The notes beneath the pieces were generated by a model. The model was not told the origin of the DNA, did not search any database, and worked only from the letters and a program-made list of their open reading frames with translations. From Escherichia phage YD-2008.s, in the sequence record NC_027383.1: a DNA stretch of 44,613 bases; one strand, given 5' to 3'. Both the position numbers and the translations under genes were made by a program. Positions 1 to 44,613 of this stretch are shown piece by piece. How positions within the stretch are numbered: position 1 is the stretch's first letter; each line of letters begins with the position of its first letter.

Positions 1-1
1 G

Positions 2-523
2 AACGTTCGCCCGGATGGTAAGAAAGCGCTCAAGATAGTCCGCACGAAGGCGAAGCATGACCCAACCTTCGACGAGGAGCGCGACGACCCGAACGCGGCG
101 GGGTGGTGGCTTAAAATTGAGTTGCCGTCGGGGCGCATCATGAGTTATCCGGGCATCGCGCTGTCTGTCACGACCGAGATCGACGAAGACACCGGCAAGA
201 AGCGCACCAGCACCCGCATTAAATACCAGGGCGAGAATCAGACGACGCGTCAATGGGGGTTCCAGTACACCTACGGCGGCAAACTGACAGAGAACATCGT
301 GCAGGCGCTGTGTCGCGATATCCTCGCATGGTCCATGCCGGGTGTTGAAGCTGCTGGATATGAGATCGTACTGTCCGTACACGATGAACTGATCACCGAA
401 GTGCCGGATACTGACGACTACACGACCGAGGAGCTTTGCGCGCTGATGTGCGACCTGCCTATTTGGGCGAAAGGCTTCCCACTTGCCGCGGAAGGCGATT
501 GTATGTATCGATACAGGAAGTAA
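2..523 (+). CDS. DNA polymerase, family A (Pol I/T7-like), C-terminal fragment; 5' part lies at 42859..44613
   Basis: Frame open from base 2 with no start upstream; translation contains ...YEIVLSVHDELITEVPD... consistent with family A motif C; stop TAA 521-523. Confidence 0.7.
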   Translation, partial: NVRPDGKKALKIVRTKAKHDPTFDEERDDPNAAGWWLKIELPSGRIMSYPGIALSVTTEIDEDTGKKRTSTRIKYQGENQTTRQWGFQYTYGGKLTENIVQALCRDILAWSMPGVEAAGYEIVLSVHDELITEVPDTDDYTTEELCALMCDLPIWAKGFPLAAEGDCMYRYRK

Positions 524-527
524 GATT

Positions 528-719
528 ATGAAAGCAGAAATGAGCATTATGCGCGCTGGCGCGGCGGAAAACGACGAGATTCGAATCGTCATTAGACTGG
601 AACGTGGCAAGACCATTACGGCACTTGTCACGCCTGAAAACCTGGCGCTGGCGCTAACCGGGCGATCGGATATACCGGTAGACCTTCGTCTGCGTAACGT
701 GGAATTGCAAACTAAATGA
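528..719 (+). CDS. hypothetical small protein (63 aa)
   Basis: Track ORF 483..719 trimmed to ATG 528, which is preceded by AGGAAG; stop overlaps next gene start. Confidence 0.4.
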   Translation: MKAEMSIMRAGAAENDEIRIVIRLERGKTITALVTPENLALALTGRSDIPVDLRLRNVELQTK

Positions 720-994
720 CACCCGAGGGCAAGATTCAAAGTCACCTTATGAAGCTGGTGAAAGCCGTCGGCGGATTCTGCCGCAAAGTGGCCTGGGAGG
801 GGCGCGCAGGTGCGCCCGATCTGATTATCATCATCAACGGCAAGATAGTTTTCGTCGAAGTGAAGCGCCCTGGCGGCAAACCGAAGCCGCACCAGGTACG
901 AGAACATGAGCGAATGGCCCGCCGCGGTGCGGACGTTCGCGTCATCGACAACATAGCCGACTGTGATTTATTGGTTGCTGAATTGGTCGCGTAG
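716..994 (+). CDS. VRR-NUC-like nuclease (PD-(D/E)xK fold), putative
   Basis: 92 aa; ...GAPDLIIIINGKIVFVEVKRPGG... gives a D-x(n)-E-x-K signature; overlaps upstream stop (operon coupling). Confidence 0.55.
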   Translation: MTPEGKIQSHLMKLVKAVGGFCRKVAWEGRAGAPDLIIIINGKIVFVEVKRPGGKPKPHQVREHERMARRGADVRVIDNIADCDLLVAELVA

Positions 995-1034
995 CAGTAT
1001 AGTGGGCCGGTTAGCCCTATCGAGGATTTTAGAA

Positions 1035-1208
1035 ATGATTGAAGAAAAACGCTGCAGTAATTGCGGCTGCGTTAAACCGCTATCCCAGTTCCACAAATAC
1101 ACCGGTAAGACTGCGCGCAGCCCAGACGGGTATCGTGCCGAGTGCAAATCGTGCCGCAATAAAAAAGAGCGCGAACGGCAGCGCCGCTACCGCGCAGAGC
1201 AAAAATAA
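1035..1208 (+). CDS. small zinc-ribbon protein (57 aa)
   Basis: Two Cys pairs CSNCGC...CKSCR, basic C-terminus; ATG 1035 chosen inside track ORF 963..1208. Confidence 0.4.
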   Translation: MIEEKRCSNCGCVKPLSQFHKYTGKTARSPDGYRAECKSCRNKKERERQRRYRAEQK

Positions 1209-1288
1209 TTAATACGGCGGGCTTGTCCCGCCATTTTTGGGAGACATGACGATGAAACCGAAGTCTGGGAAAAAGGCGAAATAAAGCT

Positions 1289-2713
1289 ATGGCAAGATTC
1301 CGACGTCGCGAATATCAGAAGTTGATAACCGCGTTCATCCTCAAGCATAAGCGATGTAATATCTGGGCGACAATGGGGTCTGGTAAAACTGGCGCAACCA
1401 TGTGGGCGCTGAATAAAATGTTCCAGACCGGCATCCTGTCCAACCAGGAGGACCGCGTACTGGTGCTGGCCCCTCTGCGCGTTGCATCCGGCACATGGCC
1501 CCCGGAACAGGAAAAATGGCGTTTCCCCGCCCTGCTGGTAGTAGACGGCACCGGGTCAGAGAAGGACCGCATCGCTGCGCTTGAGAGTGACGCTAACGTG
1601 GTTTGTATTAACTATGATGTAGTTGAGTGGCTCGTCGAGTATTGCGGCGACGAATGGCCCTTCACGGTAGTTGTTGCCGATGAATCCACTAAGCTGAAAG
1701 GCTATCGAAGCAAGCAGGGAAGTAAGCGCGCCCGTGCGCTGGCGGCGATCGCACATAAGCACGTCAAGCGCTGGATTAACCTGACCGGCACACCCGCACC
1801 AAACGGGCTGAAAGACCTATGGGGTCAGACGTGGTTTGTCGACGGTGGCGAACGCCTCGGTAGTAGCTATAAGGCATTCACGGATCGCTGGTTTATTAGC
1901 AAGCCTGTTAAGCCTGGCAGCTTTACTATGCAGCACGCCCCGCTTAAGAACTCCGAGAAAGAAATCCAACAACGCCTGTCCGACGTGTCGTTAACAGTTG
2001 ACGCGGCTGAATACTTCGGGTGTGACAAGCCAATCTATACGCCGGTTGTAGTGGACCTGCCGAAGAAAGCCCGCAAGATTTATGACCAGTTCGAAGCGGA
2101 GCTATTTGCGGAACTGGAAAGCGGAACTGTGGAGGCGGCGAACGCTGCGTCGAAGACTATTAAGTGCCTTCAGCTTGCTTCGGGGGCCGTGTATAAAGTC
2201 GACGAAGACGGCGAGCGCACCGACGAATGGGTGAAAATTCACGACGCTAAACTGGACGCTCTGGAAAGTATCGTGGAGGAGTTGAACGGCGCACCGTTGC
2301 TCGTCGCGTACCAGTACAAGCATGACCTGGCGCGTCTCAAGAAGAAATTTCCGCACGGCGTTGCGTTGGGCAAGGGTAAGCAGGGCAATAAGGATATGGA
2401 AGCGTGGAACAGAGGCGAGATCCCCATCATGTTTGCGCACCCGGCATCGGCGGGCCACGGCCTTAACCTGCAGGACGGCGGACACCACCTTGCTATCTTC
2501 TCAGACACCTGGAACTTTGAGCACTTTTCACAGATCGTCGAACGTATTGGGCCTGTTCGCCAGATGCAAGCCGGACACCCTCGTCCGGTATTCGTCTACA
2601 TTATCCAGGCGCGTGGCACACTGGATGAACTGGTCGCGGAGCGTCGCGACAGTAAGCGAAACATTCAGGACGATTTAATGGAATACATGAAAGCTAAAAA
2701 GGCGCGCAAATGA
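1289..2713 (+). CDS. SNF2/DEAD-like superfamily 2 DNA helicase
   Basis: 474 aa; Walker A MGSGKTG, DExx box VVADESTKL, C-terminal helicase motif AHPASAGHGLNLQ. Confidence 0.8.
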   Translation: MARFRRREYQKLITAFILKHKRCNIWATMGSGKTGATMWALNKMFQTGILSNQEDRVLVLAPLRVASGTWPPEQEKWRFPALLVVDGTGSEKDRIAALESDANVVCINYDVVEWLVEYCGDEWPFTVVVADESTKLKGYRSKQGSKRARALAAIAHKHVKRWINLTGTPAPNGLKDLWGQTWFVDGGERLGSSYKAFTDRWFISKPVKPGSFTMQHAPLKNSEKEIQQRLSDVSLTVDAAEYFGCDKPIYTPVVVDLPKKARKIYDQFEAELFAELESGTVEAANAASKTIKCLQLASGAVYKVDEDGERTDEWVKIHDAKLDALESIVEELNGAPLLVAYQYKHDLARLKKKFPHGVALGKGKQGNKDMEAWNRGEIPIMFAHPASAGHGLNLQDGGHHLAIFSDTWNFEHFSQIVERIGPVRQMQAGHPRPVFVYIIQARGTLDELVAERRDSKRNIQDDLMEYMKAKKARK

Positions 2714-3405
2714 TTATCTGGTCATTGTTTGACGGCAGCGGCTTGATGATTGAGCGTGCTGCCGAGATGGGGCATAAGTGTTATTGCTTCAACTACTCCG
2801 AAGCCGATCACGGGTCGTACCTTGATTACCGGATTTATGGTCGCGGGATCCGATATCGCAATGAGTTTATTGATCTGGACTTCGTGGACCGCGCGATGAA
2901 TGGTGATTTCGGCACGCCGGATATCATCTATGCATTCCCGCCGTGTACGGATCTGGCGGTGAGTGGCGCGCCAGCTTTCCCGCGCAAACGCGCCCGCGAC
3001 CCTGCCTTCCAGCTTAAGGCGGTGCGCACCGCGAAGATTGCAGCTTACCTGGGTGATTTCTTCGAAGTGCCATATATGATTGAGAATCCGCGCAGCGTGC
3101 TTTCTACCCAATGGCGTAAGCCAGACCACTCGTTTGACCCGTGGGAGTATGGCGGCTATTTGCCGGAGGATGACGTGCACCCGCTCTTCCCGGAATACAT
3201 CAACGCCCGCGATTCATATCCGAAGCTGACCTGCTTATGGACCGGCAACGGCTTCCGTATGCCAGAGAAAAAGCCGGTATTCGTTGAAAAAGGGTACTCG
3301 AAGCAGTATAGTCGCCTCGGAGGCAAATCAGCCCGCACCAAATTAATCAGGTCGCCCACCCCGCGCGGCTTCGCAATCGCAGTCAATGAGGAAAATTTAG
3401 AATGA
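2710..3405 (+). CDS. DNA (cytosine-5)-methyltransferase, compact form
   Basis: 231 aa; motif I LFDGSG, catalytic Pro-Cys motif FPPCTDLAVSG, ENV-like IENP; ATGA overlap with helicase stop. Confidence 0.65.
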   Translation: MIIWSLFDGSGLMIERAAEMGHKCYCFNYSEADHGSYLDYRIYGRGIRYRNEFIDLDFVDRAMNGDFGTPDIIYAFPPCTDLAVSGAPAFPRKRARDPAFQLKAVRTAKIAAYLGDFFEVPYMIENPRSVLSTQWRKPDHSFDPWEYGGYLPEDDVHPLFPEYINARDSYPKLTCLWTGNGFRMPEKKPVFVEKGYSKQYSRLGGKSARTKLIRSPTPRGFAIAVNEENLE

Positions 3406-3725
3406 ACACTACATTCGAAGCCATCGACTTTTCAGTGGCAATGACCAATCAGCTTTTTTCCTACGACAGCAAAACAGGCGTTATCCGCCTAAAGTCCACC
3501 GGCTGCAAGATTGGCAACCTCAATACCGCCGATGGCGGTACTCGTATCGAATGCAACGGCAAGACGCTGTCTGGCGCACGCGTGGCGTGGATTATTGAGA
3601 CTGGCAATACAATCCCTCCAGGCTATGCCGTAGTGTGCCGTCAACGCACGCCAGGCCATTACGGCAACCGCATTAGTAACCTGTATCTGGTAGACGTTGC
3701 ACGCGACCCAAATTTTTATTCGTAA
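3402..3725 (+). CDS. hypothetical protein, HNH-endonuclease-like layout (possibly degenerate)
   Basis: 107 aa; ...NGKTLSGARVAWIIETG...PPGYAVVCRQ...GHYGNRISNLYLV resembles HNH_3-type nucleases but the usual catalytic His positions are substituted; ATGA overlap with upstream stop. Confidence 0.35.
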   Translation: MNTTFEAIDFSVAMTNQLFSYDSKTGVIRLKSTGCKIGNLNTADGGTRIECNGKTLSGARVAWIIETGNTIPPGYAVVCRQRTPGHYGNRISNLYLVDVARDPNFYS

Positions 3726-3730
3726 ATTGG

Positions 3731-3759
3731 TTGCATAACCGTATTGGTTGCATTATATT
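3731..3759 (+). promoter_or_regulatory. sigma70-like promoter TTGCAT-N17-TATATT with duplicated ATTGGTTGCAT box
   Basis: -35 TTGCAT 3731-3736, -10 TATATT 3754-3759; intergenic, ~45 bp upstream of ORF 3807. Confidence 0.5.
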
Positions 3760-3806
3760 GAGGGTGTCCGGTTTGGACGCCCTTTTTAATACCCGGAGAC
3801 AGTGCT

Positions 3807-4049
3807 ATGAAATCCTTATTTTTCGACTACGACGGCGACCTTCGATTTTGGGTGCTCCTCACCCTCATGATTGCCGTTTGTGTTTGCGTACCTACAGCGG
3901 CTATTTACTACACGGAACGCTACGAATGCAAGACCGTGTATGCCGAGCAAACCGGACGCAATACCCAATGGCGCTATGGTGTCTGCTGGGTGGAGATTGG
4001 CGGCAAACTTATTCCACGCAATGAAATCCGCACAACGGAGATTAAATAA
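3807..4049 (+). CDS. small membrane protein (80 aa)
   Basis: GGAGAC RBS before ATG 3807; hydrophobic segment FWVLLTLMIAVCVCVPTAAIYY. Confidence 0.45.
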   Translation: MKSLFFDYDGDLRFWVLLTLMIAVCVCVPTAAIYYTERYECKTVYAEQTGRNTQWRYGVCWVEIGGKLIPRNEIRTTEIK

Positions 4050-4514
4050 ATGAAAATTTTACAAGAAGAAAAAGATTACTGGGCCGCGCAATGCCTCGAA
4101 GCCCGCGAACAGGCCGAACGTGCGAACGCGCTGGCAGATACCTACCTGTCAAGCTATGAAACGGAAGAAAAGCGTCGCATGGAGTTAGAGGAGCGCTTCG
4201 AACTGCTTTTCGAACTGATGGGGATTATGCAGCGCACCGGATACACCACCAGCGTTGCACTAAACCGCGTCACGGCGGATGCGTTGCGGGAGCACTGTAA
4301 ACGTGCGGAGGAGTACGTGCGACCGAAGGGCCGCCAGTCTAAGGTTGACCGGAAAGACCTTGTGCTTATGGCGTGGCGCAACCCTACAAACGGCAGCTTC
4401 TACCCGGACGCGCGCCCGCTTAGTGCTGAGGAGTCAAAGCGCGTGCAACGCATTCTCAAAACCGGCAATAAAATCGCCCTGTATGCGATAGATCCAGACC
4501 ATGCAGAAGAGTGA
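4050..4514 (+). CDS. hypothetical protein (154 aa)
   Basis: ORF tightly packed in the plus-strand early operon; charged, helix-rich N-terminal half. Confidence 0.5.
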   Translation: MKILQEEKDYWAAQCLEAREQAERANALADTYLSSYETEEKRRMELEERFELLFELMGIMQRTGYTTSVALNRVTADALREHCKRAEEYVRPKGRQSKVDRKDLVLMAWRNPTNGSFYPDARPLSAEESKRVQRILKTGNKIALYAIDPDHAEE

Positions 4515-4986
4515 GCAAAAAGATAGCTGGCGCACGCCGCCAGCTTTATTTAAACCGCTGCGCCGGAAGTACAGATTCCGTTATGACATGGCGGCGAGCG
4601 ATGCCAACCACCTGCTACCGCGTTACTTCACGGCGGAGCACAGCGCGCTCGATGCGGACTGGTCAGAGTTGAAAGGGTGGAAGTGGTGCAACCCGCCGTA
4701 TTCCGATCCGCTGCCGTGGGTCGAGTGCGCGGCGCATGGACGTCGGACCGTCATGCTACTGAATCAGGACACGTCGACGAAGTGGGCTAAGCTGGCCCGG
4801 AAGACTGCAAACCTGATAATTCTTCTGGACTGGCGGATCCGATTCATACATGCAGTCACCGGTGAAGTCGGGCCGAGCAATAACAAGTGCCAGCAATTGA
4901 TAATCTTTGACGAAGCGCCACCCAGCGGCAGCGCACGAATTGAAATAATGAGCGAAGGAGAACTCCTTGAATATCTTAGTCGTTGA
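4501..4986 (+). CDS. DNA N6-adenine methyltransferase, phage Dam-like family
   Basis: 161 aa; catalytic NPPY motif (WCNPPYSD); overlaps neighbours. Confidence 0.7.
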   Translation: MQKSEQKDSWRTPPALFKPLRRKYRFRYDMAASDANHLLPRYFTAEHSALDADWSELKGWKWCNPPYSDPLPWVECAAHGRRTVMLLNQDTSTKWAKLARKTANLIILLDWRIRFIHAVTGEVGPSNNKCQQLIIFDEAPPSGSARIEIMSEGELLEYLSR

Positions 4987-5191
4987 TCGCAGTCCGCGAG
5001 TCGTGGACGAAATTGTTAAACGCTACCAAATTAATCCGAGGGAGAACAAAGTGCGGCGGGTCAGCCGCCCGGAGCAATTGCTCGGCCTGGACCTTACCGG
5101 TTGGCTTGTAATGACGGCCCGCTGCCATCTTGTGTGTGACACGTTTTCTGCCCGTATTGTTCGTGAAAATTTGATTGAGGAATTGAAATGA
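4967..5191 (+). CDS. hypothetical protein (74 aa)
   Basis: ORF overlapping both neighbours in the early operon. Confidence 0.4.
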   Translation: MNILVVDRSPRVVDEIVKRYQINPRENKVRRVSRPEQLLGLDLTGWLVMTARCHLVCDTFSARIVRENLIEELK

Positions 5192-5658
5192 AATTACTGA
5201 TTTGCGATTTGGATGGAGTTATTAACGGTTCAAGCGATGCGCGCGCTGACCTGGTGCCGGGTATAAAAACTAAATCCACCTTTTGGGCGAAGTGGCACAA
5301 AGCGCACGTCCGCGAAGACCTGAACATGGATATGCTGCCGCTACTGCGCATGTATAAAGAGCAAGGCTTCGAGATCGCGTATCTGACCAACCGGCAGCGA
5401 GAATGTTGGGACACCACCGCCGAGCAATTGGAGGTCTTCCCGGTAGGCCGGTTGTTTATGCGCCACATGCTGGACGACACCCCGCCGCCTGAGTTTAAAG
5501 CGTGCGCCGTGTTCAAAATGGTATGCTACGCGGACGTGTCGGAACTTGTCATCATTGAAGATTGCGAGAAGAACATCGCGGCAATTCGTCGGGCGTGTGG
5601 TGATTTGGTCCCGAAAATTTACGCAATAAACGTTGCAAAATTCACTTGCAACCAATAG
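5188..5658 (+). CDS. HAD-superfamily phosphatase/nucleotidase-like protein
   Basis: 156 aa; N-terminal DxDGV motif (LICDLDGVINGS) typical of HAD motif I. Confidence 0.55.
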   Translation: MKLLICDLDGVINGSSDARADLVPGIKTKSTFWAKWHKAHVREDLNMDMLPLLRMYKEQGFEIAYLTNRQRECWDTTAEQLEVFPVGRLFMRHMLDDTPPPEFKACAVFKMVCYADVSELVIIEDCEKNIAAIRRACGDLVPKIYAINVAKFTCNQ

Positions 5659-5675
5659 GTTGGTTGCACTATAGT
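5646..5675 (+). promoter_or_regulatory. sigma70-like promoter TTGCAA-N18-TATAGT overlapping an inverted GCAACCAAT/ATTGGTTGC box pair
   Basis: -35 5646-5651, -10 5670-5675; inverted repeat GCAACCAAT agg TTGGTTGCA inside the spacer. Confidence 0.45.
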
Positions 5676-5722
5676 AAACGTGTCGGAGGCAATACTGCCC
5701 CCTCACTAAAAAGGGTAATACT

Positions 5723-6277
5723 GTGAAAGCATACGAATACTGCAAAAACGCTGCCACCACTATGGAACAGCGCGGGAAAGAAAACGGCTATGACAACGCG
5801 AAAGAAGAACGCAGCGCTAAACAGATCGCCGCCGTGTTTAACGCGCTTACCGGTCGCGACCTTACCGAGCAAGAAGCCTGGACCTTCCTGATCTGCCTGA
5901 AGCTGGTGCGCCAGCACCGCAAGCACCAGGAAGATAACATCGTGGATCTGGTGGCGTATGCCGCCCTGCTGGGCGAGTCTTACATGACCGTTCATGATGA
6001 GATTCAGATCGATACAACGGCAGCACAATTCGATAGCCTCAAAGGCCTGTCCGTGCGCCTGGACGGCGAGATTAATGCGTATAACAGCGCAATTCGCGTT
6101 GCAGAGGACACGGTGGCCTCGTTCGGCAAGACGGTTAAGGCCACCAATTTTGGAGTTGTAGCCCAGGACGTCCAGCCTATGGTCGTGCTCACCGGCGAAG
6201 ACGGATCGAAAATCTGCATGACGCAGGAAGATTTCCGTAACATGGAAAAAACACTGGTGACTGGCGCACTTAAATAA
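5723..6277 (+). CDS. hypothetical protein (184 aa)
   Basis: GTG start with AAGGG RBS ~7 nt upstream; follows its own promoter. Confidence 0.5.
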   Translation: MKAYEYCKNAATTMEQRGKENGYDNAKEERSAKQIAAVFNALTGRDLTEQEAWTFLICLKLVRQHRKHQEDNIVDLVAYAALLGESYMTVHDEIQIDTTAAQFDSLKGLSVRLDGEINAYNSAIRVAEDTVASFGKTVKATNFGVVAQDVQPMVVLTGEDGSKICMTQEDFRNMEKTLVTGALK

Positions 6278-6319
6278 TTCTAATCGCGGGCTTCGGCCCG
6301 CATCAATGAGGGGTTCACA

Positions 6320-6895
6320 ATGTACGGCGAATATGAAATATCTGGTAAACAATTCCACCTGGCGGCAATGATAGCAAGCATCGAGTTTGACCAGTGGCGG
6401 TATAAGTCCGACGCGTGCAAGCAAAGCCGTCTTGTCGGTGTGCTGGGCGAAATGTTTGCAGGCATGTACCTCGAAGGCCAGGCGGGCGGGCGTAGTTGTA
6501 TCCCGCAAGGTTTGCTAATGCGTACCGGCCTGTTTAGCGCTAATACTATCGACCGCGGCGATATTATCATGGTCGGCAAGCGCAAGGTAAAATCCGGCCC
6601 CGACTTCCGAGAACATACGATTGATGCCGTCTGGACATACGAGGTCAAAGCTACCAGCGGCATCCGTCGCGGGCTGGTTGAGGCACGTTGCGCTCGCGAA
6701 TACCTTACCCGTCGCGTTGCCGGTGTTATCCTTGTGGGCGTAGATTTCGGGCAACATAGCGCGCGCGGCGTGATCGAGGATATCGCGGAGCCATACGTGA
6801 TAGTGAACGACTGGCCACTGGTGGAAGTGGATGGTAAGGAATACTACGAAAGCCCGCTGGTGCGGCGCAAAATGGACTGGGAGAACTCAAACTAA
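6320..6895 (+). CDS. hypothetical protein (191 aa), possible PD-(D/E)xK-like
   Basis: GAGGGG RBS before ATG 6320; DIIMVGKRK...TYEVKAT weakly resembles a D...E-x-K nuclease signature. Confidence 0.45.
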   Translation: MYGEYEISGKQFHLAAMIASIEFDQWRYKSDACKQSRLVGVLGEMFAGMYLEGQAGGRSCIPQGLLMRTGLFSANTIDRGDIIMVGKRKVKSGPDFREHTIDAVWTYEVKATSGIRRGLVEARCAREYLTRRVAGVILVGVDFGQHSARGVIEDIAEPYVIVNDWPLVEVDGKEYYESPLVRRKMDWENSN

Positions 6896-6916
6896 AAAAG
6901 GGGCCGTATGGCCCCT
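6896..6916. terminator. bidirectional intrinsic terminator between convergent genes
   Basis: AAAAAA GGGGCC gtat GGCCCC then T-rich; T-run on the minus strand, A-run on the plus side. Confidence 0.6.
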
Positions 6917-6921
6917 CCTAT

Positions 6922-9093
6922 TCATTTCTTCAGCGCCGCGATCTCGGCCTCCATAGCCTCGATCTTCTGCATCAACACTTGCACAACGTGCATGGTGTCC
7001 AGTAACAGCGGGGTAGTATCCAGTTCTTTCTGCGTTACGTCAGGTGTGTCACTGGTCAGTCCAGAGTATGTCCGGGTCTTGACGTAAAGACTATCCACAA
7101 CTTCCGCTTGTTGTGCAACGAGGCCGCGGCGTTGACGACCTTGCGTGTCGTTATTGTACACAAACGTGTGGAACCTTAACGCCTTGATATTACTCCACGC
7201 TTTATCAACGGTTGTAGGCGTGATGTCATGTTTCATATTGGCATCAGACACAGCACTTGTGACGAACTGGTAGTTGCCGGACGTACCTGATGATGCCGGG
7301 GCACCGTCTGCGGTAAAAGAAAAGGTTCGTTCGGTTACACCTGCGTCCTGTAGCACTAGCTGGTGACCACGGGTTGTCGCGTTACCACCAATCTGTCTGA
7401 ACGAATACGACAACGTTTCGTAGTTTACAGCGGTTCCAATTTTATAGGTCGACTTGATCATGCCCCCATTCACGGTGACACCGGATACTGGTGACGTAGT
7501 GTCTGCGTTTTCAACACTCCACGACGTATTGGCCGCTACGAATCCACCGGATGCACGGATCACCCAGACGCCTACGAAGTTACGGCCCATAATTTCATCG
7601 GTAGATCTTCCGTAGATAGGGTTTGACTGCGATGCGTCAACCACGAGGGTATTAAAGCGTCCGGATACTAAAGGTACAGTAGTTTCCGGAATTGCAACAC
7701 CTGCTCCGGCAGGGAATAGGTCGTTGTTTGTTTTAAATGCACCTTCAGTGATATCACTGAATATCTGAGCGTATGTCGATGCAGAATAACCAGCAACACT
7801 GCCAGAGATATTAGGTGCTGCTGATTCAAAAATCTGACCATTTGTGGAAGAAGTACCGCCATCACCACGACCATACAAGCCGGGTATTGAGTTAACTTGT
7901 ACACCGTTACGGTCGGGTACGCGAAACGTTGTCGTACCATTACCGAGCGAGTATTTACCGCGTTTTGCTGGGTCTGCCAGCCAGTCGGCGTCACTGATAG
8001 GTGAGAGCATCTGAGCATAAGCCCAAAGTTCAGGCCAGTCAGCGCGGTTAAGAAGCTGCCCGTCTGAGACGACTTCATAAGGCTGAATATATGCGCGACT
8101 ATCACGCAGGTGGAAGTCGCCGACACCGTAGTTCATCACGCCATTCATTGTTGGGCCAACTGTGCCCGTGTTAATCATGTTCTGCACCCAGCGCTTAGTA
8201 ACGGCGTCGTAGTCGTTAACTGGGTCGCCAGCAAGCGGCGTGGCCCCATCCGGGCGAACGTTAAGCCAGGCTTGCGGTTTGTCGGTGAGTCCTGCCAGGT
8301 TGCCGGATTTGGTTAGCAGGTCATCCACGTTTACGCTTTTCGCCCACTCCTCGGCCTCGTTACGGTATCCCAGCGCGGCATCACGGGCGGCTTGCGCATC
8401 AGTCTTCGCTGTATTAGCCTCGTCGCGAATAACGCCGGTGTCAGTCTTGATCTGGTTCGTTTGGTCTTTGATCGCCTGCGTATCAGCCTTAATCTGGGCA
8501 GTCTGCGTCTTTATGGTATTAGTGGCGTCGTGGATCGCCTGCGTATCGGCCTTGATTTGGTTGGTCTGCGTCTTGATGGTATTGGCATCGTTCTTGAAGC
8601 CTTCGGCCTCATTGCGAAATCCTTGCGCTGCTGCTTCAGACGCGGCGGCTTGTTGTTGTAGGTTGCGCATTTCAACGGGGTCGATCTGCTTCATCAATTG
8701 CGACAGGTAGCCCCATGACATACCCTGCATAACTTGCCCGTTGGGCAGCGTAACGGTGATCTCTTCAGCGTCGCCGAAGATTGCACGCCAGTTGTTTTCA
8801 TCCGCAATCATCAAGCGCAATGCTTTCTGTGCCTGGACTGTTACGCCCATCGTCGCCAGTGACATGGTATCGCGCGCAACGCCATCCCAGGCAAGGCCGG
8901 TTGCCGTGGGGCCGTCGAACGGCAGCACCAGCGTAAGCGCGGTGTCGCTTTCGACGGACGCGATAGCAACAGTGTAAGGGACTTGCCCCACCACCAGCGT
9001 TAAGAAGTCGCCAGCTTTAAACGCGGTGAACGTCGTGCCGACACCGACTACCGCCTTGCTGTTATTCGTTACGGATAGTGTACCCGCTGCCAT
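6922..9093 (-). CDS. tail fibre protein with C-terminal intramolecular chaperone (peptidase S74-like) domain
   Basis: 723 aa; 21-aa tandem coiled-coil repeats (NTIKTQTNQIKADTQAI...); C-terminal ~105 aa starts with an S-D-x-x-x-K motif (SDANMKHDI) and ends in a coiled coil. Confidence 0.65.
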   Translation of the reverse strand: MAAGTLSVTNNSKAVVGVGTTFTAFKAGDFLTLVVGQVPYTVAIASVESDTALTLVLPFDGPTATGLAWDGVARDTMSLATMGVTVQAQKALRLMIADENNWRAIFGDAEEITVTLPNGQVMQGMSWGYLSQLMKQIDPVEMRNLQQQAAASEAAAQGFRNEAEGFKNDANTIKTQTNQIKADTQAIHDATNTIKTQTAQIKADTQAIKDQTNQIKTDTGVIRDEANTAKTDAQAARDAALGYRNEAEEWAKSVNVDDLLTKSGNLAGLTDKPQAWLNVRPDGATPLAGDPVNDYDAVTKRWVQNMINTGTVGPTMNGVMNYGVGDFHLRDSRAYIQPYEVVSDGQLLNRADWPELWAYAQMLSPISDADWLADPAKRGKYSLGNGTTTFRVPDRNGVQVNSIPGLYGRGDGGTSSTNGQIFESAAPNISGSVAGYSASTYAQIFSDITEGAFKTNNDLFPAGAGVAIPETTVPLVSGRFNTLVVDASQSNPIYGRSTDEIMGRNFVGVWVIRASGGFVAANTSWSVENADTTSPVSGVTVNGGMIKSTYKIGTAVNYETLSYSFRQIGGNATTRGHQLVLQDAGVTERTFSFTADGAPASSGTSGNYQFVTSAVSDANMKHDITPTTVDKAWSNIKALRFHTFVYNNDTQGRQRRGLVAQQAEVVDSLYVKTRTYSGLTSDTPDVTQKELDTTPLLLDTMHVVQVLMQKIEAMEAEIAALKK
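8405..8600. repeat. ~63-bp tandem coding repeats inside the tail fibre gene
   Basis: GATCGCCTGCGTATC(A/G)GCCTT(A/G)AT...GTCTGCGTCTT(T/G)ATGGTATT repeated about three times. Confidence 0.6.
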
Positions 9094-9114
9094 AGCTGAA
9101 TCCTCTTAAATTGG

Positions 9115-9143
9115 TTGCATTCTTGGTTGAGCGGTGCAATACT
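9115..9143 (+). promoter_or_regulatory. candidate promoter for the plus-strand lipoprotein gene
   Basis: TTGCAT 9115-9120, N17, AATACT; weak -10; contains TTGGTTGCA box and an inverted TTGGTTGAG/CTCAACCAA pair. Confidence 0.3.
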
Positions 9144-9173
9144 AAAACTCAACCAAATATAGGGGATGATACC

Positions 9174-9392
9174 ATGAAAACTTTAATTATGATTTGTGCG
9201 GTTCTTTTGTCGGGTTGTGCCAACATGCCGTCTAAAATCTGCGACGCGACATATGTTAATAGCGGCATGGAATACTCGGTCCCGGTGTTCGGTGTTGCCG
9301 ATTTTAGTGGGCATAAAATGTTGCGGGCGGGCTACCCGTTCAACTTCCGGTATGTTTCGGTAGACCACTTCAAAAGCACCACTTGCAAATAA
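9174..9392 (+). CDS. small outer-membrane lipoprotein, Cor-like superinfection-exclusion candidate
   Basis: 72 aa; signal peptide MKTLIMICAVLLSGC with lipobox LSGC; opposite strand to the flanking tail genes. Confidence 0.45.
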   Translation: MKTLIMICAVLLSGCANMPSKICDATYVNSGMEYSVPVFGVADFSGHKMLRAGYPFNFRYVSVDHFKSTTCK

Positions 9393-9411
9393 GCCCCGAA
9401 AGGGGCTTTTC
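9392..9411. terminator. bidirectional intrinsic terminator
   Basis: AGCCCC gaaa GGGGCT followed by TTTT; sits between convergent ORFs. Confidence 0.6.
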
Positions 9412-10081
9412 ATATCCCATCCACGTTAATTGCGGTCAGCGCAACGCCGGTGTTTTGATACCCAGCGATGCTACCAGACCCAGCCTGCGTAGCGACTGCG
9501 TTAATGCGAGTTCCGCTTCCGTTGTCGTAAGCCCCCGCCCCTGCCGAGATCTGGATAATCTGCGGCTGCCCCTGTACGAATATCTGAATAAGAGTAGCCC
9601 CCATTAACATAGGTGATACCGCGTACTTACCCGGCAGCGTCTGGTCTATGTTGATACCGCCGTTATTGCCGAAGCTGCCAACTGTGACTAAATCGGTGAG
9701 TACCTTGCTTTCGTTGGTGAGTATGCAAGTCCCGCTGGCGTCCCAAATAGCAAACCCCCATCTCGGCAGCGGTTGCGGGAATCGCGCGAATATGTACGCC
9801 GTGACGGTAAAATGTGGGTTATTCTGCCCCTGAATGCTTCCGCTAAATATAATCCGGTTACCTGATCGTGACGCCGCCAGGACGCAACGGTTATCTGACC
9901 GCATAAACACCATCGCCGGATAGTTCGCGGGAATATCCACGCCCCCGCTTGCGGTTTTATAATCAGCACCGGCGTCCACTGAATTTGCCGACACCTTAGC
10001 GTAGAGGACGAACGGCGTTGAGTTTGGCGTGACGAATGGGTTGCCGTTGTTGTTATCGATTAACGCGCCGAAGTTTGCCAT
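9410..10081 (-). CDS. tail-associated protein, function unknown (223 aa)
   Basis: GGAGAA RBS; lies between the J-like gene and the tail fibre; Gly/Ser/Thr/Asn-rich like fibre components. Confidence 0.5.
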   Translation of the reverse strand: MANFGALIDNNNGNPFVTPNSTPFVLYAKVSANSVDAGADYKTASGGVDIPANYPAMVFMRSDNRCVLAASRSGNRIIFSGSIQGQNNPHFTVTAYIFARFPQPLPRWGFAIWDASGTCILTNESKVLTDLVTVGSFGNNGGINIDQTLPGKYAVSPMLMGATLIQIFVQGQPQIIQISAGAGAYDNGSGTRINAVATQAGSGSIAGYQNTGVALTAINVDGI

Positions 10082-10083
10082 TT

Positions 10084-10386
10084 TTACGCTTTCTCCACAA
10101 AAACTACTACTTCACATTCTGACGCCGGGTAGTTTCCAATACCGACGCTGTTTGCCGCAGATACTGTTATCGTGTTCCCGCTGGCACGGATCGCCCGACC
10201 TACCGTAGTGCCGCCAACGTCCAGCGTAACCGCAAAACCCACTTTCATACCGGACGGAATATCGAACGACCACGCCCCCCATGTTTGACCTTGTGCCAGT
10301 TTAATAATTCCGACAACTGAAACGGGCTTGATCCCGTAGTTGTTTGGTCGCCCTTGCGCGTCCCATGTTGCGACACCGAAAGCCAT
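10084..10386 (-). CDS. tail-associated small protein (100 aa)
   Basis: Track ORF 10084..10485 trimmed to ATG 10386 with GGAGG RBS, downstream of the J stop. Confidence 0.45.
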   Translation of the reverse strand: MAFGVATWDAQGRPNNYGIKPVSVVGIIKLAQGQTWGAWSFDIPSGMKVGFAVTLDVGGTTVGRAIRASGNTITVSAANSVGIGNYPASECEVVVFVEKA

Positions 10387-10423
10387 GTTATACCTCCAAA
10401 AGAAAGGGGCCGAAGCCCCTATG

Positions 10424-13400
10424 CTACCAACTACCTGTGATTTCACCAATCTGCACGCGGAGCACGCCGTTTCCGTCCCTAACACTGATTTGCGTGTTAG
10501 TCTGTTTCATCCCGCCGCCGTTACCGGTTCCCAGGTTGATAAACGTTCCATCTTTCCCTAAGCGCCAGCCGCGCGTGCTGCCGTCGTAGTTATTAGATTG
10601 CAGCGTGTCCGTGATCTGCGCGAAGTTGATAGTCGCGTCCTTGATGCGTGCCGTGTCAATATACACCGCGCCGCCGTCCACGATAAACGCGGACGAAAGC
10701 GACCCGTTAGATGGGTGCATGATGTAGAACTGGTCCGCCTTGAACGCGATGCGGGATTTAACCGCGCCACCTTCCGCAACAACAGAAAGCTGCATACCGG
10801 CATCGTAGTAAGTCCCTTTATACGTCACGCCAGCCTTAAGACTGTACGTGGCGCTGCCACCAGCATGGTTAAACGAGGACGTCATCTTCTGCTCGATAGC
10901 GGCGGACTGCTGACCGAACTGTGTCGCGACCTGGGTCTTATATTCCGCCAGCGCTCCCGCCACGTCTGCGGTTGCCGTTTGTACCTGCTGGATGGCGGCT
11001 TCCTGTTCCCCGAACTTAGCGGCGACAGTTTGCTGATACTGGGCGAACGCTTGTTCCTGTGTGCTCTGTGCGGTCTGCAACGTGTGGATCGCCGCTTCCG
11101 CGTCATCAAGTCGCGTGCCGATCAACGTCTCCAGTTGAGCTACCGCCTTGTGGGCGTCCGCCGCCACGTTATACGCGACCGAGATTTCCGCATAAATACC
11201 CTTGTACTCGGCGCGGGCGTTGAACAATTGCTGCGCATCGGTGAGCATCGCCTCGTAAATACCCTGCGGGATCGTGTTGATTGCTTCCTGGAAGCGTTTA
11301 CCATCCTCGGAAGTCAAGAACTCGTCATCAAGCCCCTTCATGTACTCGTCAACTTTGTCACTCACCTGCCCCTCAAACGGGGCCGACCAGTCCGACAGGT
11401 TGCCGATTTTATCCGCTACGCGTGCGCGCAACTGCTGGTATATGCCGAACTCAAGCGACGTTTGCGCGTACTCCGCGCCAGGATATGGGACGTTTGTTAA
11501 GAATTTCCATTCCGTTTCGCCCGTCTTGCGGACTTCAAGCTCGGTGTAAGAGATATCCGTCGCAGCGTTGTTGTGGTTCCACTTCCACAAAATCTGGTGA
11601 AGGCCAGAAATCGCGTTGGTGATGATTGGTGCGTTAAGCCCACCGAGGCGACCTTCCACCGGCGTGATCGCGGAAGACACCCACGGGGACGAGATTTCGC
11701 CCATGCCAATTGCGCGGACGCGTGCCTGGTAGTTGCCGGAGAACACGTTAGGGATGTGCGCACCATTCGACGCCGTGCGCGGGATATTCACCCAGTCGTT
11801 ACCCCACTGGATTTCCATATTCTGAAGGCTGGTACGTCGCCACTGGATTTCATACACCACGGCATCTTTCACCGGCGGGAAAACAATATCCACGTTGGTG
11901 ATTAGCTGGCCTTGCGATGAAATCTGCGACGGAGTTATGGTCACGGACTCCGGCCCCTTCATTACACCGTCCGGCACTTGCGTAAAGATTCCGGGGTCAA
12001 GGCGAGCGCCATTATCAACGGCATCATATTTGCTATCGTTGTATTCAATCCCGCGCACCGAGAAAGTGCTCGTAGAGTCGTCATATTCCAGGTCGGTGAT
12101 GCGGAATTTTTGCAACTGGATATCGTCGCCATCAACGCAAAACGGTTGGTCTGGAATCGGGTCGGCATCCAGTGCGGTTTTTAGCGTGACCTTGTTGCCG
12201 TTGACGCTGGCGATCTCGCGAGTCTCGACATTTCCGCTATCGGTGCGTACCAGGAACTTATCGCCAGGGCGGAACGTGATTTCGCAGTCCGTGTTCAGTA
12301 CGGTACGCGTTCCGGGGTCTGACAACAGGCGACCGCCGCGAGTCTCGAATCCGCCAGAAATATTAGTATCTGCGATCGCAACTACGCTACCGGGGATAAA
12401 GAATAACCCCTCCATGCCAACTTTAAAGCTGACCTGCTGGTCCAACTGGTTGGATATTAGTGCCCAGTGCCCGCGGCGTTGCGCTTCAGATTCGCGCGTA
12501 CAGCCGATCGCCGTTATATCAAGACGGTTAATCTTATGGCGGCGCACCAGTTCGACGCGCTGGCCCGTCGCTATAGCGTCATCATAGTGGTTTTTCGGGT
12601 TGCCGTATGCTACCGCGAAAGTGGAGTACCGCGTTTTCTGGCTGCCAGATGCGTAGTCGAAGCGCCCATCAATAACCGATGCGTTGGTGATAGTGTGGGA
12701 CACCGCGGCTACTGGTTGGTCACTGACTATATTCAACATCTGGTTGCCCCACCAGGTCATTCCGGCAAAGATGGCAGCCAAATCCTTAAGCACGGTCCAG
12801 GCATCCGTCTGAGACTGAATGTACATATCATTCTTAAAGCGGATTTCTCGACCACCGTTGCCGTCGCTGACCAACTGATCGCAGCGCTGCGCAATCTGGT
12901 AGAGCGCGTACCGGTTTAACATTTGCGGTTTGATACGCCGACCGAGGCCGAAGCGCTCAGTAATACAAATATCGTACCAGTGCCACGCAGGGTTATCCGT
13001 CCATGCGCGTTTAAACGTGCCGTCCCAGTCCCCGGAATAGGTATGATTAATCGGGTCGTAGTTGTTCGGTATTAGAACTTTACGGCCTTTGCACTTGATG
13101 GACACGCGCGGGATGTTCTGGAACGCTTTGGCGTCGAACTCCACAAACAACAGCGCGGTTAGCGGGTAACGCAGGCGGGCGTCGATAATCTCCGTGATGG
13201 ACTGCACCCGGATATCATTAACCACTTTCGCCGATGTGGAGTCTGCCGTTATGCGGTGCACCTCCACGCGCCAGCCGGTGTTAACGTTAGGCGGTAGCTC
13301 GATGCGGTGATCTCGCTCGTACAGCGACATTGTTTTACCAACGGCAGCGAATGTAAACTCACGCGGGTCTGCGTTATCCGTATACACAACGATCTTATAG

Positions 13401-13843
13401 TCGATGCGCCCGCCCACCAGGTCGCCATTATCTTCGCTAGTGTACAGGGCAGGTATACCGATGCGAACGCGCACAGCGTCAAGACTGGTGTCGTTAATCT
13501 GTCGCACCCACGGCGTGCCGTTCTCCAGTTTTACCCCAACGGATTGCTCACTTTCCACCGCTGAAAATCCGTGGATCACATCCTGGTGCTGTGTTCCGGG
13601 GCGGAACTCCACACGCGCTCCTGGGAAGTTTTCGGACAGGTCTGCGTTCTGGATCGGTGTTCCGTCCAGGTATACACGCTGCCGCAATTCGCTGGCGCTC
13701 GTAATGCCTTCGAATTCACCCTCGCCCAACGCGAGCAAGATGCGGATTTTAGCCAGCGAATGCAGGCTATCGGGCGTCTCCTGTGGGGTGTGCTGTTTGC
13801 CGCCGCCGCCTTTATGGCCCGTGACGTCGTAGATAATCGTCAT
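10424..13843 (-). CDS. central tail fibre / tip attachment protein, lambda gpJ-like
   Basis: ~1139 aa; N-terminus MTIIYDVTGHKGGGGKQHTP... resembles the gpJ N-terminus; ATGA overlap with upstream gpI-like stop; track start 13909 rejected. Confidence 0.75.
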   Translation of the reverse strand: MTIIYDVTGHKGGGGKQHTPQETPDSLHSLAKIRILLALGEGEFEGITSASELRQRVYLDGTPIQNADLSENFPGARVEFRPGTQHQDVIHGFSAVESEQSVGVKLENGTPWVRQINDTSLDAVRVRIGIPALYTSEDNGDLVGGRIDYKIVVYTDNADPREFTFAAVGKTMSLYERDHRIELPPNVNTGWRVEVHRITADSTSAKVVNDIRVQSITEIIDARLRYPLTALLFVEFDAKAFQNIPRVSIKCKGRKVLIPNNYDPINHTYSGDWDGTFKRAWTDNPAWHWYDICITERFGLGRRIKPQMLNRYALYQIAQRCDQLVSDGNGGREIRFKNDMYIQSQTDAWTVLKDLAAIFAGMTWWGNQMLNIVSDQPVAAVSHTITNASVIDGRFDYASGSQKTRYSTFAVAYGNPKNHYDDAIATGQRVELVRRHKINRLDITAIGCTRESEAQRRGHWALISNQLDQQVSFKVGMEGLFFIPGSVVAIADTNISGGFETRGGRLLSDPGTRTVLNTDCEITFRPGDKFLVRTDSGNVETREIASVNGNKVTLKTALDADPIPDQPFCVDGDDIQLQKFRITDLEYDDSTSTFSVRGIEYNDSKYDAVDNGARLDPGIFTQVPDGVMKGPESVTITPSQISSQGQLITNVDIVFPPVKDAVVYEIQWRRTSLQNMEIQWGNDWVNIPRTASNGAHIPNVFSGNYQARVRAIGMGEISSPWVSSAITPVEGRLGGLNAPIITNAISGLHQILWKWNHNNAATDISYTELEVRKTGETEWKFLTNVPYPGAEYAQTSLEFGIYQQLRARVADKIGNLSDWSAPFEGQVSDKVDEYMKGLDDEFLTSEDGKRFQEAINTIPQGIYEAMLTDAQQLFNARAEYKGIYAEISVAYNVAADAHKAVAQLETLIGTRLDDAEAAIHTLQTAQSTQEQAFAQYQQTVAAKFGEQEAAIQQVQTATADVAGALAEYKTQVATQFGQQSAAIEQKMTSSFNHAGGSATYSLKAGVTYKGTYYDAGMQLSVVAEGGAVKSRIAFKADQFYIMHPSNGSLSSAFIVDGGAVYIDTARIKDATINFAQITDTLQSNNYDGSTRGWRLGKDGTFINLGTGNGGGMKQTNTQISVRDGNGVLRVQIGEITGSW

Positions 13844-14457
13844 TCGTTCAAATCCTCGGTTACGATTCCGGCTGAAATAATAGCGCCACCGATCTCGCGC
13901 TCGCCCCATAATACACCAAGTGCTGTGCCTTGCGCGGTCGTGTTTACTGGTCCGCCGAACGCATACGACGCCTTGTTATCCACGTCCTGCCTTGTCTGCA
14001 ATCCTTTCGGTTGTGGCGACAGCAATTGCATAACGCCACCCAGCGCCATCGACATCCCGAACGAAAACGTCGCCGTACCGATAGCGGCAGCGGTTGCAGC
14101 CGAAGCCCCGAAAGCGGCAGTAGCAAGTCCGCCCGTATAGAACGACGCCACTACGATCGCGACACCCGCCAGCAATTGTCCCAACCCTCTTTTTGCGCCA
14201 GTCATAACCGGCGCGATGGTAACGACGCGGTTGCCGTGGAACTCTCCTAGCTCATCATAGCCGGTCATTGTGTGGTCGCCTTTGCGCACCTTGAACATCA
14301 TGTTGTCCAGGTGGGCCGACATTAAAAAGTCTTGTAACCCTGGCAACTTCACACACAAGCCGGTGATTCCTTCGCCCGGAGTGAAGCAATCCAGCTTATG
14401 CACTTTTCCGAATCGACGCCCTAAGACGCCGTACAATTTAAACGTTGTCATTGCCAT
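13840..14457 (-). CDS. tail assembly protein, lambda gpI-like
   Basis: 205 aa; position between K-like and J-like genes; Ala/Gly-rich hydrophobic C-terminal half. Confidence 0.55.
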   Translation of the reverse strand: MAMTTFKLYGVLGRRFGKVHKLDCFTPGEGITGLCVKLPGLQDFLMSAHLDNMMFKVRKGDHTMTGYDELGEFHGNRVVTIAPVMTGAKRGLGQLLAGVAIVVASFYTGGLATAAFGASAATAAAIGTATFSFGMSMALGGVMQLLSPQPKGLQTRQDVDNKASYAFGGPVNTTAQGTALGVLWGEREIGGAIISAGIVTEDLNE

Positions 14458-15188
14458 TCTGTGATATTCCCCGGTAGGTCTTTATGACGTACCCATTTAA
14501 CCACATTGTCGCGGAAAAATCCTGACCGGAAGGGTATCACGCTCGACAGACTGCCGTAGATATGGTGTAGTAGTTGGTTGCCCGGAAGGAATATCCCTGC
14601 GTGGTTTGGCACTGGTGCGCTAATCTGCATGATGACCATTGCCCCCGGCGTATTCTCCTCACACTCCCTGAAGCCCGCACCGTACCAATTGTCCATATAC
14701 AGGTTTTCGCCTGTCTCCCACCAGTTATACGGCACGCGGAAGTCTGGCAGGTTTACGCCCTGCTTTTTGTGCCATGCCATGACGAGGCCGTAACAGTCCG
14801 TAACCCCGAGAACAAATCGGCGACCTACCAGCGGCGGGTCTTCAGGGTCGATCTCGATAAAGTCGCCATATTCGTTAGTGATGGTCCAGACTACGCCGCT
14901 GCCGTTGCATCCGTTAACGTCGCCCAGCGAGGGGGTAAGCTCTCGCTGGCCCGGATGCGAGTGGACTACGCGCACTACGTCGCCCATATCCTCGGCATCC
15001 ATCCAGGCCATATCACTAATCGTGAATGCGTCTCTACGTGAACGCACGCCGGTAGGGTCTTCGAATACGTTCATGCACGGGACAAATACTTGTTTGCGGC
15101 CCACCATGACAACCAGGCCACAGGCTTCTTCGGGCAGACATGCCGCAACGTGCGCGGCGATATCGCTTTTAACCTTCTTCGTTAACAT
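14448..15188 (-). CDS. tail assembly protein, lambda gpK-like (MPN/JAMM + NlpC/P60 domains)
   Basis: 246 aa; JAMM-like HSHPG...SLGD motif and NlpC/P60-like Cys/His residues (TDCYGLV...NHAGIF). Confidence 0.65.
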   Translation of the reverse strand: MLTKKVKSDIAAHVAACLPEEACGLVVMVGRKQVFVPCMNVFEDPTGVRSRRDAFTISDMAWMDAEDMGDVVRVVHSHPGQRELTPSLGDVNGCNGSGVVWTITNEYGDFIEIDPEDPPLVGRRFVLGVTDCYGLVMAWHKKQGVNLPDFRVPYNWWETGENLYMDNWYGAGFRECEENTPGAMVIMQISAPVPNHAGIFLPGNQLLHHIYGSLSSVIPFRSGFFRDNVVKWVRHKDLPGNITEWQ

Positions 15189-15190
15189 AA

Positions 15191-15979
15191 CTACCCCTTA
15201 ATTAATCTGGACCCCGGAAAGCCGCCGAAGTCCAGCACCGCCGCTTTAGGGTCCGCAAGCCCTTGCCCAAATCGAAGATAACAGTCTGACAAACAGCCGC
15301 CACATCGGTCCATATTCATCGCAATGACTTCATTACCCCGCTCGTCATAATACTTTATACCAGGCTTCGCAAGGTTCCAGGTACACCCGTCCCCGCTGGC
15401 GTACTTCCCGTTGAGCGCCCACTCGCACATATTCATGATTTGGCGACGTGGAACGACCTGCCCTTCCATATCCGCAGGCGAGGATAGTGCGAAGGTAATT
15501 TGCTTGCCCGGATTGCGCCCGACCTGCGAGTCGATGTAATACTCCTGAACTCGTTTCTGCGTCGGGTCTGGATCTGTCCCGTTGTCCAGGAACTTCGCGA
15601 ACGTATCAATGATCTCAACCTTCGCGCCAAGTAGTTGGTCGTGGTTCAGCGACAGCCGGGTTATTATGCCGCCAATATCGACGATTGTTAGTTGCGGTTC
15701 TGCCGCCGTCGATGTGGAGAAGTTAAGGCCGGACAAATCGAAGGGCCAAAATTCGAACTCCTGCCCGCCGAAGAAGATTGATTTAGGTTTTAGCTTATCC
15801 TCGTCACCACCGGCGGCAGCAATATCCTCGGCAGTGTGCGGAATAAAGCAGTAGTGAAAATAGTGATGCCCCGCTCCGATCGCGCCGTCGCCTGGTTCCA
15901 CGTCCTGAGCGTCAATGTGAATCAGGCGAACGCGTCCTGATGGGTCAAAGCGCGTCGCTTCTCGATAGAGTTTATTCAT
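15191..15979 (-). CDS. minor tail protein, lambda gpL-like
   Basis: 262 aa; Cys-rich C-terminus (C..C...CGGC..C) consistent with the gpL Fe-S cluster region; conserved gene order. Confidence 0.6.
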   Translation of the reverse strand: MNKLYREATRFDPSGRVRLIHIDAQDVEPGDGAIGAGHHYFHYCFIPHTAEDIAAAGGDEDKLKPKSIFFGGQEFEFWPFDLSGLNFSTSTAAEPQLTIVDIGGIITRLSLNHDQLLGAKVEIIDTFAKFLDNGTDPDPTQKRVQEYYIDSQVGRNPGKQITFALSSPADMEGQVVPRRQIMNMCEWALNGKYASGDGCTWNLAKPGIKYYDERGNEVIAMNMDRCGGCLSDCYLRFGQGLADPKAAVLDFGGFPGSRLIKG

Positions 15980-16605
15980 CTTACGAATCCAATAGCAGTC
16001 TTAAGGGTGGCGGATACCGTTGCCGTGTAGTGCCCGTTGTCCGTGTACGACAAGCTAGAACGCTCGACCACGAATAAACCTGTTTCGCCATCCGGCGCGG
16101 TGACGACAAACGGCTTGACGAAGTGCCCGCGAAGGAAGTTGTAAACCAGTTTGGGGTCGCACCACTTGTCAGTAGTCAGTCCGATGAATTGCATGGGGAA
16201 CTGTTTCGTCTCGGCGTTCGGGCCGTCTGCGATGTTCTGACCGTAACCGTTACCAAATTGCAATTCCTCGGACCGGAAAGACAACTGCACGTCTCCGCCG
16301 CCTTGCAATTGCATGTGCCAGTAATAGGGCCATTCGTTTGATCGCGGGTCGTGTGCTTCGATTAGCTCATATGCCGCACCGGATTTCGTCGGACCGGCCC
16401 AGTTATCTTTCAGAGTAATGACCGTGTTCGAGTTGAATGCCGCAATTTTGCCGGTGTAGTCGTTGCCGTCGATGCGGGCGAATACGAGTACCTTCCCGAT
16501 CTCGCTAAGGAACGCCGTTCCCGCGCCCGTGACGGTCTTACTTCCTTTCGTTAGTGTGATTGTACCTTGTGACATAAAAAGCCCCCACGTTGTAGTGAGG
16601 GCCAT
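15976..16605 (-). CDS. minor tail protein (gpM-position)
   Basis: Track ORF trimmed to ATG 16605 just downstream of the tape-measure stop. Confidence 0.5.
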   Translation of the reverse strand: MALTTTWGLFMSQGTITLTKGSKTVTGAGTAFLSEIGKVLVFARIDGNDYTGKIAAFNSNTVITLKDNWAGPTKSGAAYELIEAHDPRSNEWPYYWHMQLQGGGDVQLSFRSEELQFGNGYGQNIADGPNAETKQFPMQFIGLTTDKWCDPKLVYNFLRGHFVKPFVVTAPDGETGLFVVERSSLSYTDNGHYTATVSATLKTAIGFVR

Positions 16606-16609
16606 TTTA

Positions 16610-19252
16610 TCATCGTTTGTAAAGTACACCACCCGGTTTCGTTGCCTTCACGATCTCGGCCTTCACCGCCTCGGTGATTTGCTTGCCGAACGCCTGCGCG
16701 GTACGGGGGTCCGGCCCGCTGACACTGGTATCCGTTTTACCGGTCCCCGTGTAAACGTTAGTCGTCACGACCATCCCCCCACCTGCGCCAGACGCGGCAA
16801 CGCCCAGTTTCCCGTCCGGCCCGCGCTTCAGTGGCATGATGGCCTCGGGTCCAGCCTCACCCATCAACCCAGCGCCCTTAGCGAACGCCTGGACGCCATA
16901 ACTGAAAAAGGTAGGCTGGCTTACCACTTTCCCGGAATAGGCCGCGAGATTGCCTCCTGCGTACGCTCCGCCGTCCGCATTCTTGGTGAGGCCCGAGAAG
17001 ATAGCGCCGAACAATCCGTTTTTGCCGCCGTCGCCACCGAAAGCGCTAACGATCGACTTGAAAGCCTGCGAGGTAGCCAGCTTGATTAATTCGCTAAGGA
17101 TGGACTTAACCATATCCTTTGCGTTCAGCTTGCCCGTCTCGAAAAACTCGTTCATCGTGTCTTGCATAGCGCTGAACGTGAATTTTGTGAGCGACATCAT
17201 CTGCGTATATCCGTTACCCATATCATCCACACTATCCTTAAGCCCGCGGCTGAAGCCATCCCATAGCGAGGCGTTAGCCCCGGTCTGTGCTTCCTGCACT
17301 TCACGCAGCTTAGACACCGCCTTGTCTATATCGGTATCGTTAGCGCCAACCCTCTTCAGGCGGTCAATTAGCTGCAATTCTTCACGCAGGTTTGCCGCTT
17401 CGCGAGTGGAAAGCGCATAGCCCGCAGCGGTGGCTTTTAGCTCGGCGTTCTGGTTCTTAACGAAGGCATCGATCTGCGCATGCGCCTTAACCTGCTTCTC
17501 TTTCGCGTCCAGCAATTTGGCTTCTTCGACGATCTGCTCGCGCACTTCCTTCACGCGTCCGAATTCGACCATCTGCTGCTTTTCTGCTGCCGTTAGCGCT
17601 CTTTTTTTGCTCGCAGCAATTAACTGCTCATTGTCAGCGATCAGCTTGTTTAATGCTGCTTGAGCGCGTTGCGTGCGGGTCTGCGTAGACGCGTTGGCTT
17701 CGATCTGCTTGCCGGATTCTCGAAGCTGGGCCAGTTCGCTCCGTGCAACTTCCAGCATTTTCATACCGGCATCCACGCGAACAGCCGCGGCCTTCTTCGG
17801 GGCCGGGTCTTTGTAGCGCTCGTTGACCTGCTTCACCGCCTCGGCTAGTTCTTTCTCATCAATAACGCCGCGCTTATTCAGCAAATTGAGGCGGGCGATC
17901 TCGTCTGCACGCTTTTTCGCGTTGGTTGCGTACTCCTTCTCGAACGCAGCGCGGTCGCGGGCGGTGCGGTTAGCCTCCTCGTTCGCCTTTGCGGATTCGT
18001 CTGCGGCGCGGGCGTTGTCTCGCTCCGCACGGTTACGCAGGGTGAGCGACGCCACCACTTTTTCCTGGGCGACCAGTTCGCTGTAAAGCATGTTAATACG
18101 CGCTTTCTGCGCTTCGGTCATAACTCCACCGGCAGCGTTTACCGCTTTCATCTCGGCATAGTAAGCCGTGGTCATGCGCTGCAATGATTCACGCGCTTTC
18201 ATCTCGGACTCATTCGAGGACTGCGCGCGGCCCACATCCAGGATGGCATCCCACATCGATTTAGCTGCCGATGTGACGACGTTCATCGACCGCTCAAGCG
18301 TGCCCATGTTTGACTTGATCTCATTGGTCATGCTGGTGAACGACGCAGCGGCGGTTTTGTTAGCCAACGCAACTGCGTCTGTCTCACGACCCGCATCAAC
18401 CAGCGACTGCACCTGCTGGATCTGCGCTTCGTTTACGACGTGATACTTATCCGCCAGTGCGCGCAAGCCGCCCACGGGGTCAGTGGAGAGCTTCGCCACC
18501 GCCGCCACCACATCCTCGATCGGCTGGCTGGACACCTTCGCAAAGTCATTAACTACCTTAGCCAATGCGCCGAAGTCACCACCCGCTTTCACCCCCGCCG
18601 CCGCCAGCGCCTGGATTGTGTCACGCGTCTTGCGAAATGACCCGCCCATGCGCTCGGCGTTCTCGGACAGCACAAGGATCTGGTTAGCTGTCAGGCCTGA
18701 AATATTACCGGACAGCGCCAGCGTCTTATTAAGCGCCGCCACCTGGTTCTCTGCGCGGGTCGTAATTGCCACCCCTACGCCGAGCGTTGCCGTTAATGCC
18801 GCGATGCCGATCCCTAATGGGCCGAGTGTGCCAACGACATAACGCAGCGTGTTTCCCAGTCCGCCAAACGCCCCAGTAAGCTGCGGTAACTGCTGAAGCA
18901 TAACGCGGTGCACCGGCATACCCATCTCAAGCGTAACCGCGATATCCTGTAACTGGAATGCGGCGTTCCGCGATGCGAATCCCAGGTTTTTGGTCGACAT
19001 GCCTAATCGGCTGGCGAGTCGCTCCTGTTTCGTCATGCCGTCGGCGGCGCGCTGCGATTCAGTCGCTAACTTTTCCATTCCGCCAGCAGCGTCGCCAGTA
19101 ACCTTTTTCGACTTGCCAAGTGTGTCGTTTAATTTTTTTACTTTCTGTTCTGTGTTCTCGGATTTCTGCGCAAATGTGTCCAGCACAGTATTAGCCGTTT
19201 TAATTTGCGCGACGTCCGCCTTGAGCGTGATGCCCGCTGCCTGATCTGCCAT
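16610..19252 (-). CDS. tail tape measure protein
   Basis: 880 aa; long Ala/Gln/Lys/Glu-rich coiled-coil protein with Gly-rich C-terminus, downstream of the G/GT chaperone. Confidence 0.8.
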   Translation of the reverse strand: MADQAAGITLKADVAQIKTANTVLDTFAQKSENTEQKVKKLNDTLGKSKKVTGDAAGGMEKLATESQRAADGMTKQERLASRLGMSTKNLGFASRNAAFQLQDIAVTLEMGMPVHRVMLQQLPQLTGAFGGLGNTLRYVVGTLGPLGIGIAALTATLGVGVAITTRAENQVAALNKTLALSGNISGLTANQILVLSENAERMGGSFRKTRDTIQALAAAGVKAGGDFGALAKVVNDFAKVSSQPIEDVVAAVAKLSTDPVGGLRALADKYHVVNEAQIQQVQSLVDAGRETDAVALANKTAAASFTSMTNEIKSNMGTLERSMNVVTSAAKSMWDAILDVGRAQSSNESEMKARESLQRMTTAYYAEMKAVNAAGGVMTEAQKARINMLYSELVAQEKVVASLTLRNRAERDNARAADESAKANEEANRTARDRAAFEKEYATNAKKRADEIARLNLLNKRGVIDEKELAEAVKQVNERYKDPAPKKAAAVRVDAGMKMLEVARSELAQLRESGKQIEANASTQTRTQRAQAALNKLIADNEQLIAASKKRALTAAEKQQMVEFGRVKEVREQIVEEAKLLDAKEKQVKAHAQIDAFVKNQNAELKATAAGYALSTREAANLREELQLIDRLKRVGANDTDIDKAVSKLREVQEAQTGANASLWDGFSRGLKDSVDDMGNGYTQMMSLTKFTFSAMQDTMNEFFETGKLNAKDMVKSILSELIKLATSQAFKSIVSAFGGDGGKNGLFGAIFSGLTKNADGGAYAGGNLAAYSGKVVSQPTFFSYGVQAFAKGAGLMGEAGPEAIMPLKRGPDGKLGVAASGAGGGMVVTTNVYTGTGKTDTSVSGPDPRTAQAFGKQITEAVKAEIVKATKPGGVLYKR

Positions 19253-19267
19253 TATGCAGTCCCCCTT

Positions 19268-19650
19268 TTTATGCAGTTGCCGTCGGTCATTGTATCAGCG
19301 AATTTAAAACAAACCTTATTCAGTCTCAGACGAGGGGGGCCATTGACCCCCGTCTAGTCTGAAAGACTGGGCTTTGTCCCGCCTGTCCCGATCGGCTAAA
19401 ACCCGCGGCAGCACTGGCTGGGACAGGGGTGCTGTCCCGCTTTGTCCCGCCCAATTCTGCCCCGCTTTTTGTCCCGTTTGTTTTATGCAGAAAAACCGCA
19501 TAGCCATTCACTTTTGAGGGGTGGGACAGATCGGGACAGCACCCCCGTCCCGCTTTTAGTTTATGCAATGAAAGTGAGTATATATGCGGTTTAATGGTGG
19601 CGGGACAAAACGGGACGTCCCGCCTGTCCCGCTTCGTTATGCGGGGTTCT
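19268..19650. repeat. iteron-rich structured noncoding element A
   Basis: ~380 bp without a credible ORF; at least 12 GTCCCGC/GCGGGAC heptamers; hairpin AGACGAGGGGG...CCCCCGTCT; palindromes GGGACAGGGGTGCTGTCCC and CGGGACGTCCCG; core 19307..19480 is homologous to 35962..36135. Confidence 0.6.
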
Positions 19651-20313
19651 GCCGCGCCATTTCATCCAGCGCAACGCGTTCCATTAGCTTGATATCTTTA
19701 AACGCGCGTTGCGCGTTTTCGATGCCGTGCATCTTAAATAACCATTCCAGCACGCCGTAGTCGATGCCGTATGCGCCACCGAATCCGGTGCGCCATTGCG
19801 TGGAGCAATCTGTGAAGACTGCGACTACCTTCGCATTGTCGGGCCATAGTGCAACCGGGGGGCAAACGTCTTCAGGGGTCGCCCCCCATAAACTCGCGGC
19901 TAAATCTTCGGAGGGTGGCGGCGGGCCATAAAAGCGTCGCGCCGCCTCAATTAGTTTTTTTCACGCAATCCCATCAGTTCGAGATAGTACGACGTATGGA
20001 ACACGCCGAACGCGCGCGGGTAGTTGACCACCAGGCGGCGGACGTTCTCCGCGTTAAATTCGTCCGGCAGATTCCAGCCTTCTGCGACGTGCATGATGGC
20101 CTCGACCATAACGTTAAAGCCGTCCGGATCATTGTCGTCATACTCCGACAACTTGCGCTCAGTATCCTGCATGGTCTGCGAAAACTCGTCAATCGGACGG
20201 TGGCGCACGGTAAACGTCATTTTGCCTGGTTCGTTCTCACCAGGGCGCGGGATCTCAATCGGCAGCTTAAAGGTCGGTTTAGGGTCTAGTGTGAAGAGTG
20301 GTGATTTAGCCAT
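19637..20313 (-). CDS. tail assembly chaperone GT fusion via -1 programmed ribosomal frameshift
   Basis: Canonical slippery heptamer A AAA AAC (minus strand, 19960-19954) at the end of G; the -1 frame stays open for ~106 codons to TAA at 19637-19639. Confidence 0.55.
19951..20313 (-). CDS. tail assembly chaperone G
   Basis: 120 aa from ATG 20313 (GGAGAA RBS); ends ...LREKN at a slippery site. Confidence 0.65.
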   Translation of the reverse strand: MAKSPLFTLDPKPTFKLPIEIPRPGENEPGKMTFTVRHRPIDEFSQTMQDTERKLSEYDDNDPDGFNVMVEAIMHVAEGWNLPDEFNAENVRRLVVNYPRAFGVFHTSYYLELMGLREKN

Positions 20314-20335
20314 TATATAATTCTCCAATAAAAAA

Positions 20336-20352
20336 GGGGCCGTACTGGCCCC
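20336..20352 (-). terminator. intrinsic terminator after the major tail protein gene
   Basis: Minus strand GGGGCC agtac GGCCCC followed by TTTTTTATT. Confidence 0.6.
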
Positions 20353-20382
20353 ATATTAACACCCGCTATTTAAGCGACCAAA

Positions 20383-21108
20383 TTACGACAGCGCCTCGAC
20401 CAAGTCCTTACGGTAAATAACCATATCGGACTGCATAGTGAGGGTGGACTCCACCGTCTCCACGTTGTTTACTTCAGCCGACGGAATCTTGCGGAAAGAC
20501 ACCTTAGCCGGGTAAATGCGGATTTCACCTTTGCCGCTTGCCGCTGCCGGGTTAGTGAACTTAATCACAGTGGTTTTCTGTGTGTCGTCCAGGTCTTCCA
20601 GAATCGGGCGGATCGGGTCTTCTTCGTCGTGGGTGAAAGTGTAGGTCTGGACCAACGGGTTTTTCGTGGTGTTCAGACTGATCGCGGTATTCACCTGCAA
20701 CGGCTGGAAGGTGGTGGTCTGCTGGTCGCCACCCGACACGGCAACGTTAGTGATAAACGGGAAGTCGATAAAGCTCGACACCTTCACGACCTCACCCGGT
20801 GTGCCTACGCCGAAAGCACCGGTCGGGTATTTGGTGGCGTCTTGAGTATCGAAGCGCGCCAGCGTCACGTCGTTCCCGGACACTTTACCCACGATGAACG
20901 CGCGGTTCAGCGCACGGACCCACGGGGTTTTAGTGAACATAACAACGTCGCCAACAACCAGACCGTGAGACTCCGCGCAGGTAATTACGCAACCTTGCGT
21001 AAGGTCGGAGATCGACGCAGCGGCGTTGGTAGCTGCCGTAACCGCGATACCATTGCCTAGTACGGACCCGATCTGGACGCTGGACCCGTTAGGAAGTTGA
21101 TAACCCAT
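20383..21108 (-). CDS. major tail protein
   Basis: 241 aa; sits between neck genes and the G/GT chaperone; followed by a terminator. Confidence 0.65.
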   Translation of the reverse strand: MGYQLPNGSSVQIGSVLGNGIAVTAATNAAASISDLTQGCVITCAESHGLVVGDVVMFTKTPWVRALNRAFIVGKVSGNDVTLARFDTQDATKYPTGAFGVGTPGEVVKVSSFIDFPFITNVAVSGGDQQTTTFQPLQVNTAISLNTTKNPLVQTYTFTHDEEDPIRPILEDLDDTQKTTVIKFTNPAAASGKGEIRIYPAKVSFRKIPSAEVNNVETVESTLTMQSDMVIYRKDLVEALS

Positions 21109-21169
21109 AATGAACGCTCCTGTTTAGATATACGGTTTAATGATACAGCACGCGCAGAATTGCGCCAAA

Positions 21170-21592
21170 TCAGGCGCAACAGGTGTAGGGGACTGTAACC
21201 ACGATGCGGGCGCGATCAACGTCCTCGACCACCGAACTGGTATAAGGCGAGTCCTGAAGCTGGAAGGCCGCTCCCGAAATCTTCACCGCCAGCCACTTAT
21301 CCGACGTCGCGATGGCGTCCGCCAGTTCGCTCGCGTACTGTGTACCAGTGCCAGCGGGAAACACCACGGCAACCTGATATACGCCAGCATAGATCCGGCC
21401 CTTCTGCTGGAAGCCCACAAACTGGGTCGGGGCCGGTAGCAGGTACGGCTCCAGGTAGACACCGCTGCCGTTTGCGTGGTCGCCGCTCACGTTCTCCCAG
21501 TTAACCCTAATCGGACGCTGGCTTGTGCTCAGGCTTGCCGATAACTCTTCAACCACGCTGTTAAGCGCTTTGCGGATTGCGGTATTGCTCAT
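21170..21592 (-). CDS. tail terminator / tail completion protein (putative)
   Basis: 140 aa; position immediately upstream of the major tail protein gene. Confidence 0.45.
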   Translation of the reverse strand: MSNTAIRKALNSVVEELSASLSTSQRPIRVNWENVSGDHANGSGVYLEPYLLPAPTQFVGFQQKGRIYAGVYQVAVVFPAGTGTQYASELADAIATSDKWLAVKISGAAFQLQDSPYTSSVVEDVDRARIVVTVPYTCCA

Positions 21593-22185
21593 TATTTCAC
21601 CTTCGAATTAATTTCTGCCGCTACGACGCGAACAATCCCCGCTGGCGCTTGTTTACTCCAGCCATACTCAAGTCGCTGCGCGTATGGCACGTTGTTAGTA
21701 AACCAGATCGACCCGTATTCACTCGAATCATAGTGCGCCAACACTTCACGCCCAGCGGCTAATGTTGCCGTTCCGGCCTTGTCCACGCGGTCAATAGCGC
21801 CAACAGCCGGGCGGTCGAACGTCACCTGCCAGTTTCCCCGGAAGCGTCCGCCGGTGTAATTCTTCGCAGCCCAGCCACGCTGGCGGAACGTGACGTTGCC
21901 GTTTTTAGTCTTGAACGAGACGAGTACGCTGGCGTGCTTCTTCTGCCCGCGCTTCAGTTTGCCGCCATTCTTGCGTCGCTGTGCGGCGTTCACCTTGTTC
22001 GCGTGTTCGCGTGCAAGCGCGTAAGCCTTGTTAATCTTCCACCGGCGAGGGTCGCCCACCGGGGAGATCTCGATCAGGCGTCCGAGTATTTGCATCCCGT
22101 ACGCCCGCACCGCCTTATCGTTGTTCTCCTTCGTCTTATCCACCCACGTAGCAATAGTGGCGGCGAACGAGTAGACTTCAGCCAC
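21592..22185 (-). CDS. neck protein, HK97 gp10-like (putative)
   Basis: 197 aa; basic, neck-module position. Confidence 0.45.
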   Translation of the reverse strand: MAEVYSFAATIATWVDKTKENNDKAVRAYGMQILGRLIEISPVGDPRRWKINKAYALAREHANKVNAAQRRKNGGKLKRGQKKHASVLVSFKTKNGNVTFRQRGWAAKNYTGGRFRGNWQVTFDRPAVGAIDRVDKAGTATLAAGREVLAHYDSSEYGSIWFTNNVPYAQRLEYGWSKQAPAGIVRVVAAEINSKVK

Positions 22186-22186
22186 G

Positions 22187-22540
22187 TTAGCCCCTTAGCT
22201 GTAGTTGAAACAGCATGGTCGTGCCTGCTGGTTGCAGTGGGTTAGGATTGATGACCCGGTAGTCAGTGCCGTTCAGGTTAACCAGGTCGCCCACCCGCAA
22301 TTGCTCAACCGCCCGACATAAAAACTTCACATCACCGGCAACGATACGCGTTCCGTCGATCTCGCTAGGCTTGTACTCCTCGCGAAGACCGATGACGTCA
22401 AACGAGGTCGGCGGGATGACCACTTCTTCGCCGTCTACGCGGTCAACCGACCCCGGACGCGTAACAGTAACGGTCATGCCGAATTTTTTAATCAGCGGAT
22501 TAACTTTCCGCTTTAATCCTGCGTAATTAAAGCCCGCCAT
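22187..22540 (-). CDS. head closure / head-tail joining protein (putative)
   Basis: 117 aa; neck-module position. Confidence 0.45.
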   Translation of the reverse strand: MAGFNYAGLKRKVNPLIKKFGMTVTVTRPGSVDRVDGEEVVIPPTSFDVIGLREEYKPSEIDGTRIVAGDVKFLCRAVEQLRVGDLVNLNGTDYRVINPNPLQPAGTTMLFQLQLRG

Positions 22541-22646
22541 CTACTTCACTCTCCTGTGCCGGTGGTACTGGTTCTGGCTCCGGTTCTTGTTCCGGCGGCT
22601 GTTTAGTATTTGCAGCAATAATAGCCGCGAGTAATGCAGGATTCAT
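22527..22646 (-). CDS. possible small ORF (39 aa, Pro/Glu-rich)
   Basis: ATG one nucleotide after the upstream stop; MNPALLAAIIAANTKQPPEQEPEPEPVPP...; below the ORF-track size cutoff. Confidence 0.25.
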   Translation of the reverse strand: MNPALLAAIIAANTKQPPEQEPEPEPVPPAQESEVDGGL

Positions 22647-22647
22647 A

Positions 22648-23148
22648 TTACCCCCTGAATACGTCGAAATTGCCTGCGGCGTTACCGCCAGAATCAACCC
22701 AGTGCCCTAACAAGCCATCCCACCACGGGAACGATACCCCGCTACCAATCGACGCCGGGTCATACTCCATCGTGATCGGGCCGACCGTTTCGCGAATAGT
22801 CTCTTTACCATCGCCGATCGGAGAAATATCAACATCGTCAGCCACCAGCATTGCCAGCCGGTAGACGGCTTGCTCAACGGCAACTGGGATTGATGCGAAG
22901 TCAACAATCTGCCCAGCGGGTACTACTGCCAAATCTTCAGTAAGCGTGTTTAGTACCGGCTTACCGTCTGATTGGTAGTTGATGCGAGGCCATGCGTCTA
23001 TTCCTGTCTGGTCCGCCTGTTCGCCGATCCAGTTGATGCCGTTAAGGAAGTCATTAACGACGGTGAGGTGTCGAGTTGCATCGCTCAGCGTGACTTCAAC
23101 GCCTCGCGCTGCGGCATAATCGACAAAGGTTTGCGGGTCGCCATACAT
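22648..23148 (-). CDS. head-tail connector/adaptor protein (putative)
   Basis: Track ORF 22648..23178 trimmed to ATG 23148 (GGAG RBS), because 23178 lies inside the capsid terminator hairpin. Confidence 0.45.
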   Translation of the reverse strand: MYGDPQTFVDYAAARGVEVTLSDATRHLTVVNDFLNGINWIGEQADQTGIDAWPRINYQSDGKPVLNTLTEDLAVVPAGQIVDFASIPVAVEQAVYRLAMLVADDVDISPIGDGKETIRETVGPITMEYDPASIGSGVSFPWWDGLLGHWVDSGGNAAGNFDVFRG

Positions 23149-23169
23149 TTCATTCACTCCTATAAAAAA

Positions 23170-23187
23170 GGCGGGCATAAGCCCGCC
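23170..23187 (-). terminator. intrinsic terminator after the major capsid gene
   Basis: Minus strand GGCGGGC ttat GCCCGCC followed by TTTTTTATA. Confidence 0.55.
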
Positions 23188-23206
23188 CCTTTGGGATGTG
23201 CGCCTG

Positions 23207-24307
23207 TTAGGACGCTGTGGTCGCAGTCAGCGTAACCAGTACGCCCGCCGTTTCTTTGATGTGACGGGTAGGCACTGCCTGTGCGGCCTGGGTCTTACGA
23301 CGGCCTTTAGTATCGCTGTCACCAACAGCGCCAACATCCTGAACGGTTGCCGGTGCGTTGTCTACCTGGCCCTGATCCAGTTCCCAGTTAGCGGAAGTGG
23401 TAATATCGTCCAGTTTGAACGAGCGAACGCCTTCGATCGGAGTACGAGCGGACGCCTTCAGACGATAGCCTTTAACAGCCACGTTGAAGTCGAACTCGCC
23501 CTGCCACCAGCGCTCAATGTTCTCGTTACCACCTTTTTCCTGCGCCAGCATATCAAGGCCGTTGGTGGTAACTGCAACCGCGCCAGGGACCAGACCCAGC
23601 ATTTTGCCAGCGCCCATAGCATCGGCAGCGGCATCGGAGATAATGAAACGGCGGCCCAGGCCGTCGCCCATCACTTGCAGATCGCCGATCGCGAATACCT
23701 GCTCGGCGGAAGGGAGCGCCTGGTAAGCAATGAAGTTTGCCCAGGTAACGCCGTCCATAAACCAGGATTTAATCAAAGACGCCTGATCGCCGAACTTAGA
23801 AGCCGCCAGCGGGAAGTCTGCCAGGGTTGGGAAGGTACGACCGCCAACGCCGTCAACGCGCGCCGGTTGGGTGTAGTTTGCCGCTGTGTTGCTTTCAATA
23901 GCGGCTTTGCCCGCACCGATACCAGCCTTCAGGTAATGCAGCATAATCGCTTGAGTAGCCTGTGCCGCAATCTCCGCCGCAACGCTGTTAACGTTGGTTT
24001 CGATCTTAGCCATCATGGCCTTCGTGATTGCTACCGGACCCACTTTCGCGGAAAGGTTAACGGAGTTGGTCAGCATACGCGCCAGCACTTTTGCGGTCGC
24101 CGGAGTACCTACCGGGGCATAGGCGTTACGGTCGGTAACGAGGTTGGCGATCAAGCCTACGGACATTTTTTCTACAACGTCCTTCAGCACTTCACCCGTG
24201 CCGAGAACAACAGCACCGTTAGCGGCAGCGTTGAACACGTTCAGGTTGTCGGGGATCATTTGCGTAACCGCGGTGACGAGTTTACGCTGGAACACTGTTA
24301 AAGACAT
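23207..24307 (-). CDS. major capsid protein
   Basis: 366 aa; balanced composition; follows scaffold gene and precedes a strong terminator; the antisense ORF is Arg/Cys/His-rich. Confidence 0.8.
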   Translation of the reverse strand: MSLTVFQRKLVTAVTQMIPDNLNVFNAAANGAVVLGTGEVLKDVVEKMSVGLIANLVTDRNAYAPVGTPATAKVLARMLTNSVNLSAKVGPVAITKAMMAKIETNVNSVAAEIAAQATQAIMLHYLKAGIGAGKAAIESNTAANYTQPARVDGVGGRTFPTLADFPLAASKFGDQASLIKSWFMDGVTWANFIAYQALPSAEQVFAIGDLQVMGDGLGRRFIISDAAADAMGAGKMLGLVPGAVAVTTNGLDMLAQEKGGNENIERWWQGEFDFNVAVKGYRLKASARTPIEGVRSFKLDDITTSANWELDQGQVDNAPATVQDVGAVGDSDTKGRRKTQAAQAVPTRHIKETAGVLVTLTATTAS

Positions 24308-24380
24308 ATCGAAATCCTTTGAGTTGTGAGCATTCGCCCAGTACCGTTAATGTTACCTTAGATTTACGCGCTCGCAAAAT

Positions 24381-24398
24381 TGCCCGCTTTCGCGGGCA
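24381..24398 (-). terminator. stem-loop / partial terminator between scaffold and capsid genes
   Basis: TGCCCGC tttc GCGGGCA hairpin followed on the minus strand by a short T-run. Confidence 0.35.
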
Positions 24399-24404
24399 AT
24401 GTGC

Positions 24405-25106
24405 TTACTCGTCGCCCATTTTAGCGATGATGTCACCAGCCTGTTTCGTCAGATCGGTGATGCCGAAGCTGTGGCCCATAGAGATTTTCGACTTCACATC
24501 TTCGACAACATGCGTCGGTTTGCTCGGCGCACCACCGGCTGGCGTGCCAGCCAGGACGGATGCAAAATCGGCGTTATTACGGAACTCTTTTTCAAGCTCT
24601 TCCATAGTCAGCGCGGAGGGTTTGCCGTCCTTCAGTACCCGCACCTTCAAGCTGCCGTCCTCGCCGTCTTCCAGCGTGAGGCGGTCCATAACGTGGCGTT
24701 GCATGATGCCAGCATTCTTACCGAACAGCTTCGAGGCCAAATCTTTGGCAGCGCTGCCGATGGTCAGGTCGTGGATCTGCTTGCGGTAGGCTTCGATTTT
24801 CCCCGATGTGTCCGCTTCATGTTTTGCGAACTTATCTTTCCAGGACTTATCGATCGCTTCGAGGTCGCCATTTTTGCGCGCGGCGGCTTCCTCTTTCTCT
24901 TTCGCAAGGCGCTCAGCTTCGGCGCGGCGTTCGGCTTCTGCTTTCTTCTCGCTAACCAGCTTCGCATTGTTGTCTTTCAGACCCTTGATCTCCGCCTGTA
25001 CTTCTTCGGCGGTCATGAACGTGGATTTATACCCATCGCCATCGGCAACAAATAAGGCCTTCATGCCTTCTGGCAACGCGTCATATTCTGCTTTAGTAAG
25101 TTTCAT
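24405..25106 (-). CDS. capsid scaffolding protein
   Basis: 233 aa from ATG 25106 (GGGGG RBS); highly charged Ala/Glu/Lys-rich helical protein immediately upstream of the capsid gene. Confidence 0.6.
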   Translation of the reverse strand: MKLTKAEYDALPEGMKALFVADGDGYKSTFMTAEEVQAEIKGLKDNNAKLVSEKKAEAERRAEAERLAKEKEEAAARKNGDLEAIDKSWKDKFAKHEADTSGKIEAYRKQIHDLTIGSAAKDLASKLFGKNAGIMQRHVMDRLTLEDGEDGSLKVRVLKDGKPSALTMEELEKEFRNNADFASVLAGTPAGGAPSKPTHVVEDVKSKISMGHSFGITDLTKQAGDIIAKMGDE

Positions 25107-25195
25107 GCTATCCCCCTGGGATTGTGGCAAAGCGGGCCACCCGCTTGACTTCACGCCTTAATATTATCAGCGATAAAAATAATCGCAAAATTCGC

Positions 25196-25225
25196 TTGCA
25201 TTGCGGATGTTGGTCGCATTATATT
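25196..25225 (+). promoter_or_regulatory. sigma70-like promoter TTGCAT-N17/18-TTATATT with TTGGTCGCA/TTGGTTGCA boxes
   Basis: -35 25196-25201, -10 25219-25225; drives a two-gene plus-strand cassette. Confidence 0.5.
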
Positions 25226-25260
25226 GGTTGCACACCAACAGAGATATGAAGGAAAACAAA

Positions 25261-25575
25261 ATGACTAACATGACCGTAGCAACTCCAGTAGACGCCGCAA
25301 TGGTCCGCTTCAATAAAGCTACCGTAGCGAATACCTTTACCTTTCACGCAATGCGTAACGCGGAAGCGCTGAATCTGTGCCAGAGCATGAATGCTTCCGA
25401 AGCGGCAAAAGCGGCGATCAACTCTGCGATATTCGATAATCCGGCTTGCGGCCTGGTTCCGGCATCTTTCATCAACGCCCTGGTAGAAGCCTTTAACGAT
25501 TTCATGTGCGTCGATGCCGTTGAGGCTGTATGCGCTCGCTTAACTTCCACCGATGGCAACATCAAGTTTAACTAA
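25261..25575 (+). CDS. hypothetical protein (104 aa), island gene 1
   Basis: AAGGA RBS 7 nt before ATG 25261; plus strand inside the minus-strand structural module. Confidence 0.5.
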   Translation: MTNMTVATPVDAAMVRFNKATVANTFTFHAMRNAEALNLCQSMNASEAAKAAINSAIFDNPACGLVPASFINALVEAFNDFMCVDAVEAVCARLTSTDGNIKFN

Positions 25576-25614
25576 ACCAAATGGGGCGAAAGCCCCAATA
25601 ATGAGGACACAAAA

Positions 25615-26379
25615 ATGAGACTGACGAAAGACATTAAAAATCAGATCCTGGCTAACATCCTGCGCGACCACGAAATCGCTACCGAAGCCAAAACAATCAT
25701 GATGGACTCTCGCGACCTGGCGTACGCAATCACGCGGGACTGTATGCCGGACGGCATTCGCACATTCTCCGCGCTACGCGAGCATATCCTGTTAATCCGC
25801 GATGACCAGTCGCAGATGTACGGCGTCAGCGTATACACCGACAAGGCGACGTATAGTTATAACTCCGACCGCCCGAAGGGTATCGGCAGCGTCTATAACG
25901 CCACCTTTGAAATCAACGCAGGCGGCAATGTTCGCACCTTGTCCTTGAGCGGTGACGGTCGCCAATACCGCGTACATCGCGGGTACTGGGAAGAGAAATA
26001 TATGAATAAGCTCGCGCCTGATCTCGGCGATATCGTTCCGGGGTTCGAGACTGTTATGCTCGCGTCGGTGTGCGAAGTGGACGAGGACGGAAAAGCGCTG
26101 CCGATATATCTCCCACGCGGTCGCGTAGACTACCCGGCGGATCATGATTTCTGTAAGCGCCTGGACCGCAACGACAAGGCACGTCGCGAGTTGCGCGCGA
26201 AGTATGATGCGTTCAAACTAACAGTTACCGGCGTGCTGGATATGCACAATACGGACAAGAAGCTGATTAAGGCATGGCCTGAAGTTGAGCAATTCATCCC
26301 ATACCCGGACAAGCCAAAATCCACGGCGGTGGCGCTGGATGTGAAAACTCTCAACGAGATTTGCGGTATTCCGCGCTAA
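25615..26379 (+). CDS. hypothetical protein (254 aa), island gene 2
   Basis: GAGGA RBS; preceded by a GGGGC gaaa GCCCC hairpin; followed by a terminator. Confidence 0.55.
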   Translation: MRLTKDIKNQILANILRDHEIATEAKTIMMDSRDLAYAITRDCMPDGIRTFSALREHILLIRDDQSQMYGVSVYTDKATYSYNSDRPKGIGSVYNATFEINAGGNVRTLSLSGDGRQYRVHRGYWEEKYMNKLAPDLGDIVPGFETVMLASVCEVDEDGKALPIYLPRGRVDYPADHDFCKRLDRNDKARRELRAKYDAFKLTVTGVLDMHNTDKKLIKAWPEVEQFIPYPDKPKSTAVALDVKTLNEICGIPR

Positions 26380-26386
26380 CGAAAAA

Positions 26387-26403
26387 GGGGCCATTACGGC
26401 CCC
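26387..26403. terminator. bidirectional intrinsic terminator
   Basis: GGGGCC atta cGGCCCC flanked by an A-run upstream and TTAATTATTT downstream. Confidence 0.6.
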
Positions 26404-26624
26404 TTAATTATTTGCTGCAACTCCAGCACCTGCGCCCTTAGCTTCGCCCCGCATTCCATATTTTTCACGTCAATCATCAAATCCTCGTCGGGGTCTGCGG
26501 ACGGGCTATCGAACTTGCACGGCGGCCGCAGTGCCGACTCCGTTAGCGGCATCAACGGCACGTTGCTTGATCCGCACGCGCTCAGCATCAAAACTACAAT
26601 CAGGGCGGTTAGGGCGCGTAACAT
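26394..26624 (-). CDS. o-spanin (Rz1-like outer-membrane lipoprotein), putative
   Basis: 76 aa from ATG 26624; signal peptide with lipobox MLSAC; Pro-containing mature part; overlaps the i-spanin ORF out of frame. Confidence 0.4.
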   Translation of the reverse strand: MLRALTALIVVLMLSACGSSNVPLMPLTESALRPPCKFDSPSADPDEDLMIDVKNMECGAKLRAQVLELQQIIKGP

Positions 26625-26865
26625 ATTTAACAACCTCTTTCGTGATAGTCCTGTATTCCACGTCGCGGGCCTGTTCGGCCTGCACGGAGCGCTCAACAAC
26701 TTTAGTTTGCTGCCGTTGGGCTTCGGCTTGCGCTTCTTGCGCCGCCTCCGCCACTACGCCAGCGCGATAGGAGTCACCTAGCCAGAATCCTACCGCCAGA
26801 CCGATAACCAGTCCAATCGCTGCATATTTAATCACGCCATAACCCCCGGTTTTTAAGCTGTGCAA
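26506..26865 (-). CDS. i-spanin (Rz-like), putative
   Basis: 119 aa; N-terminal transmembrane helix YAAIGLVIGLAVGFWLG then coiled-coil Ala/Gln/Glu-rich region; classic overlapped Rz/Rz1 layout. Confidence 0.45.
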   Translation of the reverse strand: MHSLKTGGYGVIKYAAIGLVIGLAVGFWLGDSYRAGVVAEAAQEAQAEAQRQQTKVVERSVQAEQARDVEYRTITKEVVKYVTRPNRPDCSFDAERVRIKQRAVDAANGVGTAAAVQVR

Positions 26866-27931
26866 TAGTCATCAGTTCGCCCGAATCGGTGAACATCTTC
26901 GGTACTTTCACGCCGCGCATAATCTGGTCGGCGCGTTGCACTCCGTATAGTTCTTCCAGGATATGGCGCGGCTGGCGCTGTACCCATGAGAAGAAATCAG
27001 TCTGCGCGTCAACCTGCTCACTCAGCAATCGACCCGCGTCAGCCTTCAGTGCCGGACGCTTACCACTGGGCCAATCTTCCATGCCTTTAACCTTCCACGT
27101 CTCCGTCGATCGGCAGCAATAATGCAGCTTGCCCGGACCAGCGCCATATTGTGATCCAGCCACCACTTTCCCGCCGCGCTTTCCTTTGGTGTCGGGAGTA
27201 ACATCAACCGGATAAAACAGGCGATCGCGTAGCTGGCACATGGGAGAAGTATGAGTGTCCAATGTAGATAACCATTGGCGACCTTCGAGAATATCGTCAT
27301 TAGCTTTTACCATTAATTCGCGGGCTGTCGCCGCATAGTGGTTGACTGCGGACTTAACAACGCTCGAGATAGCTTGCGCACTACGACCACCTAGCGCGCG
27401 CCTCACGTCCGCGATAATTTCCATCGTTGGCTTGCCCTGGATGAATCCCGCTCGCACCTGGTTACCGATCTGCGTCCTGGTCCACTCAGAAAGTGAGTCA
27501 GGCCATTGCATCATAGTATTACCCTGGAACGGGTTCTTCATAGCCGTCGCTGCGATCTGCGCACCGGTCACTACGCCAACCACCTCGACAGCAGGTACAG
27601 CGACCACCGGCTGGATCGCTGCCGTTAATGTGTCGGTGAGATAATCAGCCTCCGTGTCGGCAAACTCCTGAAGGCTTTCAGCTAACACCTTAAACTCGGT
27701 GCGCAGTTCCGTTTTGACGGTCTTGTCCAGTTGCGTCAACAGTGTGGTAAGTGCTTTGTTATTCATGGACTTTTTGCCGTCAAGTAACTCGGTCAGCTTT
27801 CCCAGTAATGTAGGCCGGAACTTCCCCCACATGGACAGCACCCTTCGCGCCTGGTCATTACTCAGGCGCTGGGTGAAGATGTGTCGGCGAATCATTCGAT
27901 CCGCCATATATTGATTAATTGTCTTCGCCAT
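26828..27931 (-). CDS. head morphogenesis protein (minor capsid protein)
   Basis: 367 aa; immediately downstream of and overlapping the portal gene. Confidence 0.55.
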   Translation of the reverse strand: MAKTINQYMADRMIRRHIFTQRLSNDQARRVLSMWGKFRPTLLGKLTELLDGKKSMNNKALTTLLTQLDKTVKTELRTEFKVLAESLQEFADTEADYLTDTLTAAIQPVVAVPAVEVVGVVTGAQIAATAMKNPFQGNTMMQWPDSLSEWTRTQIGNQVRAGFIQGKPTMEIIADVRRALGGRSAQAISSVVKSAVNHYAATARELMVKANDDILEGRQWLSTLDTHTSPMCQLRDRLFYPVDVTPDTKGKRGGKVVAGSQYGAGPGKLHYCCRSTETWKVKGMEDWPSGKRPALKADAGRLLSEQVDAQTDFFSWVQRQPRHILEELYGVQRADQIMRGVKVPKMFTDSGELMTIAQLKNRGLWRD

Positions 27932-29435
27932 TGTCCGCTACCTTGTCCGGGTCTTCTTCGGTAGATTCTACCGCATCAGGGGACATTTGAGGCAATGGAT
28001 TCTGATTTCGCAGTTCGTCTTCCACCTGCTCGACGGTTTGCGAGTCGTCAATAACGCCCTGGGCCATCATCCACTTGATAAAGTCTGCCAGACGGACCGT
28101 ACCGGTCTGCACACCAGCCATCATTGCGGTCATAAGCTGTGCGTCAACCGTGATTTCGGTGTAGAACTTATTCAGCGTTACGCGTTGATCTGCGGTGTCG
28201 CCCGTGAACAGCTTGACGATTTGCAGCGCACGGTTGAAAGCCTTCTCGACGTTACCGGCAATCAGCGACAGGATACTGTTATCAGTCTGCGCATCGTAGG
28301 CCGCTTCAGTTGCCGTCTTAGGTGCGGTCCCCTTCTCGACCAGGGCCGCGCCCAGTTTAGCCATTTGCAATTCGCGTCGCTCACACAGCGCAACTGACAG
28401 GTTTCTCTCCTCAGCTTGAAGCAGTTTAGCGTCCATGTTCTGGCCCAAGATAACGCCCTTAGTTGCACCGAGCGCGATGCCTCCCTTCAGGTTTTTATCG
28501 GCCCATGATTGGGTCAGACCAGTCGCAATGAGGGTAGGTTGCCCCACGATGTGCGCAATCTCGGCGACGTCTGCTTCGGCGTTGTAGTGCTTAATGTTGA
28601 TGGACGCAATATCCGCCAGCGGTGCGGCGTCCGGTGTCGCGTTGTTGTCCACCGCACCACACCAGCAAAATGGCAGTTGAGTAAGCGCATTACCGGAGGC
28701 ATCCACCAGCGGTACAAGATCGGTGCGGGTGAATCCCCGCGGCAAGTCCATTTGCACCTCGGACGTGTCCGCGTTGTAAAACCAGCGGCGGGCATGTGCC
28801 GCACCGTTAATCATGCGAAGCTCGGTCCAGATCGTAACTTCGTGGTTTGCGAAGTCGTCCGGGTCTTCGGTGCTGATTTCGTCCGTCTCCTTCAGCACGA
28901 TTAGCGTGTCTACCCCGTGTGTCTGCCGCCAGTTGATGATCTGTTCAGCCGTATACAGGCGGATAAGCGGGCGGTGTGCCGCCATTTCAGCGGCGGTCTG
29001 CGGCACTACGTTACCCAGTTCGTCAAAATGCGCCTGGCGGTCGTAGTCCACCATAAAACCGGCACGGCCTGATTGCAGCACTTCCGACATAGCGCCGCGC
29101 AGTAGTTGCGCCAGTGGCATCCCGCTGCCGTCTACGTCATCAATCAGGTCAGCCATTGCCCCGGAAAGGTCCATACTCACCGGTTTGGCGAAGGCGACAC
29201 CTAACAGCGCATTCAGTGTGCGGGCGGTGGCGTTCAGGAAGACAGCGCGTTGCTTATATGCCTTATAGCGTGCCCGTGATTTCGGGTCGGTGGTGTCCCC
29301 GCTTGCGGGGTGTGGCAGGTACAATGGCCCGCACGCCTTCACGGCGCGCTCCCCTGCTACGCAGTCACGGATCATTTTCCACTCTGGCGCTATGCGCGCA
29401 TAGAGAGGGTGCTGGTTGTCAACGTTAACGGTCAT
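27915..29435 (-). CDS. portal protein
   Basis: 506 aa; directly downstream of terminase large subunit; acidic C-terminus. Confidence 0.75.
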   Translation of the reverse strand: MTVNVDNQHPLYARIAPEWKMIRDCVAGERAVKACGPLYLPHPASGDTTDPKSRARYKAYKQRAVFLNATARTLNALLGVAFAKPVSMDLSGAMADLIDDVDGSGMPLAQLLRGAMSEVLQSGRAGFMVDYDRQAHFDELGNVVPQTAAEMAAHRPLIRLYTAEQIINWRQTHGVDTLIVLKETDEISTEDPDDFANHEVTIWTELRMINGAAHARRWFYNADTSEVQMDLPRGFTRTDLVPLVDASGNALTQLPFCWCGAVDNNATPDAAPLADIASINIKHYNAEADVAEIAHIVGQPTLIATGLTQSWADKNLKGGIALGATKGVILGQNMDAKLLQAEERNLSVALCERRELQMAKLGAALVEKGTAPKTATEAAYDAQTDNSILSLIAGNVEKAFNRALQIVKLFTGDTADQRVTLNKFYTEITVDAQLMTAMMAGVQTGTVRLADFIKWMMAQGVIDDSQTVEQVEDELRNQNPLPQMSPDAVESTEEDPDKVADNGEDN

Positions 29436-29446
29436 GGTCGGTTTCC

Positions 29447-30832
29447 TTAGTAGAAGTCTACGGTTGGAACAACGGCGATCGGACGAATCACAGGGAACAA
29501 GTGCGCAATAGGGTAGCCTGCCGCGTCATTCATGTGGTCCACACCGGCAGTTTTATCCGGTTCGCCTTTCTTCAGGTCGTACACCTGCTGTTCCAGACAT
29601 TTCGCTAGTGTAGGGCATTTATCCAGGTTGACAAAATACTGGCGCACGCCCTTCGAGTTGCACATCATCGTATTCATCGCGATCAATCGGTCTTTCACAG
29701 GCGGGTTAACGCTGTCATACTCCACCTCGAAGCCCGCGTCTTCCAGTTGTGCGATATCGGACGACGACGCGTTGACCGTCTTGCGGGATTTGCCGCTGCT
29801 ATCCGGGTAAACGACGACCCTACCGGCGGCACAATGTTCCGGGTAGCGCTCCTCGATCGCCTCAATCATAGCCGGGGTGTCAAACAGGTCCACAAATTCA
29901 TCCACTGCGTGGATCTCGTCGCGGAACTCCTTGTTCTCGGTGATGCGCTGCCGTCTGACATACACAACCGCCGCCATTTTCGTGACGTTAAAGTCCATAC
30001 CGATAATCAGCGTGTCGTCCGGCTGCACTTCTTCGGTGCTGGCGTTCTCCTCGCGGTTGAACATCTTGTACACCGCGCCCGACGTAAGGTTAACAAACAG
30101 GCCGTTCAGGTACGCATCAATCAGGTTAGCCGGGTACTGACTGCGCAGCGTGTCGATAAAGTCTGCCGGTAAATGGTGGTTGTCCGTGGTCTTCGCCCGG
30201 ATCAGGCGCTTCTGGCTACCCTTCTCCACCTCGAATATTTGATACATCGCCCGGTAGCCTTCCGGCGTGGACACGATGACAAACTGGCGGACGAAGCCCG
30301 CACGCAGACGACCGAGCAATTTGTGGTATGCCGCCATTGCGACGTCTTGTTTCGTGGTGTCGAACTCGTCGGCAACAATCCACGCGGCGTTGACCCCGAT
30401 CAGGCGGGTATAGTTCTCCATTGACTCACAGATAACGCGAGTCCATTTGCCTTTCACCAGCACGTTGTAGATCTTGTCCTGCTTATTGAACTTCCACCGT
30501 AAGCCAGCCTCGTCGAATGCCTTCTCCAGTTCCGGGTACATGATTTTGACCAGGAGTGGAATAGTCGGTTCGGTCACGATGCCGTCATAACCAGGGTTAA
30601 GTGTCAGAAGCTGGATGACCTTACGTGCGGCAACCCATGACTTGCCACCGCCGAAGCCGGAACACAGGCCGAGGATTTTAGTCTTCGTGTCGCGCAGTAG
30701 TTCAACCTGGTGAGGAAGGCAATCTGGCTGGTAAAGACGCACAGCCTGCGCAACGCGTGTGGGGCGTGGTGGTCGGTTGCGCTTTGCGATCGCGCGTTCC
30801 AGTGCGCGGTGTTCTGCCGCATAGTTACGCAT
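29447..30832 (-). CDS. terminase large subunit
   Basis: 461 aa; Walker A-like LCSGFGGGKS near N-terminus, acidic nuclease-type residues in C-terminal half. Confidence 0.8.
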   Translation of the reverse strand: MRNYAAEHRALERAIAKRNRPPRPTRVAQAVRLYQPDCLPHQVELLRDTKTKILGLCSGFGGGKSWVAARKVIQLLTLNPGYDGIVTEPTIPLLVKIMYPELEKAFDEAGLRWKFNKQDKIYNVLVKGKWTRVICESMENYTRLIGVNAAWIVADEFDTTKQDVAMAAYHKLLGRLRAGFVRQFVIVSTPEGYRAMYQIFEVEKGSQKRLIRAKTTDNHHLPADFIDTLRSQYPANLIDAYLNGLFVNLTSGAVYKMFNREENASTEEVQPDDTLIIGMDFNVTKMAAVVYVRRQRITENKEFRDEIHAVDEFVDLFDTPAMIEAIEERYPEHCAAGRVVVYPDSSGKSRKTVNASSSDIAQLEDAGFEVEYDSVNPPVKDRLIAMNTMMCNSKGVRQYFVNLDKCPTLAKCLEQQVYDLKKGEPDKTAGVDHMNDAAGYPIAHLFPVIRPIAVVPTVDFY

Positions 30833-31383
30833 TAATCACCCTGACCTTTGCCGGTAGGTTCCACAACGACGTCGCCGTTATCATCTTCGTCGTCGTCCAG
30901 CGGTACATCGTCGCGGACGCCGTGGTTTGCTTTAAGCAGGAACGTAGCGAAGCCCGCCGCGATGGTTACGCCACCAGCTTCCATCAGGAAAGTTTTCTGC
31001 AACTCCATAGCATCCGCCATCGCCTCGGCGAACTCCTCATGTGCGCGCGCCCAGCGATACAGGCAAGCTACGCCCACACCGATTTCCGCGGCAAATCGAC
31101 CAAAGGTTGGCATTTTGTTGCGGGGGATTACTTGCGCAGCGCCTTTATCGGAGTAGTTGACCTGCCAGGCGTCGGCGTCGGCAAAATAGCGGCGAAGCTG
31201 GTCGCAGTAAACGGATCGGTAGTCCGTAGGGCGTCCACATTTGCCGCCTTTACGGCGCTTTCCGTACTCGATTTCAGGTCCGAGATTGGTATGCTCGGTT
31301 TGCTCGCCTGGTTTACGGCGCGGGGTAACTGCTACTCGTCCGTCCAGTTTGGCGCGTCGGCCCTTAACTTTGATTTCTGCCAT
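30832..31383 (-). CDS. terminase small subunit (putative)
   Basis: Track ORF trimmed to ATG 31383; HTH-like segment PTFGRFAAEIGVGVACLYRWARA; acidic C-terminus; TAATG overlap with large subunit. Confidence 0.55.
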   Translation of the reverse strand: MAEIKVKGRRAKLDGRVAVTPRRKPGEQTEHTNLGPEIEYGKRRKGGKCGRPTDYRSVYCDQLRRYFADADAWQVNYSDKGAAQVIPRNKMPTFGRFAAEIGVGVACLYRWARAHEEFAEAMADAMELQKTFLMEAGGVTIAAGFATFLLKANHGVRDDVPLDDDEDDNGDVVVEPTGKGQGD

Positions 31384-31513
31384 GATATATGCCCTTTTGT
31401 TCATATGCGCCGACCATCGGCAACATAGGAGACGGCCCTGCCATCTAACGGGGATTATAACAGGCACAAAAAAGCCCACCAAATCGGCAGGCTGGGCTGG
31501 TTACGGGTCGCCG

Positions 31514-32656
31514 TTACTTCAACATTTCCGGGCTAATGGTTAAGCGCGCTACTTCGCCGTAGTTGGCGCTGTAGGTAATGACGTTGGCACTGCGACCGCT
31601 CATCCAGCCGCCGCGGCTGGCGTAGGCATCTTTCGCTGCGAGCGTCCGGTGCTGTTCAACAATCATGTTGCGAGACTCGACAATCTTCTGGTGGTGCAAA
31701 TGGCCTACGTGCGCGTAGCTATATTCGCTCGACCCGAACGCCTGTCTGAATTTAGCGATCATAACCTGCTCGATAACATCGAATCGCGCTTTGTGCCCGT
31801 GGTGGAAAAATAGCGTGGTCTTACCGTGCTGCACCATTTTGTAGACGTCCGGGGACGTGTCCACATCGACGCGCGGCTCGTTCTCATACAGGGTATTGAA
31901 CATCTCAGCAAGCCAAATCATGCCCGACTCGTCATGATTACCCTGGACGATTAGCAGTTTTACTTTGTGGTGTTTTTGCAGCGCCAGGTCAACCACGTTG
32001 CGCACCATGCGAATCATATAGCGGACCAACTTCTGGTATCGTGTGTCGGCGTCCAGTACGTGACCGCTTGCTGGTGTGACGGCGTCGAGGCTATCAAAGT
32101 GGGCCGTATCACCGAGGATATTGATAACGGCAGTGCCTGCGTCCGGTGCGCGGGCGAAGGCTTCGACAAACCAGCGGTAGAACAGGTCTTCGGCGATCGC
32201 CATATCCCAGTCTTCGCCAGTCTCCTCGCCCCATGCCAACATGCCCAGGTGGAAGTCTGACACCGTGTACAGGTTGAGCAAGTCGAGCGCCTGGATCGGT
32301 ACTGGCGGTGCGCTTACCGGTGCTGCCGGTGTGATTTCGCTGTTCATACCCTCGACAACAGCGTGCATGGCTTCGAGTTGGCGCTCCTTGTCCTGCTCAG
32401 TGATGACCCACGACATGACCTCTTCGCCATTGCCGCGCACCAGGGCCGATACGCGCTTAACGCCGAAGCCATCGGCAACGCGCTGGCGGATTACGGCGTC
32501 GTTGCCGTGCCCAATGCCTTTTTTCGATAGGCGGGCTTTCCGCATATAGACATTGCGTAGGGCAATCCCGTATTTCTTCGCAATCTCTTTAACCGTAGTC
32601 CCTGCCTGAATTTCTGCGATCAATTGCTCATCGGTAATTTTAGTTTGCGGGTGCAT
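31514..32656 (-). CDS. HTH domain fused to calcineurin-like metallophosphoesterase
   Basis: 380 aa; N-terminal HTH (TVKEIAKKYGIALRNVYMRKARL); phosphoesterase motifs GDTAH, GNHDE, GHLHH. Confidence 0.6.
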   Translation of the reverse strand: MHPQTKITDEQLIAEIQAGTTVKEIAKKYGIALRNVYMRKARLSKKGIGHGNDAVIRQRVADGFGVKRVSALVRGNGEEVMSWVITEQDKERQLEAMHAVVEGMNSEITPAAPVSAPPVPIQALDLLNLYTVSDFHLGMLAWGEETGEDWDMAIAEDLFYRWFVEAFARAPDAGTAVINILGDTAHFDSLDAVTPASGHVLDADTRYQKLVRYMIRMVRNVVDLALQKHHKVKLLIVQGNHDESGMIWLAEMFNTLYENEPRVDVDTSPDVYKMVQHGKTTLFFHHGHKARFDVIEQVMIAKFRQAFGSSEYSYAHVGHLHHQKIVESRNMIVEQHRTLAAKDAYASRGGWMSGRSANVITYSANYGEVARLTISPEMLK

Positions 32657-32724
32657 ATTTAATTAATTCCTGATTAGTGTACCGCGGACAATATATCATG
32701 GGACTTATTGAGGCGGGCAATAAA

Positions 32725-32747
32725 AAGCCCGGAATTAACCGGGCTTG
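32725..32747 (-). terminator. intrinsic terminator after the lysis cassette
   Basis: Minus strand AGCCCGG ttaatt CCGGGCT followed by TTTTTATT. Confidence 0.5.
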
Positions 32748-32752
32748 ATTGT

Positions 32753-32914
32753 TTACTCTTCTGGCTCTGCAGTCGGTGGTGGGCTTGGCAGCTTCGCATC
32801 GAAGACCCCAGCGTGGTTGATAGTGTCCGCGATGATAGCGCGAGCGCCCGGATCTTCGGTTTTAGCCAGTGCGGCAAGCGCGTCCGCATTATGATCAAGA
32901 ATGCTTTTTAACAT
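32753..32914 (-). CDS. possible small ORF (53 aa) downstream of the endolysin
   Basis: GAGGT RBS before ATG 32914; below track cutoff; the track ORF 32674..32898 in another frame looks spurious. Confidence 0.3.
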   Translation of the reverse strand: MLKSILDHNADALAALAKTEDPGARAIIADTINHAGVFDAKLPSPPPTAEPEE

Positions 32915-32930
32915 ACTGTGTTACCTCGTA

Positions 32931-33422
32931 TTATGCAGCGTTACGACCGATTCGCTCGGCAACGTCCCACTGCTTACCATCAAACAACGCCTGTCTGCCG
33001 ATTGCACGGCGTACCAGACCCTTAAGCACTTCGCCGCCTTGCTTGCGAAACTGCGGCAGCGTAGCACGGACCTTCGCCCAGTCGCCCAACCGTACCGCAT
33101 CATCGAAATCATTCGCGACGTCATCCGGTACGATCGGACCAGGACCGGCGTTGATTACCAGGTCCACCAGCGCGTCGAATTGCGCCTGGTTAATGCTCGG
33201 ATGTGCGTATTTGTTAACCCAGTCCTCAGCATACGCCACATCGCGCTTGAGCAGTGCCAGCGCTTCCTCGCGGGTAATGCTTCGAGGCGGATTAGTGCCG
33301 GTATGACCATAACCCCAGGTGTACAGGCCGCGGGCCTGCTCTTTCTTGGTCGCGAAATACGGCACCGGGCTGAAAGCCTCCCATGCTGCCGTAAATCGTA
33401 GACCGTTGTCACTGAATCGCAT
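32931..33422 (-). CDS. endolysin, lysozyme-like (GH24-type)
   Basis: 163 aa; ...GLYTWGYGHTG... lysozyme-like motif; adjacent to holin-like membrane proteins. Confidence 0.65.
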   Translation of the reverse strand: MRFSDNGLRFTAAWEAFSPVPYFATKKEQARGLYTWGYGHTGTNPPRSITREEALALLKRDVAYAEDWVNKYAHPSINQAQFDALVDLVINAGPGPIVPDDVANDFDDAVRLGDWAKVRATLPQFRKQGGEVLKGLVRRAIGRQALFDGKQWDVAERIGRNAA

Positions 33423-33654
33423 GTTTTACCCCATTCAAAACAGCATTACGCAGTGTGCGCAACGCAAACAGCCAGATTAACGCGGTCCAGGTGGTGTCAG
33501 ATACGTCTCCTGTTTGCAGCAATCCGATAAAACAGACCATTGCCGTTAACAGATACAGCACCCGACCGAAAATGCCATCCTGGACGGACGGCGCATACAC
33601 GTTAAACAGGGACGAAGCCCCGATGATAACAAACAACAGGACGGAGATAATCAT
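33409..33654 (-). CDS. holin/antiholin-like membrane protein
   Basis: 81 aa with 2-3 predicted transmembrane segments; overlaps the endolysin start. Confidence 0.45.
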   Translation of the reverse strand: MIISVLLFVIIGASSLFNVYAPSVQDGIFGRVLYLLTAMVCFIGLLQTGDVSDTTWTALIWLFALRTLRNAVLNGVKHAIQ

Positions 33655-33941
33655 TTTGCACCCCCCGGAAGTCGGAACGACGCAATAGTCTCCCTGATCC
33701 GGTCGGCGATTGGCATCCAGAAGATGGCAGTTACGAAGCCCAAACCGGCAACAGTGCGCTCACCGGACAAACCAGACCACTCGGCAATAGCTGGCGCACC
33801 AAATATGGCACACAGGAAGCCAACTACGACATATAAAACGAAGTTCAACGGCCCTTTCGTTGCCTCGCCATGAATGCGTGCGCCTACGAAGCCACCAGCA
33901 AGACACGCAAGGGCGAATAACCACTCGTTTAGCTTATCCAT
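33651..33941 (-). CDS. holin (putative)
   Basis: 96 aa; multiple hydrophobic helices, charged C-terminus; immediately upstream of antiholin/endolysin. Confidence 0.5.
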   Translation of the reverse strand: MDKLNEWLFALACLAGGFVGARIHGEATKGPLNFVLYVVVGFLCAIFGAPAIAEWSGLSGERTVAGLGFVTAIFWMPIADRIRETIASFRLPGGAK

Positions 33942-33993
33942 AAAAAAGTCCCAGTAAGTTTCAGCTCACTGGGACTATATCACGCTTGCATAA

Positions 33994-34281
33994 TTAATCG
34001 AAAATGGACCACTTGCCGACGCCTTTCCATTCCCATCCTGCCGATCGGACGACCTCGAATGTTCTACCGCCTATCATATCCCGATACCACAGCCACCACA
34101 TGCGCAACCTGGTAGGGTGATCCGTGATTCCACGGCGCTTGTAGATCTCGAACGTCATGCGGGTAATGCTGGCTGCTTCCACGGCGGGCCAGACTACGAA
34201 CATCAGGACGCCCAACAGCACCGCGGTAAGCAGGCACAGCCCGCAGATCAAACCAAACCAATAAATCACATCGTGTAACAT
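33994..34281 (-). CDS. membrane protein, function unknown
   Basis: Track ORF trimmed to ATG 34281; N-terminal transmembrane helix WFGLICGLCLLTAVLLGVLMFVVW; Trp/Arg-rich C-terminus. Confidence 0.35.
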   Translation of the reverse strand: MLHDVIYWFGLICGLCLLTAVLLGVLMFVVWPAVEAASITRMTFEIYKRRGITDHPTRLRMWWLWYRDMIGGRTFEVVRSAGWEWKGVGKWSIFD

Positions 34282-34402
34282 CGAATTGCCCCTTCCGGTT
34301 TGCCAATATGGCGCGCCCATGCACGCGCCACGAAGTAATTGCGAAATACCCGACCGCCTATCTCAAAGCGGTTGTGCTGAAGCATATCGCGGATCGTCGC
34401 AC

Positions 34403-35122
34403 TCATTTCAGAATCACCGAGCACGGGTCGATGGCTTTCATGCTGCCGTCCCGTTCTACCCGGATGAATCCAACGCCGTATTCCTGCGCATGGCGCTGTG
34501 CATTCGTCACGGCATCAAAGCGATTTACGATTTGGTGTGCGGCGCGGCCCATCTTCGCTTGCACCTGGTGGGAGTCGTAGGTCGCATAGGCGGGCTGCGA
34601 CTTGCGGAACTCCACACGCGTCTTCTGCGCCACGTCATGCGTTACGCGGTTAACTGCGTCCGCTATGGCGCTCGCTCGCTCATGCGGCGGGCGGTCACGA
34701 AGGCAGTATTTTCGGCCCACTCGCTCGTAGTTGACCAGCCCGAAGTAAGTCATACCTGCTACGCCATCCTTGCGGGATTGCATACGCAGGCCATGAAGAC
34801 CGACATATTCAACGATCCACATACTACCGTCGCGAATATCACGCAGCACATCTCCGCGCTCGATATCGTGAGTGAGTACGTCGAAGAACTGCTGCAGCGT
34901 GTGTTTCTGCGCCCGCCACACCCGATTGCCTGCCGCGTTTTGCAGGCGGACGTAGGAATCCAGGGTCTGGATCGGCTTCAGGATTTTGCCATCTGCTTTA
35001 CGGCGGAATAGTAATTTCATTTGCTCAGTCTCCGATAGTTCTTTTTCAGGGTAAATTGGCTGATAGTGTGGCGTGATTTGGTTTTTGGGTGCATGAGCGT
35101 AACGCTTCCGTTCCCTTCCCAC
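34403..35122 (-). CDS. hypothetical protein (start uncertain: 35122 or 35020)
   Basis: Long ORF with balanced composition on the same strand as its neighbours. Confidence 0.45.
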   Translation of the reverse strand: MGRERKRYAHAPKNQITPHYQPIYPEKELSETEQMKLLFRRKADGKILKPIQTLDSYVRLQNAAGNRVWRAQKHTLQQFFDVLTHDIERGDVLRDIRDGSMWIVEYVGLHGLRMQSRKDGVAGMTYFGLVNYERVGRKYCLRDRPPHERASAIADAVNRVTHDVAQKTRVEFRKSQPAYATYDSHQVQAKMGRAAHQIVNRFDAVTNAQRHAQEYGVGFIRVERDGSMKAIDPCSVILK

Positions 35123-35165
35123 ACCACGAGATAAATCAATCCGGTGGCCTTGCTCTTGACTCGGA

Positions 35166-35435
35166 TCATTTGCTCAGTCTCCAGTGTTTGCCTACCCGCT
35201 CAACGGCGTGCTTCCGGCGGATAGTAATACGTATGCCGATTGGTTGCAAGGACGTTTTTACAGCAAGCCCATGCTCCCTGGCGAACTGGTGCAGATAGCG
35301 AGTCTGCGTTAGTGGCTTCACATCGTCGCGATAGCTCCAGAACACAGAATCGCCCTCAATCGCATTCTGCGCCCATATTCGTATGCAATGCAGTGGAATA
35401 TGCCACGAAAGCTGTTTCGCGCGTCTGCGGTCCAT
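35166..35435 (-). CDS. hypothetical protein (89 aa)
   Basis: Basic small protein in the minus-strand operon. Confidence 0.4.
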   Translation of the reverse strand: MDRRRAKQLSWHIPLHCIRIWAQNAIEGDSVFWSYRDDVKPLTQTRYLHQFAREHGLAVKTSLQPIGIRITIRRKHAVERVGKHWRLSK

Positions 35436-35444
35436 TTTGGCCCC

Positions 35445-35750
35445 TTATTTCGCAAGCTGGGCGAATAGTTCGCGCTGGGCTTTAATCCGGGCGACGTTTG
35501 CCACTGCCGTCTCGCCGATCCCGAAGCGATACGCCAGGCGCTCACGGGAGAATGCCTGCGCGAATGTATGGATGGCCTTACGCAACGGCCTCAGTTCGTC
35601 CATGCTGGCGCCCATACCGTAAAGCGCGCTGCGGAGTGATTGATGCGCCAGTATCGCGACCTGAAGCGCCGAGTCTACGTTGCCGTTTAGTGCCTTCGCT
35701 TCGTCCAGCTTTGCCACGGCCAGGGAGTAATTCCAGATAATCGCTTTCAT
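35445..35750 (-). CDS. hypothetical protein (101 aa)
   Basis: First gene downstream of a minus-strand promoter; helical, Ala-rich. Confidence 0.45.
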   Translation of the reverse strand: MKAIIWNYSLAVAKLDEAKALNGNVDSALQVAILAHQSLRSALYGMGASMDELRPLRKAIHTFAQAFSRERLAYRFGIGETAVANVARIKAQRELFAQLAK

Positions 35751-35778
35751 TGTTCAGTCCTCTTGTTGGTGTGCAACC

Positions 35779-35807
35779 AATATAGCTGGGTGCGGGCACG
35801 AATGCAA
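35779..35807 (-). promoter_or_regulatory. sigma70-like promoter TTGCAT-N17-TATATT (minus strand) with two GCAACCAATAT boxes
   Basis: -35 = complement of 35802-35807, -10 = complement of 35779-35784; boxes overlap both hexamers. Confidence 0.5.
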
Positions 35808-35961
35808 CCAATATTAATCACGCGCATGAAAAAGTCGATCGCTATCCGTTGCAACTGCAAACTGCATTTCCCGCCCGCCATTCTGCACCTCGCATTGGTT
35901 GCCTAGTTCATCGACGACCGCAATCCGCAACATGCTGCCGTGTATTTTGCAGTCCTGGATT

Positions 35962-36135
35962 TTATGCAGTCTCAGACGAGGGGGTGACAGACCCCCCGTC
36001 TAGTCTGAAAGACTGGGGTGCTGTCCCGCTGTCCCGCTCCTCGCCAGGCCGCGTCATCCGGGGCGGGACAGGGGTGCTGTCCCGCTTTGTCCCGCCTCCT
36101 GTTTGTCCCGCTTTTTGTCCCGCTTACTTTATGCA
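35962..36135. repeat. iteron-rich structured noncoding element B (homologue of 19307..19480)
   Basis: Same hairpin stem AGACGAGGGGG/CCCCCGTCT with a different loop; GGGACAGGGGTGCTGTCCCGCTTTGTCCCGCC shared block; about 7 GTCCCGC copies; bounded by TTATGCAG on both sides; AT-rich stretch follows. Confidence 0.6.
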
Positions 36136-36229
36136 GTTTTATTGCATAACTATTCATTATATTTACATTACACGGCAACCAATGCGACTAACTAAAAACA
36201 CGCAAAACGGCAACCAATGCGCGCAAAAT

Positions 36230-38500
36230 TTAATCTTTCAGGTCATCATCGGTCGCCGAAAGCGTAATGGGGATACCCGATTTGATAACTAAATTCGACG
36301 ACCCATAGATGGCCCCGGTGTGCGGATCTGTATAGAAACCAATCACGCCGCGCTCTACCATATCGTCAATTGCCTTCGTCGATGTGCCACCTTTCGCGAG
36401 TCCCGCCTGGCGGACGATTGCCGATTTGCTGAATCCGGTATGGTCCGGGTTATCTTCCATCAGCTTCTCCAGTGCTGCATAAAGCACTTTCTCTTTTTCG
36501 GTGCGCGGTCCGGCGGTGTTCTCTTCCTTAACTGCGGCTTTTCCTGCGGCCTTCGCCTGTTCTATAGCGAACGGTGCCAGGGCGACCGGTACGAGGTATA
36601 AAGTCTCGTCGCGCGGGGTGGACGCAATTGGTTTGACGTCCCAACCGGCAACTACGTCTCCGAAGTCCGGACCGGTGCTGGTGGACTGGTGCGACGCGAA
36701 CGCTTCTGACTTGCGGAGATCTATCGCCACCTTGCACTTGAGCAGGACGAAGCCACGCGGCGCTTGCTTGATGCCGTTACGTGATTTTTCGTGGTACAGG
36801 TTAAGTTGTCCCGGCTGGTTGTCGTCCGGCTGTTCCAGGAAGAAAGCGGAATCGACAGCGCCATGAAGCGCACCGGACCCGCGCGGGGATCTGCTGCCGT
36901 TTGCACCCTTCGCCGGGTGGTGGATGACGCCCGCACTGCCACCTGTATTTTCCGCAATGGCTTTCAGCGCTTTGACCACTTCACCCATATCGCTGGCGTT
37001 GTTCTCGTCAAACGGTTTAGCCTCGGCGGACCGCAGCGCAACAGTCTGGTTGAGTGAGTCGAACGCCACCAGGCCAACCGGTTCGCCGTTAGCGGTGCGG
37101 TTGATAAAGCTGATAACTTCGCGCAAGCCTGATTTGCTGGTGATATCCCAGCCGCGTGACTGCAGGTCTATAATGTGCAGCTTGTCCAGGTCGTGCTCAT
37201 ATTTAATCTGCAATGCTTCTTTACGCTGGTTGGAGGCTTCGCCACCTTCCGCGTCGAAATAGAAGCAATGAGACTGGACGACCTTCGCACCGCCGAACGG
37301 AATACCCGCGGCAACCGCACCCATCTGCCCCAGCACATAGAATGACTTGCCTATGTTCGACTCACCCGCCATGTACCAGGTCGATTTGAAGTTAATCAGA
37401 CCTTCGATGATCGGGTCGTGCTTACTGAATAGTGCGACCGGCTCGTTATCCAGGTCCGCATCGGTGCACACGCCGTATTCTTCGCCGTCTCCAACCGCAT
37501 CAACAATATGCTCATATAAGGATTCGACTTCCTCGTCGTCCAGCCCTGGAAGGATGGCGGCGATTTGCTTACGGGACATATTGTGTGGCTCGACGTTCAG
37601 GTGGTCCGGGATCCCGATAAGACGTAGCGCCAGGTGCTGGTGTCTATTCAGTTCCGAGCAACACTCGTTGCCGGTGTGCATACACTTGAAACGGATCTCG
37701 CCATCCTTAACCATGATAGCCGTCGACCCTTCGCCGCTGTGCAGATGTTCGTTCGGGCACGGCACTTCATAACCGCGACCGGAAGATAACTCCTCGAATC
37801 CTGCCTGGAAGCACCAGTCCAGAATACCGTCTGCCACTGCGTCGTCGCCCTGGGTAAGCTCGCGGCGTACTTCCTCTTTTTCCACCCCCAGCTTATCCGC
37901 CAGGCGGAGCAGACGCCGCACATTGGCACGTTTGCCGTAGTGGCACTTAATAACTGACTGCTGGTGTGGCAGGTACATCAGGCGGTTTGTGTCTTTCGTG
38001 CAATCGTCGAAGTCCACATCTGACAGACCAAGTTGGTGTAATAGCGCATACTGGACACGGCCCAGGTCTTCAGCCGGGACAGGCTTGTCAGTGAGTACCA
38101 GGAATCGAGCGCAACGCGTGCCGCCTTTCAGTGGGTGACGGTCGCCGGTGGTTGTGTGAAAAACGTGTTCAAGACCCGCGTCGATGAAAGCCTTACGGCA
38201 GCGGCGCAAGGTGCGAGTGTCGGTGCGGTCGATATCGAAGAACAGGATCGAGCGGTCCACCGCACTGGTCTTGCGGCGAAGGCCGTCACTGGTATATGCC
38301 ACGATGCCATCGGCCTTACGCTTGCGGCGCGCATACTCGGCTTTATCTTCCGTCTTATTGATATGCACCGAGGAGATTTCTTTCGCATCTTTGATAAATT
38401 CGAAAAATTCATCGGTGGTCATCTGGAAGTTTTCCGCCCTGGCTTTTTCGCCTTTTTTAGCGGGTCTTGTTACGGCGAATTTAATTAAACTCATGGTCAT
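36230..38500 (-). CDS. DNA primase/helicase (primase domain + P-loop NTPase)
   Basis: 756 aa; Walker A AGESNIGKS and Walker B-like VGLVAFDS in the central region; size and layout of phage primase-helicases. Confidence 0.75.
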   Translation of the reverse strand: MTMSLIKFAVTRPAKKGEKARAENFQMTTDEFFEFIKDAKEISSVHINKTEDKAEYARRKRKADGIVAYTSDGLRRKTSAVDRSILFFDIDRTDTRTLRRCRKAFIDAGLEHVFHTTTGDRHPLKGGTRCARFLVLTDKPVPAEDLGRVQYALLHQLGLSDVDFDDCTKDTNRLMYLPHQQSVIKCHYGKRANVRRLLRLADKLGVEKEEVRRELTQGDDAVADGILDWCFQAGFEELSSGRGYEVPCPNEHLHSGEGSTAIMVKDGEIRFKCMHTGNECCSELNRHQHLALRLIGIPDHLNVEPHNMSRKQIAAILPGLDDEEVESLYEHIVDAVGDGEEYGVCTDADLDNEPVALFSKHDPIIEGLINFKSTWYMAGESNIGKSFYVLGQMGAVAAGIPFGGAKVVQSHCFYFDAEGGEASNQRKEALQIKYEHDLDKLHIIDLQSRGWDITSKSGLREVISFINRTANGEPVGLVAFDSLNQTVALRSAEAKPFDENNASDMGEVVKALKAIAENTGGSAGVIHHPAKGANGSRSPRGSGALHGAVDSAFFLEQPDDNQPGQLNLYHEKSRNGIKQAPRGFVLLKCKVAIDLRKSEAFASHQSTSTGPDFGDVVAGWDVKPIASTPRDETLYLVPVALAPFAIEQAKAAGKAAVKEENTAGPRTEKEKVLYAALEKLMEDNPDHTGFSKSAIVRQAGLAKGGTSTKAIDDMVERGVIGFYTDPHTGAIYGSSNLVIKSGIPITLSATDDDLKD

Positions 38501-38504
38501 AGCC

Positions 38505-38834
38505 TTATTTGGAAGTTTTATTATTGCGTACCCAGGAGCGCACAGTGCTCTGGTTGATTCCGGTTAGCTCGGCGATCATAGCCCAGGATTTACCTTCCTC
38601 ACGTAGACGGATAACCTGCTTTTTGTATTCTTCCATTTCTTCATTGTGCTTTTGCAGCTTGCTGGCTGCCGTACCGTTGAGTAATTCCAGCTTCGCGCGC
38701 AATTCTTTTTCGGTGAGTCGTAGGCGTTCGATTTCAAATAGCACCGCCCCCACGGCATCGGTATACGCCCAGGACCGGCTTGTTTCACTGCAAACAGTCT
38801 TAGTTAACATTTCGATTGCGTCGTTGATATTCAT
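38505..38834 (-). CDS. HTH DNA-binding protein, candidate transcriptional regulator
   Basis: 109 aa; C-terminal HTH SWAMIAELTGINQSTVRSWVRN; coiled-coil middle; first gene after the divergent promoter region. Confidence 0.5.
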   Translation of the reverse strand: MNINDAIEMLTKTVCSETSRSWAYTDAVGAVLFEIERLRLTEKELRAKLELLNGTAASKLQKHNEEMEEYKKQVIRLREEGKSWAMIAELTGINQSTVRSWVRNNKTSK

Positions 38835-38864
38835 TTTTCTGTCCCCGGTTGGTTAATGACCAAC

Positions 38865-38894
38865 GAAACTACACCTAAAACCGCAGGGTGTCAA
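38865..38894 (-). promoter_or_regulatory. candidate minus-strand promoter TTGACA-N17/18-TAGTTT
   Basis: Perfect -35 TTGACA (complement of 38889-38894), weaker -10; upstream of the HTH gene. Confidence 0.35.
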
Positions 38895-38965
38895 CTCCTT
38901 TGGGATATTGAAACGGGCGCGCACGCGTGTAATAATAATCCCCGTCTCATTGTCTCTTATTGGTT

Positions 38966-39003
38966 AGCGCCGTCGCATTTTGCCTCGGCGCTTTTTTTTT
39001 TTT
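38966..39003 (+). terminator. GC hairpin followed by a T12 tract (terminator-like, or UP element of the next promoter)
   Basis: GCGCCGTCGC atttt GCCTCGGCGC then 12 consecutive T (38992-39003). Confidence 0.35.
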
Positions 39004-39014
39004 GAAATTAGTTG

Positions 39015-39043
39015 TTGACTCCCTTCTGCAACCAATCTAATAT
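39015..39043 (+). promoter_or_regulatory. sigma70-like early promoter TTGACT-N17-TAATAT with GCAACCAAT box in the spacer
   Basis: -35 39015-39020, -10 39038-39043; GGAGAT RBS and ATG 39104 downstream. Confidence 0.5.
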
Positions 39044-39103
39044 TCACTCCGTCGACAGGGCATACCGCCCGGACACCTAAACTTAACCAATCGGAGATAC
39101 ACC

Positions 39104-39616
39104 ATGTTTGAACAAATCGTAAACCTGATTACTCGCGGCGTAGTAGCACTGGAAACCATCGCTAAGCATTATGAAACCGTCGGCGCTGCCGTTGGTAAGC
39201 AGGAAGACAAGAAGCCGTCTAAGGCCAAAAAAGAAGTCGTAGAAGATGACGACGCTGAAGACGAAGCACCGGCGAAAACCAAAAAAGCACCGGCTAAAGG
39301 TAAGGCCAAAAAAGAAGTCGTAGAAGATGACGACGATGAAGAAGCCGAAGACGAAAAACCGGCGAAAACCAAAAAAGCTCCGGCGAAAGGCAAAGGCAAG
39401 AAAGATGCCGACCCGCTGGCAGAGATGCGCGACGAAATCAAACAGTATGCCGCGATTATCGCCGGTGGTGATGACGACGATGCCAACGACGAATTTGACG
39501 ACCTGCTGGAAGCGTTCGAGATCAAATCGATCGCAAAACTGGAAGATGACGACGTAGAAGACTTCCACAAAGATCTGAAAGAAATTGTAGAAACCTATTT
39601 CGAACTGGAAGACTAA
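39104..39616 (+). CDS. acidic/basic repeat protein (170 aa), first early gene
   Basis: Two ~27-aa tandem repeats KKEVVEDDD...PAKTKKAPAKGK; D/E-rich C-terminal half; followed by a terminator. Confidence 0.55.
   Translation: MFEQIVNLITRGVVALETIAKHYETVGAAVGKQEDKKPSKAKKEVVEDDDAEDEAPAKTKKAPAKGKAKKEVVEDDDDEEAEDEKPAKTKKAPAKGKGKKDADPLAEMRDEIKQYAAIIAGGDDDDANDEFDDLLEAFEIKSIAKLEDDDVEDFHKDLKEIVETYFELED
39222..39390. repeat. ~81-bp tandem coding repeat (2 copies) within the acidic protein gene
   Basis: GGCCAAAAAAGAAGTCGTAGAAGATGACGAC...CCGGCGAAAACCAAAAAAGC repeated. Confidence 0.55.
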
Positions 39617-39624
39617 TATTATCC

Positions 39625-39651
39625 GGCCCGCAGATTAGCGGGCCTATTTTT
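39625..39651 (+). terminator. intrinsic terminator
   Basis: GGCCCGC agatta GCGGGCC followed by TATTTTT. Confidence 0.6.
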
Positions 39652-39664
39652 AGAGGACGAGACA

Positions 39665-39916
39665 ATGGCACGCTTCACGCTAATCGAGGCGGTGGATTCC
39701 CGCGACCAGCGCCCGTACTATTGGCTATTCGAACGCATCGGCAGCTTTCAATCCCGCGTTGCCGTAATAGATAAACGCCGTAACACCCCCGCGCAAATTA
39801 AGCGCACCACCTTTACTAACCCCGACTTTTATATTTGGGCGGACTCCAATCTGGAATATGTTCGCTTTGCAGTTGCATCCGAAGCAAGAACGATTGACCG
39901 CTGGGAGACGAAATAA
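39665..39916 (+). CDS. hypothetical protein (83 aa)
   Basis: ORF with TAATG coupling to the next ORF. Confidence 0.45.
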   Translation: MARFTLIEAVDSRDQRPYYWLFERIGSFQSRVAVIDKRRNTPAQIKRTTFTNPDFYIWADSNLEYVRFAVASEARTIDRWETK

Positions 39917-40095
39917 TGAAATTTTTCGTGCTGGCAACATGCCACGAATTAGACGACCATTGCTCTTTTATTGTTGAAAACACTAATGCAAGCAATTGCT
40001 TTGTGGACGCACAAAACGAAGTTAAGCGCCGCGTCGAAAAAGCGGGCTTGGCGAATGTGAAATATGTAATTGTCCAGTTTACACGGGTGGAATAA
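39916..40095 (+). CDS. possible small protein (59 aa)
   Basis: ATG 39916 overlaps the upstream stop; its stop overlaps the exonuclease start; below track cutoff. Confidence 0.3.
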   Translation: MKFFVLATCHELDDHCSFIVENTNASNCFVDAQNEVKRRVEKAGLANVKYVIVQFTRVE

Positions 40096-41525
40096 TGGCG
40101 ATTAAACCAAAACGTAAAACGCAATCCGGTAGCAACACGGAACACTCATTACTCGGCCCATCCGGTGCTAAAAAATGGATGGGGTGTCCTGCCGCCCTGG
40201 TGGTGGAAAAAGATATCCCGAACGAATCCGGGCAAGCCGCGATTAACGGTACGAGTATGCACACCGTATCTGAAGTGGTGCTAAACCGCATTATCGCCGG
40301 TGAGAAGCTGATTACCGCGAAGACATATAAAGGGTGCTACGTCGAGAACGAAGGCAAGGGGCCGGTAAAGGCCCACCCGAAAGCACAGAAAGGCGGCGTA
40401 CTGGTCAACGACGATATGGTGAAGCAGTGCGATGCGTACATCGACCACTGGCGTCCGCTCCTTGAAGTGGCGGAGTTTGTCCAGCTTGAGATGCGCGCCG
40501 ATCTGACCCGCGTCCTTCACCCAGGCTTCGAGATCGACGGCAACCGGGTTAAGACGTTCGGTACCGCCGATATGGTCATGGTCATGAAGAAGACCGACGG
40601 CACGTACATGCTGATTGTTGGCGACCTGAAGACGGGACGACATAAGGTCGAGGCGAAAGAAAATAAACAGCTTATGCTGTATGCGCTCGGCCTGCTGCGC
40701 AAGCTGCAAACTATGTACGACATTACGACCGTTCGCCTGGTTATCTTCCAGCCGTATTGCGGCGGGGCGTCGGAGTGGGATATTTCGGTAGAAGCGCTGG
40801 AGATATTCGCGAAGTTTGCATCCAAGCGCGCTATTGCCGCACTGGAGGCGTATTCCCGAGGCAAGAAGGGACTCACCCGCGCTGACTTCCGGCCCAGCGT
40901 CGATGCGTGCCAGTGGTGCAGATTTGCGGACCAGTGCAGCATCCGGGCGAAGGCCGCAATCGACACGATGACACCACCAACGGCAACCGACGAAGACCTG
41001 GGCGACGACGTGAGTATCGCTACCGAGGAAGAATGCGCCAACCACGATCGCAATATGGCCCGCGAAGCCCGGAAGGCTGCTCGACGTGCTAAACGAGGCA
41101 AGAAGGAATCCACACCAGGCGCTATGAGCGCTGCGGAACTGCGCAAGGCTTATGAAGGCCTGGACGCAATGCGCCAGCACATCAAGGCTATCGAGTCCGC
41201 GGTATTCAAGGCGGTCATGGCGGGCGATGGCGAATCGCTGGGCCTCAAGATGGTTGCCGGTAAGGAAGGGATCCGGAAGTGGGCGGACGAGAGCGAAGTG
41301 ATTGAAATATTCACGAAGGCCCGGATTAAGCGCGATGTGATGTACAAAGAAACATTGCTCAGCCCGACAGATGCCGAGAAGGTACTGAAGGACGAAAAAC
41401 CGAAAGTGTGGGCAAAGCTGTGTGCTAAAATCACACGCGCACCCGCTAAACCGGTGTTAGCACCAATCGACGACCCGCGCCCTGCGTGGTCGGAGGCCAC
41501 TGACGAGGACTTAAGCAATGAATAA
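40095..41525 (+). CDS. PD-(D/E)xK exonuclease, Cas4/RecB-like with C-terminal Cys cluster
   Basis: 476 aa; ...GTADMVMVM...IVGDLKTGRHK... nuclease core; Cys cluster CQWCRFADQC; long charged C-terminal extension. Confidence 0.65.
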   Translation: MAIKPKRKTQSGSNTEHSLLGPSGAKKWMGCPAALVVEKDIPNESGQAAINGTSMHTVSEVVLNRIIAGEKLITAKTYKGCYVENEGKGPVKAHPKAQKGGVLVNDDMVKQCDAYIDHWRPLLEVAEFVQLEMRADLTRVLHPGFEIDGNRVKTFGTADMVMVMKKTDGTYMLIVGDLKTGRHKVEAKENKQLMLYALGLLRKLQTMYDITTVRLVIFQPYCGGASEWDISVEALEIFAKFASKRAIAALEAYSRGKKGLTRADFRPSVDACQWCRFADQCSIRAKAAIDTMTPPTATDEDLGDDVSIATEEECANHDRNMAREARKAARRAKRGKKESTPGAMSAAELRKAYEGLDAMRQHIKAIESAVFKAVMAGDGESLGLKMVAGKEGIRKWADESEVIEIFTKARIKRDVMYKETLLSPTDAEKVLKDEKPKVWAKLCAKITRAPAKPVLAPIDDPRPAWSEATDEDLSNE

Positions 41526-41760
41526 AGTATTCGCAATCTTATTGATGTTTTTGCTAGGCGCACTGGGCTTTATCCTGCATTGCGTGCAAGGCGTGTTAAT
41601 GGTGGCCTGGATGATTCGCCATCCGACCCGCTGGCTGGACGACGGCTATAGAGAAGCTGCCGTCGATTGGGTGGAAAAGAACATCGAACGCCCGCCGTTA
41701 AGCTGGATCGAGAACGCCGTCAACTACGTGACCAGAAATATTTTTAATAAAAGTGCTTGA
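41518..41760 (+). CDS. small membrane protein (80 aa)
   Basis: N-terminal hydrophobic helices AILLMFLLGALGFILHCVQGVLMVAWMI. Confidence 0.45.
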   Translation: MNKVFAILLMFLLGALGFILHCVQGVLMVAWMIRHPTRWLDDGYREAAVDWVEKNIERPPLSWIENAVNYVTRNIFNKSA

Positions 41761-41785
41761 CCGCTTAGGCGCAACCAAGTAAATT
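41757..41785 (+). promoter_or_regulatory. sigma70-like promoter TTGACC-N17-TAAATT with two GCAACCAAG boxes
   Basis: -35 41757-41762, -10 41780-41785; GAGGAA RBS and ATG 41851 downstream. Confidence 0.45.
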
Positions 41786-41850
41786 GGCAACCAAGCCGAA
41801 CGGGGTGGCTCACAATAACCCCGATACATGTGAAAATGAGGAATTGGAAA

Positions 41851-42633
41851 ATGGCTAAAGTCAACCTGAAAAATGTGCGCGTATGTTTCCTTAATATTTG
41901 GGAACGTGATACCCCTAAACAGGCTGGACAAAAACCGGCATACCGCGCCGTGATTCTTCTGGATAAAGAAGATCCGCAGGTGGATAAAGTGGAAGCGGCA
42001 GCGCGCGCAGCGCTCACCGTCAAGCTGAAATCCGAGAAGAATGCCGATAAGTGGATGGACCGCCACTACGCCCAGGATTCTAAGGAATGCGCAGTCCGCG
42101 ACGGTGACGAGCGTGACGAAGTAACCGAAGAATTTGAAGGCATGTTGTACATCAACGCCAAATCGTTCAAACAGCCGAACATTCAAACGTCACTCGGCGA
42201 GAAGCAGACGGAACAAGGTCTGACTGTAGAAGGCGACGAGATCGAAGGCCAGGAGATCTACTCCGGTTGCTATTGCAATGTGTCCCTGGATATTTGGGCG
42301 TGGAACAATACCAACGGCAAGGGACTCGGTGCTGGCCTTTTGGGTCTGCGCTTCCGTGATGACGGCGAAGCCTTCGGCGGTGGCGGTTCTTCTTGCTCCG
42401 ACGAAGACCTGGGCGACGATGACGAAGATGAACGCCCGCGCAAGTCCAAAAAGTCAAAACGTCGTGATGACGATGACGAAGACGACAAGCCGCGCAAGTC
42501 CAAAAAGTCCAAGCGCCGCGATGACGATGATGATGACGAAGACGAGAAACCTCGTAAACGTCGTAAGCCACGCGATGACGAAGATGAGGACGACGACGAA
42601 GACGAAGCGCCACGTAAACGTCGCCGCCGTTAA
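41851..42633 (+). CDS. putative single-stranded DNA-binding protein with repeated acidic/basic C-terminal tail
   Basis: Start at ATG 41851 with GAGGAA RBS (track start 41830 rejected); N-terminus MAKVNLKNVRVCFLNIWE... resembles phage SSB-like proteins paired with Cas4-like exonucleases; C-terminal tail has four repeats of (D/E)n-PRK(S/R)KK. Confidence 0.5.
   Translation: MAKVNLKNVRVCFLNIWERDTPKQAGQKPAYRAVILLDKEDPQVDKVEAAARAALTVKLKSEKNADKWMDRHYAQDSKECAVRDGDERDEVTEEFEGMLYINAKSFKQPNIQTSLGEKQTEQGLTVEGDEIEGQEIYSGCYCNVSLDIWAWNNTNGKGLGAGLLGLRFRDDGEAFGGGGSSCSDEDLGDDDEDERPRKSKKSKRRDDDDEDDKPRKSKKSKRRDDDDDDEDEKPRKRRKPRDDEDEDDDEDEAPRKRRRR
42412..42630. repeat. ~54-bp tandem coding repeats (4 copies) in the SSB-like gene 3' end
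   Basis: GATGACGA(T/A)GA...CCGCGCAAGTCCAAAAAGTC...CG(T/C)CG(T/C) repeated. Confidence 0.55.
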
Positions 42634-42652
42634 GGGCAAAGCCCACTATTCA

Positions 42653-42676
42653 AGCCCGCTTAATGCGGGCTTTTTA
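42653..42676 (+). terminator. intrinsic terminator
   Basis: AGCCCGC ttaat GCGGGCT followed by TTTTT. Confidence 0.6.
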
Positions 42677-42691
42677 ATAGGACAATGAAAA

Positions 42692-42862
42692 ATGCGCATT
42701 AAAGCCAGCGAAGTAAAAGTCGGAATGCAGGTATGGTCTAAACTGCTGGGCGAGTATTTCACCGTTGCCGAGATTCGCAACAACGGCGAGGAGATAACCC
42801 TTTCCGACGGTATCTTCTCCATGATCGGCAGCGCCGACGCCGTAGTGAGGATTAAGCAATGA
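42692..42862 (+). CDS. possible small protein (56 aa) upstream of the polymerase
   Basis: ATG 42692; stop TGA overlaps the polymerase ATG; below track cutoff. Confidence 0.3.
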   Translation: MRIKASEVKVGMQVWSKLLGEYFTVAEIRNNGEEITLSDGIFSMIGSADAVVRIKQ

Positions 42863-44613
42863 AAGACTTCGAACGCCTGTTTCTCGATACCGAGACATTT
42901 AGCGGGGTAGACCTGAAGAAAGTTGGCGCATACGCCTACGCAGAGCACCCGACAACCGAGATTATGATTTGCACCTACGCCATCGACGAGGGCCGCGTGC
43001 AGACATGGGATTGCACCGAGTCCCCAACAATGCCGCGTGAACTGCGCAAGGCGCTCCGCAGGGTATCCCGCAAGAAAGCAAAAATAGTGATGGCTAACGG
43101 CCTCCTGTTTGACCGCCTGGTCATTCGCGAGAAGTGGGGCATTGACCTGCCAGTGTGCCAGATCGAAGACACCATGATTATGGCCTTTCGACACGCGCTG
43201 CCGGGTGGCCTCGATATGCAGTGCCAGGTGTTGGGCGTTGACGCAGAGCACGCGAAGGATAAGGCGGGCAAGGCGCTGATCAAACGATTCTGTAAGCCAA
43301 CCCCTAAGACCTACAAAATCCGCCGCTACACGCGCGAGACGCACCCCGAGGAGTGGGCTAAATTCCTGCGCTATGCCGCGTTGGATATCATCGCTATGAG
43401 GGAAGTCTATTGGCGCATACCGGACTGGGGTAACACGCCGAAGGAAGACGAAATCCTGCTTATCGACCAGTTGATCAATGACCGCGGCTTCTATGTGGAC
43501 GTTGACCTGGCGCGCGCTGCGATCAAAGCGGTACAGGCGCATAAAGAAGAATTGAAGGAAGAAGCCTGGGAGCGCTTCGGCGGTAAGCTGACAGGCAATG
43601 ACTTCCTGCCAGCGCTGCGGGACCTCGCGCCTGCGTTCACAATCCACAACGCGCAGAAATCCACGCTTAACGACCTGCTGGAAGATCCAGACTTCCCCGA
43701 AGAGGGCAAAGTGCTTATCGAGATGCGCCTCGGTGCGTCATCCACGGCATCGACTAAGTACAATCCGCTCGTTAATGGCCTATCCGCCGATGGTCGCCGC
43801 CGTGGGTGTCTTCAGTATGGTGGGGCAAAGCGCACGCTACGCTGGGCCGGTAAAGGCTTCCAGCCGCAAAACCTGGCGCGTGGCGAGTATAGCGACGACC
43901 ACGAAGGGAAGATTAAACGCCGTGAAGGCGAGAGCGACGTCGCGTTTTGGGTGCGGTCGCACATGCTCACCAACGGCATCAACTCCCTGTTACGTGGGAC
44001 AGCGCACTGGGCGTATGACATATCGAAGCTAACGGCCTCGACCGTTCGCGGGTGCATTATTCCAGCGAAGGGTAAGAAGTTTGTCGTAGCGGACTATTCT
44101 AACGTGGAAGGGCGTGGCCTCGCCTGGATCGCTGGTGAGAAAACCGCGCTAATGGTGTTTAGGGCCGGTCGCGACATTTATTGTGAGACTGCCGGTAAGA
44201 TGTTCGGCCTTGACCCGGAATACATTAAAGCCAACCGCAAAGACCTACGCCAGATTGGTAAGGCGTGTGAGTTGGGACTTGGCTATGGCGGCGGCGTGGC
44301 TGCGTTCTTGCAGTTCGCTAAAAACCTGGGCCTCGACCTTTACGCGATGGCGGACGTAATGAAGGGCACATTCCCCGATCACATTTGGGCAGCGGCTAAA
44401 CGGGGTTATGAGTACGCCCGCATTAACGAAGCGAAGCGACCGCCGAAGCCTGGCAAGAAGGACGAGCGCCCGACTTACATACTGCCGAAAAACGTATGGC
44501 TTACGTGTGATGCGATTAAACGCATGTGGCGAGAGGCGCACCCGAAGACGGTAGCCTTTTGGGCCGAGCTTGAGGACGCGGTGTTGTGTGCAATCCGCAA
44601 TCCTGGCAAAGCG
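42859..44613 (+). CDS. DNA polymerase, family A (Pol I/T7-like), N-terminal 585 aa; runs off the window end
   Basis: 3'-5' exonuclease motif LFLDTETFS, polymerase motif A VVADYSNVEGR, motif B RQIGKACELGLGYGGG; no stop before base 44613. Confidence 0.85.
   Translation, partial: MKDFERLFLDTETFSGVDLKKVGAYAYAEHPTTEIMICTYAIDEGRVQTWDCTESPTMPRELRKALRRVSRKKAKIVMANGLLFDRLVIREKWGIDLPVCQIEDTMIMAFRHALPGGLDMQCQVLGVDAEHAKDKAGKALIKRFCKPTPKTYKIRRYTRETHPEEWAKFLRYAALDIIAMREVYWRIPDWGNTPKEDEILLIDQLINDRGFYVDVDLARAAIKAVQAHKEELKEEAWERFGGKLTGNDFLPALRDLAPAFTIHNAQKSTLNDLLEDPDFPEEGKVLIEMRLGASSTASTKYNPLVNGLSADGRRRGCLQYGGAKRTLRWAGKGFQPQNLARGEYSDDHEGKIKRREGESDVAFWVRSHMLTNGINSLLRGTAHWAYDISKLTASTVRGCIIPAKGKKFVVADYSNVEGRGLAWIAGEKTALMVFRAGRDIYCETAGKMFGLDPEYIKANRKDLRQIGKACELGLGYGGGVAAFLQFAKNLGLDLYAMADVMKGTFPDHIWAAAKRGYEYARINEAKRPPKPGKKDERPTYILPKNVWLTCDAIKRMWREAHPKTVAFWAELEDAVLCAIRNPGKA

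Follow-up and report, generated by a model that had tools for sequence, protein, structure and literature searches.

A reversed two-gene cassette encoding Nmad5 within the Dhillonvirus head module: an accessory locus probably acting at the phage–host defense interface

The window analyzed here, i.e., the whole stretch of 44,613 nucleotides from Escherichia phage YD-2008.s (NC_027383.1), belongs to a Dhillonvirus of the HK578/SSL-2009a type, a siphophage infecting E. coli. Region 25100-26450 was matched by 154 phage records and was 95.9% identical to vB_EcoS_SD276 and 95.5% identical to SSL-2009a, in which the same cassette has already been sequenced. Two minus-strand gene blocks flank the cassette: the terminase, portal, Mu-F-like head morphogenesis, and Rz/Rz1 genes form one of them, ending at 26394, and the scaffold, major capsid protein, and tail genes form the other (Table 1). 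The cassette lies on the plus strand, which bore out the description, given in an earlier note made from the sequence alone, of a two-ORF island amid head genes of the opposite strand. As that note had also stated, the ORFs of 104 and 254 aa are preceded by ribosome-binding sites (GAAGGA and GAGGA, respectively), each 7 nt from the ATG. ORF1 and ORF2, the latter encoding Nmad5, are separated by 39 nt and are probably co-transcribed. The dN/dS values of 0.09 for ORF1 and 0.08–0.18 for ORF2 indicated that both are real genes under purifying selection. The GC content was 52.3% for the cassette, 50.5% for ORF1, 54.1% for nmad5, and 54.6% for the genome, ORF1 lying slightly below the genome value and nmad5 matching it. 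Foreign base composition was not detected, and the GC3 of nmad5 fell inside the range of the neighboring genes.

Table 1. Positions of the cassette, its elements, the flanking genes, and the related promoter sites in the window
Feature	Position	Strand	Remarks
Promoter-family site	975		upstream of the SNF2 helicase gene
Promoter-family site	3731		upstream of a gene group including Dam
Promoter-family site	5646		upstream of the DUF6378 gene
Scaffold gene	24405-25106	minus	
Candidate divergent promoter	25161-25188	minus	putative, for the scaffold/capsid genes; TTGCGA, 16-nt spacer with TG, TAATAT
Whole cassette	25196-26405	plus	promoter to terminator
Promoter-family site	25196	plus	heads the Nmad5 cassette
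Cassette promoter, -35 TTGCAT	25196-25201	plus	predicted from sequence; followed by an 18-nt spacer
10-mer copy GTTGGTCGCA	25209-25218	plus	flanks the -10
Cassette promoter, -10 TATATT	25220-25225	plus	predicted from sequence
10-mer copy ATTGGTTGCA	25223-25232	plus	flanks the -10
ORF1 ribosome-binding site GAAGGA	25248-25253	plus	7 nt upstream of ATG
ORF1	25261-25575	plus	104 aa; phrog_24635; slot 1 occupant
Inter-gene hairpin UGGGGC-GAAA-GCCCCA	25582-25597	plus	6-bp GC stem, GAAA tetraloop, without U tract
Nmad5 ribosome-binding site GAGGA	25603-25607	plus	7 nt upstream of ATG; kept in all variants
ORF2 (Nmad5)	25615-26379	plus	254 aa; Pfam PF18757; phrog_1965
K216 codon AAG	26260-26262	plus	K to E here gives Tmn escape in related phages
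Two-way intrinsic terminator	26385-26405	both	common to the cassette (plus) and the Rz1/late operon (minus)
Rz/Rz1 spanin genes	26394-26865	minus	
Promoter-family site	35807-35779	minus	upstream of the small-ORF, holin, and endolysin operon

The earlier note had proposed a strong promoter, TTGCAT-N17-TTATAT, at the head of the cassette. The -35 hexamer matches TTGACA at three of six positions, the -10 hexamer TATATT matches the consensus at five of six, and the generic sigma-70 scan of 24000-27500 called no promoter, so that the word "strong" was an overstatement. The element itself is conserved. Among six locus variants compared, both hexamers were kept at a 17–18-nt spacing, with the first half of the spacer being highly variable. 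Five sites in the window fit the pattern TTGC-N19/20-TATA[AGT]T, where 0.44 would be expected; none of 100 shuffled sequences had as many, and all five sites were correctly oriented upstream of gene groups. The Pandora71 genome contains four matches, one of them directly upstream of nmad5 at the orthologous site. The preservation of the hexamers and the membership in a five-site family argue that the cassette promoter is probably functional. None of the five sites precedes head or tail genes, which suggests that the cassette, and Nmad5 with it, would be expressed together with non-structural genes and not with the head genes. A term search for phage gene expression in a Dhillonvirus transcriptomics paper matched nothing.

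Two copies of a 10-mer flank the -10 hexamer and possibly serve as an operator or an extended promoter element. With up to one mismatch, ATTGGTTGCA was counted at 15 places in the window, where 3.1 would be expected, and none of 100 shuffles gave as many. The module TATATTGGTTGCACACCAACA recurs on the minus strand at 35771-35784 and is common to the cassette and the 35.8-kb promoter; the small-ORF/lysis operon located there is thus headed by the same promoter and 5'UTR module as the cassette. The putative divergent promoter of the scaffold/capsid genes was not called by the generic scan, and the stretch containing it was identical or nearly so across the six locus variants.

The hairpin with a GNRA loop that the earlier note had placed between the ORFs was confirmed, with a GAAA loop, a folding energy of -12.4 kcal/mol, and a z-score of -4.25; equal stability was reached in none of 200 shuffles. 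The bidirectional terminator was likewise found, since its stem was called on both strands (-16.9 and -17.4 kcal/mol), the U-run being better on the minus strand. The promoter conserved among the variants and the two-way terminator support the independently transcribed layout proposed previously, as far as can be read from the DNA. The scans of the region against Rfam and for tRNA genes gave sub-threshold chance matches only and no tRNA.

The variability of the locus was analyzed in approximately 157 records with the flanking capsid and scaffold genes. Nmad5 at an identity of at least 80% was encoded in approximately 144 of the 157 records (about nine in ten), and ORF1 at an identity of at least 90% in 59 of them (approximately 38%). 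The interval between the promoter and nmad5, hereafter slot 1, has no occupant in roughly half of the genomes, e.g., SM_S22 and SECphi18. It is occupied by a 140-aa gp06-like gene in seven records and by a 53-aa gene in four. Roughly 55% of the related genomes encode Nmad5 without ORF1. Only a stub of Nmad5 is left in HK578, JL1, and Teewinot, and the SM_S24 protein is truncated; the JL1 remnant, which accompanies ORF1, comprises no more than 54 residues. Each of the four possible slot combinations occurs and the sequence type of Nmad5 does not follow the slot 1 occupant, so the two genes appear as independent passengers of one transcription unit. The cassette consists of slot 1, a swap site, and slot 2, which holds the dispensable, non-structural Nmad5. 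This distribution agrees with the accessory character suggested in the earlier note: slot 1 varies and Nmad5 is gone in HK578, JL1, and Teewinot. The universal conservation and structural role that the note had set against its own reading were not found, the presence being variable and nmad5 deletable.

The junctions between the variants are marked by short repeats. In the empty-slot form, the CCAACA of the 5'UTR is joined to the CCAACA that follows the hairpin. ORF1 and gp06 have their last codons, TTTAACTAA, and the hairpin in common, and in HK578 and PTXU06 the GAAGGA site of ORF1 is used by gp06, an unrelated gene. Nmad5 was lost from HK578 between two ACGAAA repeats, with ATGAGACTGACGAAA left fused to the terminator; judging from this junction, the loss is a microhomology deletion.

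ORF1 encodes an acidic protein (pI 4.8) belonging to phrog_24635, a family without an assigned function. Homologues opening with ME.MTV are consistent with its start at 25261, and its conserved residues are H29, C63, and C91. Pfam, NCBIfam, PADLOC, and PDB gave no meaningful match. The family is small: 10 clusters were found among 5.8 billion proteins, and searching 1.84 billion representatives exhaustively with a profile yielded only four matches, among which the eukaryotic repeat protein P0081 was dismissed as spurious. The structure model was too poor (pLDDT 57) to serve for a fold search. Homologues were encountered in the Pantoea Dibbivirus AAM37 (63% identity), in Ackermannviridae (Aglimvirinae; 57% identity), and on a 47-kb contig with PurZ-like and HD genes, where a perfect TTGACA-N17-TATAAT promoter precedes the gene. 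In these three other phage groups, the neighboring genes were unrelated each time and Nmad5 was not alongside. A conserved partner gene was considered and rejected, as the 183- and 184-aa genes following ORF1 in two of the phages are related neither to each other nor to Nmad5. In all contexts, a GC stem of 6–7 bp with a stable tetraloop (GAAA, UGCG, UCCG, and GAAA) and without a U tract follows the stop codon by a few bases. The recurrence of ORF1 with a tetraloop hairpin in unrelated phages argues for a self-contained mobile gene. Hence ORF1 would be an independent mobile passenger, i.e., the gene with its hairpin, having a separate accessory role which is probably also host- or defense-directed.

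The statement of the earlier note that neither protein matches a recognized family was wrong for ORF2. This protein matches Pfam PF18757, the nucleotide modification associated domain 5, over its full length (E 1.1e-58, 199.2 bits at a cutoff of 27; residues 1–253 aligned to profile positions 1–206 of 206), and it also matches phrog_1965. Every homologue of ORF2 found carries PF18757. The protein possesses both signatures of the family, the N-terminal MRLT and the C-terminal module T..KL..WPE ... AVAL..TLN..CG.P[RK]. In an alignment of 30 diverse members, the residues conserved in at least 85% were M1, R2, L3, T4, T213, L217, W221, and P222, together with K233, L241, T245, L246, N247, C250, G251, and P253; no Asp, Glu, or His was among them. 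Among the Dhillonvirus proteins, most of the variation falls at residues 51–90, the termini being nearly invariant.

The AlphaFold model of Nmad5 was of moderate quality (pLDDT 74.6, pTM 0.72). N-terminal helices are predicted, together with a beta region that is variable and in part disordered; past a long C-terminal helix come the WPE motif and the strongly conserved tail. The search with the model found no solved structure resembling it and no enzyme fold. Two profile matches in PDB were discarded as compositional or chance: designed "Bagel" beta-propellers (whole-sequence E 1.5e-5, with no single stretch passing) and the ribosomal protein uL23 (E 0.13–0.9). PADLOC and NCBIfam gave nothing meaningful, which for PADLOC is expected with a phage gene. 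With nearly invariant termini, no Asp, Glu, or His among the residues conserved in at least 85%, and no fold relative found, this pattern would fit a binding or adaptor protein better than an enzyme. The model being only moderate, an enzyme fold may have been missed, and the conserved Cys250, Lys233, and Asn247 could be catalytic. No activity of Nmad5 on nucleotides or DNA is reported in the literature found.

The genetics of nmad5 were studied by Yamashita et al. (2025, Commun Biol; PMC11846954) in the Dhillonviruses SM_A8 and SM_S22. Mutants escaping Tmn, a KAP NTPase, carried Nmad5 K216E, numbered K296E in SM_S22, and this substitution was found independently in two phages under Tmn selection (PMC11846954). 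Restoration of the wild-type residue rendered the phage Tmn-sensitive again and introduction of K216E made it resistant (PMC11846954). The nmad5 deletion phage was viable with unchanged Tmn sensitivity, and attempts to clone nmad5 failed, apparently because of toxicity (PMC11846954). A further paper also annotates Nmad5 in Dhillonvirus, and the paper on Tmn synergy does not give the Tmn trigger. K216 was invariant in 38 Dhillonvirus protein clusters, and in the wider Nmad5 family the position is occupied by K, Q, R, or A, never by an acidic residue. The 334-aa "long form" of Nmad5 in SM_S22 was rejected as an annotation over-extension of 80 codons, because the annotated start lies 80 codons before MRLTKDIK, crossing the promoter into the scaffold gene.

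The anti-defense role listed in the earlier note thus stands in part. Nmad5 K216E escapes Tmn, but only the mutant does so: the wild-type protein gives no protection and the deletion phage remains sensitive, which counts against a counter-defense role of wild-type Nmad5. Escape by the point mutant and not by the deletion would fit either a gain of inhibitory function or a separation of function; in the latter case, K216 would be the surface to which Tmn responds and another activity of Nmad5 would be needed for the escape.

Homologues of Nmad5 were detected by tblastn in at least 342 phage records of several families. Some of them sit among small early genes. In Guernseyvirinae-type phages, they belong to early operons with the DUF2800 exonuclease, the Enc34-type single-strand-binding protein, and PolA. 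In lambdoid/Stx phages, the homologue immediately follows N in the pL early operon and no annotated modification genes accompany it there; the lambda accessory genes ral and sieB are located in that part of the pL operon. In YuA/SN1-type phages, Nmad5 is situated within the thymidine-hypermodification cluster (kinase, aGPT-Pplase, and hydroxymethylase genes), and one homologue is two genes away from an N6/N4 methyltransferase. The Nmad domains were reportedly defined by Iyer et al. in 2013. The window encodes a Dam-type methyltransferase, a second putative methyltransferase, and a HAD phosphatase. Hydroxymethylase, aGPT-Pplase, and kinase were absent among the ten non-structural window proteins scanned, and the Pandora71 annotation lists no hypermodification genes. 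The neighbors of Nmad5 in the window are the scaffold and spanin genes, not modification genes; this association being a contextual and not a sequence criterion, the PF18757 membership stands. The family name is justified solely by the YuA/SN1 context, and we argue that the label "modification enzyme" is unsupported in this genome.

The closest known counterpart is nmad5 of SM_A8 and SM_S22, the same gene at the same locus, in the opposite orientation to the adjoining scaffold gene and encoding 254 aa. The window protein is 85.8% identical to that of SM_S22 and keeps K216; unlike in SM_S22, where slot 1 is empty, it is preceded by ORF1. The properties established in SM_A8/SM_S22 (deletable, toxic, escape by K216E) most likely carry over to it. 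The Nmad5 proteins of YuA/M6/SN1-type Pseudomonas phages are of the same family and align in the C-terminal module (residues 173–253, 39–40% identity); the YuA protein is shorter (186 aa), without most of the central beta region. In contrast to these phages, the window has Nmad5 amid head genes and no hypermodification pathway among the ten scanned proteins. The 207-aa protein encoded after N in mEp235/Stx phages is homologous to the C-terminal third of Nmad5 (33–34% over residues 157–253) and is also non-structural and, by position, early, but it differs in genomic position and in the lifestyle of the phage.

In its organization, the cassette resembles the morons of lambdoid phages, which Hendrix and colleagues are said to have described as promoter-gene-terminator units inserted in late operons. 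Like them, it is a putative independent transcription unit between late structural genes, present or absent in close relatives, dispensable, and unrelated in content to its neighbors; ORF1 was present in 59 of approximately 157 records and Nmad5 was lost or truncated in four. Unlike morons, it comprises two slots and contains a swap site, and the GC content of nmad5 (54.1%) matches that of the genome (54.6%). Moreover, the phage that carries it has no annotated integrase or repressor, so expression of the cassette from a prophage is not expected; the phage type of the window is presumably virulent. The cassette does not represent a new type of system.

Altogether, these results are best explained by an autonomous accessory operon with Nmad5 as a binding-type factor of the defense interface, a reading that as a whole we consider reasonably likely. 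The operon would have been inserted in the reversed orientation between two late head-gene blocks. Nmad5 would bind a host or defense component via its conserved N-terminus and C-terminal module (residues 170–254, including K216) and may act as a host-takeover or counter-defense factor, with the surface of the K216-bearing helix deciding the Tmn outcome. The cassette is accessory and non-structural, and it probably acts at the phage–host defense interface. The weak promoter consensus, the position of Nmad5 in the YuA/M6 hypermodification cluster, and the family name count against this explanation. The same cluster, with its kinase, aGPT-Pplase, and hydroxymethylase genes, and the naming of the family after its association with modification genes speak for Nmad5 as a nucleotide- or DNA-modification factor, e.g., a methyltransferase helper or specificity subunit; Tmn would then respond to how the phage DNA is modified. 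Such a role is favored by the authors of PMC11846954, and the two methyltransferases of the window, as well as the homologue two genes from the N6/N4 methyltransferase, agree with it. We regard it as unlikely, given that deletion of nmad5 gives no escape from Tmn (PMC11846954), that hypermodification genes number zero in the ten scanned proteins and in the Pandora71 annotation, that homologues are common in lambdoid/Stx phages without annotated modification genes nearby, and that neither an enzyme fold nor conserved acidic or His residues were found.

Toxicity of nmad5 to the clone (PMC11846954) could also mean that the protein, expressed early, serves inter-phage competition or host shut-off, either excluding co-infecting phages or blocking some host function, with its Tmn connection being incidental. 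The lambdoid homologue directly after N in the pL operon and the cassette promoter of the same class as those of non-structural genes point in this direction. An exclusion phenotype is absent from the reports, however, and K216E arose twice independently under Tmn and was reversed on restoration (PMC11846954), which argues for a specific Tmn link and makes the incidental connection improbable. The toxicity of Nmad5 alone (PMC11846954), the adjacency of the genes, and their probable co-transcription across a 39-nt spacer might further suggest that ORF1 and Nmad5 form a functional pair, ORF1 neutralizing the toxic Nmad5 or both constituting a two-component anti-defense system. This is very improbable and already largely refuted by the gene distribution: roughly 55% of the relatives have Nmad5 but no ORF1, ORF1 of JL1 accompanies only the 54-residue remnant, ORF1 has unrelated neighbors in the three other phage groups, and slot 1 is also taken by unrelated genes. 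That the products are head-assembly or virion accessory proteins is suggested by location only, between the head morphogenesis/spanin and scaffold/capsid genes, and we find it hardly credible. The cassette has a promoter and a terminator of its own and runs counter to the head genes, nmad5 is deletable (PMC11846954) and is naturally missing in HK578, JL1, and Teewinot, and the homologues elsewhere belong to early or replication operons. Proteins of 254 and 104 aa were also absent among the 24 of a Dhillonvirus lysate, a weak argument as the locus variant of that phage was unchecked.

Returning to the accessory operon, a more specific joint reading is possible although doubtful. According to it, slot 1 may be a dedicated exchange site for small counter-defense genes (ORF1, the 140-aa gp06, and the 53-aa ORF). 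Nmad5 may be, equally tentatively, a widespread early protein of new fold whose invariant termini bind a conserved host or immune component; its range in this reading covers Dhillonvirus, lambdoid/Stx phages, Guernseyvirinae, YuA-like phages, and vibriophages. With the same reservation, Nmad5 might be monitored by KAP-NTPase defenses such as Tmn or, via K216E, be inhibitory to them, and the modification label would be a misnomer.

The Nmad5 family, its genetics in this genus, and the cassette sequence in SSL-2009a were already known. New here are the family of promoters, the organization into slots joined at microhomologies, the finding that ORF1 is independent and moves with its hairpin, and the case against the "modification enzyme" label. 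The last of these is a caution that "DNA modification enzyme" is not to be read off the family name. Nmad5 is a genetic determinant of Tmn sensitivity, and the exchangeable slot ahead of it is a defined place to seek counter-defense genes. The cassette locus also offers a convenient engineering site for therapeutic Dhillonviruses.

In SM_S22 (locus L002, 1416-2420), the 334-aa 'Nmad5' call is too long by exactly 80 codons, crossing the promoter into the scaffold gene, which explains both the K296 versus K216 numbering and the remark on a 'truncated N-terminus' in Yamashita et al. 2025 (PMC11846954). The 45-aa 'hypothetical protein' (10727-10864) called upstream of Nmad5 in Pandora71 (locus L006) overlaps the conserved promoter at 10760-10789 and is unlikely to be a real gene.

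Nmad5 was also found deleted to various extents. In HK578 (locus L003, 2113-2160), the gene has been removed between two ACGAAA repeats, so that what is left of it is five initial codons joined to the terminator, and remnants of 54 and 38 codons were detected in JL1 and Teewinot, respectively. A natural fusion was observed in an 8.8-kb metagenome contig, the 87-aa protein P0055, in which residues 1-46 of ORF1 are joined in frame to residues 213-254 of Nmad5. P0055 is a deletion variant in which nothing of Nmad5 but the conserved C-terminal module is left.

In Stx1/Stx2 phages and mEp235, a 207-aa Nmad5-family gene was located in the pL operon, shortly after N (3695-4318 in both L007 and L008, the lambdoid loci), directly after N in SH2026Stx1 and one gene further in mEp235. 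This gene is not annotated in many Stx phage records. A homologue of ORF1, with a perfect TTGACA-N17-TATAAT promoter, was encoded in a 47-kb phage contig together with adenylosuccinate-synthetase-like (PurZ-type) and HD/YfbR-like proteins (locus L011, 344-2287 and 4920-5340); the presence of the latter two points to a 2-aminoadenine genome.

A single record, PQ843332.1 (P-GXEC-L2P5), contains the locus in both its ORF1 and its 53-aa variant. At 88.6 kb this record is double the usual genome length, and it is probably one assembly joining two Dhillonvirus genomes.

Among the locus variants compared, the outer A-T pair of the hairpin in the presumed scaffold leader (see the table) was replaced by G-C in SM_S22, Dru_SM5, and PTXU06, a compensatory change.

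Additional features of the window
Feature	Position	Strand	Remark
93-aa ORF	9111-9392	+	faced by motif copy with TTGCAT-N17-AATACT
Hairpin AAGCGGG-CCA-CCCGCTT	25129-25145	-	presumed 5' leader of scaffold mRNA

The motif ATTGGTTGCA, with up to one mismatch allowed, occurs in the window in 15 copies versus 3.1 expected (sites spanning 970-39996); the copies frequently form pairs between genes. It is contained in a promoter family, TTGC-N19/20-TATA[AGT]T, with five members in the window. One motif copy, within 9107-9392, lies just past the start (9093) of the minus-strand tail-fibre gene, and together with the 93-aa ORF it may form a second mini-island on the opposite strand. ATTGGTTGCA may be a regulatory motif used phage-wide, serving a phage or host factor either as an operator or as an extended -35 element.

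Follow-up and report, generated by a model that had tools for sequence, protein, structure and literature searches.

Stand-alone metallophosphoesterases (MPEs) encoded by phages have been tied to the destruction of host DNA in two unrelated systems. Gp48 of mycobacteriophage A10ZJ24 acts in vitro as a phosphodiesterase and DNase; it is toxic and breaks down the genome of the host, and the phage requires it to grow on M. tuberculosis (PMC12287305). The T5 protein A1, a predicted metallophosphatase, is both necessary and sufficient for the breakdown of host DNA and has been likened to double-strand-break repair nucleases and to polymerase proofreading subunits (bioRxiv 10.64898/2026.04.02.716235). 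In this study, we analyzed a phage MPE of a different build, in which a helix-turn-helix (HTH) precedes the catalytic domain. It is encoded by Escherichia phage YD-2008.s (NC_027383.1), of which the whole 44,613-nucleotide stretch analyzed is referred to here as the window. We predict with moderate confidence that the protein is a stand-alone, HTH-tethered, two-metal (Mn2+-type) DNA phosphodiesterase.

The open reading frame at 31514..32656 on the minus strand was confirmed; it starts with ATG and encodes 380 amino acids. Its coordinates are exactly those of YD-2008.s ORF43, described as a "putative phosphoesterase" in the original genome paper (PMC5893235), and its family is catalogued in PHROGs, so the gene is already known as a finding. 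The source genome is a Dhillonvirus (HK578-like), and the 10 kb around the MPE gene are 91-95% identical to many Dhillonvirus records. Along the minus strand, two holin genes are followed by endolysin (PF00959, E 9e-21), a 53-aa ORF, the MPE gene, the small terminase gene TerS (phrog_3064, E 3.8e-73), the large terminase gene TerL (Terminase_6N/6C), and portal. TerS and TerL are thus the next genes 3' of the MPE gene, and the preliminary description was right, for this window, to place it directly upstream of terminase. The MPE protein as a terminase subunit was considered and rejected, as no terminase family appears among its Pfam and PHROG matches and both subunits are encoded by separate downstream ORFs.

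The protein is built of three parts. An N-terminal three-helix HTH (aa 9-45; 32522..32632, minus strand) is marked by HTH profile matches and by helices at residues 9-17, 22-29, and 33-45 of an AF2 model that was run on a 61-sequence alignment (pLDDT 91.0, pTM 0.78). Alignment and model place a beta-hairpin and helix module at aa 64-106 (32339..32467, minus strand), in which W83 is nearly invariant. The MPE catalytic domain, delimited by alignment, model, and fold comparison, begins at residue 126 and runs to the C terminus (aa 126-380; 31517..32281, minus strand). The linker is modeled with low confidence (blocks 41-60, pLDDT 73 and 57), and residues 1-60 are basic (pI 10.3). On translation, the minus strand yields motif I DFH (aa 134-136; 32257..32249), motif II GDTAHFD (aa 182-188; 32113..32093), motif III GNHD (aa 239-242; 31942..31931), motif IV HHGH (aa 285-288; 31804..31793), and motif V GHLHH (aa 318-322; 31705..31691). 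This is the complete five-motif set of the MPE superfamily (DxH, GDxxD/H, GNH[D/E], H, GHxH), and the model has the beta-alpha-beta-alpha-beta sandwich that goes with it. The claim of an HTH joined to a complete MPE motif set therefore holds, and the sequence goes beyond it, with DFH and HHGH in addition to the motifs named there.

Architecture and active site can both be read directly from the comparisons. We aligned the protein with 60 representatives of 50%-identity clusters, which are 32-49% identical to it. D134, H136, G182, D183, N240, H241, H286, G318, and H321 are invariant in all 61 sequences, and H186, D188, D242, H285, H288, and H319 are at least 90% conserved. The invariance of the catalytic set across these sequences indicates selection as an active hydrolase, and the conserved binuclear site implies an active phosphodiesterase. 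Pfam was less decisive when given the protein singly: Metallophos_2 (PF12850) scored 22.8 against a cut-off of 27 and Metallophos (PF00149) 19.5 against 21.5, both below, and the HTH models gave E values of 0.014-0.18, with GerE at E 0.014. Among the 61 homologues, 13 match Metallophos individually (P0128 scores 25.1), and the HTH models reach E 1.5e-9 for Sigma70_r4_2 and E 2.4e-8 for GerE. The family profile, searched against the PDB, found GerE/LuxR-type HTH structures (E 0.017). Because the single-protein scores lie under the curated cut-offs, our domain calls rest on family-level evidence; the shortfall reflects the divergence of this MPE family and does not place it outside the superfamily. 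A domain search, which the preliminary description had put forward as a check, thus bears out its reading through family-level Metallophos and HTH matches and through PHROG 704, and fails to do so for the lone protein in Pfam.

PHROG 704 is the family to which the MPE protein belongs (E 3.5e-160, residues 5-380 against profile positions 2-390 of 390). It includes proteins of T1, HK578, Kagunavirus, and Jerseyvirus, among others, and nothing sets our protein apart from it. The HK578 protein is 98.7% identical to ours and the T1 protein about 45%. Its PHROG label, "DNA repair exonuclease," is a computational annotation, and members elsewhere are annotated as calcineurin-like phosphoesterase or HTH domain protein; we found no experimentally characterized member in the literature searched. 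NCBIfam and PADLOC gave no usable match to the protein.

The family is large. With tblastn, the protein was found in 2043 of 50,697 phage records, 1680 of them covering at least 80% of its length, and the phages infect hosts that include Escherichia, Klebsiella, Salmonella, Vibrio, Campylobacter, Rhodobacter, Flavobacterium, and Ruegeria. HMMER, run exhaustively over 1.84 billion cluster representatives, returned 4603 clusters, counted at 50% identity, at E <= 1e-3, and 1123 at E <= 1e-30. When the three segments of the protein were searched as separate profiles against the 150 best representatives, the HTH was present in 131 and the hairpin-helix module in 137. Divergent members with nonalignable N termini still bear an HTH, and one has two. 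The HTH-MPE layout is the norm for a large phage family, and the description of this protein as an uncommon fusion has to be withdrawn in the face of these numbers.

We then asked the fold where, within the superfamily, the catalytic domain stands. The highest-ranking structure was the DP1 3'-5' proofreading exonuclease of PolD (15.6, 212 residues aligned), followed by T. maritima Mre11 (15.4) and S. aureus SbcD (14.9), with further Mre11/SbcD entries at 12.3-13.4. MJ0936, the maximum among generic MPEs, scored 13.5, LpxH 13.4, the cNMP phosphodiesterase Rv0805 12.0, and PP1/PP5 8.5-9.2. The best Foldseek matches were again DP1 and Mre11 (E about 1e-7). Neighbors in the BFVD viral fold library were family members and phage MPEs named "DNA polymerase II small subunit" or "calcineurin-like phosphoesterase." The fold thus appears to lean to the nucleic acid phosphodiesterase branch and away from protein phosphatases, with a moderate margin over generic MPEs, and the ranking suggests Mre11- or DP1-like nuclease chemistry. 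Together with the basic N-terminal 60 residues, the modeled proximity to DP1, Mre11, and SbcD lends support to the earlier suggestion of a DNA-targeted nuclease. Sequence searches of the PDB were less telling: the single protein retrieved nothing meaningful, and the family profile retrieved only HTH proteins and nonsignificant T. maritima Mre11/SbcD matches (E 0.66-0.88, motifs I-II).

The same ranking bears on the idea, raised in the preliminary description, of a Ser/Thr/Tyr protein phosphatase that modulates host signaling in the manner of λ NinI. The λ protein phosphatase and the PPP enzymes belong, like the MPE protein, to the calcineurin-like superfamily, and NinI is likewise phage encoded. 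In a lambdoid prophage of Dyella halodurans, the MPE gene lies beside a Q-like antiterminator gene, and in λ the nin region sits close to the position of the Q antiterminator. Against these points stands the weak similarity of the fold to PP1 and PP5, and we regard a protein phosphatase as highly improbable.

Resemblance to Mre11/SbcD and DP1 does not extend to membership in either family. Identity to these proteins is 13-16%. Mre11 and SbcD carry a C-terminal capping domain, whereas in the MPE protein the catalytic domain runs to residue 380 and the extra modules are N-terminal. They also work with a Rad50/SbcC ATPase; the annotation of Bas84, a near-identical phage, has no such gene, nor does one lie beside the MPE gene in the contexts examined. 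DP1 has an OB fold and a DP2 partner; the MPE protein has instead an N-terminal HTH, beta-hairpin, and helix, and the phage polymerase is of the family A Pol I type, with no DP2. Since these defining accessories are missing, we rejected membership in both families and file the protein in neither.

Gp48, Bxb1 gp47, and L5 gp54 of the cluster A mycobacteriophages (PHROG 221) are likewise stand-alone phage MPEs with five motifs. They are about 255 aa long with motif I at residue 10, compared with 380 aa for the PHROG 704 protein, so that they have neither the HTH nor the hairpin module. Kinship with Bxb1 gp47 of the Gp48 family was rejected (hhalign probability 6%; no cross-match between PHROGs 221 and 704). 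The T5 A1 family (PHROG 1745, as an eight-sequence alignment) gave a weak match (hhalign probability 18%, E 1.3e-3, 118 columns) in which motifs III-V and the C-terminal "...ITY" strand line up with PHROG 704. Comparison with A1 as a single sequence gave no clear link either. There was no reciprocal PHROG match between families 704 and 1745, and A1 was absent among the best 50 BFVD fold matches. A1 differs further in its length of 556 aa, its N-terminal half, and its place as a pre-early gene in the first-step-transfer DNA. Since kinship with A1 or Gp48 is not demonstrable, our claim is that the MPE protein may work like them, not that it belongs with them. Papers on the Metis and PUA-Cal-HAD defenses, which concern host calcineurin-like proteins and the T-even denA, proved unrelated to the MPE gene.

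In the mechanism that we infer, from DNA substrate and cutting polarity to biological role, the basic N-terminal HTH would hold the enzyme on DNA by a flexible linker. It would thereby stand in for what Mre11/SbcD have in their capping domain and Rad50/SbcC partner, or what DP1 has in its OB fold and in DP2. Cutting of the DNA would fall to the C-terminal MPE domain, most likely as a 3'-5' exonuclease and/or an endonuclease. The nearly universal basic HTH on its flexible tether implies a DNA (or other nucleic acid) substrate, though HTH domains may also act in the control of transcription or in contacts with other proteins. The most plausible role would be degradation of host (or competing) DNA, as carried out by Gp48 and A1; a second would be the trimming of DNA ends or intermediates together with the phage polynucleotide kinase (PNK), ligase, and recombination nucleases.

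Gene neighborhoods were surveyed in other phages and in bacterial chromosomes, the latter by a profile search of genome contigs with an eight-sequence alignment. In T1, the MPE gene comes between the Dam region and an HNH gene, with holin and endolysin beyond. MPE, holin, endolysin, and spanin genes go together in 508 of 522 Drexlerviridae, where a PNK or dNMP kinase gene often adjoins the MPE gene (PMC13164509). A 522-aa T1 ORF near the lysis genes, considered as a candidate TerL, proved to be a helicase. In the Guernseyvirinae RP180 (Kagunavirus; L008, 3495-5661) and T102 (Jerseyvirus; L009, 3097-5630), a short island on the opposite strand interrupts the tail cluster and contains the MPE gene; in RP180, this gene overlaps the PNK gene by 4 nt, with a small ATPase gene after it. 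In the Pantoea podovirus Nufs112, the order is exonuclease, endonuclease VII, HTH-MPE, phosphatase, DUF5664, and ATP-dependent ligase. A DNA methylase gene follows the MPE gene in Ruegeria phage V18, a DNA ligase gene is near it in a Campylobacter myovirus, and in Vibrio phage K103 it sits amid lysis genes, followed by an HNH gene. One metagenomic phage has it between the scaffold and major head genes, and other metagenomic contigs have it after portal, overlapping a DEAD-box helicase gene (L022), or beside T4-like Dda and RNaseH genes.

Copies in bacterial chromosomes have prophage-like surroundings. The Dyella halodurans prophage (L030, 4647-11589), which is of the lambdoid type, has in order a replication initiator, DnaB, further ORFs, and a Q-like antiterminator; the MPE gene is the first ORF after the antiterminator gene and is followed by endolysin, further ORFs, HNH, TerS, and TerL. 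Phage-like surroundings are seen at the Rhizobium locus as well, where an endolysin gene lies 2.3 kb downstream. Across the contexts examined, the commonest neighbors are lysis cassettes and DNA end-processing genes, and the MPE gene behaves as a mobile single-gene cassette at module boundaries. Because the context is so variable, guilt by association is weak. DNA-handling neighbors (exonuclease, endonuclease VII, ligase, PNK, helicase, and methylase) plausibly count toward the nuclease reading, and those that encode PNK, phosphatase, and ligase leave room for the other role, the trimming of damaged DNA ends.

The PNK, phosphatase, and ligase neighbors, to which the MPE gene is recurrently linked, also fit another kind of substrate. 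The enzyme might be a small-molecule or RNA-end phosphodiesterase, either countering defenses that signal through cyclic (oligo)nucleotides or, together with PNK and ligase, healing 3'-phosphate or 2',3'-cyclic-phosphate ends. For MPEs of the T5 A1 type, a role of this kind was predicted in a comparative-genomics review (PMC7824862), and many counterdefense genes resemble this one in being mobile single-gene cassettes. A1 has, however, since been tied to host DNA degradation, the nearly universal HTH favors a polymeric nucleic acid substrate, nuclease MPEs rank first by fold, and PADLOC and NCBIfam offered no usable match in support. We consider a small-molecule or RNA-end substrate unlikely and retain DNA as the predicted target.

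The same survey decides what can be made of the terminase genes next to the MPE gene. A packaging or terminase-accessory nuclease, whose HTH recognizes pac and whose MPE domain helps to cut or process concatemers, is suggested by the place of the gene in the window, with TerS and TerL right after it. It also draws on the Dyella prophage, in which the MPE gene lies upstream of a TerL from the same PHROGs as that of the window (38319 and 10250), and on the proximity to late genes in several lineages. Yet the adjacency is confined to Dhillonvirus-like genomes and is lost in the T1-like phages with their lysis layout, in the Guernseyvirinae, in the Pantoea podovirus, and in the Ruegeria and Campylobacter phages. 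TerL carries an RNaseH-like nuclease domain of its own. In addition, a hairpin and a conserved extended -10 element, TGTTATAAT, stand between the MPE gene and TerS, and Bas84 has an extra ORF there. The packaging role read from adjacency in the preliminary description thus finds little to sustain it; we hold it to be very unlikely, and the terminase adjacency is a local accident, without meaning for the function of the gene.

The promoter and terminator calls around the gene are consensus matches whose overall number is not above chance, and it is their placement that we rely on. Upstream of the MPE gene, after the 53-aa ORF, lies a terminator-like hairpin with a U-run (32725..32746, minus strand; -15.0 kcal/mol, z -4.1). 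It is followed by an extended -10-like element, TGATATATT (32690..32698, minus strand), 34 nt 5' of the MPE ATG, which is the putative MPE promoter. Bas84 has TGGTATATT where the window has TGATATATT, and the -10-like element and leader are conserved. Another terminator-like hairpin, with a six-U tail, lies 21 nt past the MPE stop codon (31473..31493, minus strand; -12.3 kcal/mol, z -1.6). The extended -10 TGTTATAAT (31454..31462, minus strand) is found upstream of the TerS ATG at 31404, as a putative promoter of the packaging genes; it is the sole exact TGnTATAAT in the 44.6-kb window and is identical in Bas84. In that phage, the additional ORF between the MPE gene and TerS is 70 aa long, and the block of hairpin and TGTTATAAT is identical. 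We infer that TGTTATAAT belongs to the neighboring packaging unit and probably marks its boundary with the MPE gene. The placement of these signals suggests that the MPE gene is transcribed alone, uncoupled from the terminase genes; it would form a separate unit, served by an upstream sigma-70 extended -10 element and bracketed by hairpins.

Some further features of this region can be recorded. In the window, the looser pattern TGnTA[T/G]AnT occurs at three sites only, 33974..33982, 32690..32698, and 31454..31462, all on the minus strand. They lie directly 5' of the holin gene, the MPE gene, and TerS, respectively, each beside a strong hairpin, and may mark three successive transcription units, although their total is no higher than chance would give. 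The hairpin right upstream of holin has a U-run (33947..33976, minus strand; -19.8 kcal/mol, z -6.1), and because it overlaps the -10-like element, it could be either a terminator of the upstream genes or a 5'-UTR structure. Bas84 (L007) has small extra ORFs on both sides of its MPE gene, at 42597-42704 and 43861-44073; the corresponding intervals of the window, 32657-32752 and 31483-31513, lack them, and the flanking promoter- and terminator-like blocks are conserved. The mechanically called TerS ORF (30832..31482, minus strand) starts with TTG at 31482, and its PHROG match begins at residue 37. The hairpin and TGTTATAAT fall inside this TTG-start extension, and the TerS start is likely the ATG at 31404, as in the published annotation.

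Mass spectrometry of the closely related phage vB_EcoS-B2 opens the question of whether the enzyme is carried in the virion and ejected, to act at the start of the next infection. Purified B2 particles yielded 13 unique peptides of the orthologue, ORF44, covering 36.6% of it, more than was obtained for several tail proteins; DNA polymerase I and another nonstructural protein were found in the same preparation (PMC5945888). The presence of these two proteins suggests DNA-bound contaminants. The gene between scaffold and major head genes in the metagenomic phage would agree with a virion protein, but the MPE gene is usually outside structural modules, and the B2 study is a single report with no second one found in the literature searched. 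Searches on virion proteomics, the genetics of host DNA degradation in T1, escape mutants, and Drexlerviridae metallophosphoesterases gave nothing specific to the family beyond the B2 mass spectrometry and KanT1 synteny. A virion-carried enzyme is therefore a doubtful prospect, and we continue to favor a stand-alone DNA phosphodiesterase. Virion mass spectrometry of B2 is also reported to have covered 94.5% of ORF46, the homologue of the 53-aa ORF. In the window, this ORF (32753..32914, minus strand), which lies between the endolysin and MPE genes, encodes an acidic protein (pI 4.65) that we considered as a candidate partner and inhibitor of the MPE protein.

Should the predicted activity be directed at host DNA, PHROG 704 could be the host-DNA-degrading or counterdefense nuclease of T1-like, HK578-like, and Jersey-like phages, and part of the protein might travel with the virion, as the B2 data hint. 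We put forward, as a tentative proposal only, that PHROG 704 is a third independently recruited lineage of stand-alone phage MPEs that destroy host or competitor DNA, in this case steered by an HTH. The family is persistent in T1-like phages, as part of the exonuclease-lysis module of the 508 Drexlerviridae mentioned above, and many phages of E. coli, Klebsiella, and Salmonella that are candidates for therapy also carry it. If it degrades host DNA or processes DNA ends, it bears on how small virulent siphoviruses supply themselves with nucleotides or silence host defenses, on which of the defenses that sense DNA breakdown get triggered, and on the risk of generalized transduction.

In Jk06, phiJLA23, Salmonella phage 36, and Shigella phage 2019SD1, the HTH-MPE gene is broken into two ORFs, one N-terminal and one C-terminal (PHROGs 20703 and 20762), and in T1 and Vibrio phage K103, HNH endonuclease genes directly adjoin an intact MPE gene. 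The split genes and the HNH neighbors indicate that the MPE gene may be a target of homing elements.

Follow-up and report, generated by a model that had tools for sequence, protein, structure and literature searches.

Several described replicons resemble parts of the locus reported here. In the lambdoid phages, the iterons of ori and the DNA-binding domain of the O protein change together as an exchangeable specificity module, and in lambda itself the origin lies inside the O gene, is present as a single copy, and O recruits the host DnaB helicase via P. The helicase of the P4 alpha protein is of the SF3 type, and the octamer iteron of P4 was reportedly described by Ziegelin and Lanka in 1995 as forming two clusters, ori and crr, which lie kilobases from each other and are both needed in cis. 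The iterons of RSF1010 are about 20 bp in length. P4 alpha carries a bacterial-type primase (Toprim) and binds to repeats in the P4 origin through a C-terminal winged-helix domain, and replication of RSF1010 is carried out by three separate polypeptides (PMC4234260). In the pRN1 operon, a gene for a small DNA-binding repressor is followed by one for a protein with AEP primase, helicase and winged-helix domains (ORF904, helicase of the SF3 type); the origin, which has no iterons, is a conserved stem-loop just 3' of this rep gene, and the authors of the pRN1 study pointed to phage BIP-1 as having a comparable layout (PMC4234260). In the literature on Dhillonviruses and their Guernseyvirinae relatives, no published origin, initiation mechanism or functional study was found.

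The window analysed in this study, the whole 44,613-nucleotide stretch of Escherichia phage YD-2008.s (NC_027383.1), is a complete Dhillonvirus genome, from an SO-1/HK578-like coliphage. An initial annotation had suggested that a non-coding, iteron-bearing element next to a primase gene, element B, resembles a replication origin. This resemblance survived every test run, and was strengthened by the presence of a conserved module, and of iteron/winged-helix co-variation, in related phages. The adjacent gene does encode a primase-helicase, with an AEP fold, an AAA_25 helicase and a winged helix, and is arranged together with its upstream neighbour as follows:

36230..38500, minus strand: primase-helicase gene (ORF, 756 aa), stop codon at 36230-36232
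Residues 1-~205: AEP primase domain, from the predicted structure
Residues 248-281: Cys/His motif
Residues 359-533: AAA_25 RepA-like helicase domain (Pfam, E 2.4e-19)
Residues ~668-740, coding region 36281..36499, minus strand: winged helix, the proposed iteron reader, from the model and fold searches
Residues 750-756: acidic tail, DDDLKD
38505..38834, minus strand: gene for a 109-aa HTH protein directly upstream of the primase-helicase gene (Pfam HTH_23, Sigma70_r4_2)

The 756-aa protein is classed as a 'replicative helicase-primase' by PHROG. Its N- and C-terminal parts gave no usable Pfam or PDB sequence matches, and the two domains were resolved by structure prediction only. In a fold search, the model of the N-terminal domain (pLDDT 85) matched the S-2L PrimPol (6zp9, E 1.6e-5), with RepB' of RSF1010 as the second-best match (3h25, E 2.6e-3, prob 0.99), and the protein showed a weak sequence match to RepA of RSF1010 (1g8y, E 0.09-0.4). 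The C-terminal domain is a winged helix according to the model and both fold searches, at the level of fold class, and appears from the model to be of the type found in Cdc6/ORC initiators; no Foldseek match to it was as good as E 0.001, and P4 alpha was absent among the matches listed. No separate initiator gene was seen, and the fused winged helix stands in its place. The 109-aa HTH gene is labelled 'transposase' or 'resolvase' in some database records.

Directly following the primase-helicase gene (minus strand) on its 3' side, element B (35944-36230) is non-coding from 35944 to 36229, and the non-coding region extends beyond it to 35751. The features recognised in and around it are:

35771..35812, minus strand: two ATATTGGTTGCA boxes, from sequence
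35891..35903, plus strand: third box, inverted (GGCAACCAATGCG), which together with the pair at 36172-36221 brackets the core of element B
35933-35941, minus strand: ACGGCAGCA motif, at the 3' edge of the module
35967..36016, read on the plus strand: compound hairpin
36022..36123, plus strand: iteron block with six direct copies of TGTCCCGC (at 36022, 36030, 36078, 36088, 36104 and 36116)
36038-36062: GC-rich spacer within the iteron block
36063-36070: inverted copy of TGTCCCGC within the iteron block
36128..36171: AT-rich tract, a proposed DNA-unwinding region, from composition
36129-36149: palindrome TTATGCA-N7-TGCATAA, inside the AT-rich tract
36143-36155, minus strand: 13-mer GAATAGTTATGCA, inside the AT-rich tract
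36172..36221, minus strand: two direct ACGGCAACCAATGCG boxes, members of the genome-wide ATTGGTTGC box family

Iterons had been placed just after the primase-helicase stop and followed by an AT-rich stretch, and both were found there: seven TGTCCCGC octamers occur within 102 bp, in a block with a GC content of 0.72-0.78 (whole genome, ~0.55), and GC content is 0.20 at 36130-36169. The octamer is present 13 times in the window, against 2.2 copies expected and a number that none of 100 shuffles reached, with seven copies in element B and five exact copies in a second element, A, described below. TTATGCA is also enriched genome-wide (15 copies, 5.6 expected), and seven of the 15 are in elements A and B. 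It was considered as the start (first seven bases) of a DnaA box, an assignment dropped because the downstream bases differ between clades; neither element contains a DnaA box, and the single TTWTNCACA match in the window, at 38155, is outside both. The compound hairpin consists, in order, of CAGTCT, a stem-loop formed by AGACGAGGGGG and CCCCCCGTCT, and a small hairpin, AGTCT-GAA-AGACT. Its arms look like degenerate iterons, and as single-stranded DNA either strand folds at -14 to -15 kcal/mol (z -2.9).

Within the genus Dhillonvirus, sequence identity was 86% for the iterons, 91% for the hairpin and 90% for the primase coding sequence, and invariant columns made up 70% of the iterons vs 48% of the spacers, a modest gap. 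With the element and the primase coding sequence conserved to much the same degree, conservation within the genus was uninformative as a sign of constraint. Across clades, the module after the primase gene was kept in 11 relatives representing nine further clades, with protein identities of 37-83%, and even distant relatives at 37-48% still carry it after the primase stop. The order of parts is shared: box, GAATAGTTATGCA pair, three to four direct iterons plus one inverted, GC-rich spacer, two iterons, compound hairpin and ACGGCAGCA. The last of these is conserved in every module-bearing clade, second copies included, and the position of GAATAGTTATGCA is constant across clades with differing iterons. 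The location is not universal, since in the clade comprising L028-L031 and L034 the primase gene is followed by a terminator only, with no iteron cluster within 3 kb.

The iteron sequence is clade-specific, being GCGGGACA in Dhillonvirus, ACTCGCAA in Klebsiella phage VLCpiS11a, GGGGGAGA in FSL SP-031 and TS6, and GGGATAA, CCGACA, CGGACAA or GGGGATGA in further clades; in FSL SP-031, TS6, VLCpiS11a and the window, iterons are confined genome-wide to these elements. Over residues 1-640, the primase-helicases of L041 and L037/L039 share 98-99% identity, a figure that falls to 49% in the winged helix; the iterons of these phages are CCGACA and GGCGGACAA, respectively. The winged helices closest to that of L041 are those of L045 (72%) and L032 (69%), both of which share its iteron. 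Similarly, L044 and L036 have cores that are 96% identical, winged helices that are 46% identical, and unlike iterons. The small HTH proteins follow a different pattern: that of L041 is identical to that of L046 and three substitutions away from that of L039, with three different iterons among them, and L044, L036 and L045 have identical or near-identical small HTH proteins yet different iterons. The XRE-type small HTH protein was therefore rejected as the iteron binder in these relatives; the 109-aa HTH protein of the window belongs to a different family. As a correlation, these comparisons of natural recombinants suggest that iteron sequence follows the C-terminal winged helix of the primase and tracks neither the remainder of the protein nor the HTH protein encoded upstream. 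Simple linkage could cause part of the co-variation, because the winged-helix coding region adjoins the iterons of element B; adjacency cannot explain the match seen in element A, which uses the same iteron from 16.6 kb away, or in the paired elements of Eiauvirus eiAU.

The features by which iteron origins are recognised are present at this locus, namely a cluster of at least three repeats, an adjacent AT-rich region (by composition), and an apparent cognate initiator whose specificity changes jointly with the repeats (as a correlation). Element B is probably a replication origin, with the primase-helicase encoded immediately upstream acting as its own initiator. This is the most likely role because AEP primase, RepA-like helicase and winged helix are combined in the neighbouring protein and the iterons track the winged helix. 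A check by GC skew had also been proposed, and gave no independent support: the cumulative curve has its minimum at ~38.5-39.5 kb and its maximum at ~9 kb, turning points that coincide with switches of the coding strand (transcription) and so are uninformative.

By analogy, element B would most likely work like the P4 ori, the IncQ oriV or the pRN1 origin, and the binding, melting, priming and origin activity that we infer for it could proceed as follows. The C-terminal winged helix would bind the six direct and one inverted copies of TGTCCCGC, together with the weaker, iteron-like arms of the hairpin. Protein concentrated in this way would allow the RepA-like helicase ring to assemble on, or melt, the adjacent 20%-GC tract (GAATAGTTATGCA/TTATGCA). 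The exposed strands would then fold the G/C-rich hairpin beside the conserved ACGGCAGCA, where the RepB'-like AEP primase domain may begin primers, by analogy with RepB' and the ssi hairpins of RSF1010.

The duplicated boxes reported beside the AT-rich tract were verified as two copies of ACGGCAACCAATGCG, identical at 15 of 15 positions (36172-36186 and 36207-36221), and the pair is kept in 14 of 15 aligned Dhillonvirus B elements. With 13 exact copies of the box core GCAACCAAT in the genome, against 0.5 expected, the CGGCAACCAATGCG boxes belong to a genome-wide operator-like motif and are not origin-specific. They may be sites for a separate genome-wide regulator; the 109-aa HTH protein is a possible candidate binder of the ATTGGTTGC boxes, and nothing here ties it to the iterons.

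An explanation in which A and B are transcriptional control modules is considered unlikely. Transcription of the operon upstream would be ended or attenuated by the hairpin and restarted by the boxes together with the hexamers downstream, and the octamers would be operators for a DNA-binding protein, possibly the winged helix of the primase, that tunes downstream genes. Both elements do lie between co-oriented genes in same-strand runs, in the sense orientation, and a promoter predicted at 39015-39043 has a ATTGGTTGC box in its spacer. The module of relatives can be followed by a consensus-like promoter (e.g. TTGACA-17-TATTGT in L032), and TTATTCATT comes after the hairpin in several of them. 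In the window, the minus-strand gene that comes next, with its start at 35750, is preceded by the two ATATTGGTTGCA boxes, which give, by our own reading, a putative TTGCAT-17 nt-TATATT, a hand-read arrangement (35771-35812) that fails the criteria of a consensus promoter scan. However, scans for promoters and terminators called nothing inside element A or B, the Dhillonvirus hairpin is not followed by a T-run, and 7-11 repeats of mixed orientation beside a 20%-GC tract would be an unusual operator layout. Transcriptional control would also leave unexplained why specificity resides in a domain of a helicase-primase, and why the AT-rich 13-mers stay the same as the iterons vary. A regulatory role would still be compatible with that of an origin.

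Element A, the second copy, is located among the tail genes:

19253..19636: element A, a non-coding gap of 384 bp flanked by the tape-measure gene (start, 19252) and the frameshifted tail-chaperone T ORF (stop, 19637)
19321-19369: hairpin
19375-19476, 19519-19553 and 19596-19632: iteron clusters, with TTATGCA-type AT-rich spacers between them

That B is a homologue of A, as had been claimed, was borne out by BLAST (179 aligned columns, 81.6% identity, E 5e-36). The two are direct repeats offset by 16,646 bp, and ~175 nt of B are 82% identical to A. Element A was found at ≥80% coverage in 149 of 157 related phage records, and the GenBank record of SO-1 already flags both regions. Among genomes, A-A and B-B identities are ~86-87%, so A and B are old paralogues that have evolved mostly separately, and concerted evolution left a weak signal only (A-B identity of 76.9% within a genome vs 75.1% between genomes, permutation p 0.004). 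In Eiauvirus eiAU both positions are likewise occupied, by a pair of homologous elements whose motif, CGCCCCG, is different (52 nt, 88% identity, E 1e-13). Klebsiella phage VLCpiS11a and Serratia phage Tsm2 carry their second copies in the gap between head-morphogenesis and spanin genes, unlike the position in Dhillonvirus and Eiauvirus. Since A carries iterons identical to those of B, the same winged-helix domain should bind it, and this old paralogue might serve either as a second origin or as a cis-acting partner of B, like crr of P4.

Alternatively, B could be the origin and A a locus for negative control or titration, like incA of P1 or incC of F, which pairs with B or soaks up initiator and is neither a second origin nor an enhancer. 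A further iteron cluster outside the origin is common in iteron plasmids, and A exceeds B in repeats (11 GTCCCG cores vs seven, many of those in A forming palindromic pairs) and is without ATTGGTTGC boxes. Such a role is nevertheless improbable, as limiting copy number would benefit a virulent phage little, and A retains the full origin-like kit of TTATGCA AT-rich spacers, hairpin and ACGGCA motif. The second copies of VLCpiS11a and Tsm2, at a different late-operon gap, likewise retain AT-rich spacers, hairpin and ACGGCA motif.

It is very improbable that the compound hairpin acts as RNA, either as a put-like antitermination element or as a two-copy small RNA, with the iterons being incidental. 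HK022 has two homologous put sites, both copies of the hairpin are sense-oriented relative to their flanking genes, and the structure of two adjacent stem-loops is conserved across clades with compensatory changes: among 11 sequences from other clades, four preserve the pairing of the small hairpin through changes on both sides. Yet the arms resemble the clade's own iteron, so that protein specificity could produce this 'covariation', and the hairpin folds equally well as DNA on both strands. Rfam returned no family at gathering score or with a credible E-value, its permissive mode giving only sub-threshold, miRNA-like palindrome matches, and an RNA role would leave the iteron/winged-helix co-variation unexplained.

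A role for A and B as packaging (pac) or recombination sites, recognised by terminase or recombinase, is scarcely credible: several GenBank records of relatives start or stop inside element A, the ends of the eiAU record fall in the equivalent gap, and there are the 'transposase'/'resolvase' labels, but short-read assemblers typically break records at a ~180-bp repeat, several kb would separate the terminase genes from either element (going by the SO-1 gene map as a layout guide), the 'transposase' is merely the 109-aa HTH protein, a resolvase acting on direct repeats would delete 16.6 kb of essential genes, and the packaging-site idea was set aside because Dhillonviruses assemble as circles, for which PhageTerm predicts headful packaging (PMC9022532).

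With element B as the probable origin, a wider proposal can be put forward tentatively, and with some doubt: Dhillonvirus, Eiauvirus and part of the Guernseyvirinae may share a portable, one-protein replicon, the late-operon copies of which would be origins or crr-like partners. A single protein may fuse three IncQ functions, a RepB'-like primase, a RepA-like helicase and an iteron reader, and the origin module just 3' of its gene may have been copied into gaps of the late structural operon. If true, late-operon origins or looping partners of this kind would link replication to the late genes. New insight is most likely to come from the occurrence of a second origin-like copy in late operons, at two positions according to lineage, given that there is normally little space between tail chaperone and tape-measure genes. 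Few coliphages and Salmonella phages are isolated as frequently as Dhillonviruses and their Guernseyvirinae relatives, and their use in therapy is widely suggested. What emerges for these viruses is a concrete predicted origin, a specific domain proposed as its reader and several natural exchanges of specificity, with possible uses in phage-derived replicons, in genome engineering that does not break replication, and in predicting incompatibility or cross-activation among co-infecting relatives.

The locus of YD-2008.s can be compared with the systems outlined at the start. It resembles RSF1010 in the RepB' primase fold of the N-terminal domain, in an AAA_25 helicase weakly like RepA, in having iterons, a GC-rich stretch, an AT-rich stretch and a hairpin as putative primase entry site, and in being without DnaA boxes. 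It differs in that the functions appear to be fused in one chain, with the winged helix replacing RepC, in that the iterons are 8 bp long and the parts are in a different order, and in that ssiA and ssiB are on opposite strands whereas YD-2008.s has one palindromic hairpin that is foldable on both. With pRN1 it shares a small DNA-binding protein gene, a gene for AEP primase, helicase and winged helix, and a conserved hairpin directly 3'; unlike pRN1, it is dominated by iterons, has a RepA-like AAA_25 helicase, and carries a second copy of the element. The likeness to P4 lies in the union of primase, helicase and C-terminal winged helix (the last of these assigned here from fold class) in one polypeptide, and in one octamer in two clusters, here 16.6 kb apart, of which one is beside the gene. 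The YD-2008.s protein, with its AEP primase and RecA-type AAA_25 helicase, is not a homologue of P4 alpha, which gave no PDB sequence match and was absent among the top-ranked fold matches to it. Finally, as in the lambdoid phages, the iterons and the DNA-binding domain of the putative initiator appear to swap as one module among the relatives of YD-2008.s, but in contrast to lambda the proposed origin is outside the gene, the initiator would bring its own helicase and primase, and the element is present in two copies.

Element B, the iteron module lying 3' of the minus-strand primase-helicase gene of this Dhillonvirus (an SO-1/HK578-like coliphage; complete genome of 44,613 bp, IMG/VR UViG_2706796251_000001), is probably a replication origin. 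The initial annotation had described it as origin-like, and this was supported by comparative evidence, namely a conserved module and iterons that track the winged helix at the C-terminus of the primase-helicase.

Elements A and B and associated features
36230-38500, minus: primase-helicase ORF, 756 aa
35751-36229: non-coding stretch directly 3' of the primase-helicase ORF
36172-36186 and 36207-36221: ACGGCAACCAATGCG box, two copies
19253-19636: element A, bounded exactly by the tape-measure start (19252) on one side and by the frameshifted tail-chaperone T ORF, which stops at 19637, on the other
970, 3726, 3743, 5648-5667, 9110, 25223, 35239, 35773, 35804, 35894, 36175, 36210, 39028: ATTGGTTGC/GCAACCAAT boxes

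The window has 13 copies of the motif TGTCCCGC where 2.2 would be expected, seven of them in element B and five in element A, so that the description of iterons beside the primase gene was accurate and far above chance. The iteron block (GC 0.72-0.78) adjoins DNA of GC 0.20 (36130-36169), and this AT-rich stretch, like the two direct box copies, had been correctly recognised. The proposed homology to element A was borne out: the two lie in direct orientation at an offset of 16,646 bp, and their 179 aligned columns are 81.6% identical (E 5e-36). Mutually similar repeat regions, 'region A' and 'region B', of 'possible' function, were already present in the SO-1 GenBank record (2009). A 4-kb probe around element B matched 156 phage records at ~88-92% identity, nearly all of them Escherichia or Shigella phages, and a literature search for the origin in Dhillonvirus or Guernseyvirinae turned up no publication.

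The sole Pfam domain of the primase-helicase is AAA_25 (RSF1010 RepA-type helicase family, residues 359-533). A model of residues 1-350 (pLDDT 85) had as its top match the AEP domain of cyanophage S-2L PrimPol (6zp9, E 1.6e-5) and as a second match the RSF1010 RepB' primase bound to initiator DNA (3h25, E 2.6e-3), and residues 600-756 were modelled as a helix-helix-helix-wing unit (pLDDT 80-90). As predicted from these folds, an AEP primase, a RepA-like helicase and a winged helix are united in one polypeptide. Its acidic C-terminal tail, D-D/E-D-L-x-D/N (36233-36253, minus), was found in 20/20 aligned homologues despite a variable preceding region, and calls to mind the polymerase-docking tails of T7 gp4 and SSB. 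Elsewhere, a 170-aa plus-strand protein of unassigned function (39104-39616) carries tandem repeats in which acidic D/E runs alternate with basic KPRK/KKAPAKGK blocks, and similar repeats form the C-terminal tail (42400-42633) of a 267-aa plus-strand ORF (41830-42633).

A scan of viral contigs gave 42 loci encoding primase-helicase homologues, and the DNA past the primase stop was compared in 11 relatives from nine further clades (37-83% identity). These shared a common order of parts: a box (ATGTTGGCTG-like in Guernseyvirinae-like clades), a pair of GAATAGTTATGCA motifs within AT-rich DNA, three or four direct repeats and then a single inverted one, a GC-rich spacer, two further repeats, a compound hairpin, a TTATTCAT/TATGCA stretch, ACGGCAGCA and, often, a consensus-like promoter. 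The AT-rich 13-mer and ACGGCAGCA were constant between clades, and the iterons differed (GCGGGACA, ACTCGCAA, GGGGGAGA, GGGATAA, CCGACA, CGGACAA, GGCGGACAA, GGGGATGA). Changing repeats beside constant motifs would be expected if the sites of a specificity domain co-evolve with it and conserved machinery reads the rest. The primase-helicase stop in one clade (L028-L031 and L034) is followed by nothing but a strong terminator hairpin and genes on the other strand; no iteron cluster was found within 3 kb, and any iteron-based origin of this clade must be somewhere else.

Natural swaps were evident among these loci. L041 is 98-99% identical to L037/L039 over residues 1-640 but only 49% in the winged helix, and the iterons are unlike; its winged helix is nearest to those of L045 and L032, with which it has the CCGACA iteron in common despite core identities of only 78-80%. 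L044 and L036, again with unlike iterons, share 96% identity over the core but 46% over the winged helix. Just before the third helix of the winged helix, DGGRRRPA occurs with iteron CCGACA, GGGN(Q/S)RRR with CGGACAA, and KGG(D/G)RY with GGGGA(G/T). L041 and L046 encode the same small XRE-type HTH protein upstream of the primase, and that of L039 departs from it by three residues, with three different iterons among the three; such a protein is also common to L044, L036 and L045. Because the winged-helix codons lie within 300 bp of the iterons, linkage could explain part of this co-variation, but not the paired change of repeats at distant element A-type and element B-type sites. The comparisons (L037/L039 vs L041; L044 vs L036 vs L045) suggest that recombination swaps the 3' gene end and the putative origin as one cassette.

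The boxes form a motif of their own, spread over the genome and separate from the iteron system. The ATTGGTTGC/GCAACCAAT family has 13 exact copies in the window against 0.5 expected, most in intergenic gaps, and an inverted third copy of the box 13-mer (35891-35903) brackets the core of element B. One GCAACCAAT pair makes a near-perfect palindrome at 5648-5667, another GCAACCAAT box lies within the spacer of the promoter predicted at 39015-39043 (TTGACT-17-TAATAT), and these boxes look like operator half-sites of a regulator. Edwardsiella phage eiAU (Eiauvirus) also has this box family (GCAACCAAC, 21 copies), and Guernseyvirinae-like relatives a similar box, TGTTGGCTG. Box orientation is reversed in L018 (a relative at 68% identity), which makes it unlikely that they are fixed promoters directed at the element B core. 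A purely transcriptional role for elements A and B is improbable.

Element A, a hairpin with three iteron clusters parted by two TTATGCA-type AT-rich spacers, was present in 149/157 related records, at a tail chaperone/tape-measure junction that is normally tight. In eiAU, two homologous elements occupy the same two positions with a different motif, CGCCCCG; the pair is therefore older than the Dhillonvirus/Eiauvirus split, and its repeats changed together. Within Dhillonvirus, elements A and B are old paralogues that show no more than a faint sign of exchange: A-A and B-B identities were ~86-87% and A-B ~76%. FSL SP-031 and TS6 have a single iteron cluster, past the primase, which makes element B the ancestral site. 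Klebsiella phage VLCpiS11a (L049) carries a second module, homologous to its own primase-adjacent one, between head-morphogenesis and spanin-like genes (35,652-35,934; four extra ACTCGCAA; 74 nt at 81% identity), and Serratia phage Tsm2 (L080) one in the equivalent place (20357-20574), an insertion site that differs from the Dhillonvirus gap. Second copies at these two positions always lie in a late-operon gap, in sense orientation, and retain the AT-rich part, a hairpin and ACGGCAGCA. Within the origin reading, element A might instead serve as a titration locus, an alternative still in play but improbable.

Element A contains the start or end of several GenBank records (MW862804, UAE_MI-01; MN158213, BEK2-2; PQ295796; OX460974), and the linear eiAU record (KF772233) opens in the equivalent gap; as headful packaging is reported for the genus, these are probably assembly breaks at the A/B repeat rather than true ends. 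The adjacent tail assembly chaperone has the classic G/GT layout, with seven A's (19955-19961; site 19951-19961, minus) shortly ahead of the 125-aa chaperone's stop and a start-less -1 frame ORF (19637-19960) that continues to 19637 and matches SO-1 gp16. Terminator-type hairpins of nearly the same sequence (AAAAAGGGGCC...GGCCCC, flanked on either side by T/A runs) occur at three places, 6893-6915, 20329-20351 and 26381-26403, one of them between the major tail protein and chaperone genes. A 63-bp tandem duplication (73% identity, 8444-8569) lies within the 723-aa minus-strand counterpart of the SO-1 tail fibre gene.

The compound hairpin folds as DNA on both strands (z about -2.9 to -4.0), and pairing in its small stem is kept across clades by two-sided changes. 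The arm sequence occurs three times (X, X', and X' again past the G/C stem), changing in step in 10 of 11 inspected sequences; the arms are similar to their own clade's iteron (AGACT vs GGACA, GGAGA vs GGGGAGA), and in several clades an inverted iteron sits in the G/C-stem loop. Because of this resemblance, base-pairing and protein specificity are indistinguishable as causes of the arm changes, and either fits an origin, as an ssi-like hairpin or as weak palindromic initiator sites. A put-like RNA is very unlikely, and a packaging or recombination site more unlikely still.

The proposed system is an iteron origin whose initiator fuses AEP, RepA-like and winged-helix parts and which has a further copy lodged in late operons; all its functional steps are inferred. 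The general idea of an origin just 3' of a multifunctional, winged-helix-bearing primase-helicase has precedent in pRN1, P4 and RSF1010 (PMC4234260).

Follow-up and report, generated by a model that had tools for sequence, protein, structure and literature searches.

The replication proteins of Escherichia phage YD-2008.s, a Dhillonvirus, share a short acidic peptide that is very probably a functional docking motif carried in common by replication and recombination proteins. We analysed the whole 44,613-nucleotide stretch of this phage (NC_027383.1), hereafter the window, and found the motif in three non-homologous families: an exonuclease, an SSB, and a primase-helicase. It takes the form [A/C]-[S/T]-D-[D/E/A]-D-L-x-[D/N]-[D/E], with acidic residues placed around one hydrophobic anchor, and the similarity is maintained at the peptide level and not at the DNA level. 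The genes and motif sites are as follows.

36230–38500, minus strand: replicative primase-helicase, 756 aa (Pfam AAA_25, E=2e-19; PHROG 3228 'replicative helicase-primase').
36233–36253, minus strand: C-terminal motif TDDDLKD of the primase-helicase, followed by the stop codon (SATDDDLKD and stop), from the translation.
37442–37465, minus strand: possible fifth copy, TDADLDNE, aa 346–353 of the primase-helicase, just before the helicase domain.
40095–41525, plus strand: exonuclease, 476 aa (Pfam DUF2800, E=2e-65, and PDDEXK_1, E=3e-8; PHROG 69 'exonuclease').
40986–41009, plus strand: exonuclease linker motif TDEDLGDD, aa 298–305, holding the repeat at 40987–41008.
41499–41522, plus strand: exonuclease C-terminal motif TDEDLSNE, followed by the stop codon, from the translation.
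41830–42633, plus strand: SSB/annealing protein of the Enc34 (T7 gp2.5) type (Pfam PF10991, E=9e-32).
42397–42420, plus strand: SSB motif SDEDLGDD, aa 190–197, directly after the OB fold and a GGGGSS hinge, holding the repeat at 42398–42419.
42421–42630, plus strand: remainder of the SSB tail, in which acidic and basic blocks alternate ((D/E)n-PRKSKKSKRR-like repeats) up to a final RRRR; pLDDT ~50.

The pattern [ST]D[DEA]DL occurred five times in the 52 ORFs against an expectation of 0.095, and none of 5000 within-protein shuffles gave five. These sites lay in the linker and at the C-terminus of the exonuclease, after the OB fold of the SSB, and in the linker and at the C-terminus of the primase-helicase. 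With the pattern [ST]D[DE]DL, all six frames of the window held four occurrences, every one of them within a replication protein. Two other candidates were set aside. A D[DE]DL at 26489 (minus strand) lacked the S/T and fell in a lipoprotein-like ORF (lipobox LSACG), so we judged it unrelated, and DEFDDLLE in the ORF at 39104–39616 apparently belongs to a conserved helical domain and is not a free motif. A motif search in relatives found the exonuclease, SSB, and primase-helicase copies all conserved, with all copies co-occurring within the same genomes and retained in homologues down to ~43% identity.

The exonuclease consisted of an N-terminal PD-(D/E)XK nuclease domain of the Cas4/RecE-like type, a disordered linker, a C-terminal domain, and a short tail. 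AlphaFold pLDDT was ~90 for residues 20–268, below 50 for 269–344, and ~77 for 345–465, and Foldseek matched the protein to Cas4-family, AdnA, AddB, and RecE nucleases. The linker motif had a pLDDT of 34–39 with a one-turn helix at 299–302; in the homologue alignment A297, D301, and L302 formed the only invariant island of a linker that was otherwise variable and indel-rich. The second copy, the terminal TDEDLSNE reported in the initial annotation, was confirmed at 41499–41525 including the stop codon. D[DE]DL was found within the last ≤8 residues of 118/120 exonuclease homologues, down to 54% identity, with D470, D472, and L473 invariant, and this tail was also a low-confidence part of the AlphaFold model. 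Neither copy was docked in cis on the exonuclease's own domains in the AlphaFold model, which lends no support to intramolecular binding, although a monomer model is weak evidence. The tail is encoded across the start signals of the following ORF, sharing nucleotides with its GAGGA ribosome site and its ATG at 41518.

Profile matches of the SSB included PDB 5ODJ, 4JG2, and 4KLK, and its true start is likely the ATG at 41851 (MAKVNLKNV, with GAGGA upstream). The OB domain (residues 9–180) was modeled by AlphaFold with pLDDT above 90, and Foldseek matched it to 4KLK/5ODL (E=1e-12 to 1e-11) and T7 gp2.5 (1JE5, E=1e-6). The motif itself had a pLDDT of ~56 and was not seen docked in cis in the model of the full SSB, again weak evidence from a monomer. 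Across the family this position reads acidic-(F/T)-acidic-acidic-(L/I/V). The tail that follows differs in length between relatives; distant homologues end in DDDDDIPF and EEDEIPF (P0210 and P0232), and others in F, I, L, V or Y. The region also contains several D/E-rich DNA repeat families.

In nearly all of the 120 primase-helicase homologues (43–98% identity) the C-terminus reads (D/E)x(D)L followed by 1–4 residues. The internal copy is conserved as C[TQH]D[EAF]DL[MDE]D[EA]P, and because this stretch is conserved and free of indels, the copy may have a structural role instead of acting as a free motif. The exonuclease linker and SSB copies showed what characterizes a short linear motif (SLiM): a conserved island of 3–10 residues within a disordered, otherwise variable segment. 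The motif also recurred in non-homologous proteins of one pathway, with co-variation between the exonuclease tail and the SSB (p ≤ 2e-5).

That co-variation was found by comparing each exonuclease tail with the SSB tail of its own genome in 42 lineages. The best 7-mer score was 21.7 versus 16.8 when partners were permuted (p ≤ 2e-5), with the outcome unchanged for the 36 F-type lineages alone; the 42 lineages include Firmicutes phages and Enc34, and related lineages among them are not fully independent. SSB tails were delimited by locally aligning each protein with an anchor peptide that marks where the OB fold ends, and distant loci were retrieved with a 17-sequence SSB sub-alignment. The same permutation test over the 42 lineages found no match of polymerase or SNF2-helicase termini to the SSB tail motif; the SNF2 helicase of the window lies at 1289–2713. 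In an unbiased scan of 1790 ORFs, the 60 best C-terminal matches included 20 of the 34 exonucleases but 0/29 SNF2 helicases and 0/16 polymerases. Shared peptides could be read directly in individual genomes: DEFDDLD was common to SSB and exonuclease in one lineage (L072), a second (L046) had DFGEDEDE in the SSB and DFGDDEDE at the exonuclease C-terminus, and a third (L071) paired SEFDDES with LEFDDES. Scapp carried DDFDELD together with SDFENLE and EEFEELE, the latter two C-terminal, and phi2958PVL carried SAAEDDFDEL and a C-terminal SAEDDFDKL. Enc34 had DAYDEDEDEWDEDEV on the SSB, GAYDDEDEDDDEV on the exonuclease, and DPFDDEDEV on the primase, all at the C-terminus. For the primase-helicase, similarity was present but lineage-specific co-variation was not significant (permutation p=0.15, n=11, some of the 'primase' ORF picks being probably wrong).

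The initial annotation had reported a match of 22 of 23 nucleotides between the exonuclease and SSB-like genes. Alignment of the two segments improved on this, giving an exact 22/22-nt repeat, CCGACGAAGACCTGGGCGACGA, at 40987–41008 and 42398–42419, both on the plus strand and both in frame, encoding TDEDLGDD (40986–41009) and SDEDLGDD (42397–42420). Relative to random DNA, 22 nt is beyond chance: when the window was simulated 200 times with an order-2 Markov model, the longest exact repeats measured 13–18 nt. Given both peptides, six identical codons had P=0.0055 under genome-wide codon usage and P=0.04 under the motif-site codon frequencies of independent lineages. With a site-specific P of only 0.04, it is the shared peptide that carries the signal; the 22 identical nucleotides follow largely from one and the same peptide being encoded with favoured codons.

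This bears on the proposal of the initial annotation that the motif was spread by micro-recombination, in which gene conversion would have copied a short tract between the exonuclease and SSB genes. A repeat longer than any in the simulations, the P=0.0055 under genome-wide usage, and the mere 1.4 kb between the two genes are what such an event would leave. However, a comparison of the DNA flanking the two copies found no similarity, the codon P is 0.04 under motif-site frequencies, and internal motif copies favour GAC and CTG in any case. In 14 related Dhillonviruses the exact run was anywhere between 10 and 24 nt long, and the synonymous variants of one site did not correlate with those of the other (ACC/ACA/ACT in the exonuclease against TCC/TCA in the SSB). 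Among 22 lineages with matching peptides, the same codon was used at 53/101 shared residues versus 51.2 expected. Because codon identity equals the usage expectation and the run length is variable, micro-recombination is not supported, and we consider it very improbable. An even smaller probability falls to chance resemblance between acidic low-complexity tracts with no shared function. D/E runs are abundant in both proteins, and the region has D/E-rich DNA repeats, yet chance would have to produce the five motifs that no shuffle reproduced, keep Leu and the adjacent Asp invariant over 43–98% identity, and account for a same-genome co-variation that the polymerase and SNF2-helicase controls lacked.

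The suggestion that the peptide is a common docking motif, possibly for the polymerase or helicase, fared better. Docking is well supported, if indirectly, by enrichment, disorder, conserved islands, and the 42-lineage co-variation of exonuclease tail and SSB. The helicase did not hold up as the docking target: it bears the motif at its C-terminus, and is therefore a carrier rather than a likely receptor. Flexible linkers and tails bear the motif: the SSB has one copy, the DUF2800 exonuclease two, and the primase-helicase one or two. Since all three share it, they could compete for one basic site in the replication/recombination machinery, as gp2.5 and gp4 do in T7 through their acidic tails.

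Our first choice for this receptor, a tentative one at slightly under an even chance, is the SSB itself, through the basic face of its OB fold that binds ssDNA. Crystal structures of Enc34 ORF6, 4JG2, 4KLK, and T7 gp2.5 show the C-terminal segment of one molecule resting in the concave sheet of its neighbour (PMC5686142), and the post-OB segments of the first three carry equivalents of the motif (SDAYDED, ADDFTTI, and SDFGDL). In T7, tail and ssDNA compete for the gp2.5 cleft. Gp2.5-like proteins and RecE-like exonucleases have been described as paired recombinases, with annealing activity in vivo (PMC2896510), and lambda Exo binds its annealase, Red beta, and loads it onto the new 3' overhang (PMC6393309). 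Under this model, the exonuclease and helicase, which make ssDNA, would keep hold of free SSB through their tails; emerging ssDNA would displace the DNA-mimicking tail, and the SSB/annealase would be handed onto the ssDNA. The SSB's own copy could then provide head-to-tail self-association or autoinhibition. Against the SSB cleft, tails have been seen in the groove only as crystal contacts; ssDNA fills the cleft when the SSB is on DNA, so that the interaction would need free SSB; and the experimentally proven T7 precedent is docking of a tail on the polymerase, with the Dhillonvirus polymerase retaining a basic cluster at the corresponding position. A wider form of this reading, which is possible though we doubt it more than we favour it, would make the SSB a hub in reverse across the duf2800-gp2.5-polA module (PMC8093625): enzymes that generate or use ssDNA (the exonuclease, the primase-helicase, and in Enc34 an SNF2 helicase and a small ORF as well) would carry copies of the SSB tail peptide that plug into the SSB cleft, nascent ssDNA would displace the tail and load the SSB/annealase, and the peptide, co-evolving with the cleft, would set the specificity of cognate exonuclease-annealase pairs.

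The main competitor for the receptor is the family A DNA polymerase, which is interrupted by the ends of the window, with ~5 codons missing between them.

42859–44613, plus strand: family A DNA polymerase, aa 1–585, cut by the window end; without the motif; candidate receptor.
2–523, plus strand: C-terminal part of the same polymerase, starting with the basic cluster GKKALKIVRTKAK.

Under a strict T7 model, a basic patch of this polymerase would be the common receptor tethering the SSB, primase-helicase, and exonuclease, thereby coupling unwinding, SSB displacement, and end/flap processing to synthesis. T7 gp5 has basic patches to which gp4 and gp2.5 attach by their acidic tails (PMC8472574); its front basic patch is K587/K589/R590/R591, and PDB 6P7E contains the peptide DTDF (PMC12339929). 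The T7 tails end in ...EEADEDGDF and ...SNDTDF. The cluster GKKALKIVRTKAK aligns to, and may correspond to, this front patch. Polymerase C-termini never match the motif, as expected of a receptor, and polA is a constant member of the duf2800-gp2.5-polA module (PMC8093625). On the other hand, the polymerase lacks the thioredoxin-binding insertion that gives T7 gp5 its other site for tails, Enc34 and the Firmicutes phages conserve the basic cluster only loosely, and the T7 motif requires a C-terminal Phe with a free carboxylate, whereas the YD-2008.s motif is anchored by Leu and has two to three internal copies. The polymerase is also the slowest-evolving partner, with 60–70% identity where the SSB has 45–52%, and is therefore a poorer fit to a motif that changes fast from lineage to lineage. 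We regard the strict T7 model as conceivable but doubtful; the polymerase patch may nevertheless act alongside or instead of the SSB cleft. Two further explanations dispense with a common phage receptor, and both are unlikely. If each tail were an independent autoinhibitory DNA mimic folding onto the DNA-binding surface of its own protein, the likeness would come from DNA mimicry alone. In favour of this, the gp2.5 tail sits in its own cleft, and removal of the Enc34 ORF6 tail alters DNA selectivity. Mimicry does not predict the parallel fine detail in two proteins per genome (EFDDES, DFGEDEDE, FDVV...DLV), however, and the exonuclease copies were undocked on the exonuclease in AlphaFold. The E. 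coli SSB tip contains DFDDDI, and a motif imitating the bacterial tip (MDFDDDIPF) could recruit a host SSB-interacting or other conserved host protein. The F-type variants DEFDDL and DDFDEL resemble DFDDDI, and the distant homologues noted above end in DDDDDIPF and EEDEIPF, yet the window motif has no Pro-Phe-COOH and three of its copies are internal. Enterobacterial phages moreover differ strongly from one another (TDEDL, DFDEL, AYDEDED), which argues for a fast-evolving phage receptor over a conserved host one, and the co-variation links two phage proteins. Host mimicry is thus the slightly less probable of these two.

The best reading is a T7-like acidic docking motif that is here extended to a recombination exonuclease. 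As with T7 gp2.5, the SSB has a homologous fold and a disordered acidic tail with a hydrophobic anchor; SSB and primase-helicase carry the same type of tail, the latter at its C-terminus, and a family A polymerase has a basic cluster at the front-basic-patch position. The two systems differ in that the T7 terminus is Phe-COOH, whereas in phage YD-2008.s the anchor is Leu followed by 1–3 residues, or is internal. The SSB copy is also at the start of its tail and not the tip, the tail continuing in acidic and basic blocks to RRRR. The exonuclease has two copies where T7 gp6 has no such tail, the polymerase is without the thioredoxin-binding insertion of gp5, and the primase-helicase is AAA_25/RepA-like and not of the gp4/DnaB type. 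Enc34 ORF6 (5ODJ), 4JG2, and 4KLK (DUF2815) belong to the same PF10991 family as the YD-2008.s SSB, and their contacts are SSB-SSB only, in crystals. The literature searched yielded no report that the exonuclease and primase of these phages end in this peptide as well.

An acidic-hydrophobic docking handle on a disordered SSB tail also recalls the bacterial SSB tip (DDDIPF), with the logic reversed: there one tip enters many partner pockets, and here the partner enzymes carry the SSB-like peptide. Unlike the bacterial tip, which ends Ile-Pro-Phe-COOH, the YD-2008.s SSB ends in RKRRRR with the motif internal. As in lambda Exo-Red beta and RecE-RecT, a gene for an exonuclease of PD-(D/E)XK 5'-3' fold adjoins that of an ssDNA-annealing protein. 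Cognate-specific pairing of exonuclease and annealase is to be expected, and judging from sequence the co-varying tail could supply it. In lambda a folded three-helix annealase domain sits on the body of the exonuclease, whereas here a disordered exonuclease tail would putatively sit on the annealase/SSB.

We know of no biochemical study of Dhillonvirus, Jerseyvirus or Enc34-type replication, or of the duf2800-gp2.5-polA module generally, which hundreds of Proteobacteria and Firmicutes phages possess. The co-varying tail motif provides a map of likely protein contacts in these phages that is testable with peptides. The motif is also a clean example of how an exact nucleotide repeat between genes can arise as the by-product of a conserved peptide. 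It has relevance to defence systems that sense phage SSBs, and it suggests a basis for recognition between cognate exonucleases and annealases, which bears on the choice and engineering of Gp2.5-type recombineering systems.

The window covers almost the whole genome of a Dhillonvirus-like siphophage of E. coli, with DNA 92-94% identical to that of KarlBarth, SSL-2009a and others, and its gene arrangement here is the known duf2800-gp2.5-polA module (PMC8093625):

36230-38500, minus strand: primase-helicase (Pfam AAA_25; PHROG 'replicative helicase-primase')
HTH protein of the replication module
39104-39616, plus strand: charged-repeat protein (PHROG 3127, function unknown)
plus strand, listed with the charged-repeat protein, before the exonuclease: two small ORFs
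40095-41525, plus strand: DUF2800/PD-(D/E)XK exonuclease
plus strand, listed between exonuclease and SSB: small membrane ORF
41830-42633 (probable start 41851), plus strand: Enc34-type (T7 gp2.5-like) SSB
plus strand, running off the window end and resuming at the window start: family A DNA polymerase

The AlphaFold model of the SSB matched the solved structures 4KLK, 5ODL/5ODJ and 4JG2 as well as T7 gp2.5, and the exonuclease N-domain matched Cas4-family, AdnA/AddB and RecE nucleases. Recombinase action has been shown for Gp2.5-like proteins adjoining a RecE-like exonuclease (PMC2896510). The genome was opened within the polymerase gene at junction 44613/1, where about 15 nt are absent (residues YWAGA in SSL-2009a); the window end reads ...NPGKA and the start NVRPDGKK.... 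Some relatives (loci L002, L005, L031 and L036, the last being SETP3) had a polymerase ORF extended by about 300 aa, at 1032-1069 aa vs 763, and a Hint domain is annotated on the SETP3 SNF2 helicase. This pattern points to insertion of inteins or homing endonucleases into the replication genes of this group; the window copies have none.

The window contained an exact 22-nt direct repeat, CCGACGAAGACCTGGGCGACGA, at 40987-41008 and 42398-42419, in frame in both genes and encoding TDEDLGDD in the exonuclease and SDEDLGDD in the SSB. The longest exact repeat in 200 Markov-simulated windows was 13-18 nt. The initial annotation had reported near-identity at the DNA level, which proved slightly better than claimed, and the (T/S)DEDLGDD peptide in both genes. 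It also correctly read the exonuclease C-terminus as TDEDLSNE, and it overlooked a copy ending the primase-helicase (SATDDDLKD). Across six reading frames, [ST]D[DE]DL had only four matches, all in replication proteins: two in the exonuclease (linker and C-terminus), one in the SSB and one at the primase-helicase C-terminus. Permitting Ala at position 3 added a fifth, TDADLDNE, directly before the helicase domain. Five occurrences compare with 0.095 expected from composition, and 0/5000 within-protein shuffles reached that number.

The motif was conserved in homologues of all three proteins. D[DE]DL lay within the last eight residues of 118/120 exonuclease homologues (54-98% identity), and nearly all of 120 primase-helicase homologues (43-98%) terminated in ...DL with one to four further residues. 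SSB homologues down to ~40% identity kept x-[ST/N]-D-[DE]-D-L-x-D-D directly after the OB fold; in more remote homologues F-x-[DE]-L/I took its place, often with a second acidic-hydrophobic tip at the extreme end (DDDDI, DDDDF, even DDDIPF). Among 34 IMG/VR loci, motif copies co-occurred within the same genomes, with the exonuclease linker copy lost in some lineages.

We compared tails within genomes using 80 distant loci found via the SSB sub-alignment plus SETP3, Scapp, Enc34, phiFL4A and phi2958PVL. The exonuclease C-terminal tail resembled the tail motif of the adjoining SSB lineage by lineage.

Motif and tail sequences by lineage (L-numbers are locus handles; "end" marks the C-terminus)
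L072: SSB DEFDDLD; exonuclease DEFDDLD (end)
L046: SSB DFGEDEDE; exonuclease DFGDDEDE (end)
L071: SSB SEFDDES; exonuclease LEFDDES...
L068: SSB FDVVD...DDLV (end); exonuclease FDVVE...EDLV (end)
Scapp: SSB DDFDELD; exonuclease SDFENLE (end); primase EEFEELE (end)
phi2958PVL: SSB SAAEDDFDEL; exonuclease SAEDDFDKL (end)
Enc34: SSB DAYDEDEDEWDEDEV (end); exonuclease GAYDDEDEDDDEV (end); primase DPFDDEDEV (end)

Scored as the best ungapped BLOSUM62 7-mer between the two tails in 42 dereplicated lineages, the mean was 21.7 with the genome's own SSB vs 16.8 with permuted partners. The observed sum was matched by 0/50,000 permutations (p<=2e-5, indicative rather than exact since the lineages are interrelated), and the 36 lineages with Phe-containing (F-type) motifs alone gave the same outcome. 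In the same analysis, polymerase and SNF2-helicase C-termini scored 8-9, with no association. When 1790 ORFs were scanned without bias for C-termini matching the SSB motif, the top 60 included 20/34 exonucleases, 0/29 SNF2 helicases and 0/16 polymerases. Primase and primase-helicase tails visibly resembled the SSB motif, but permutation gave no significant association (p=0.15, n=11, lineages interrelated).

Hafnia phage Enc34 (L120, 568-10334) had near-identical acidic tips on five replication-module proteins: primase (...DPFDDEDEV), ORF3 (...GEEEEV), exonuclease (...DDEDEDDDEV), SSB (...EWDEDEV) and SNF2 helicase (...IWDDEED); its polymerase and VRR-NUC endonuclease had none. In several 55-65 kb phages (IMG/VR loci L039, L042, L044, L045, L052 and L070), an unidentified 130-250-aa ORF shared its extreme tip with the same-genome SSB, as in L042 (...EEEDDVV vs ...DDDDVV) and L045 (...EEDDLLS vs SSB ...DDLLG and exonuclease ...SDLLG), which suggests a second shared tip motif in these phages. 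The 39104-39616 protein, conserved upstream of the exonuclease, has two 30-aa charged repeats (KKEVVEDDD...PAKTKKAPAKGK), DEFDDLLE, a sequence identical to the F-type motif seen in distant SSBs and exonucleases, in its conserved C-terminal part, and an acidic-aromatic end (...TYFELED); homologues from other lineages end in KYYE[LIV]ED.

The nucleotide identity itself is a by-product of the peptide, because codon identity was near expectation and variants were uncorrelated. The stretch of exact identity shared by the two sites was anywhere from 10 to 24 nt long in 14 close relatives, and their synonymous variants showed no correlation (exonuclease ACC/ACA/ACT vs SSB TCC/TCA). Matching peptides from 22 distant lineages used the same codon at 53/101 shared residues vs 51.2 expected from codon usage. 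Six identical DEDLGD codons had P=0.0055 under genome-wide usage and P=0.04 under the codon frequencies of internal motif copies in independent lineages, which prefer GAC and CTG. Leu was CTG in 22/28 internal vs 5/19 C-terminal copies (Fisher p=7e-4; window and loci L001-L035), the latter mostly using TTA/TTG. The last exonuclease codons (GACGAGGACTTAAGCAATGAATAA, 41499-41525) also supply the GAGGA ribosome site and the start ATG for an ORF at 41518-41760. The flanks of the repeat were also unrelated, and spread by micro-recombination, as initially proposed, was neither needed nor supported and is rejected.

A ~200-nt direct repeat (82% identity, exact blocks up to 35 nt) lay in two intergenic regions, at 19321-19500 and 35967-36150. 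In each copy, several TGTCCCG(C) boxes come after a GC-rich stem-loop (CAGTCTCAGACGAGGGGG...CCCCCGTCTAGTCTGA). The two copies are upstream of minus-strand gene blocks, one just downstream of the primase-helicase stop; the repeat may combine a terminator with a promoter region bound by a regulator, or may be an origin. Also just downstream of that stop, the exact 15-nt direct repeat ACGGCAACCAATGCG occurred at 36172-36186 and 36207-36221 (35-nt spacing).

AlphaFold models placed the exonuclease and SSB copies in segments predicted to be disordered. The SSB OB domain (residues 9-180, pLDDT >90) gave way to a low-confidence tail with the motif at 190-197, directly after a GGGGSS hinge and undocked on the OB domain. 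In the exonuclease, the nuclease domain (20-268) was modelled with confidence and the linker (269-344), which carries the motif at 298-305, with low confidence; a C-terminal domain (345-465) came next, then a floppy tail with the second copy. In alignment the linker was indel-rich, with A297, D301 and L302 its sole invariant residues; W465, D470, D472 and L473 were invariant at the C-terminal end.

Beyond its motif, the SSB tail (42421-42630) was a block polyampholyte of four acidic runs alternating with PRKSKKSKRR-like basic runs, terminating in RRRR, not in an acidic-hydrophobic tip. Repeat number differed between relatives (proteins of 218-269 aa), and distant relatives retained the repeats but terminated in DDDDI/F/L/V/Y. 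A strongly basic stretch 5-25 residues past the acidic motif (AREARKAARRAKRGKK in the exonuclease linker, RPRKSKKSKRR in the SSB; 40986-41110 and 42397-42465) may form a bipartite unit with it. The +1 frame over the SSB tail was open in the window (42278-42688, 136-aa ORF). Two related-phage SSBs, P0125 and P0130, shift into the overlapping alternative frame, one SSB switching directly past the motif (...DDDLGD/AMTKMK...VKGKAHYSSPL...) and P0130 upstream of it; this could be a genuine frameshift variant, or the GA-rich, repetitive tract may have given rise to indel errors.

Three replication/recombination proteins share an acidic-hydrophobic peptide that is conserved and co-varies, as expected of a motif that docks on one common receptor, fast-evolving and hence phage-encoded. 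The docking-peptide proposal of the initial annotation is supported and generalized. We tentatively rank first, at a little under even chances, the SSB's own ssDNA-binding face or cleft. Crystals of three SSB-family members and T7 gp2.5 have the post-OB segment in a neighbor's concave sheet (PMC5686142), and in the SSB-family members those segments carry motif equivalents. The T7 gp2.5 tail competes with ssDNA for the gp2.5 cleft, and exonuclease-annealase pairs bind one another for loading (PMC6393309). The family A polymerase, ranked second, is a possible receptor of lower probability: basic patches of T7 gp5 are bound by the gp4 and gp2.5 tails, and the window polymerase lacks the motif and has a basic cluster, GKKALKIVRTKAK, at the position of T7 K587/K589/R590/R591. 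It has no thioredoxin-binding insertion. By analogy with T7, cleft and polymerase may both be used. From the SSB cleft as receptor follows a hand-off model, in which tails of ssDNA-making enzymes would hold free SSB and nascent ssDNA would displace the DNA-mimicking tail.

We found no description of a shared tail in the duf2800-gp2.5-polA module in a limited literature, where a prior description is possible. The logic of the bacterial SSB tip is reversed relative to the window system. The closest known system is the T7 acidic-tail network, from which the window system differs in its anchor, a Leu that is not the last residue; in copy position, with two or three copies internal and the SSB copy at the start of a tail that continues as acidic/basic repeats to RRRR; and in the exonuclease, which carries the motif here, a tail of this kind being absent from T7 gp6.

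Follow-up and report, generated by a model that had tools for sequence, protein, structure and literature searches.

The SSB Gene and Its Neighborhood

The window analyzed here is a stretch of 44,613 nucleotides from Escherichia phage YD-2008.s (NC_027383.1). At 41851–42633 it encodes the SSB (the protein that binds single-stranded DNA) of this Dhillonvirus E. coli phage. The gene lies in a module of conserved order: DUF2800 nuclease, small membrane ORF, SSB, 56-aa ORF, and family-A DNA polymerase. The nuclease (DUF2800/PDDEXK_1) occupies 40095–41525, DNA_pol_A starts at 42859, and the order in SSL-2009a is identical. The features of the transcription unit are as follows.

41757 to 41785, + strand: sigma-70-like promoter of the SSB gene, TTGACC-17-TAAATT (consensus scan)
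41851 to 42633, + strand: SSB gene, 260 codons plus stop (ORF listing, sequence)
42652 to 42675, + strand: terminator-like hairpin and U-run, right after the SSB stop codon (RNA fold)

The coordinates given by an earlier, sequence-only reading of this DNA are those of the ORF, which runs from ATG at 41851 to TAA at 42631–42633 and specifies 260 aa. The ATG is preceded, at a distance of 9 nt, by a GAGG ribosome-binding site. The gene is matched by 153 phage records at 83–97% nucleotide identity, Dhillonvirus almost throughout. The promoter site is conserved in SECphi18, SSL-2009a, HK578, and rolling, and a published SECphi18 mutation that escapes Retron-Eco8 (66 nt upstream of the ATG) aligns to 41785, the final T in the −10 hexamer. 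Folding of 42634–42685 gave −24.8 kcal/mol (z = −5.4; 0 of 200 shuffles were equally stable); the consensus terminator scan did not flag this post-stop hairpin, but folding reveals it clearly. A hairpin in the 5′ UTR (41801–41823) is conserved, yet thermodynamically ordinary (z = −0.8). The GC-skew profile tracks the change of transcription strand alone and is uninformative on the SSB gene.

A +1-frame ORF at 42278–42688 was considered as a real gene and rejected; selection acts in frame 0, and the ORF arises as a side effect of GA-rich codons. Proteins P0005 (record 22664B1) and P0010 enter the +1 frame via a frameshift, and in record 22664B1 the canonical tail is still intact in the other frame.

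The Core Is an Enc34/gp2.5-Type OB Fold

41851 to 42381, + strand: Enc34/gp2.5-type OB-fold ssDNA-binding domain, residues 1–177 (Pfam, AF2, Foldseek)

The N-terminal domain had been proposed to be SSB-like, and the HMM search, PHROG assignment, structural model, and Foldseek comparison all agree with this. Residues 3–193 matched PF10991 (Enc34_ssDNA-bd, DUF2815) at 110.7 bits (cutoff 26; E = 8.4e-32), spanning profile positions 2–172 of 176. The protein matched PHROG 112 (E = 2e-56) and the PDB sequences 4klk, 4jg2, and 5odj. In the AF2 model, pLDDT is about 90 or above over residues 1–173 and falls below 50 from residue 174. The top Foldseek matches in the PDB were 4klk (6e-12), 5odl (1e-11), 5odj, and 4jg2, followed by 1je5 (2e-6), all with a probability of 1.00. 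These matches include Enc34 ORF6 and T7 gp2.5, so the fold is a gp2.5-like OB fold. Together, the data identify the gene product as a replicative SSB of the Enc34/T7-gp2.5 type. Preferential binding of ssDNA is predicted, with indirect support from the near-identical SECphi4 and SECphi18 proteins, which act as SSB-type triggers of Retron-Eco8.

In proteins of this type, an aromatic residue that stacks on ssDNA sits where strand β4 begins (W150 in Enc34, Y158 in T7), with a polar residue nearby. The profile alignment places G139-C140-Y141 on the Enc34 GCW, with Y141 at the position of the stacking Trp150, and C140 and N143 are invariant among 54 homologs. PF00436 (E. coli-type SSB) was not matched in Pfam, and Foldseek comparisons to bacterial and mitochondrial SSBs gave E values above 0.3. 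T4 gp32 appeared in none of the Pfam, PDB-sequence, and Foldseek outputs.

The C-Terminal Tail Alternates Acidic and Basic Blocks

Beyond FGG (residue 177), the tail comprises 83 aa, a GGSSCS hinge followed by four units (~78 residues). Each unit consists of an Asp/Glu run and then xPRK...RR; the units measure 66, 54, 54, and 57 bp.

42382 to 42399, + strand: Gly/Ser hinge GGSSCS (sequence; pLDDT drop from residue 174)
42400 to 42465, + strand: unit 1, DEDLGDDDEDE-RPRKSKKSKRR
42466 to 42519, + strand: unit 2, DDDDEDD-KPRKSKKSKRR
42520 to 42573, + strand: unit 3, DDDDDDEDE-KPRKRRKPR
42574 to 42630, + strand: unit 4, DDEDEDDDEDE-APRKRRRR
42400 to 42432, + strand: first acidic box, DEDLGDDDEDE, the last tail part within the family profile; carries (S/T)D(D/E)DL
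42433 to 42573, + strand: variable middle (basic block 1 plus units 2 and 3), the region lost in natural alleles
42574 to 42606, + strand: last acidic run, DDEDEDDDEDE
42607 to 42630, + strand: Arg-rich C-terminal tip, APRKRRRR

The sequence-only reading had described four repeats of ~54 bp encoding ~75 aa. Both figures are correct for the protein; in the DNA, Tandem Repeats Finder detected only 2.3 copies (54-bp period, 86% matches, score 178, 42415–42539); units 3 and 4 have diverged from the 54-bp repeat at this level. The differences between units 1 and 2 are mainly synonymous and lie inside identical PRKSKKSKRR blocks.

Charged residues make up 78% of the tail, which has a net charge of −7 and 29 Lys/Arg in four blocks. 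Its charge pattern is far beyond chance: blockiness reached z = +10 relative to 2000 same-residue shuffles, none of which scored as high, and kappa is about 0.59. A charged fraction of 0.78 with segregated opposite charges places it among strong block polyampholytes. The AF2 model assigns the tail a pLDDT below 60 and lacks secondary structure there. The last ~78 residues are a net-acidic block polyampholyte, for which this modeling predicts disorder. Predicted disorder and net negative charge are as in a canonical SSB tail, but a canonical tail has almost no basic residues and an acidic, hydrophobic, or aromatic tip, whereas this one ends in APRKRRRR. The earlier suggestion that the mixed tail may be self-inhibitory or nucleic-acid-condensing is speculative, and the net acidity makes a plain DNA-condensing polycation unlikely.

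The Tail Varies in Length under Purifying Selection

The allele comparison drew on GenBank phage records. A scan of IMG/VR with the SSB protein yielded 3 close loci only, because some 600 unrelated stretches were picked up by the acidic peptide patterns.

That the repeat copy number can change, as had been suggested, is borne out across cultured Dhillonviruses: welsh has one unit, EP23 has two, HK578, JL1, Envy, BF9, and SECphi4 have three, and others have four. The losses are in frame; unit 2 is gone from HK578 and Envy, unit 3 from JL1 and BF9, and both from EP23. In welsh, basic block 1, units 2 and 3, and the acidic run of unit 4 are missing. Unequal recombination or slippage between repeats has generated this natural series of one to four units. 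The four-unit length is found in about 48 of 60 sampled Dhillonvirus records, and two or three units are typical in relatives at 40–60% identity.

The two ends of the tail are more constant. Every Dhillonvirus allele examined has the first acidic box, and the APRKRRRR tip is identical in 15 of 16 complete alleles (KPRKRRRR in SECphi4). The sequence-only reading would have been undermined by a dispensable tail. This is so for the internal units, which are naturally dispensable for viability, but none of the sequences examined is missing both the first acidic box and the Arg-rich tip.

The block pattern was found in 114 of 116 homologs with intact tails (z > 3; median z = 6.5; 1–5 basic blocks each), a set that covers Dhillonvirus, Jerseyvirus, Kagunavirus, and many metagenomic relatives; interleaved basic blocks occur in all 116. 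In distant relatives, the charge pattern is retained and the DNA is unrelated. About two-thirds of these clade homologs (75/116) have a basic, poly-Arg tip; in another 38, a short acidic tip (NRDED, NYEDDEE) follows the final basic block, so not every member of the clade has a basic C terminus. Over the 116 homologs, the median net tail charge is −8, with no correlation to tail length (r = 0.03); over Dhillonvirus alleles with one to four units, it ranges from −3 to −13. The tail had been called unusual, and within its family it is: of 147 wider-family representatives, the majority have acidic tails that finish in a hydrophobic or aromatic tip (e.g., DDDIPF, DDLPF, DDWLS), and only 12 are mixed-charge.

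Across 15 Dhillonvirus alleles, pN/pS is 0.13 in the tail (pS 0.38) and 0.07 in the core (pS 0.29). Judged from these substitution ratios, selection on the tail acts at the protein level and is purifying; it does not act at the DNA level.

A Motif Is Shared with Two Other Replisome Proteins

The pattern [ASTC][ST]D[DE]DL occurs four times in the window (0.015 expected), and all occurrences lie within three replisome proteins. Apart from the copy in the first acidic box of the SSB, they are as follows.

36239 to 36250, − strand: DDDL in the C-terminal ...SATDDDLKD of the primase-helicase (gene 36230–38500)
40989 to 41000, + strand: second nuclease copy, TATDEDLGDD
41502 to 41513, + strand: DEDL in the C-terminal ...EATDEDLSNE of the DUF2800/PD-(D/E)XK nuclease (gene 40095–41525)

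The motif-bearing peptides are SSCSDEDLGDDDEDE in the SSB, PAWSEATDEDLSNE in the nuclease, and ITLSATDDDLKD in the helicase. In relatives, the nuclease ends in VSEEDLE (K1G), FTEGDLE (ER18), or VKDDLGD (TS33), and the primase-helicase in ASDEDLNS, VEDDLEN, or TTEGDLE. The motif co-varies within genomes of Jerseyviruses (SETP3 helicase, TTEGDLE; ER18 nuclease, FTEGDLE; ER18 SSB, VDDLEDDEDE). Because it is common to the SSB tail and the C termini of the nuclease and primase-helicase, we propose a docking motif for a shared partner; the sequence pattern suggests that the TD(D/E)DL box may serve in this way. By analogy with T7, the partner would most likely be the DNA polymerase. The acidic C-terminal tail of T7 gp4 contacts the polymerase, which parallels the motif common to the SSB, nuclease, and helicase here.

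Comparison with Known SSBs

The closest studied proteins are the SSBs of SECphi4 and SECphi18, which trigger Retron-Eco8 (bioRxiv 10.1101/2022.08.27.505566) and are about 92–95% identical to the SSB in the window. The SECphi18 protein (261 aa) has the same four units and the SECphi4 protein (241 aa) has three; the gene context is as in the window, whose SSB also has T56. That work covered the OB core only, with a predicted structure of residues 1–186 that omits the flexible C terminus (bioRxiv 10.1101/2022.08.27.505566). The reported mutations by which SECphi4 and SECphi18 escape Retron-Eco8 are either T56P or promoter changes, and none of them falls in the tail. Type III Sir2-HerA is also triggered by a Dhillonvirus SSB. 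In T7 gp2.5, deletion of the tail leaves Retron-Eco8 activation unaffected, so defense phenotypes may be uninformative about the tail.

Enc34 ORF6 (from an Enterobacter/Hafnia phage; PDB 5ODJ/5ODK/5ODL), the founder of PF10991, shares its Pfam family and fold with the window SSB, as well as disorder of the C-terminal tail and the conserved stacking aromatic (Y141 here, W150 in Enc34). Without its tail, the Enc34 SSB gains dsDNA binding. In Enc34, the tail is short and acidic (Asp/Glu 16 of the last 29), whereas the window tail has 83 aa, contains 29 Lys/Arg, and ends in RRRR. T7 gp2.5 has a related OB fold (1je5; about 12–14% identity) and is a replicative SSB alongside a family-A polymerase and a primase-helicase. 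Its net-acidic disordered tail, which is without basic blocks, mediates partner binding, and the C-terminal Phe232 is essential for binding the polymerase. Phe232 is terminal, whereas the window SSB ends in poly-Arg and has its presumed docking motif internally.

Other likenesses are more remote. In T4 gp32, a basic segment confers cooperativity and an acidic disordered segment mediates partner binding and occludes the cleft; the two proteins are alike in mechanism only and not homologous, and gp32 has these segments at opposite ends, whereas the window SSB interleaves both in one tail. RKSKKSKRR resembles the Lys/Arg-Ser/Thr "LAST" motif in composition. E. coli-type SSB, of another family, likewise has a variable low-complexity disordered stretch between the OB domain and a conserved terminal element, but its linker is uncharged and rich in Gly/Gln/Pro, and its tip (DDDIPF) is acidic-hydrophobic. 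The eukaryotic proteins nucleolin, nucleophosmin, and Nopp140 bind nucleic acids and alternate acidic with Lys/Arg-rich tracts; the likeness is compositional only, since the proteins and their cell context are unrelated.

Discussion

We consider the protein, on balance, probably best explained as a whole as a gp2.5-type SSB with a three-part tail that most likely acts as an electrostatic switch. We infer that the mechanism is that of a switch or of a cooperativity module. The conserved acidic box would be the counterpart of the canonical SSB tail and carry the docking motif; by analogy with gp2.5 and Enc34, it may also compete electrostatically with DNA for the OB cleft. The variable, near-neutral acid/basic units would alter the length and valency of the tail and not its net charge, and the invariant Arg-rich tip would close the protein. 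In a closed state, the basic blocks could pair with acidic blocks of their own tail. Pairing with a neighboring SSB could give cooperativity on ssDNA, as does the basic N-terminal domain of T4 gp32, or the basic blocks might instead contact the DNA backbone. Such contacts would tune DNA affinity, discrimination between ssDNA and dsDNA, and exposure of the docking motif. Since welsh is viable with one unit, the extra units cannot be essential.

This last fact is also what a neutral account would start from. If function resides in the acidic box and the Arg-rich tip alone, the internal units could be inert filler whose copy number drifts because each unit is self-neutralizing. Phages are viable with one to four units, the net charges of the internal units are −1, +1, and −2 (units 1 to 3), and tail net charge is independent of length. 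We nevertheless regard neutral expansion as fairly unlikely, given that the low pN/pS of the tail includes the internal units while synonymous sites diverge freely, that four units predominate among the sampled Dhillonvirus records, and that two or three are typical even in the 40–60%-identity relatives. A condensate scaffold, in which opposite-charge blocks drive tail-to-tail coacervation with or without ssDNA, concentrating the very abundant SSB and motif-bearing partners in a replication compartment with unit number as the threshold, seems less probable again. The charged fraction and kappa fit it, the charge pattern is conserved although the sequence is not, E. coli SSB forms condensates via the disordered linker together with the tip, and self-coacervation is known for blocky polyampholytes. 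However, tail and core are each net negative, which opposes self-association, and alleles with one unit exist.

The known role of these SSBs as triggers of Retron-Eco8 and type III Sir2-HerA raises the idea of an arms race with SSB-detecting immune sensors, with tail-length variation selected for evasion or as a decoy; copy number does differ among otherwise near-identical phages. It is a poor candidate, because the reported SECphi4/SECphi18 escape mutations affect the OB core (T56P) or weaken the promoter, Eco8 activation does not require the T7 tail, and selection on the tail is purifying and not diversifying. Least credible is a role of the repeats as DNA (iterons, an origin, or a regulatory site) with the peptide incidental, even though 54-bp tandem repeats lie within a replication gene and the λ ori lies inside gene O. 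Tail pS is no lower than that of the core, units 1 and 2 differ mostly synonymously, distant relatives have the charge pattern with unrelated DNA, and the TGTCCCGC clusters elsewhere in the window are a better iteron candidate. We rejected a DNA-level function on the grounds of synonymous divergence.

The electrostatic switch, which we prefer, can be extended to a bolder proposal that we think unlikely. The tail might be a valency-tunable "electrostatic zipper" that joins SSBs on ssDNA or drives SSB-ssDNA coacervation, giving a replication compartment in which TD(D/E)DL is the hub for SSB, nuclease, and primase-helicase and copy number (1–4) sets the assembly threshold. If this were true, a large enterobacterial siphophage clade (Dhillonvirus, Guernseyvirinae, and relatives) would have swapped the supposedly universal acidic SSB tip for another replisome organization.

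The SSB family and fold, and the triggering of Retron-Eco8 by near-identical SSBs, were already published. New here are the conserved, copy-number-variable acid/basic tail, its pattern of selection, and the shared motif. We found no paper describing a mixed-charge SSB tail in the literature searched, which included few subscription journals; the tail pattern, its variation, and the shared motif are apparently undescribed in the searchable literature. The acidic SSB tail is central to DNA release and partner recruitment, and the Enc34 paper explicitly treats an acidic C-terminal tail/tip as universal in bacterial and phage SSBs. The clade with interleaved basic blocks includes SECphi4 and SECphi18, phages used for studies of SSB-sensing immunity. 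Its natural series of one, two, three, and four units on a near-identical core makes the charge pattern and valency of the tail directly testable, and the shared TD(D/E)DL motif offers a testable handle on how a poorly studied replisome holds together.

Architecture of the SSB Core and Tail

The SSB open reading frame runs from ATG 41851 to the stop codon at 42631–42633 (+) and encodes 260 amino acids. Residues 3–193 match the Pfam family PF10991 (Enc34_ssDNA-bd, formerly DUF2815) with a score of 110.7 bits (cutoff, 26), and PHROG 112, "Gp2.5-like ssDNA binding and annealing protein," is a hit at E = 2e-56. In the PDB, the sequence matches 4klk and 4jg2, both DUF2815 structures, and Enc34 ORF6 (5odj/5odk). 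An AlphaFold2 model, computed with 51 homologues as input, has a pLDDT of ∼90 or more for residues 1–173. When the PDB was searched with Foldseek, 4klk, Enc34 ORF6 (its ssDNA complex included), 4jg2, and then T7 gp2.5 were retrieved, all with a probability of 1.00; the SSB-like identity proposed in the sequence-only reading therefore holds. In the profile alignment, G139-C140-Y141 is aligned to the GCW of Enc34, whose Trp150 is the ssDNA-stacking residue, equivalent to T7 Tyr158. Neither C140 nor N143 varies within the clade. The gene itself is a known and ordinary Dhillonvirus SSB.

Residue 177 closes a conserved ...DGEAFGG sequence, which is followed by a GGSSCS hinge and then by four units, in each of which a Pro-Arg/Lys block comes after a run of Asp/Glu.

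Units of the SSB tail
42400–42465 (+), unit 1, DEDLGDDDEDE-RPRKSKKSKRR, net charge −1
42466–42519 (+), unit 2, DDDDEDD-KPRKSKKSKRR, net charge +1
42520–42573 (+), unit 3, DDDDDDEDE-KPRKRRKPR, net charge −2
42574–42630 (+), unit 4, DDEDEDDDEDE-APRKRRRR, net charge −5

At 42415–42539, Tandem Repeats Finder detects a period of 54 bp with a copy number of 2.3 (86% identity, score 178), so the 4-fold structure is clear in the protein and partial in the DNA. Charged residues make up 78% of the tail, which has a net charge of −7 and a kappa of ∼0.59. None of 2000 shuffles of these residues equals its charge blockiness (z = +10), and the earlier description of a 4-fold acidic-basic tail is accurate at the protein level. 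The tail is predicted to be disordered, with pLDDT below 60 and no secondary structure in the AlphaFold2 model. The first acidic box lies inside the Pfam match and aligns with the end points of 4klk and 4jg2, which makes the clade-specific addition everything from residue ∼195 onward.

Distribution of the Mixed-Charge Tail

The gene matches 153 phage records at 83%–97% nucleotide identity, nearly all of them Dhillonvirus, the HK578-like E. coli siphophages with genomes of ∼44–45 kb to which the window belongs. Alternating acidic and basic tails occur in essentially all of 120 homologues (40%–98% core identity), except for two entries with frameshifts. Basic blocks number one per tail in 11 homologues, two in 47, three in 50, four in 10, and five in 2. 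Among 116 intact tails the median blockiness is z = 6.5 (z > 3 in 114), the median charged fraction is 0.67, and the median net charge is −8, uncorrelated with tail length (r = 0.03). Only one unit (...DDLEDDEDE-APRRERRRNR) is present in the SSBs of Jerseyvirus and Kagunavirus, and three in that of Hafnia phage TS33. Judged from these homologues, the mixed-charge tail is a trait of the whole clade and not peculiar to one phage.

The wider family was sampled with the OB domain alone as query, giving 147 PF10991 representatives clustered at 50% identity. Their tails are mostly acidic and finish in hydrophobic or aromatic residues (such as DDDIPF, DDDLPW, and EDDWLS). Mixed charge is seen in only 12 of them, six in the query's clade and six scattered. 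The Enc34 tail is likewise acidic, and the Enc34 paper calls an acidic tail characteristic of all prokaryotic and phage SSBs. Against this background, the tail was rightly called unusual. The scattered cases, distant members P0189, P0192, P0220, P0242, P0244, and P0186, have mixed-charge tails of other kinds; one 360-aa protein carries DRGRDRRDD repeats, and P0189 and P0192 have tails rich in RS/RD. These cases appear to be independent, which suggests that basic residues were gained repeatedly in SSB tails.

Copy Number and Selection

The sequence-only reading noted that the repeats would allow copy number to change, and this is what the Dhillonvirus alleles show.

Tail units in Dhillonvirus alleles
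1 unit: welsh (202 aa)
2 units: EP23 (224 aa)
3 units: HK578, JL1, Envy, BF9, second LM40P1 record, SECphi4
4 units: window, SSL-2009a, SECphi18, rolling, SO-1, Kente

In the alleles examined, each loss preserves the reading frame and occurs between repeats: unit 2 is missing in HK578 and Envy, unit 3 in JL1 and BF9, and both in EP23, and in welsh the first acidic box is fused directly to APRKRRRR. None of these alleles has lost the first box or the Arg-rich tip, and net tail charge ranges from −3 to −13. By length only, the four-unit form (771–798 bp) accounts for ∼48 of 60 records sampled from the 153.

Across 15 Dhillonvirus alleles, pN/pS is 0.13 in the tail (pS 0.38) and 0.07 in the core (pS 0.29). 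The two PRKSKKSKRR blocks of the window are identical in protein sequence and carry four synonymous differences. Low tail pN/pS together with synonymous divergence indicates that the peptide is constrained and the DNA is not.

Because the codons are GA-rich, the +1 frame is open through the entire tail (42278–42688). One GenBank record (phage vB_EcoS-22664B1, 380–1189) and one metagenomic protein (P0010) shift into it and acquire a spurious MTKMK...-type C terminus; both shifts probably arose when the repeat was sequenced or assembled. The phage record is frameshifted after DDDLGD, but the other frame encodes a complete three-unit tail, which makes a sequencing error probable.

A Motif Shared with the Nuclease and Primase-Helicase

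The first box (CSDEDLGDD; clade consensus ATDDDLGDDDD), which is within the Pfam profile match, contains a motif, [ASTC][ST]D[DE]DL, that occurs four times in the ∼14,500 residues of the window ORFs against 0.015 expected; none of 2000 shuffles had more than one occurrence.

Occurrences of the motif
42400–42411 (+), SSB tail
40989–41000 (+), nuclease, internal, TATDEDLGDD
41502–41513 (+), nuclease C terminus, EATDEDLSNE*
36239–36250 (−), primase-helicase C terminus, SATDDDLKD* (gene 36230–38500)

The motif is kept in relatives and covaries within genomes of the Guernseyvirinae. Among Jerseyviruses, TTEGDLE* terminates the SETP3 helicase and FTEGDLE* the ER18 nuclease, and VDDLEDDEDE occurs in the ER18 SSB. 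The C terminus of the K1G nuclease is VSEEDLE*, and those of the VLCpiS11a and STM-ZS helicases are ASDEDLNS* and VEDDLEN*, respectively. The T7 gp2.5 tail touches polymerase and helicase, and T7 gp4 has an acidic tail similar to that of gp2.5. By analogy, the motif is probably a docking element of the replisome that would bring SSB, nuclease, and primase-helicase to a common partner, most plausibly the polymerase.

Outside the SSB tail, the window proteome has a single Lys/Arg-dense run, REARKAARRAKRGKK, at nuclease residues ∼330–344 (∼41080–41125, +). It lies ∼20 residues past the internal TDEDLGDD box, in an acid-then-basic order like that of one tail unit. The counterpart segment in the K1G nuclease, LAEELEDDFVLEL, has no Lys/Arg-dense block after it.

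The octamer TGTCCCGC occurs 13 times in the window against 2.2 expected, a count reached in none of 100 shuffles. It forms two clusters, at 36022–36123 (seven copies) and 19375–19632 (five copies), the first placed directly after the stop codon of the primase-helicase gene and followed by an AT-rich stretch. Such clusters resemble iterons or operators and might represent an origin or an array of sites for a regulator.

Gene Context and Links to Defense Systems

Features around the SSB gene
40095–41525, DUF2800/PD-(D/E)XK nuclease gene, upstream
41757–41785 (+), sigma-70-like promoter, TTGACC-17-TAAATT, conserved, the gene's own
41801–41823 (+), 5′-UTR stem, GGGGUG...UAACCCC
42652–42675, strong hairpin and U-run after the stop codon
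42692–42862 (+), 56-aa ORF

GAGG stands 9 nt 5′ of the SSB ATG. An 80-aa membrane ORF is also upstream, beside the nuclease gene, and the 56-aa ORF and a family-A DNA polymerase lie downstream; the order is identical in annotated SSL-2009a. The stem is conserved across Dhillonviruses, is thermodynamically ordinary (z = −0.8), and might be a translational operator like that of T4 gene 32.

The SSBs of SECphi4, SECphi6, and SECphi18 are genetically identified triggers of Retron-Eco8, with escape mutations at T56P or in the promoter (bioRxiv 10.1101/2022.08.27.505566). In our mapping, the upstream mutation recorded for SECphi18 falls on the final T of the −10 hexamer (41785), which supports the promoter assignment and suggests that such escapers probably lower SSB expression; the escape-mutation table gives an equivalent A>G change for SECphi4. 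A Dhillonvirus SSB also triggers type III Sir2-HerA. The Retron-Eco8 study displayed a predicted structure of residues 1–186, "flexible C-terminal residues not displayed" (bioRxiv 10.1101/2022.08.27.505566), and no paper on the tail's composition was found in the literature searched, whose coverage was incomplete.

The 56-aa ORF had no match in Pfam. In phages that escape a defense system, its SECphi-phage homologue (96% identity) bears frameshifts or has mutations upstream of it (bioRxiv 10.1101/2022.08.27.505566, Table S2). The polymerase gene is annotated as 3189 bp in Sodalis phage SO-1 and Shigella phage EP23 and 2292 bp in other relatives; the SO-1 record mentions a group I self-splicing intron.

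Implications for Tail Function

We favor an electrostatic role for the tail. The acidic box would retain the canonical functions of docking partners and competing with DNA for the OB cleft, and may also confer the discrimination of ssDNA over dsDNA seen with the Enc34 acidic tail. The basic blocks and tip would pair with acidic blocks within their own tail or on a neighboring SSB, or with the DNA backbone, giving a salt-sensitive switch, cooperativity, or both. The near-neutral internal units would adjust length and valency and leave net charge unaltered. Such a tail would combine the roles that T4 gp32 divides between a basic N-terminal and an acidic C-terminal domain.

Neutral drift of the repeats is the most credible of the alternatives, but constraint on the peptide counts against the internal units being pure filler. 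The same constraint, with synonymous sites diverged, argues against an iteron or regulatory role for the repeats as DNA, which we consider very improbable. The tail might instead scaffold a condensate, which seems doubtful, or have been shaped by immune evasion, which seems more doubtful still. A plain DNA-condensing polycation is unlikely because tail and core are both net negative. Whatever its mode of action, this form of the SSB C-terminal tail is conserved and has no description in the literature searched, and it is accompanied by natural alleles that differ in unit number and by a shared motif.
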